DNA of 23,887 nucleotides from Armatimonadota bacterium. GTDB lineage: Bacteria; Armatimonadota; UBA5829; DTLH01. The stretch spans positions 1 to 23,887 of the forward strand of contig JBBRAE010000039.1 in NCBI GenBank assembly GCA_038207085.1, given 5' to 3'. Of the stretch, positions 1 through 23,887 are shown in pieces (the first letter of the stretch is position 1; every line of letters begins with the position of its first letter). The translations under genes and the position numbers were made by a program. The notes beneath the pieces were generated by a model that saw nothing but the letters and a program-made list of their open reading frames with translations, was not told where the DNA came from and ran no database searches.

Positions 1-170
1 GCTGGGCTTATTCCTTTGAGAAATGTGCTGTACTCTAAATATTACCTGGCACCCCGGAACATTTCACGTAGACAAGCAGTCTGTAATAACGAGTTAATCT
101 CAAAAAAGAGTCTGCAACGCCGAACTTAAGCACACTAGTATTCCGATATTGAGAAAGGGGCGTATTCGCA

Positions 171-1043
171 ATGCGTAGGAAAGGCTTCACACTAATTGAG
201 CTATTGGTGGTTATCGCCATCATAGCTATTCTCGCAGCGATTCTGTTCCCTGCGTTTGTAGGCGCACGGGAAAAGGCTCGCCAGGCAAGCTGTATCAGCA
301 ACCTAAGCCAGCTTACCAAGTCTATGAAGATGTACCTCGATGATTGGCAGCAGAGGTATCCTGGTCCTGGAGTCCTGAACGAGATGGCCCTTTGGGGAGG
401 CAATGCAGGTGGCAACAGAAATGGCTCCTGGATGTGGTTCAAAGGTACTTGGACAAACACAGGTGGATTTTGGTACAACAACCCAGGACCTCCTCCTACA
501 GTGAAATGGACGTGGAGAGCTGAGCCTTCTTGGGGAAGCCTCTGGAGATACACCAACAAGGCGCGCAAGATCTATGTCTGCCCGTCAGACAAGCACTCCA
601 AAGTGGGCTGGTGGACAAATCAGGGGCTTTTTGCTCTAAGCTATGACGTGAACTCTTCACTGGTGGCGTCGGTTCCGAGCGATTACGGCGGTCGAGAGAA
701 TGTGGGAAGCGCCTTGGGTACTGCGTTTGACTCAGAGGTTGTCAGACCTACCAAGACCGTCATGTTTGCCGACCACGGTGACGGGTCTTTGAACAGGAAC
801 CCTACGTTTCTGGCCAAGACTGGTCTAACAGAGGTGCAGACACCGTGCTTTGATGGCATGTACAGATGGGGGCAGGAAGCGCCTACTCCCGTGCACACCG
901 GCGGGCAAAACTGGTCGTTCTGCGACGGTCATGTGAAGTGGCTGTCACTGAAGCAGTACCGAACGATTTCCTTCTTCAGAAGCGGAAACAAGCACAAGGA
1001 CACTGACTTCAGCAACCCGATGGTTGCGGATTACCTCAACTAG
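171..1043 (+). CDS. Prepilin-type N-terminal cleavage/methylation domain protein (DUF1559-like, C-terminal H-X9-DG motif)
   Basis: N-terminus [45 protein letters not shown]-terminal [16 protein letters not shown]; purine-rich RBS gagaaagggg upstream. Confidence 0.93.
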
Positions 1044-1066
1044 TTAAACCATTAACTGAAAGACAC

Positions 1067-1101
1067 AAGGGCGCAGTTGATTATTCGGCTGCGCCCTTTT
1101 T
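1067..1101 (+). terminator. Rho-independent terminator
   Basis: aagggcgcag...ctgcgccctt stem running into a T-tract, just after the stop at 1043. Confidence 0.85.
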
Positions 1102-1149
1102 GGTTGTCTGGCCTTCACCTCGGGTATATACGGGCCGGAGGTGGAGGAA

Positions 1150-1869
1150 ATGAGGTTTGCGTTCTTGTTGGCTCTTGGAGTTGCTGCCTGTATCGTGTCG
1201 GGGTGCGGTGGAGGGTCTGGTTCGAGTTCAAGGCTGCCCGATGTGTCTACTGCGTTTCGGGTGCTGCCGCCGAGTGTGACGTTCGCCTATACCGGCACGG
1301 CGTCGATCAACGAGGGCGGCGCGTCGCGGAACGTGCGGGCGTCTGGGGCTGTCACCATTGGCAGGCCGGGGTTTATCGACCCGCGCACCAATACACCCGT
1401 CTTGCTCTACGCACAGACTTTCTCCGTCGACGGGCTAGAGTCGCTTGTTTACCGCGATTTTTTCTTCTCGCAGCCGACCGGCGCGGTCGTCGCGCACGGA
1501 AGCGAGGTCCTCGGAGTGGCGACGTTTGGTTTCACGCCCGAAGTGCTGCTGCCATCCGTGCTTGTCGTCGGCGACGAGTTCGGGGAGCAGTTCGAGCCTT
1601 ACCAGACGCTTACGGTGCTGCTTCGGGATACCCGCGTGATCCGCTCCGTGCCTATACGGGTCGCGGGTTCCCTGGTGGACGCGTTTGAGGTGTACACCCG
1701 GAGGCAGATCCCGTTTAGCCCGACGGTTTCACGCTACTTTAGCGAAACCTCGTGGTATGCTCCGGAGATAGCCGGCCCGGTGCCGCTCAAACAGAGAATT
1801 ACCTACCTGGCCGACGGCAAAGCAGTTACGCTGGAGCTTGAAATGGTAGGGATTCCCGTGCTTCCCTGA
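1150..1869 (+). CDS. Hypothetical lipoprotein
   Basis: ATG at 1150 after ggagg RBS; signal peptide MRFAFLLALGVAACIVSG-C followed by a GGGSGSSS linker; beta-rich body ending ETSWYAPEI. Confidence 0.75.
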   Translation: MRFAFLLALGVAACIVSGCGGGSGSSSRLPDVSTAFRVLPPSVTFAYTGTASINEGGASRNVRASGAVTIGRPGFIDPRTNTPVLLYAQTFSVDGLESLVYRDFFFSQPTGAVVAHGSEVLGVATFGFTPEVLLPSVLVVGDEFGEQFEPYQTLTVLLRDTRVIRSVPIRVAGSLVDAFEVYTRRQIPFSPTVSRYFSETSWYAPEIAGPVPLKQRITYLADGKAVTLELEMVGIPVLP

Positions 1870-2945
1870 AGTCCGATCTTGAGTCGCCAGAGCGCCACCA
1901 TCGTGTTTGCGACGTAGGTGTTGTCGACAAGGCCTGCAAACTGGTCCGCGTCGGGGCCGAAAGCGTAGAGAGCGACAGGTATAGCTGTGTGGCCGCCGGT
2001 CGACCACATGGGCTGAAGCGCGCCTGCCGCGTCGGTCAGAAGTGTCAGGCCGCCCGTTTCGTGGTCGGCGGTGACGATCACCAAAGTGTGTTTGTCGCGC
2101 CTGGCGAAATCAAGGGCGCGGGCGACGGCTTTGTCGAACTCGAGGGTATCACGGACAGTGTGGTCGAAGTCGTGGCCGTGCGCGTATTTGTCGATCATCC
2201 CGCCTTCGACCATCAGGAAGAAGCCGTCTTTGTCGGGCGACAAGAGCTCGATTGCCTTTGTGGTGAGGTCAGAAAGCGGTGGCTCTGGGGCCATCTCGGT
2301 GAGGTTGCCGGGGGCGAACAGGCCGATCACCCTGGGGCCGGACACCGTGCGCAGTTCGTCGCTGGTTGAGATTACTTTATAGCCTTTTGCAGCGGCTTCG
2401 GTGAGGAGGTTGCGATCGTCTGGCCTGGCGCTTGTCGGTTCGCCCTTGGGGATGAACTGCCCTCTGCCGCCGCCGAAAAGCACGTTTACGCCGGAGGAAG
2501 CGAGTTGTTCGGCGATTGCTGAGCCCTCGCTTCGGGCTTTGGCGTGTGAGGCGAAGCAGGCGGGGGTTGCGTCGACTACGGCGGTCGTTGTGACGATTCC
2601 GGTCGACTTGCCGAAGTCTCGGGCGGCTTCGACGATCGTCCGAAGCGTCTGCCCGGAAGGGGCGGTGGCGACCATGCCGTTGTTTGTCTTTGTGCCGGTT
2701 GCGTAAGCCGTTGCGGCGGCGGCTGAATCTGTGATGATGGCGTTTGCTGAGTAAGTGGTGACAAACCCTGAGACCGGCATCGAGTCCATCGCAAGCGTTG
2801 AGCCGGGGCCGGAGGACAACCGCGCCGCGGCAATGTGGGCGAGTCCCATGCCGTCGCCGATCATCAGGATTATGTTCCTAGGTGCGCCGATGGCGGACGC
2901 GGCAAGGGCGAGAACTAACAGAATGACTATCGCGTATTTGCGCAT
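1803..2945 (-). CDS. phoA: Alkaline phosphatase (PhoA family), secreted
   Basis: Signal peptide; motifs IGDGMG, TDSAAAATA (catalytic Ser), ATPA, VEGGMIDKYAH, TADHETGG, GGHT. Confidence 0.93.
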   Translation of the reverse strand: MRKYAIVILLVLALAASAIGAPRNIILMIGDGMGLAHIAAARLSSGPGSTLAMDSMPVSGFVTTYSANAIITDSAAAATAYATGTKTNNGMVATAPSGQTLRTIVEAARDFGKSTGIVTTTAVVDATPACFASHAKARSEGSAIAEQLASSGVNVLFGGGRGQFIPKGEPTSARPDDRNLLTEAAAKGYKVISTSDELRTVSGPRVIGLFAPGNLTEMAPEPPLSDLTTKAIELLSPDKDGFFLMVEGGMIDKYAHGHDFDHTVRDTLEFDKAVARALDFARRDKHTLVIVTADHETGGLTLLTDAAGALQPMWSTGGHTAIPVALYAFGPDADQFAGLVDNTYVANTMVALWRLKIGLQGSTGIPTISSSSVTALPSAR

Positions 2946-3175
2946 TTTTTGGTAAACCTCTCTTCGTTATCTACTCTGTAATACGCCTTCTGCTTAGTTA
3001 TTCCTCCCGCCGTTGGTTTTGTCGATGTGCTGTTCGGGCAACATATATTATAGAGGTCAATGCGGTTCCGCGAGAAATCATACCAAACACGCTCGCAGCG
3101 AAAATACAGCTGTCGTGTTTGTTATGATGGGAATAAAAATGGCAGAAGTCGCCATTTTCTGAGGAGGAGTATAGA

Positions 3176-3397
3176 ATGTCTTTCCAGGATCTGTCATTAA
3201 CCGCCAAGGTCAAGTCCGCGCTTGCCCAAGCCGATGACGTCAGCGCTATGGATATAGACGTTGACGTGAAAAACGGGATAGTTAGCCTGAGCGGCAATGT
3301 GAGCAGGCAGGAACACGACCGGGCGATAGAAGTTACGAGGGAAATTGATGGCATATCAAGCGTCGAGGACCATATGACGGTCAGCTCGAACGCTTAA
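3176..3397 (+). CDS. Single BON-domain protein
   Basis: DLSLTAKVKSAL..IDVDVKNGIVSLSGNV..REIDGISSVEDHM; strong gaggagg RBS. Confidence 0.88.
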   Translation: MSFQDLSLTAKVKSALAQADDVSAMDIDVDVKNGIVSLSGNVSRQEHDRAIEVTREIDGISSVEDHMTVSSNA

Positions 3398-3412
3398 TAA
3401 CTGGCCAGTTTC

Positions 3413-3446
3413 AAGCCGCCGTGGATGATTCTTCCGGCGGCTTTTT
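3413..3446 (+). terminator. Rho-independent terminator after the BON gene
   Basis: aagccgcc...ggcggctt stem followed by a T-run. Confidence 0.8.
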
Positions 3447-3474
3447 CGCATTTGGGGGACATTCGCTTATTTCG

Positions 3475-3503
3475 TTGACGTGGGGAATCTCTTTTGGTAC
3501 CAT
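3475..3503 (+). promoter_or_regulatory. Sigma70-type promoter upstream of the structured leader and GH130
   Basis: TTGACG (3475-3480), 17 bp spacer, TGn-TACCAT (3498-3503). Confidence 0.6.
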
Positions 3504-3526
3504 ATCAGGGTTAACTCTAAAGCAAA

Positions 3527-3648
3527 CTATGGATTTTCGGCAGATAGCTTTACGGTCAGCCACAGAGTATTCGAGCCGAAAATCTCTCTCGACTTTCGGG
3601 TTAAATACTCTGTGGATATACGTTAAGTCGTTGCCCGAAAGTCAATAG
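3527..3648 (+). other. Structured intergenic element: two 53-bp units in inverted orientation, each closed by a 10-bp stem (candidate ncRNA, leader or operator array)
   Basis: gattttcggc(3532-3541)/gccgaaaatc(3575-3584); gactttcggg(3591-3600)/cccgaaagtc(3634-3643); ccacagagtatt(3560-3571)/aatactctgtgg(3604-3615). Confidence 0.6.
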
Positions 3649-3661
3649 GTGTGCCCGTCTT

Positions 3662-4588
3662 ATGTTAGCCAAAAGATATTCCGGAAACCCTCTGCTTGTG
3701 CCTACCGACAACTGGTGGGAAAGCTCCGCTGTGTTCAACTGCGCCGTCGCCGAAAAGGACGGCAGGATTCATATGCTCTATCGCGCGGTCGGTATGGATA
3801 ACATCAGCCGACTGGGATACGCCTCAAGTGACGACGGCTTCTGCTTCAACCGTCACCCGTTTCCCGCCTATGAGCCGCCCGCAGGTGACGAGTGGGAGAG
3901 GCTCGGCGCGGAAGACCCCCGAATCACGGAGGTGGAAGGCACCTACTACGTTGTATACACCGGCGCGTCGATCTACTCGGCGATGGAATGCCGCCCGCCT
4001 ACCTTTGGGATTGGCCCGCCGTGGCGGTGCCGCGTGTCTATGATCTCGACCACAGACTTCAAGAACTACACCCGGCATGGGGTCATCCTCCCTGAGTTTG
4101 ATGACAAGGACGCGGTAATCTTCCCCGAGAAGATCGGCGGCAGATATGTGATGTATCATAGAATTTGGCCGGATATGTGGGTCTCATACTCGGACGACCT
4201 AGTCAACTGGTACGATCACAAGCCGCTGATGACGCCCGCCGTTGGGTCATGGGACAGCGATCGCATCGGCGCGGGGGCTCCTCCTATAAAGACCGAGCGG
4301 GGCTGGCTCAACTTCTACCACGGGACCGATCACAACCGCTGTTACAGGCTCGGGGTGTTTTACTCGGACCTTGAGGACCCGTCCAGGATCATCGGTCGTT
4401 CGGCTGAGCCGATTATGGACCCGGAGGAGGCGTTTGAGTGCATCGGCTGTGTGCCAAACGTCGTATTCACCTGCGGTGTGATCGAGCGCGACGACCATTT
4501 TCTTATCTACTACGGCGGAGCTGACAGCGCAATTGGGGTCGCGACGCTTGATAAGAAGGCGCTTGACGGGGTGAAACTCGTTCTGTGA
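3662..4588 (+). CDS. Glycoside hydrolase family 130 (beta-mannoside phosphorylase/hydrolase-like)
   Basis: Motifs WESSAVFN, MLYRAVG, GAEDPRIT, DKDAVIFPEKI, IGAGAPPIKT, VPNVVFTCG, IYYGGAD. Confidence 0.92.
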   Translation: MLAKRYSGNPLLVPTDNWWESSAVFNCAVAEKDGRIHMLYRAVGMDNISRLGYASSDDGFCFNRHPFPAYEPPAGDEWERLGAEDPRITEVEGTYYVVYTGASIYSAMECRPPTFGIGPPWRCRVSMISTTDFKNYTRHGVILPEFDDKDAVIFPEKIGGRYVMYHRIWPDMWVSYSDDLVNWYDHKPLMTPAVGSWDSDRIGAGAPPIKTERGWLNFYHGTDHNRCYRLGVFYSDLEDPSRIIGRSAEPIMDPEEAFECIGCVPNVVFTCGVIERDDHFLIYYGGADSAIGVATLDKKALDGVKLVL

Positions 4589-4600
4589 AATATTGCACAA
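4583..4600. promoter_or_regulatory. Rex-like operator
   Basis: CTGTGAAATATTGCACAA against the Rex consensus TTGTGAAnnnnTTCACAA (2 mismatches), 6 bp upstream of the -35. Confidence 0.7.
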
Positions 4601-4606
4601 ATGGGC

Positions 4607-4635
4607 TTGACGGCCTACCGAGTGTGGAGTATCAT
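4607..4635 (+). promoter_or_regulatory. Sigma70 promoter of the hdr-flx operon
   Basis: TTGACG (4607-4612), 17 bp spacer, TATCAT (4630-4635). Confidence 0.7.
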
Positions 4636-4736
4636 GTTGATAGAATTGTCGATGCCCAGGTTCGGGCGATAACTTGATCAGGTGGCGGGCGTTTGTCCTG
4701 CCTCTTGTTATGTTTGACTGGCTGAGAGCGATAGAT

Positions 4737-5309
4737 ATGAGTCACAAAACCGATGCTTGCTCCGGGGTTTCGATCTTTGGGGAGGAAACGAGCGCACAGT
4801 TTGCCGCCGAAATCGATGCGATGACGGGGCAGAAGGTCGCCAAGTGCTATCAGTGCGGTGAGTGCACCGCGGGATGCCCGGCGGCGTTTGCAATGGACTC
4901 CACGCCAAACCGCGTGATGCGGATGGTGCAGCTCGGGTGCGAGAAGCAGGTGCTATCGAGCTCGACGATCTGGCTTTGTGCTAGCTGCGAGACGTGTGCG
5001 ACTCGCTGCCCCAAGGGGTTGTCGGTTTCCAAGGTGATGGACGCATGCCGCGAGATAGCGGCGAAAAATGGCGTCAAGAGCAGTCAGCCGGATGTGCTCA
5101 CGTTCCACAAGCAGTTCCTCGGCGCGGTTGAGCGCGATGGTCGGATCCACGAGATGGGGATGCTCGCGCGCTACAAGATGATCTCGGGCAACCTGTTCAA
5201 CGACATGCCGCTCGGCGCGAAGATGTTCTTGAAGGGCAAGCTTTCGCTCTTGCCGACCAAGATCAAAGGCGTCGGCGAGGTCAAGAAGATTTTCAGAAAG
5301 ATGAAGTGA
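4737..5309 (+). CDS. hdrC: Heterodisulfide reductase subunit C
   Basis: CYQCGECTAGCP and WLCASCETCATRCP 4Fe-4S motifs; GRIHE; ATG at 4737 preferred over TTG at 4674. Confidence 0.92.
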   Translation: MSHKTDACSGVSIFGEETSAQFAAEIDAMTGQKVAKCYQCGECTAGCPAAFAMDSTPNRVMRMVQLGCEKQVLSSSTIWLCASCETCATRCPKGLSVSKVMDACREIAAKNGVKSSQPDVLTFHKQFLGAVERDGRIHEMGMLARYKMISGNLFNDMPLGAKMFLKGKLSLLPTKIKGVGEVKKIFRKMK

Positions 5310-5317
5310 TTCTCGTT

Positions 5318-5342
5318 CGTCCGGGATTGCAAATCCCGGACG
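5318..5342. repeat. REP-like palindrome in the hdrC-hdrB spacer
   Basis: cgtccgggatt-gca-aatcccggacg, a perfect 11-bp stem without a long U-tract. Confidence 0.65.
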
Positions 5343-5364
5343 CGGAATTTTCGGTCATTAGCAT

Positions 5365-6261
5365 ATGAAATATTCCTATTTCCCTGGTTGTTCGCTGCAT
5401 TCGACGGCGAAGGAGTTTGGAGACTCGACGATGGCGGTATGTCGGGCGCTTGGCATCGAGCTTGTGGAGATTCCGGACTGGAACTGCTGCGGGGCGACCT
5501 CCGCGCACAGTCTGAACCACGAGCTTTCGATCGCGCTTCCGGCCCGCAACTTAGGCCTTGCCGAAAAGCTTGGCGCGGATGTCGTCGCACCGTGCGCGGC
5601 GTGCTACAACCGGCTGCGCTCGGCTGAGGTCGAGATGAAAAAGGGTGGGGCGCTTGCCGAGAAGATCAACGCCGAGCTTGAGTCCAAGTTCACCGGAGCG
5701 ATCTCCGTCCGCCACCTCGCTGATCCGCTTTCTTCCCCTGAGGCGCTTGAAGAGCTTGCGCGCCAGGTGAAAAAGCCGCTTTCCGGGCTGAAACTCGCCG
5801 CTTACTACGGCTGCTTGATGGTCAGGCCGCCCAAGGTGCTCGGGTTCGATGACGCGGAGGACCCGCAGTCGCTTGATAACATCGTGCGGACGCTTGGGGC
5901 TGAATCTGTTGACTGGCACTACAAAAACGAGTGCTGCGGCGCGAGTTTTTCGCTTACCCGCGTCGATATCGTCCACAAAATGACCCGCGAGGTGCTTATC
6001 CGCGCGAAGAAGTCGGGTGCTGATGCTGTTGTCTGTGCGTGTCCCCTCTGCCAGGCGAACCTTGATATGCGGCAGGGTGAGATTGAGAAGATTTACGGCG
6101 AGAAGATTGGGCTGCCCATTTTCTATGTGACTGAACTGATGGCGCTTGCGATGGATTTGCCGGGGGTGAGTGGGTGGTTCGGGAAGCATATGGTGGATGT
6201 GTCGGGGGCAGTGAGTCGCATTGGTCAGGTCAAGCATGAAGAGTCTGCGCCGGTTGGCTAG
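5365..6261 (+). CDS. hdrB: Heterodisulfide reductase subunit B
   Basis: YFPGCS, WNCCGA, PCAACY, YYGCL, ECCGA, CPLCQANLD (two CCG domains). Confidence 0.95.
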   Translation: MKYSYFPGCSLHSTAKEFGDSTMAVCRALGIELVEIPDWNCCGATSAHSLNHELSIALPARNLGLAEKLGADVVAPCAACYNRLRSAEVEMKKGGALAEKINAELESKFTGAISVRHLADPLSSPEALEELARQVKKPLSGLKLAAYYGCLMVRPPKVLGFDDAEDPQSLDNIVRTLGAESVDWHYKNECCGASFSLTRVDIVHKMTREVLIRAKKSGADAVVCACPLCQANLDMRQGEIEKIYGEKIGLPIFYVTELMALAMDLPGVSGWFGKHMVDVSGAVSRIGQVKHEESAPVG

Positions 6262-6271
6262 TTTTTCTCCT

Positions 6272-6714
6272 GAATCGCGGAGGGGCGGAAGGAATGGAAA
6301 CGCGGAATTAACGTCTTCGGCAGAGTGGGCCGGGATTTGAAGAGGTTTTCTATCAACGTGCTCTTTATCGCGAACTGGTTGCCGAAGGGCTTGACGTTGC
6401 GCGCGAAGTGGACATCGAGGTTCGCTACAAAGATCTGAGTCTTGGCAAGAAGCGCGTTGATTTTGTTGTCGAGAAGTGTATGGCGGAGATCAAGGCAAAG
6501 GCCGGTCTTGCCGATGTTGATTTTGTGCAGGCGCTATCTTATCTGAAAGCATCGGGTTTTTAGGTGGGACTGCTTCTGAACTTTGGTGGCGTGAAACTGG
6601 TCGCTAGAAGGCTTGTGAACTCCGGCGGCACGGGGCCACGTGAGGATTAGTGACAGGTTGCTGCGGTTGCGGTATCCCTTCCGCGCTTCCGTGGGTTCCG
6701 CGTCTCCGCGATTC
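6272..6714. mobile_element. Inverted-repeat-flanked GxxExxY cassette in the hdrB-hdrA spacer
   Basis: 36-bp imperfect inverted repeats 6272-6307 and 6679-6714 (29/36 identical by eye), built of CGCGGA(A/G)-like units. Confidence 0.7.
6294..6650 (+). pseudogene. GxxExxY protein (PD-(D/E)XK nuclease-like) pseudogene
   Basis: Hand translation: GPGFEEVFYQRALYREL..REVDIEVRYKD..GKKRVDFVVEKCMAEIKA..VQALSYLKASGF*VGLLLNFG; in-frame TAA at 6309 and TAG at 6561; usual N-terminal helix missing. Confidence 0.85.
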
Positions 6715-6728
6715 GGGATATTTTGCTA

Positions 6729-6745
6729 GCTAACCGCTAACAGCT
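6729..6745. repeat. Heptamer repeat arm (GCTAACn) before hdrA
   Basis: gctaacc gctaaca gct. Confidence 0.55.
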
Positions 6746-6759
6746 CTTAAAGAGGAATT

Positions 6760-8763
6760 ATGGCAAGAATCGGAGTATTTGTGTGCCACTGCGGCACGAA
6801 CATATCTAAGACGGTGGATGTTGAGCGGGCTGCTCAAGCGGCGGGGGAATTTCCCGACGTCGTCTTCAGCACGAACTATAAGTATATGTGCTCCGAACCG
6901 GGCCAGAACCTGATCAAGGAGGCCATCAGGGAGCATAAGCTGGATCGTGTTGTCGTCGCCGCCTGCTCACCCCGGCTTCATGAGCCTACTTTTCAGCGAT
7001 GCATCGCATGCGCGGGGTTGAACCCGTATCTGGTCGAGATGGCGAATATTCGGGAGCACTGCTCCTGGGTGCATGAGGACAAGGTCGAGGCGACGGAGAA
7101 GGCGATCGATATTATCGCGATGCTTACGGCCAAAGCCAAGCGCGACGAGCCACTTTTCACCAAAGAGATTCCACTTACCAAGAAGGCTATGGTCATCGGC
7201 GGCGGCGTTGCGGGGATTCGGGCGGCGCTTGATATCGCTGAGGCTGGCTATAAAGTCACTCTGGTTGAGCGGACGCCTTCTATTGGTGGGCGGATGGCCC
7301 AGTATGACAAGACTTTCCCCACGCTTGACTGCGCGGCTTGTATTCTGACCCCTATGATGGTCGACTGCGCGAGCCATCCTAATATCGATATTTGGAGCTA
7401 CTCCGAGGTCGAGCAGGTGGATGGGTTCGTCGGCAACTTCAAGGTTAGAGTCCGAAAACGCGCGAAGAGTATTAAAGAAGAGCTTTGCACGGGGTGCGGC
7501 GTCTGCTGCGAGAAGTGTGTCGTTAAGGGGCTCGATAATCCGTTTGATGAGGGGCTCGGCAAGCGGAACGCTATGTATGTGCCGTTTCCGCAGGCCGTCC
7601 CGAACGTGCCGGTGCTCGACCGGGAGAACTGCCGACAGTTCACCAAGGGCAAGTGCGGCGTCTGCCAGAAGATGTGTCCGGCTGGGGCCGTCGACTACGA
7701 TCAGGAAGATGAGATTGTGACCGAAGAGGTCGGGGCGATTGTCGTTGCGACAGGGTTCAAGACCTGGGATCACTCCAAGCTCGGCGAATATGGCTACGGC
7801 AAGTATCCAGACGTTATCTCGGGGCTGCAGTTTGAGCGGCTGATGAATGCATCGGGGCCGACCGACGGCAAGATCAAGCGCCCGAGCGATGGCAAGGTGC
7901 CGGAGTCGGTCGTGTTTCTCTCATGCATTGGTTCAAGGGACCCGGAGCACGGTCATGCCTACTGTTCCAAGGTCTGCTGCATGTATAACGCCAAGCACGC
8001 GCTGCTCTTGAAAGACAAGCTGCACGACGCCAAGGCCTATGTGTTCTATATGGACATTCGGGCCAACGGCAAGGGCTACGAGGAGTTTGTCCAGAGAACA
8101 ATAGAGGACTACGGCGCGACTTATGTTCGTGGTCGAGTCAGTCGGATATTCCCTGAGGACGGTCAGATGGTCGTGCGCGGGGCCGATACGCTTCTGGGCA
8201 AGCCGATAGAGGTGCGGGCCGATTTGGTGGTTCTGGCGACGGCGATGGAGCCGCAGGACGACGCCAAAGAGCTTGCGCGGACGCTTGGGATATCGACCGA
8301 TCAGTATAACTGGTTCTCTGAGGCGCATCCGAAGCTGAAACCCGTCGAGTGCCTGAGCGCGGGGATCTACCTTGCGGGCGCTTGCCAGTATCCCAAAGAT
8401 ATTCCCGACACCGTCGCGCAGGCTTCGGGCGCGGCATCCAAGGTCGCGGGGCTTTTTGCCAAGGAGTGCCTGACATCAGAGCCGATGATCGCCTATATCA
8501 AGGATGACTCCTGCGTCGGCTGCGGGCTGTGCGCCGGGGTGTGTCCGTTCAGCGCAATCGAGCTTGTGGAGATCGTCGACCGGGCAAAATCGACCCGGGA
8601 AAACCAGGTGATGCGCACCGTCGCCAAGGTCAACGAAGGACTATGCCACGGCTGCGGGACCTGTGCCGCAGCGTGCCGGTCGCTTTCTGCCAAGCTTCGA
8701 GGCTTCGAGGACAGTCAGATCCTCGCTGAGATCGAGGCGCTTGCGAATATTAAGATAGGATAG
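6760..8763 (+). CDS. hdrA: Heterodisulfide reductase subunit A (FAD, electron-bifurcating)
   Basis: GVFVCHCG, YMCSEPGQ, AACSP, NIREHCSWVH, IGGGVAG, KTFPTLDC, YCSKVCC, inserted and C-terminal ferredoxin motifs. Confidence 0.97.
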   Translation: MARIGVFVCHCGTNISKTVDVERAAQAAGEFPDVVFSTNYKYMCSEPGQNLIKEAIREHKLDRVVVAACSPRLHEPTFQRCIACAGLNPYLVEMANIREHCSWVHEDKVEATEKAIDIIAMLTAKAKRDEPLFTKEIPLTKKAMVIGGGVAGIRAALDIAEAGYKVTLVERTPSIGGRMAQYDKTFPTLDCAACILTPMMVDCASHPNIDIWSYSEVEQVDGFVGNFKVRVRKRAKSIKEELCTGCGVCCEKCVVKGLDNPFDEGLGKRNAMYVPFPQAVPNVPVLDRENCRQFTKGKCGVCQKMCPAGAVDYDQEDEIVTEEVGAIVVATGFKTWDHSKLGEYGYGKYPDVISGLQFERLMNASGPTDGKIKRPSDGKVPESVVFLSCIGSRDPEHGHAYCSKVCCMYNAKHALLLKDKLHDAKAYVFYMDIRANGKGYEEFVQRTIEDYGATYVRGRVSRIFPEDGQMVVRGADTLLGKPIEVRADLVVLATAMEPQDDAKELARTLGISTDQYNWFSEAHPKLKPVECLSAGIYLAGACQYPKDIPDTVAQASGAASKVAGLFAKECLTSEPMIAYIKDDSCVGCGLCAGVCPFSAIELVEIVDRAKSTRENQVMRTVAKVNEGLCHGCGTCAAACRSLSAKLRGFEDSQILAEIEALANIKIG

Positions 8764-8823
8764 CCGTTAGCAGTTAGCTATTAGCTTTTAGCTGATGGCT
8801 GACGGCTGATAGCTGACAGCTAA
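8762..8823. repeat. Tandem-inverted heptamer repeat (AGCnnTT)x4 / (GCTGAYn)x4
   Basis: agccgtt agcagtt agctatt agctttt a gctgatg gctgacg gctgata gctgaca gctaa fills the hdrA-mvhD spacer. Confidence 0.88.
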
Positions 8824-8824
8824 T

Positions 8825-9289
8825 ATGATCGAAGAGACAACTGAACAGACTAATACCGAGACCTGGAAGCCCACTATCCTTGGGATACTCTGCAACTGGT
8901 GCAGCTACGCCGGGGCCGACCTTGCGGGGAGCTCGCGGATGAAGCATCCCGCGAACATGAGGATCGTGCGCGTGCCGTGTTCGGGGCGCGTGAACCCATT
9001 GTTCATCCTCAAAGGGTTCCAGATGGGGTTCGACGGCGTGATGGTGCTTGGGTGCCATCCCGGTGACTGCCACTATGCCAAGGGTAACTATTTTGCCCGG
9101 CGTCGGATTATGCTCATTCGTGAGCTTTTGCAGTCGATGGGTATCGAGCCTGAGCGGTTTCACTTTGAGTGGGTATCGGCATCAGAAGGCGCGCGTTTCG
9201 CCGAAGTGGTAACCGAGATGACCGCGAACATCGAGAAGATCGGGCCGTTCTGCGGGGTTGATTGTTCCAGAACGCCTTCTGCGTTCTGA
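8825..9289 (+). CDS. mvhD: MvhD/FlxD-type [2Fe-2S] subunit
   Basis: LCNWCSYAGADLAG, RVPCSGRV, GCHPGDCHY, WVSASEG. Confidence 0.94.
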   Translation: MIEETTEQTNTETWKPTILGILCNWCSYAGADLAGSSRMKHPANMRIVRVPCSGRVNPLFILKGFQMGFDGVMVLGCHPGDCHYAKGNYFARRRIMLIRELLQSMGIEPERFHFEWVSASEGARFAEVVTEMTANIEKIGPFCGVDCSRTPSAF

Positions 9290-9290
9290 A

Positions 9291-9380
9291 AGCAGTTAGC
9301 AGTTAGCTGTTAGCCTTTAGCAACCGTGTGTTGGGCGATGGGCGAAAGAGCTAACAGCTAATAGCTAAAGGCTAATAGCT
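9291..9380. repeat. Tandem-inverted heptamer repeat with a 28-bp spacer
   Basis: agcagtt agcagtt agctgtt agccttt agc -28 nt- gctaaca gctaata gctaaag gctaata gct. Confidence 0.9.
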
Positions 9381-9383
9381 ATT

Positions 9384-10319
9384 ATGATAGATAAACAGAT
9401 ACAACAGAAAGCAAAAGAGCTGCTCGAATCGGGTGATGTGACTATGGTCATCGGATGGGGCGCTGGTAGTGCTCCGTTCAAGACTACGCCAGTGTTCGTT
9501 GAGAAGCCCGAGGACGCCCAGAAGCTCGTGTGGAACCCGGCTTGCACCAATAACCTCGCGGTCTATCTGCCTCAGGTGGCAAAGAAGGCCAAGGTGGCGA
9601 TTGTTGCCAAGCCGTGCGACAGCCGGTCCATCGTTACTCTGATTCAGGAGAATCAGGTTCCTAGAGAGAACCTGGTCATCATCGGGCTGCCCTGCTCGGG
9701 GATCGTCGACGATGCGGCGCTTCGCAAGGCTGATATCAAGCTCGCCGAAGTTCAGTCGCTTGAATGGGAAGGCGACTCGGTCGCGGTCACTACGACCGGT
9801 GGCAAGGTTAGCGTGCCGATCTCTGATGCCGTCCGCGAAGGGTGCAAGAGCTGCGATACTCGGGTGCCGGTTGTTAGCGATGTGACGTTTGGGGAGGCTC
9901 CTGCGGCCAGTCCATCAACGGTTGAGCCGATGGATGGTTCGTTTGAAGAGCGCAGGGCTTATTGGGCTGAGCAGTTTGATAGGTGTATTCGCTGCTATGC
10001 CTGTCGGCAGGCGTGTCCGGGGTGCTACTGCGCGAAGTGCTTCGCCGACCGCAACGACGTGAAGTGGACGAACAAAAAGGCCGTCGCGGGTGAGTCGTGG
10101 ATGTTCCAGATGGGCCGCGCGATGCACCTCGCCGGTCGATGCGTCGGCTGCGGCGAGTGTGAGCGAGCCTGCCCGATGGAGATTCCGCTGATGAAGCTCA
10201 ACCGAGAGGTTCAGCGGCACGTCACGGAGCTATTCGACTTTACGCCGGGGATGGACATTGATGTGTCGCCGGTCTTGGGCGACTTTGATCCGGGTGATCC
10301 TGACCCTAATGGGCACTAG
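9384..10319 (+). CDS. flxC: 4Fe-4S ferredoxin protein, FlxC-like (FdhB/FrhB-related)
   Basis: KPCDSRS, IGLPCSG, RCIRCYACRQACPGCYCAKC, HLAGRCVGCGECERACP; position in the hdrCBA-flxDCBA gene order. Confidence 0.82.
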   Translation: MIDKQIQQKAKELLESGDVTMVIGWGAGSAPFKTTPVFVEKPEDAQKLVWNPACTNNLAVYLPQVAKKAKVAIVAKPCDSRSIVTLIQENQVPRENLVIIGLPCSGIVDDAALRKADIKLAEVQSLEWEGDSVAVTTTGGKVSVPISDAVREGCKSCDTRVPVVSDVTFGEAPAASPSTVEPMDGSFEERRAYWAEQFDRCIRCYACRQACPGCYCAKCFADRNDVKWTNKKAVAGESWMFQMGRAMHLAGRCVGCGECERACPMEIPLMKLNREVQRHVTELFDFTPGMDIDVSPVLGDFDPGDPDPNGH

Positions 10320-10322
10320 GGT

Positions 10323-10357
10323 AGTGCAGGGTTCAGAGTGAAGAGTGCAGAGTGGGA
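10323..10357. repeat. Heptamer repeat arm (AGTGCAG family) before the inserted ORF
   Basis: agtgcag ggttcag agtgaag agtgcag agtggga. Confidence 0.6.
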
Positions 10358-10397
10358 CTGGCAAGGGTTGGTATATCTGCGTGGAGCGACATAGCAT

Positions 10398-10889
10398 ATG
10401 TGCAGCATTCCTGACATTGGGTTGGTCGAAGCTAAGTGGCGGTTAGGTGTGCTGGAGCCAAAGGCTATGAGCGACATTGCAACCGTGTTGCTCATGCATG
10501 GCTGCGATCTTCCAGAAGTGATGGATGTGGCCGCAGGTCGCATCGACGAGAACTGCTATTGGTTCCGGTTCGGAGATATTTTGACGGCCATTCTGGGAAG
10601 AGAAACAGTAACAGGCAGCCGAGCCGGTTGGCTGGTAGCTCGGCACCTTGCTTCCGAGATGCTGATGGGGAATGTGGAACCGGAGCAAGGTATCAAAGAT
10701 ATATTGTCATTGACAGAGCTTATGGATGGCGGGTATTCAAGCGTTCCTGCGTGGATCCTCGGGTTCTACAACTTGGCAGATGACTGGGAGACTATATTCT
10801 GGAACAAACCGGATGATTACCGTGCCGAGATTCTGCACGAGTGTCGGCAGTTGCTTGATCTGCCCGAACCGGCGGACGTTCAAGAATAG
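10398..10889 (+). CDS. Hypothetical acidic helical protein inserted between flxC and flxB
   Basis: 163-aa ORF with ggag RBS; no Fe-S motifs; visibly more A/T-ending codons than flanking genes; followed by a gctgaca gctaa repeat arm. Confidence 0.7.
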   Translation: MCSIPDIGLVEAKWRLGVLEPKAMSDIATVLLMHGCDLPEVMDVAAGRIDENCYWFRFGDILTAILGRETVTGSRAGWLVARHLASEMLMGNVEPEQGIKDILSLTELMDGGYSSVPAWILGFYNLADDWETIFWNKPDDYRAEILHECRQLLDLPEPADVQE

Positions 10890-10908
10890 CTGACAGCTAA
10901 GGGACATT

Positions 10909-11931
10909 ATGGCTGATAAAGTAATCGCAAAATCTAATCTTCGCTCCTGGCTTGCTAGCCTTGTGGCGAGTTACAATTTGATCGCGCCTGTGGCGGGGGA
11001 GTCGGGGCCTTCTCGGTGGAAGGATATCGACGGCGACTCTGATGTCGACATTACGTCTGATCGGATGATGATGGCGATCAAGGAGTATCTGCTGCCGCAG
11101 TCTGAGACGCTTTTTACGGTGAGCGGCAAGAAGGGCGAGGAGACCGTCGTCGACCCGATCAAGACGCCGGAGCGCGGGACGCTCGCGATGGGGCTGCACC
11201 TCTGCGACGTGCGGGGGATATCGGTGCTTGACGATGTGTATCTGCATCAGGGGCCGTTTCAGGACCCGTACTACGCCGCGCGCAGGAATAGCCTTGCCGT
11301 GATGGCTACGGTGTGCTCGGATCCCCGCTGGAGCTGCTTCTGCACCACAATGGGTGATCTGAACGACTGGGCGAAGGCCGCGGATGTGCTCGTGACCGAC
11401 CTCGACGGCAAGCTCTACGTCGCGCCGATCTCTGAGACTGGTGAGAAGCTTGTGCATGGGGATTTCTTTGCTGAGCCGTCGGCTGAAGATGTCGCCAAGA
11501 AAAATGAGGTCTGGGAGAATCTGCTTGCGCTTCCCAAACAGTCGTTTGCGGGGATGGACACGTCAAAGATCGTCGACTGGGACGACCCAATCTGGGCGGA
11601 GATTGCGCAAAAGTGCCTGGGCTGCGGGATTTGCAGCTATATGTGTCCGAGCTGCTCGTGCTTTGATATCCAGGACGAGACCAAGGGGCACACCGTCGAG
11701 CGCTACAGGTGCCGAGATACCTGTCAGAGCTGTGACTTCACCCACATGGGGCACGGTCACAACCCGAGGCCCGAAAAGACCATGCGCGCGCGCCAGAGGG
11801 TGATGCACAAGTTCAGCTATCAGGTCACGCAATACGGCAAGAACGGCTGCAGCGGCTGCGGCAGGTGCGTCGAGAGCTGCCCGGTCAACATAGACCTGCG
11901 AGAGGTGCTGAGCCGAATCGCTGGCAAATAA
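10909..11931 (+). CDS. flxB: 4Fe-4S dicluster protein, FlxB/AsrA-like
   Basis: IKEYLLPQSE, LCDVRG, DPYY, SCFC, KCLGCGICSYMCPSCSCF, RQRVMHKF, GCSGCGRCVESCP. Confidence 0.88.
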   Translation: MADKVIAKSNLRSWLASLVASYNLIAPVAGESGPSRWKDIDGDSDVDITSDRMMMAIKEYLLPQSETLFTVSGKKGEETVVDPIKTPERGTLAMGLHLCDVRGISVLDDVYLHQGPFQDPYYAARRNSLAVMATVCSDPRWSCFCTTMGDLNDWAKAADVLVTDLDGKLYVAPISETGEKLVHGDFFAEPSAEDVAKKNEVWENLLALPKQSFAGMDTSKIVDWDDPIWAEIAQKCLGCGICSYMCPSCSCFDIQDETKGHTVERYRCRDTCQSCDFTHMGHGHNPRPEKTMRARQRVMHKFSYQVTQYGKNGCSGCGRCVESCPVNIDLREVLSRIAGK

Positions 11932-12060
11932 GTGCGTTTGAGCTTCGGGACGAAAAAACTGTCCCCAAGCATATTGTAAGCATACTGTATCAAAATTGGA
12001 TGAGGCACGGGGTAGGGCATACCAGCCCCCAACCCCTAACTCCCATCCCCTGGAAAAGAT

Positions 12061-12915
12061 ATGTGCATAGATTCTAAATCAGCAAATGTAATGGCAGCGA
12101 ACCCCTACACGCCGCTTTTGGCGGTTGTGGAGAAGGTGATCGAGGAGACTTGGGATACCAAGACGTTTCGGGTGGTGTTCAAGGACGAGGCGATCCGGGA
12201 GAGCTTCACCTACCAGCCGGGGCAGTTTCAGGAAGTCTCGGTCTTTGGCGTAGGTGAGTGTACCTTCTGTCTGACCTCCTCGCCTACGAACAAGGGTTAT
12301 ATCGAGTTTTCAGTGAAGAAGGTTGGGGTCGTCACTTCGGCGCTTCACGAGCTCTCCGAAGGGGCGATTGTGGGCATCCGCGCGCCGTTTGGCAACTGTT
12401 TCCCATACGAGCAGTGGAAGGGCAAGAACCTGCTCTTTATCGGAGGCGGAATCGGGATGGCGCCGATGCGCTCGATCCTGAACTACTGCCTGGATAACAG
12501 GGCCGACTATGGGGACATATCGACCGTTTATGGCGCACGAACACCCGGCGACCTCTGTTTCACCTACGAGTTTGACCAGTGGAAGAAGAACGCGAACCTG
12601 TATCTCACGGTCGATGCCGGCGACGATACTTGGAAAGACCGCGTCGGGCACGTTCCTGGGTATCTTCTTGAGCTCGACCCCAAGCCAGAGAACACGATCG
12701 CAGTCACCTGCGGGCCGCCTATTATGATCAAGTTCGCGCTGCAGAACCTGAAACAGCTCGGGTTTGCCGACGAGCAGATCTATACCACGCTTGAGATGAA
12801 GATGAAGTGCGGCGTCGGCAAGTGTGGGCGCTGCAACATCGGCGCCAAGTTCGTCTGCATCGATGGGCCGGTGTTCTCGTTTGCCGATATCACCGAACTT
12901 CCTCCGGAGTTCTAA
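12061..12915 (+). CDS. flxA: FAD/NAD(P)-binding oxidoreductase, FlxA/AsrB-like
   Basis: PGQF, IGGGIGMAP, YGARTPGDL, CGPPIMIK, MKCGVGKCGRC, VCIDGPVF. Confidence 0.9.
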   Translation: MCIDSKSANVMAANPYTPLLAVVEKVIEETWDTKTFRVVFKDEAIRESFTYQPGQFQEVSVFGVGECTFCLTSSPTNKGYIEFSVKKVGVVTSALHELSEGAIVGIRAPFGNCFPYEQWKGKNLLFIGGGIGMAPMRSILNYCLDNRADYGDISTVYGARTPGDLCFTYEFDQWKKNANLYLTVDAGDDTWKDRVGHVPGYLLELDPKPENTIAVTCGPPIMIKFALQNLKQLGFADEQIYTTLEMKMKCGVGKCGRCNIGAKFVCIDGPVFSFADITELPPEF

Positions 12916-12966
12916 CCCGTTAGTGTCGCTTGGATAGACAACAGACTAAGTAGAGAGAGGTGAGAG

Positions 12967-14172
12967 ATGGGTGCTGTAGTAGACAGCCGACCAAGTCAAC
13001 AGCTTGATGGCGGCAGACCGAGTGTTGGCGAGCGCCTACTCGCACTGCTGTCGAGAACCACGTCGGGGGGCAGGTTCATTCCTGAGATCGACGGACTGCG
13101 CTTTTTTGCGATTTTCTTGGTCATCCTCTTTCACATCGATCTGGTACTCTACCAGACCGCTCACGTTACGCCCGCCACTCGGACACTCTTTAGTAAGCTG
13201 ATCAACTTGGGAAACGTCGGGGTGCCGCTGTTTTTTGGTGTGAGCGGGTTTATCCTGTCGCTGCCTTTCGCGAACCACTATCTCTTGGGAAAGTCAAAAC
13301 CCAGACTATCCAGCTACTATTGGCGGCGCGTAACGAGGCTGGAACCACCATACATTGTCTGTATGCTCATCTACTTCGTCTTTAAGGTGCATTCAGAGGG
13401 CTTCTATTTTGACACCATCAAGCATCTTCTGGCGAGTCTGGCATATCTACACAACGCGATATATCACACCGGCAGCTCCATCAACTTTGTCGCCTGGTCG
13501 CTTGAGATCGAGGTGCAGTTTTACCTGTTGTCTCCGTTTCTTGCCTCTGTATTCCTGATTTCTAATGTTCGATTGCGGCGGCTTGTTATTGTGGGTTCGG
13601 CGGTGCTCTTTGCACTGGCACAGAGGCACCTGGGATGGACTCATTTTGAACTTGGCGGCACGCTGCTTAATCAACTGCAGTATTTCTTGGTGGGCTTCTT
13701 ACTTGCTGACCTTTATATCATGGACTGGAAAGAGCGTCCGAACCGCAATTACGGATGGGACGTTTTGGTGGTGGCGTGTCTTGCGGCTGGTGTGCTTGTG
13801 ATGTATTATCGGTACTGGGTGAACTTGCTGGTGCCGATATTGACGTTCATCGGCTATGTAGGAGCGTTTAGAGGGGTTATCGCCAACCGAATAACACGTA
13901 ACTCCTGGATAGCTGTTACGGGAGGTATGTGCTATTCCATCTACCTCTACCACGTGATAATCTTGGGGCTGACCTACCACCATTTCAGCAAGTATTTCAC
14001 CATCGCCGGTAATTACGACGTCAATATGCTGGTGCAATCGATGGTGCTGGTTCCTATAATCATTGTGATCAGCGCGATCTTTTTCCTCTGGCTTGAGAAG
14101 CCGTTTATGCAGAAAGACTGGCCTGGGCGATGGAAGTCTGCTCTTGAAAAGGCGTTTTTGAGGCGTAAGTAG
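12967..14172 (+). CDS. Acyltransferase family 3 (OafA-like membrane O-acyltransferase)
   Basis: IPEIDGLRFFAI, GVPLFFGVSGF, RRVTRLEPPY, WSLEIEVQFY, YSIYLYH, LEKPF; many transmembrane segments. Confidence 0.92.
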   Translation: MGAVVDSRPSQQLDGGRPSVGERLLALLSRTTSGGRFIPEIDGLRFFAIFLVILFHIDLVLYQTAHVTPATRTLFSKLINLGNVGVPLFFGVSGFILSLPFANHYLLGKSKPRLSSYYWRRVTRLEPPYIVCMLIYFVFKVHSEGFYFDTIKHLLASLAYLHNAIYHTGSSINFVAWSLEIEVQFYLLSPFLASVFLISNVRLRRLVIVGSAVLFALAQRHLGWTHFELGGTLLNQLQYFLVGFLLADLYIMDWKERPNRNYGWDVLVVACLAAGVLVMYYRYWVNLLVPILTFIGYVGAFRGVIANRITRNSWIAVTGGMCYSIYLYHVIILGLTYHHFSKYFTIAGNYDVNMLVQSMVLVPIIIVISAIFFLWLEKPFMQKDWPGRWKSALEKAFLRRK

Positions 14173-14234
14173 CTTGGCGGCTCATCTTCAGGTGGTGGGC
14201 GAAGATCCGGCGGTGTCCCGCAGCGGCAACGGGC

Positions 14235-14313
14235 TAACCCGCACTATTCACGAATCCCGTGAATAATGCTCTGTTAGCGAAAGCTTTATTCGTCAAGCGA
14301 ATAAAGCGGGCTA
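14235..14313. repeat. 79-bp double-hairpin MITE/REP-like element, copy 1
   Basis: TA-bounded; tattcacg-aatcc-cgtgaata and gctttattcg-tcaag-cgaataaagc hairpins; second copy at 19163-19241. Confidence 0.85.
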
Positions 14314-14319
14314 AAGAAG

Positions 14320-14344
14320 TGTCCGATTTTTGGGGGGTGGTCCA
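14320..14344 (+). mobile_element. Possible orphan IS3-family right terminal inverted repeat
   Basis: tgtccgatttttggggggtggtcca resembles IS3/IS150-type ends (TGTCC...GGG...CA); no transposase attached. Confidence 0.4.
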
Positions 14345-14352
14345 ATCTTGGG

Positions 14353-14385
14353 AGGTGCATCTGACCATCGCAGTCAGATGCACCT
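14353..14385 (-). terminator. Strong hairpin between convergent genes, probable terminator of the 14400-17771 gene
   Basis: aggtgcatctgac-catcgca-gtcagatgcacct, a perfect 13-bp stem 14 bp past the stop; no clear U-tract. Confidence 0.6.
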
Positions 14386-14399
14386 TACTAAGCGAGCAG

Positions 14400-17300
14400 T
14401 TACTTGTTGATCAACAGCACTCGGAAGTCGTGCTTCTTGAAGTCCACAAGCTTGACTACACCGGACGCTGCGGAGTATGTGTCCGCGGCGTTTTCCCAGT
14501 TCACGGCTTTGAAGTCCGCAGGAATGCTGAGCTGCTTGGTATCGAGCTTGACTCTCGCACTTCCACCGTTTCCGTAGTCGCAGACGAATACCATCACCTG
14601 CTTGGGTCCGTCAAGGACGATCCAGGAAAGGTCCATACCTTCAGCCCCAAGCACAGGCTTCTCATCCCAGTAATTGTAGACCTTGCAGGAGGGCTCTCCG
14701 TAGCCTACTTCGAACATCTTTTGGGTGAGACTCGCGAACAGAGGGTCGGTCTGCCAGACCTTTATCTCGTGAGGCACGCATGCGGCGATGCGGGTGCGCT
14801 CGACCCACTTCTGTACCTTGGGGTCATTTACCTCAGTGATGCCCTGAAGGACTATGGGTACGCTTCCGCTCTGGCGGCCAAGAGTGCAGGCGCGGATGAA
14901 CTCGCGCTTGAAACGGTCCTGGAAGTCAGTCCCGCCATACTTCCACTCCCAGTCCAGGTTCTGCGCAGACCAGGTAAAGACAGGGACGAGGTGAGCGTCG
15001 GTCATATGCGGCATCCCGACATTTGGCTTGCCCATCTCATAGGAAAGCACTGCCATTCTCTTGAACAGCTCCCTCATCTCCCATATATCGACCGATGGCT
15101 GGAAGCTGCCGTCCTCGCGGTAGTAGCCTGTGCCGCTCACAGGGTTGGTGTCGGCTACCATGTAGGTGTTATCCCAGTAGATGCCTGCAAAGCCGTTCCT
15201 TAGGAACTCCCTGTAGTAGTACATCAGATAGTCCCTGCGGCTTGCGGTCGGGACGGTCGTAAAGTCGACGCTCCCAAAGACCCCGAGGTTGGTGGAGCGG
15301 GCAGGGAAGCTCTCCCTGTGCCACTCGTTCTGATAGACGAGCCAGTCCGGCGTGTAGGTTACCTCGCCTCGGAGATTGGTGTAGGGGATCGTGTAGTCGC
15401 TGCGGCCGTTCATCGACCACCTGACTTCGCCAGTGACATCAGGATACTTTTTGACATAATCGTCGAAGAACGCTGTATCTATCTTTCCTGTTGTTCTCGC
15501 CTCTGCGATCTTCTTAACGACTGTGAAGTCCTTTTCTCTTGGGAAGACGGAGTAGAGCTCCCCGCCCCAGTAGCTGCACATCCCTAGCACGCTCGTATCG
15601 AACTTACCAGCCGACACGCATCCCCAGGTCCTCCAGTTAGGGCTCTCTGGCATAGGACGGGTGGGGGTGGCCTGCAGACCGAATACTATCTTGTGAGTTC
15701 GGTCAAGCTTTACGGGCTTTTGGACCAAGTTCGCGACCAGTGAAACGACGCCGTTGCGTCGCTCTATCGCGAGGTCCGGGACCTTTTCAGTGAAATCGAG
15801 CACCCAGTCTTTGTCGCTTGACGCGAACCAGCAGAGTCCACGCTCCTCGCCGCCGATCCAGATGTAGGGGATGAATGTGCCGAGGATCTGGTTGCGGGAT
15901 GACTTGTCGCTTGACCAGACAATGCCCTCACCTGCGGGCATTGCGCCTGCGTAGTTGAAGCGGGTGCCGTCGGCGCAGGTGTGCAGAAGAGGCGCGTATT
16001 TCTCGCCGATGGGGATCACGAGGCGCATTGAGTCTATCTGGGTCTTTGCATCTCCGAACTCGAGGCTTACTTTCATAGAGCCGTCGTAGTCATACTCGCT
16101 CGTCGTCTTGCCCTTGACTCCGGCGGCCTGCCAAGAGGAGCGGGCGATGACGGCGTTTGGCTTCTTTGCTCCAAAAGAGAGCTTGCCCTTTGCTACTTCA
16201 GTCTTGCCTGAGCCAGTGATTTCTATGGTCATCGGGCTGGCGAGTATGTCCCTGTCAAGGGAATTAACCTGCGCCCAGAGTCCGGTGTCGGTCATTTTGT
16301 GCTCGCGCAGCACCGCACCGACTGTCTCGTCCTTGACCGTAAGGGGCGTGAAGGGCGGGATAACCCGGTCGCTCACCCCGATCTTGTTGCCTTTCCATGG
16401 GAAGCTCGCGATGTAGTCGAAGACGGCTGTCTTGACGGGTTTCGCGTCCTTACCGAGGTAGAACTGTGCCTCGTAGCGTCCGTCAGGGAGGTTCTTTAGT
16501 GTGATCCTCTGTTCGGTCGCGGTGGGGTCGACGTTGGTCACGACCTGCTCGGTGAATGTCGCGCCGGTCTTTTGGTTTACAACTGCGACGCGGACGCTTT
16601 TGACGCTCTCCTTGTCCTTCAAGTTGGCGAATGACGCCCGGGTGCGGAGGATCATCGGGGTCGGGTGGAACTCGATGTCAAACTTGACCGCTTCATCAGC
16701 GCTCACCGGCCCCATCGCGTCCCAGAGCGGCCCCTGGGGCTTGGTATGCCACTTGAAATCACGGTGGTAGAAGACGGTGCCGTCGGTCCCGCTCACCAGG
16801 ATCTCACCGATGGCGGGGTAGTTCTCTGAGCTAAAGAACAAGCCGCGATAGTCACATTCTTTCGTTTCTCCGGGCTTTAATTCCAAATTGAAATCTTTAT
16901 AATAACGGGGCTGACTCTCCGGGTTATAGCCGAGCTTTACCTTGATCGGGAGCGGCTTATCCGTCGGGTTGGAGACAGAAACGGCGATGTCGACGCCGTC
17001 CTTGTCCTGGAACCCGAGTTCACTCACCACCGGTGCGGCTTTGACGAAACGTACCAGGGGCATAGTTTCCGGTGAATCGAACGAGCGGACGAGGGGAGCC
17101 CAGTGTGCCTGGTCCCAGCCGTATTTGTAGTTGCGGCAAACCCGCAACGCGAGCTGCTGGGTGGGGTCGGTGACTTTTATGCTTGCGAGGTCGATTGCGA
17201 TCTCGGCTGTCCAGATGCCAGCCTCGACTTTATGTGCCTGCTCGAGTCCGACGCGGTAGTATGTCTTGGCGATCTTGTCGGTGAGATCTGACTCGGAGTC

Positions 17301-17771
17301 AAATAGAGCGCCAAGGGAGTTTACCATGATCTGATAGTACTGCCCGGTTTCGGCTCCGGGGTTGTTGTTGATCCAAAGTTCCACCCCGTCGTCCCAGATG
17401 ATTCCGTCGGTGTCCTTGCCGTCGGCGGCGGGCTTGACGGTAGCGAGGATTCCGTCCGGGTTATAGGCGCTTTTGACGGCGATGTAGAGCTTTTTCCCGT
17501 CGCTTCCGACCCAGAACTCACCGAGTCTTGGCTGGAGCAGGTCTCCCTGTTGGCTCACGAACTTGGCGACGTGAAGCGTGTTCCATTCGCCTTCATCAAG
17601 CTTGCCGTCGATTGTCGGTGCTTTGGACATAAACGGGATTATGCTGACAGGTTTCACCGTAGCAGCGTTGGCATTCTCTGGCGGGTTCTGTGCCACGGCG
17701 GGCTTGGAGGCGAGCACAGAGCCTGCCAGCACAGTCGCTGCCACTGCTAGGTAATAAAAGATTTTCTTCAT
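14400..17771 (-). CDS. Large secreted putative glycoside hydrolase (CBM9-like N-terminal domain plus DUF6067-like barrel)
   Basis: Signal peptide; APTIDGKLDEGEW, KLYIAV, IWDDGVELWI, WTAEIAI (CBM9/DOMON-like); PYIWIGGEERGLCWFA, FGLQATP, GIYWDN. Confidence 0.75.
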   Translation of the reverse strand: MKKIFYYLAVAATVLAGSVLASKPAVAQNPPENANAATVKPVSIIPFMSKAPTIDGKLDEGEWNTLHVAKFVSQQGDLLQPRLGEFWVGSDGKKLYIAVKSAYNPDGILATVKPAADGKDTDGIIWDDGVELWINNNPGAETGQYYQIMVNSLGALFDSESDLTDKIAKTYYRVGLEQAHKVEAGIWTAEIAIDLASIKVTDPTQQLALRVCRNYKYGWDQAHWAPLVRSFDSPETMPLVRFVKAAPVVSELGFQDKDGVDIAVSVSNPTDKPLPIKVKLGYNPESQPRYYKDFNLELKPGETKECDYRGLFFSSENYPAIGEILVSGTDGTVFYHRDFKWHTKPQGPLWDAMGPVSADEAVKFDIEFHPTPMILRTRASFANLKDKESVKSVRVAVVNQKTGATFTEQVVTNVDPTATEQRITLKNLPDGRYEAQFYLGKDAKPVKTAVFDYIASFPWKGNKIGVSDRVIPPFTPLTVKDETVGAVLREHKMTDTGLWAQVNSLDRDILASPMTIEITGSGKTEVAKGKLSFGAKKPNAVIARSSWQAAGVKGKTTSEYDYDGSMKVSLEFGDAKTQIDSMRLVIPIGEKYAPLLHTCADGTRFNYAGAMPAGEGIVWSSDKSSRNQILGTFIPYIWIGGEERGLCWFASSDKDWVLDFTEKVPDLAIERRNGVVSLVANLVQKPVKLDRTHKIVFGLQATPTRPMPESPNWRTWGCVSAGKFDTSVLGMCSYWGGELYSVFPREKDFTVVKKIAEARTTGKIDTAFFDDYVKKYPDVTGEVRWSMNGRSDYTIPYTNLRGEVTYTPDWLVYQNEWHRESFPARSTNLGVFGSVDFTTVPTASRRDYLMYYYREFLRNGFAGIYWDNTYMVADTNPVSGTGYYREDGSFQPSVDIWEMRELFKRMAVLSYEMGKPNVGMPHMTDAHLVPVFTWSAQNLDWEWKYGGTDFQDRFKREFIRACTLGRQSGSVPIVLQGITEVNDPKVQKWVERTRIAACVPHEIKVWQTDPLFASLTQKMFEVGYGEPSCKVYNYWDEKPVLGAEGMDLSWIVLDGPKQVMVFVCDYGNGGSARVKLDTKQLSIPADFKAVNWENAADTYSAASGVVKLVDFKKHDFRVLLINK

Positions 17772-17930
17772 CTATTATTGTTGTTCCTTTCATTGTTGGG
17801 TCGAGGCTACCACGTTTGCTCGGCTTCTCAACCAGTATATTGTACAGGGCGATGTTCTCGGCCATTTATTGCCTGCCAAATGGTTATCTGCGGCAATAGG
17901 TATCCGATCAGGAGATAGCGGAGGAACCGT

Positions 17931-18290
17931 ATGAACCGCTGGGGTAAGAAAATGCTCTTCTACTATAATCGGGCGTCCAGTGCAGTCTACGATGTCCACA
18001 GCCCCACGTACAGCCGTCCGGATTACCACGAGGCGCTTGTCGTCGCGATATCCCGCGCACATCGCTTCAAGAAGATGCTGGACGAGGGCAGGTACGGATC
18101 GGTGGCGGAGATGGCGCGGGCGCTGAAGATGAACCGATACTACATGGCTCGTCTGCTCCGGCTTACGCTCATTGCCCCGGACATCACAGAATCGATACTC
18201 AGTGGAAACGAGCCCGGAGGACTGTCGCTGAACTGCCTTGTTCAGGCGATACCCGAGCTTTGTACGGAACAGATGAGGGTTATGGAATGA
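17931..18290 (+). CDS. HTH-type protein of the kind found in serine-recombinase modules of integrative elements and prophages
   Basis: ALVVAISRAHRFKKMLDEGRYGSVAEMA..MARLLRLTLIAPDITESILSGNEP; ggagg RBS; may be degenerate. Confidence 0.65.
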   Translation: MNRWGKKMLFYYNRASSAVYDVHSPTYSRPDYHEALVVAISRAHRFKKMLDEGRYGSVAEMARALKMNRYYMARLLRLTLIAPDITESILSGNEPGGLSLNCLVQAIPELCTEQMRVME

Positions 18291-18514
18291 GCCTTTCTGA
18301 TGCTGGAACCTGAGCCTGCAGGCAGTGCCATTTTCGGGCACCAACAATACTGATGCAGAAGTCTAGTCGAACAGGGACATGGTAGCGTCCAATAAACGCT
18401 CTGTCTACTGCTGCCGATCGGGACAGGTGGCCAGGTTCGTGTCAATGATGACGAAACCAAGTCTCAATGTTCCGTGCCACCCGCGATGACCCCAAAATCA
18501 CGAGGTCGAACCCC

Positions 18515-18604
18515 ACCTCGACCACAAGATTCAGAGAAAACCGTCCAGAAAGAGAGAAAATGTCGGAAAATCTGGTCTTGGAACTCAAACCTCGACCACA
18601 AGAT
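18515..18604. repeat. 16-bp direct repeat acctcgaccacaagat, two copies
   Basis: Identical copies at 18515-18530 and 18589-18604. Confidence 0.7.
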
Positions 18605-18839
18605 GATCTGCCACGAAGATGCCTCAAAAGTCGAGTTTCCTCTCGCAAATACGCAAAAACCCCACCGGATACCCGGTAGGGTCGATTCGCACTGAGAACG
18701 GTTTTTCTTTAGTTAATGGTCTGGCAAGAGTCGGTTCTGCGAACCTCTCTATGAACTGGCGGCGACATCGTGGTGTTTCAACGGTCACAGCGCGCGGTCT
18801 TCAGGAGACGGCTCTGGATGAATTGCCATCGGATATCGG

Positions 18840-19075
18840 ATGCGTGGGGTCTCAGACCGCGCGGGATTCAGCCGAATCTTGCGATAGCGACTCGACCGAT
18901 GTTGCCGTCCGCTTGTGTCACGGCGTCGGCATCCCGGAGTATTGTAACCATTTCACGGCTCAATACCCAGCCTGCGAGTTTCCCCTGTCAACGCTCCCCC
19001 GCCGCCCTCACGGACGACAGGACATGACTCGTGGTCAGTGTGCTCGCTACCCCTTGCCGGTTTTGATCGGCGCTG
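18840..19075 (-). ncRNA. Group II intron 5' fragment (domain I), truncated
   Basis: Minus strand reads (ca)gcgccgatcaaaaccggcaagg..gtagcgagc..cgagtcatg..ccgtgaggg..agcgttgacagggg..gcaggctgggtattgagccgtgaaa..gggatgccgacgccgt..gcggacggcaacatc..cgcaag..cccgcgcggtctgagacccc; no RT ORF or domain V seen. Confidence 0.75.
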
Positions 19076-19162
19076 CGACATCAGTGCTGCAAACACTTCC
19101 ACGTCATCACGCCGTTCAGTGAGCTACTTGTGACATCCAACACCTGCCAACTTACCCTGCGT

Positions 19163-19241
19163 TAGCCTGCAATATTCACGAGGAGCGTGAATAATGCTTT
19201 GCTAGCGAGAGCTTTATTCGCTTCACGAATAAAGCGGGTTA
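19163..19241. repeat. 79-bp double-hairpin MITE/REP-like element, copy 2
   Basis: 63/79 identical to 14235-14313, same orientation; stems conserved and loops changed. Confidence 0.85.
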
Positions 19242-19531
19242 GGCGGTACTACGTGGTAAATGTGGAGGATTTGCCTTGGCTTGATGGACGGGACGAATGG
19301 AAGGGACTGAAGACCATCGCGTGTGTAGAGAGCACGAGACCACCTGCGAGGACGCCTGCAGAGTCAGACGGGATCACGGGCCGGAGAACTTCGCAACGAT
19401 CAGACAGATCGCACACAACCTGCTGAATAGAGCTGGAGATAACAGAAGCATAAGACGCAAAATTAACCAGTGCTGCTGGGAAGACGATTTCCTGGCTTCA
19501 GTCGTCGCCGGATTTTAGTGCGTAAGCCCTG
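19242..19531 (+). mobile_element. ISAs1-family transposase 3' remnant with right end
   Basis: RRYYV..EWKGLKTIACVESTR, then a deletion/frameshift to EDACRVRRDHGPENFATIRQIAHNLL..SIRRK..WEDDFLASVV; ends tgcgtaagccctg, an ISAs1-type terminus. Confidence 0.8.
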
Positions 19532-19641
19532 ATGTCTGTACCGATTACGGTTGACTTATGGTCCAGTTCGTGTTAAATATAGAGTGGCTATGGACGCGCG
19601 TACGGTAGCTGGCAAATACTTGATTGAGAGAAACAGTAAGC

Positions 19642-22086
19642 ATGACCGATGGACTAAGAAACTGCGGGGTTCCTCTTGGTGGGCTTGGGACGGGGAGCGT
19701 CGAGATACGGCGCGACGGATATCTGCACGAATGGCAGATCATGAACAACCGACCCTGGGGGAGCGGCCCAGTGGCTGACATTCCGCTTGATGCATTCTTC
19801 TTCGCGCTGAATGTCCGGGGTGAGGCCTGGCAGCGTTCGGCGATACTCGGGATTCCTCCTCCCTACGTCGGTCACGATTTTCGCTTTCTGAACGACCCTT
19901 ACTCAATGCCCTGGGTGACTCACCCGGAGAGTATCGACGCTGAGGTCACTTTCCCATTTACCAGGTTGGACTATCATTTTGCGGATATGCCCATCAAGGT
20001 TGAGCTTGAGGCTTTCAGTCCGTTCATCCCGCTTGATGAGAAGAACTCTGGGCTTCCAGTCGCGTCCTTCACATATTCGCTTACCAACACGAGCACAGAG
20101 CCGCTTGAGGTGTCACTTTTGGGGGCGCTTCGAAATATCGTGGGTTACGCTTCACCTGACTCGCTTTCGGAGATGGTCGCAGATGGCCCGGCCATACACT
20201 TTTCTCGGGATATGGACGCGGGCGCGTCCGATTTTGGGAGCATGGTTCTGGGCTGCCCGGGCGCAGAGGCTGAGGAGTGCTCGTTTGTCCTTCATCCCCG
20301 GAACCCACGGGACATCTGGGAGCCGATTCGATCAGGTGGGAGGCTTGAGAACATTGACCTTGGCGAGTTCGGTGGCAAGCTTGGAAACATCGGCGCGGAA
20401 CGGCTCGCCCGCCTGCGGCAGGGTCTCCCCTACGGCGTGCTCTGCCGCACTCTCCACTTGGAGGCAGGGGCCTCGACGACCGTAACATTTATCCTCGCCT
20501 GGCATTTCCCCAACTTCATCGAGGAGAACTACCCGGAAAAGCAGGTAATTGGTGGCACGATCGGCCATATGTACTCCAACTGGTTTGCTGGCGCACGCGA
20601 GGTCTTCGACTACGCTGTTTCGACGTTTGATGCGCTGAGAAACGAAACCCGGGTCTGGAGCGACTGCTACTTCGACAGTTCCCTCCCGCGCTGGCTCCTT
20701 GATGCGGTCTCAGCCCAGCTAACGACCCTAGTCAAAGCTTCGTGGTGGGACGCTGCCGGCAGGTTCGGAGTCTGGGAGGGCCTAGGGTGCTGCGGCCTGC
20801 AGACCACCGATGTCATCTACTACGGCTCGGCGGCGATCGTCCAACTCTTCCCCGAGATCGAAAAGAGCCAGCTTCGACTGACGCGCGAGCATATCGCAGA
20901 CGGGGCCGTTCCCCACAACATGCCCGGCAACTTTTCCTGCTGCGATATTGACCCCTGCAAGAGGATTGACCTTATTCCTGAGTTCATCCTGCTTCTGTGG
21001 AGGGATGTGCTCTGGACAGGGGACATCGACTATATCCGCGAGATGTGGCCGACGATTCTTGAGGCGCTTGATCGGCTTTGGAGCTACGATACAGATGGCG
21101 ACGGACTGCCTAATAGCAGGGGGCCTGATCAGACCTACGACCAGTTCCCGTTGAAGGGAACCTCGGCCTTCGTCGGGTTCATCTTTGCGGCCTCGCTTCG
21201 TGCAGCGGCTGAACTTGCGGCGCTGATGGGTGACACTGCCTTGGCTGATGACCTTGTAAAGCGTCGTGTGCGTGCGCTTGCTGCCCTCAATGAGCAGCTT
21301 TGGACGGGGGAATACTACAGGTTGAGCTTTGATCCAGCCGAAGGCAAGCCCAACGATGGGGTGATGCTCGATCAGGTCAACGGCGACTGGTTCACCCGTC
21401 TTGCGACCGGGCAAGGGATGCTGCCTGAGGACAAGGTGACCTCGGCTCTTCACAGCGTATTGAATTACTGCTCCGCACCGGAGGGTTATCTCTCAAACTG
21501 CGTGTGGCCGAGTGGCGAGCCGACTTTGATAGGGCGGCATACGGCGGACCAGGCTAATTGGCCATGGAGCGGTGTCGAGTACGCTTCGGCGTCTCATATG
21601 GTTGCGGTAGGACTGCGAGAAGAAGGCCTTCGTGTCGCCCGTGCCGTTTGGGACAGGTACGAACGGGCAGGACTCAGGTTCAACCACGTCGAGTGCGGCG
21701 GGCACTACTGCCGGGCGCTGAGCGCCTGGGCACTTTATCAAGCGTTATGCGGGTTCTGCTACAACGCTCTTGATGAGTCTCTTAGTCTCATTGTTGGGGC
21801 AGAGGAGGTACGCTGCGCGATCACACTTCCGACGGGATGGGGGACGCTTCACTTTGGCGATGGAAAGCTTACGCTTCGTGTGACTCGGGGCAACCTAAGC
21901 CTGCGGACGATTGTGCTCATGATGCCCAACAATGCAGAGTTGATAGTTTCATCCGGCAGTGTCGACGATGTGGTCGAGCGGGAGGCTGGGGCAACGTGCG
22001 TCAAGTTTGCCAAACGCGTTTCGTTTGCGGCTGGGGACTCAATCACACTACATATACTTCCAGAAGATCAGAGGAGAGCACTTTGA
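19642..22086 (+). CDS. Glycoside hydrolase family 116 (beta-glucosidase/glucosylceramidase-like)
   Basis: GVPLGGLGTGSVE, EAFSPFIPLDEKNSGLP, LAWHFPN, GVWEGLGCC, YDTDGDGLP, DQTYD, LWTGEYY, FNHVECGGHYCRALSAW; the start may instead be TTG at 19624. Confidence 0.9.
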   Translation: MTDGLRNCGVPLGGLGTGSVEIRRDGYLHEWQIMNNRPWGSGPVADIPLDAFFFALNVRGEAWQRSAILGIPPPYVGHDFRFLNDPYSMPWVTHPESIDAEVTFPFTRLDYHFADMPIKVELEAFSPFIPLDEKNSGLPVASFTYSLTNTSTEPLEVSLLGALRNIVGYASPDSLSEMVADGPAIHFSRDMDAGASDFGSMVLGCPGAEAEECSFVLHPRNPRDIWEPIRSGGRLENIDLGEFGGKLGNIGAERLARLRQGLPYGVLCRTLHLEAGASTTVTFILAWHFPNFIEENYPEKQVIGGTIGHMYSNWFAGAREVFDYAVSTFDALRNETRVWSDCYFDSSLPRWLLDAVSAQLTTLVKASWWDAAGRFGVWEGLGCCGLQTTDVIYYGSAAIVQLFPEIEKSQLRLTREHIADGAVPHNMPGNFSCCDIDPCKRIDLIPEFILLLWRDVLWTGDIDYIREMWPTILEALDRLWSYDTDGDGLPNSRGPDQTYDQFPLKGTSAFVGFIFAASLRAAAELAALMGDTALADDLVKRRVRALAALNEQLWTGEYYRLSFDPAEGKPNDGVMLDQVNGDWFTRLATGQGMLPEDKVTSALHSVLNYCSAPEGYLSNCVWPSGEPTLIGRHTADQANWPWSGVEYASASHMVAVGLREEGLRVARAVWDRYERAGLRFNHVECGGHYCRALSAWALYQALCGFCYNALDESLSLIVGAEEVRCAITLPTGWGTLHFGDGKLTLRVTRGNLSLRTIVLMMPNNAELIVSSGSVDDVVEREAGATCVKFAKRVSFAAGDSITLHILPEDQRRAL

Positions 22087-23887
22087 AGATACATTCACTT
22101 ATCGACCCCAAACCCGGAGACGCCCCGGCCTATGTTGCAAATGGACTTATCGGACTTCGAGTCGGCCCGGTCCCGTTCCCTCAGACGCAGACGCTTCTGA
22201 ACGGCTACGTCGCCCGCCAGAAATTCAGCGGCTCAGAAGGGTATGACTTTGTGCCGTATCCGGTCGGATGTGACATCCAGATCAATGGCACATGGCTTTC
22301 CAGGCGACCCGACCTCGCGACCTTTGAGCGCCAGGACTACGACTTCTCCTGCGGTGAACTTACCAGCCGGTTCGCGTTCACCGTGAACGGGGTGACAGCA
22401 GTGCTCGAAGTGCTCACATTCTGCAGTCGCTCTATTCCGACCCTTGTGTTGCAGGAAGTGAAAGTCACGCTTGATTCGCCTGCCGAGGTCTGCCTGCGCA
22501 CACAGATCGATCACGCGGGGGTTCCAGGTAGGTGCCTGGAGCGGGTGTTTCCAAAGAAATACGCAGATGCGCTGGTTCACTGGGAGGCTCCGGGCGCTCT
22601 CTCCACCTGTGGCTCAGCCTTTGTGACCGAATTCCTCGGCGCGGACGCTGCTGTAAGCGTCAACAACTGGGGCTTTGAAGAGGACATCCAGGTCAAGAAC
22701 CAGACCTTTGACGCAGAGCCCGGCAGGCTCTATACTCTCCGTCAGTACGGAAGCCTCGTCCCAAGCGCTATGCACGCCGAGCCCCACTGGCAGGCGCTTC
22801 GTCTCCTTGGTGTCGCGACCTGGCAGGGGTTCGACAAACTCCGCGTGGACAACCGGGCGGCTTGGAGTGAACTCTGGCGCGGCAGGATCGTCATCCTCGG
22901 TGCAGATTCGGGGATGCAGGACGCGCTTGACGCCGCGTTCTTCTACCAGAAGAGCTCTGTTCACCCCTCTTCCCCCTGCAGCGTCGCCCCGTTTGGTCTC
23001 GGGAGCCGGGAAGCCTACTATGGCCACGTCTTCTGGGATGCTGAAACGTTTGTCTACCCGATAGAGCTTCTTACCCAGCCCGAAGCTGCCCGCGCGATGC
23101 TCGACTACCGCAGCCGGATGCTCCCCGCTGCTGCGATGAACGCGCGGATGAACGGCTATCTCGGTGTCCAGTTCCCATGGCAAAGCTACGCCTCTGGTGG
23201 CGAGGTTACGCCAGTGTGGGCAGGGGGCGGAATCACCGAGCACCACGTCAACGCAGATGTAGCCGTTGCCTTCGCGCAGTACGTTCACGCGACCGACGAC
23301 GACCTATTCGCCCGTCAGTCCTCGTGGCCTGTGATCCAGGGAGTAGCGGAGTGGATTATGAGCCGTGTGACCAGAACCGGGAGAGGCTATGAGATATTGC
23401 ACGTGACGGGGCCGATTGAGGAATACGACAACGTCAACAACGACGCCTACACCAATATGTCGGCCGCGCTTGCTCTGCGGGAGGCTTCAGCGCTTGGGCG
23501 AAAGCTCGGGATGCGACCACCGGTCACCTGGGACACAGTCGCCGATGGGATGGTGATCCCACTCGACGCAGCGGGCCAAGTGATCGTCTCAAGAGAAGAG
23601 GGAGCACCCCGTGAGCCAGGCGTCGACGCGCTTGCGGCGTTCTTCCCGCTGTCCTTTGAGTGGGATGAAGATATCGTCAGGCGCACGATGGAAAGGGTCG
23701 TTGCCAGTGCCAAACCAGGAGGCGCGATGTTTTCGGGCTTTATGGGAGTCTACGCCGCGCGGCTCGGGGACCGCAGGAAAGCCCGCGAGCTACTGGAAAC
23801 AGGCCTCAGATGCTTTGTCAGTGAGCCGTTCTCGATGTTTACCGAAGTTGCCGACCCCGATCTTACCTGTGGATACAAGGGGCAGGC
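22083..23887 (+). CDS. Glycoside hydrolase family 65 protein, runs off the window (not in the ORF track)
   Basis: TTG at 22083 overlaps the GH116 stop, with a gaggag RBS; hand translation PAYVANGLIGLRV..YYGHVFWDAETF..QFPWQS..EHHVNADVA..VTGPIEEYDNVNNDAYTN; motifs share one frame that is open at the window end. Confidence 0.88.
   Translation, partial: MKIHSLIDPKPGDAPAYVANGLIGLRVGPVPFPQTQTLLNGYVARQKFSGSEGYDFVPYPVGCDIQINGTWLSRRPDLATFERQDYDFSCGELTSRFAFTVNGVTAVLEVLTFCSRSIPTLVLQEVKVTLDSPAEVCLRTQIDHAGVPGRCLERVFPKKYADALVHWEAPGALSTCGSAFVTEFLGADAAVSVNNWGFEEDIQVKNQTFDAEPGRLYTLRQYGSLVPSAMHAEPHWQALRLLGVATWQGFDKLRVDNRAAWSELWRGRIVILGADSGMQDALDAAFFYQKSSVHPSSPCSVAPFGLGSREAYYGHVFWDAETFVYPIELLTQPEAARAMLDYRSRMLPAAAMNARMNGYLGVQFPWQSYASGGEVTPVWAGGGITEHHVNADVAVAFAQYVHATDDDLFARQSSWPVIQGVAEWIMSRVTRTGRGYEILHVTGPIEEYDNVNNDAYTNMSAALALREASALGRKLGMRPPVTWDTVADGMVIPLDAAGQVIVSREEGAPREPGVDALAAFFPLSFEWDEDIVRRTMERVVASAKPGGAMFSGFMGVYAARLGDRRKARELLETGLRCFVSEPFSMFTEVADPDLTCGYKGQ

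Follow-up and report, generated by a model that had tools for sequence, protein, structure and literature searches.

Tandem-repeat hairpin elements, likely selfish, in the spacers of an Armatimonadota hdr-flx operon

Why do successive spacers of a conserved redox operon carry short-period repeats, and what do these repeats enclose? The question is raised by a contig of an Armatimonadota bacterium (GCA_038207085.1, JBBRAE010000039.1; the 23,887 nt analysed are referred to here as the window), in which Pfam domains establish the gene order hdrABC-mvhD-flxCBA (Table 1). The first-pass annotation read the repeats as empty and occupied sites of an integrase-free system for capturing small cargo genes. 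We favour, with moderate confidence, a reading in which the repeats derive from several hairpin elements that enclose a small gene of their own and are likely selfish and mobile; some copies are full, others empty, half or chimeric.

Table 1. Host genes, arms, hairpins and enclosed genes of the operon (window coordinates).
Feature	Position	Strand	Remarks
hdrC-hdrB palindrome, REP-like family, core GGATTGCAAATCC	5318..5342	.	z -3.3
hdrB, host gene	5365..6261	+	PF02754
GxxExxY element left arm, 8-9-nt GCGGAA-type units	6268..6307	+	just 3' of hdrB stop
GxxExxY (PD-(D/E)XK, PF13366) pseudogene	6294..6650	+	N-terminal part missing; stops TAA 6309, TAG 6561
GxxExxY element right arm, TTCCGCG-type units	6679..6718	+	pairs with left arm
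Lone right arm, AGCT heptamer family	6725..6745	+	precedes hdrA ribosome-binding site
hdrA, host gene	6760..8763	+	Pfam
Empty AGCT-family hairpin, TTAGC-type left arm, TCAGC-type right arm	8761..8821	+	spans hdrA stop TAG
mvhD/flxD, host gene	8825..9289	+	PF02662
Empty AGCT-family (TTAGC) hairpin, mvhD-flxC	9291..9380	+	left arm 9291-9321, loop ~27 nt, right arm to 9380
flxC, host gene	9384..10319	+	PF04432 plus Fe-S domains
Lone left arm, AGTKCAG heptamer family	10323..10354	+	profile search
Left half of recurrent inner repeat GGACTGGCRAG	10354..10370	+	repeat matches
orfX, orphan gene, 163 aa	10398..10889	+	low codon adaptation; no Pfam family
Short lone right arm, AGCT family (TCAGC sub-variant)	10885..10898	+	overlaps orfX stop
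flxB, host gene	10909..11931	+	PF17179
Small hairpin, other repeated family (TCGGGAC...GTCCC)	11943..11969	.	repeat matches, folding
GGGGTTA/CCCCTAA heptamer family	12009..12050	+	decayed left remnant 12009-12017; right arm 12023-12050
flxA, host gene	12091..12915	+	PF00175, PF00970, PF10418

As first annotated, the arms start at or near stop codons and finish near the next start, and a degenerate CCCCTAA-type run occupies the flxB-flxA spacer. The window contains at least four arm families and two unrelated palindrome families; the core GGATTGCAAATCC has 41 matches genome-wide, in a family separate from the heptamer arrays. A single repeat system spanning the whole operon was considered and rejected, given the several families and non-pairing arms. 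Rfam detects no rRNA in the window, and the repeats sit between protein genes.

In the hdrB-hdrA spacer, a long inverted repeat surrounds the GxxExxY pseudogene, the duplex of its two arms reaching -74.8 kcal/mol. The pseudogene and the GCTAAC arm that follows it are both present as annotated, but this arm is not the partner of the pseudogene (it reaches only -18.0 with the GxxExxY left arm, and does not pair), which is bracketed by 8-9-nt arms of its own. Arms of that 8-9-nt family also flank the closest intact relative of the pseudogene (L156, 74% identity). In the flxC-flxB spacer, the AGTGCAG arm, the orphan ORF (orfX) and the GCTGACA arm are likewise all found, but the two arms, taken previously for one pair, come from separate families and fail to pair (-13.6). 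In this genome, the inner repeat GGACTGGCRAG comes after members of several arm families.

The two spacers between these hold empty hairpins. Between hdrA and mvhD, (AGCnnTT)x4 directly abuts (GCTGAYn)x4, as had been described, and folds into a loop-less hairpin (RNA -34.5 kcal/mol, z -6.8; antisense -21.3); between mvhD and flxC, the same family surrounds the spacer given previously as 28 nt (z -3.8 sense, -5.6 antisense). The statement that the hdrA-mvhD arms pair solely through G:U wobble is overstated, since 20 Watson-Crick and 6 G:U pairs are formed. A clean left/right mismatch of this kind occurs in one of 19 AGCT-family pairs, and from the arm sequences the hairpin is likely a local chimera of TTAGC-type and TCAGC-type arms. 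Chimerism explains it better than a sense-strand G:U bias reflecting RNA-level selection, which was rejected: no G:U excess occurs in the 42 co-directional pairs of this genome (G:U 147, A:C 149), nor is there one among the 46 elements with a four-helix-bundle gene that were compared (132 vs 140). The sense-strand wobble argument fails genome-wide.

Genome-wide, there are 204 period-7 arrays (27 in a shuffled genome) and 243 heptamer arms at profile score ≥21 (3 in the shuffle), most of them flush with a stop codon, which bears out the heptamer repeats as genuine. Stop-side lone arms lie within -27 to +8 nt of the stop in 62 of 69 cases. Within 900 nt, 51 matched arm pairs are found (about 2 being self-overlap artefacts), 49 of them gene-less; the sole recognisable genes inside the 51 are the two PF05635 genes of the genome, one of which, at the atpG-atpD junction, has arms of the same AGCT family as the empty hairpins of the window. 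Of the five heptamer families, three lack a loaded copy in this assembly. The TTAGC pattern has 87 overlapping matches here and 0-4 in each of 40 relatives, a lineage-restricted expansion of TTAGC-type arms. Lone arms are as numerous as paired arms or more so, but not all 151 unpaired arms can be taken as genuine half-sites, because a decayed partner turns up for 42 of them at IR ≥11 (outward control, 7). REP-like hairpins occur separately from the arms, nested within loops. In the assembled DNA contigs of one study of the source sample, no joint was found at any arm. Three reverse transcriptase matches in the genome are all on other contigs.

In relatives, four-helix-bundle genes lie in matched arms at 59 of 66 evaluable loci and GxxExxY genes at 27 of 30, with a partner arm farther off and no ORF between at four and one more loci, respectively. 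Four-helix-bundle and GxxExxY genes had both been predicted as enclosed genes; DUF559, predicted with them, was not found in this genome. The four-helix-bundle protein of L044 matches PDB 2GSC (E 6.5e-27); to our knowledge, no catalytic activity is known for four-helix-bundle proteins of this kind. Loaded copies lack a transposase. The start of the element coincides with the stop codon of a sense ORF in 48 of 59 cases (7 of 59 in the control). Dozens of arm units, varying by lineage, are each linked to one small-gene clade; in the GGTGTTG clade, the same unit accompanies related proteins at non-homologous loci. Nearest-neighbour proteins have arm words in common at 0.172, against 0.036 when permuted (maximum 0.097 in 2000), in a test that kinship inflates. 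The unit also drifts in place at one orthologous locus (L131, L134-L136), and arms therefore evolve without moving too. No description of this gene-arm link was found in the literature, subscription journals and supplement files aside.

Whether the junctions vary among relatives was addressed with 37 hdr-flx operons (193 junctions); a metagenome scan added one locus (L067, family-level identity), which stands outside the spacer comparison. Spacer content proves highly variable, as had been expected, with lengths of 0-2687 nt and cargo including HicAB, PIN, HEPN, GIY-YIG and orphan genes. Empty and occupied states do exist: at the orthologous flxC-flxB junction, copies of the GGTGTTG family are loaded in L043, L044, L050 and L060; L042 has an empty copy and L066 a half copy. 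Matched arms enclose their own gene, four-helix-bundle or GxxExxY, in 6 of 6 cases, and none of the 62 other large inserts.

We infer from these patterns that the elements are best read as selfish and IVS- or REP-like, with remnants marking permissive junctions. An element consists of inverted arms of 7-10-nt tandem units around a four-helix-bundle or GxxExxY gene, whose product is predicted to recognise the arm unit of its own element, probably by binding its repeats on single-stranded nucleic acid, by analogy with Ssn and RAYT proteins and their hairpins. Copies would be made to sites directly 3' of stop codons, and gene-less copies may have moved in trans, as MITEs or REPs do. The operon may put up with the insert in one of two ways, by the stem looping it out of the mRNA or by RNase III cutting the stem as in 23S rRNA IVSs, and a sense-oriented enclosed gene would relay translation. 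Deletions and repeated insertion at one site could leave arms flush with conserved genes. HicAB, PIN, HEPN and orphans such as orfX likely entered independently or replaced an element interior, and such replacement would leave unmatched arms. Several points count against this reading: no insertion event was caught in the available comparisons, the four-helix-bundle protein has no known catalytic activity, three heptamer families are without a loaded copy here, units also drift in place, unmatched brackets around other cargo are slightly enriched, and the single inner repeat GGACTGGCRAG within several arm families is unexplained by simple insertion at a stop.

Several known systems resemble these elements in part. 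REP/RAYT systems pair a small gene with hairpin repeats of its own, and have many gene-less copies, protein-repeat co-evolution and no DDE transposase. The same features are described for Ssn nucleases with SRM/NTS hairpins (PMC11893778), in which a small gene is flanked by its own hairpin repeats. The protein families differ (Ssn GIY-YIG and RAYT HUH, here four-helix bundle or PD-(D/E)XK), and the Ssn/RAYT repeat is a self-contained palindrome, whereas here the arm is a tandem array that pairs with a distant partner and so is not a REP-type short palindrome with a GTAG/CGTC end. No single-domain GIY-YIG nuclease was found as the flanked gene, the only PF01541 match lying in a 636-aa frame, and neither of two RAYT (PF01797) matches elsewhere in the genome has a catalogued arm near it, a comparison covering the neighbourhood in cis. 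ORF-bearing 23S rRNA intervening sequences (S23p/PF05635) of Coxiella and Leptospira are described in PMC4990558 as sporadically distributed; a terminal inverted repeat of ~28 bp closes the loop that holds their four-helix-bundle ORF. Loaded copies, both at other places in the genome and in relatives, have a stem around such an ORF, which the window itself lacks. Unlike these sequences, the present elements lie in mRNA operon junctions 3' of stops, outside 23S rRNA genes, and have arms of tandem 7-8-mers, a second cargo family, GxxExxY, and many copies that are empty or half. MITEs are similar in being multicopy, non-coding terminal inverted repeats, as are the gene-less pairs; target-site duplications, a further MITE trait, are obscured by spacer divergence in the other-genus relative compared.

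The arms have their closest counterparts in the paired tandem hepta/octanucleotide sites of Geobacter metallireducens (PMC2700814), the GGGAATC inverted pairs of Xanthomonas (PMC4692102) and the TAACTGA repeats before start codons in Beggiatoaceae (PMC4679880). As described there, these too comprise ~4 tandem 7-8-nt intergenic units that place stops in every reading frame, and they often occur as convergent pairs whose spacing varies or singly, directly upstream of a start codon. They differ in being read as regulator-binding sites or G-quadruplexes (PMC2700814, PMC4692102, PMC4679880), and these papers, supplement files aside, link them to no four-helix-bundle or GxxExxY gene.

TAACTGA and the paired Geobacter sites were proposed to tune operon translation or mRNA stability (PMC4679880, PMC2700814), and the present arms could similarly be domesticated regulatory sites, bound by RNA-binding proteins or cut as RNase III stems, although we regard this as improbable. 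It would suit the abundance of lone arms, which adjoin well-adapted genes (codon adaptation is higher in the outer gene in 89 cases vs 54), the many right arms ending 4-8 nt upstream of an ATG with no obvious Shine-Dalgarno sequence, and the conserved operon junctions occupied by pairs, which are unusually stable (18 of 22 kept in G003, a member of another genus). The outer gene is not significantly more often conserved than the inner gene (26 vs 19). Against it, folding is not biased toward the sense strand (20 vs 22 pairs), the balance of G:U and A:C is even, dozens of units are each bound up with one small-gene clade, and units are lineage-specific, with arrays common to G003 at 0 of 18 pair junctions and 1 of 22 lone junctions. 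At several junctions holding inserts of 80-365 nt here, the G003 spacers are 1-14 nt, which speaks for the mobile-element reading. Still less probable are neutral repeats arising by slippage, with the inverted partner produced by template switching and the small genes as bystanders. Degenerate units, variable copy number, drift in place and the over-representation of heptamer repeats in many bacteria (described in PMC4692102) are in its favour, but it leaves unexplained the genes in matched arms, the unit-clade match at different loci and the placement within a few bases of stops; gene-arm co-variation largely refutes it.

Could the arms instead be recombination handles, by which arbitrary small genes are captured and swapped in highly expressed operons, with exchange between elements producing unmatched brackets? 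Integron arrays hold, all in one orientation, a variable set of small genes that includes toxin-antitoxin pairs and orphans, and the spacer cargo is of the same kinds. Unmatched left and right arms bracket 9 of the 62 other inserts (6.5 expected within genomes, p=0.024), a slight enrichment, and orfX belongs to a real but sparse family (17 members, one weak Pfam match, unnamed clusters in the Atlas) whose single relative among 52 other genomes of the class, in G018, is also bracketed by unmatched arms (a left arm on one side, a GCTGA-type right arm on the other). GxxExxY-type arms flank the next orphan in G018, at IR score 13.2, just below the cut-off of 14 for matched arms, and the G018 arginine operon forms an orphan-gene array among GxxExxY arms. 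Downstream of one distant orfX relative (L271) there are attC-like sites (2 motif matches), and adjacency is kept less often at true lone arms (14 of 43) than at pairs (28 of 39). However, arm-free spacers keep adjacency no more often than lone arms (127 of 440, p=0.6), and lone arms as rearrangement hot spots were rejected. Capture of arbitrary cargo also fits poorly with the unusual stability of matched-pair junctions and with the absence of other inserts from matched arms, 41 of the 62 having no arm at all: arms are no more frequent at cargo junctions than at short spacers (21/62 vs 32/83, p=0.6), 7 operons have cargo but no detected arm, foreign-looking small genes are not enriched beside arms in this genome (11/145 vs 325/2528), and 11 of the 15 orfX-family loci examined have no period-7 array within 330 nt on either side (an upstream one occurs only at L268, L269 and L271, with none listed for the other 12). 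In contrast to integrons, the locus lacks an integrase and no single repeated site flanks the cargo; none of three PF00589 matches in the genome is on this contig, and no attC match was found in the 193 junctions or the genome with a single left-half motif that can miss divergent sites. General capture is unlikely because unrelated small genes accumulate at the same junctions, armed or armless; as an account of the arms, recombination handles seem doubtful to us. We are equally hesitant about a bolder form, in which transposase- and integrase-free elements would target stops of co-transcribed genes, an Avd-like four-helix-bundle pentamer or a small PD-(D/E)XK nuclease would read its own 7-10-nt tandem code, and arm recombination between different elements would swap integron-type cassettes into and out of core operons, building arrays like that of the G018 arginine operon.

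The stronger claim of general cassette capture is thus mostly not borne out by the data. The reading as hairpin elements with their own small gene would tie together the unexplained heptamer repeats of many bacteria, the uncharacterised GxxExxY nucleases, and those S23p/Avd-like four-helix-bundle genes that lie well away from rRNA and from diversity-generating retroelements. With so many protein-unit pairs in nature, binding or cleavage could be assayed directly and simply, as for Ssn. Should elements indeed land 3' of stops in conserved operons, this would be a novel mode of targeting.

The gene order hdrC-hdrB-hdrA-mvhD-flxC-flxB-flxA in the window, contig C39 of a 3.35-Mb assembly (83 contigs, completeness rating 100%), is backed by Pfam; the flx lettering follows the first-pass annotation and what we take to be the Desulfovibrio naming. 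The tandem arrays (arms) that this annotation had located in the spacers are indeed there. The hdrA-mvhD spacer is a 26-bp hairpin (z -6.8; 20 Watson-Crick and 6 G:U pairs), the mvhD-flxC spacer folds on both strands, and palindromes of other repeat families also occur in the hdrC-hdrB and flxB-flxA spacers. The GxxExxY pseudogene, to which a GCTAAC arm had been assigned, is flanked by its own inverted repeat, which leaves the GCTAAC arm as a lone arm of its own. The orphan gene orfX lies between an AGTGCAG arm and a GCTGACA arm; these had been taken as one pair but come from two different families and do not pair.

Coordinates of features in the window and in the arginine operon of the relative G018 (L269 and L287, loci fetched from relatives)
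Feature	Location	Strand	Description
Dispersed intergenic repeat	window 3421-3640		one of ~11 copies
GxxExxY pseudogene inverted repeat	window 6268-6307 with 6679-6718		8-9-nt units; duplex -74.8 kcal/mol
Inner repeat GGACTGGCRAG..., partner CTCGCCAGTCC	window 10354-10370		~13 other sites; immediately interior to left arms that belong to several heptamer families
orfX	window 10398-10889	+	163 aa; flxC-flxB spacer
Group II intron D1-D4 fragment (Rfam RF02005)	window 18847-19065	-	adjoins IS-like remnant
IS-like remnant	window ~19130-19520		
G018 argB-argD array	L269:1250-3465 and L287:1-2620		two near-identical GxxExxY elements, third 3' fragment, orfX relative, two membrane orphans, pseudogene

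A clear flxC match was seen in 37 relatives; operons fetched from 36 of them give, together with the window, 193 junctions that range from overlap to 2687 nt. The 142 spacer ORFs scanned include HicA/HicB, GIY-YIG, PIN, HEPN with nucleotidyltransferase, DUF3108-like and glycoside hydrolase genes, and many without a family. The first-pass model held that arms collect and swap small cassette genes at operon junctions. Complementary ends occur at 6 of the 68 junctions of at least 300 nt, all six carrying PF05635 (L043, L044, L050, L060) or PF13366 (the window, L062). None of the other 62 has matched arms (9 have unmatched left and right arms, 12 a single arm, 41 none), which argues against the capture of arbitrary small cargo. 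Seven operons carry cargo with no arm at all, and arm frequency at 30-299-nt spacers (32/83) is no different from that at cargo junctions (p=0.6; p-values overstate because the genomes are kin). The postulated empty and loaded states of one junction are seen at flxC-flxB, where a single arm family is loaded (matched arms with a gene) in four genomes, empty (matched arms without one) in L042 and half (one arm) in L066.

In most family-f2 relatives (L036-L050, L052, L058, L060, L063-L065), mvhD is preceded in the hdrA-mvhD spacer by a conserved, secreted-looking DUF3108-like gene (~270-300 aa), and variable small membrane genes often lie upstream of that gene. Toxin-antitoxin genes of the HicA/HicB type are found repeatedly in the hdrB-hdrA, hdrC-hdrB and flxB-flxA spacers of at least 12 of the 36 operons, also in spacers with no detected arms.

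Among four-helix-bundle (PF05635) loci, 68 were taken as the best-scoring part of the matches; matched arms built from dozens of different 7-8-nt units surround 59 of the 66 evaluable ones, and at four more the partner arm lies farther off with no intervening ORF. Arm similarity increases with protein identity, and nearest-neighbour proteins share arm words at 0.172, far more than the 0.036 obtained by permutation. A GGTGTTG clade is found again at loci with non-homologous flanks. At one orthologous locus (L131, L134, L135, L136) the unit differs between genomes and both arms are still complementary, a concerted drift in place. In 48 of 59 cases (control, 7) the element begins at the stop codon of a sense ORF. 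Matched 8-10-nt arms are present at 27 of 30 GxxExxY loci, and the window copy has the same arm unit as its closest intact relative. The four-helix-bundle protein of L044 matches PDB 2GSC, a homologue of Avd according to PMC10053308; PMC3424549 lists the function of PF13366 as unknown.

The window's own genome contains 204 period-7 arrays, compared with 27 after shuffling; periods 5, 8 and 11 are no more frequent than in the shuffled genome. Five arm families comprise 243 arms at a score of at least 21 (3 when shuffled), 237 of them intergenic. A score of at least 19 yields 51 pairs matched within 900 nt (~2 are artefacts of self-overlap) and leaves 151 arms unpaired, 42 with a decayed partner (7 in control). 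Flanking genes are co-directional at 42 of 49 orientable pairs (background 1097/1715). Of the unpaired arms, the 145 evaluable ones lie closer to the outer-side gene (median distance 8 nt, against 128 nt on the inner side); on the stop side, 62 of 69 begin within -27 to +8 nt of the stop. Gene calls rest on our own hexamer model, so start positions and small genes are subject to some error. Matched pairs enclose no recognisable gene other than the genome's two PF05635 genes, one frameshifted at the atpG-atpD junction (both named from their sequences) with AGCT arms like those of the window's empty hairpins, the other intact within AGTYGCT arms. Nested REP-like hairpins occupy other arm loops. 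Genome-wide (G000), 574 of 1848 spacers >35 nt contain another repeat (at least 4 copies), with odds ~2-fold higher where an arm is present.

Synteny was referred to 1.78 of the ~3.1 Mb of G003, a relative of another genus. Adjacency is kept there at 18/22 pair junctions, 10/17 decayed pairs, 14/43 true lone arms, 127/440 arm-free spacers of at least 30 nt and 201/324 shorter ones; matched pairs therefore occupy stable operon junctions, several of only 1-14 nt in G003. Lone arms show no excess of broken adjacency over ordinary spacers, and arms show no enrichment of adjacent small genes with low codon adaptation, whether all (11/145 vs 325/2528) or isolated ones (3/21 vs 86/413) are counted.

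The wobble pairs of hdrA-mvhD do not reflect a general sense-strand bias: the genome's pairs contain 147 G:U and 149 A:C, and the sense strand is more stable in 20 pairs and less in 22. Among 19 AGCT-family pairs, this spacer alone combines a left arm made purely of TTAGC with a right arm in which TCAGC predominates. The TTAGC pattern is almost confined to the window's genome (87 overlapping matches; 40 relatives have 0-4 each) and TCAGC is also present in G003, so the wobble pairs probably trace to a chimera between a young insertion and an old one.

Some observations favour cassette capture. Left and right arms surround other cargo in 9 cases, compared with 6.5 by within-genome permutation (p=0.024). 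orfX has one relative at 85% and 17 distant ones, its family occurring in 2/53 genomes of the class and 17/401 of the phylum sample. The G018 copy lies downstream of argB, with a heptamer left arm before and a GCTGA-type right arm after, and heads an array of two GxxExxY elements, more orphans (one between GxxExxY-type arms, IR 13.2) and a recurring small hairpin. This argB-argD array is the best candidate for true cassette accumulation. A TTTCGGGAAAAGGGTTTCCCGA-like hairpin precedes most of its orphans, and a four-helix-bundle element is present at argF-argG. A heptamer array lies upstream in 3 of 15 orfX-family loci examined, and two attC-like sites follow the orfX relative in L271 (minus strand); in another class the family may be carried as an integron cassette. 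These data fit a junction that gathers cassette-type genes but do not show the arms as the collecting agent.

The most likely reading, at moderate confidence, is that these are selfish IVS/REP-like elements, in which a small protein would be paired with its own tandem unit and the element copied to positions after stop codons, leaving numerous gene-less and broken copies. We infer protein-arm binding, how the element moves chemically, how it is tolerated and what becomes of the RNA; contigs of the source sample gave no joint at any arm. The repeats, though not the genes, are described in the cited passages on Geobacter (paired tandem sites; PMC2700814), Xanthomonas (pairs; PMC4692102) and Beggiatoaceae (arrays; PMC4679880), and the closest working models are IVSs (PMC4990558) and Ssn-SRM (PMC11893778). 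The literature searched, main texts only, yielded no paper linking gene and arm. The repeat feature is real and its first interpretation partly supported; new here are the orthologous loaded, empty and half series, the contingency on cargo, the synteny test and the explanation of the wobble by a chimera.
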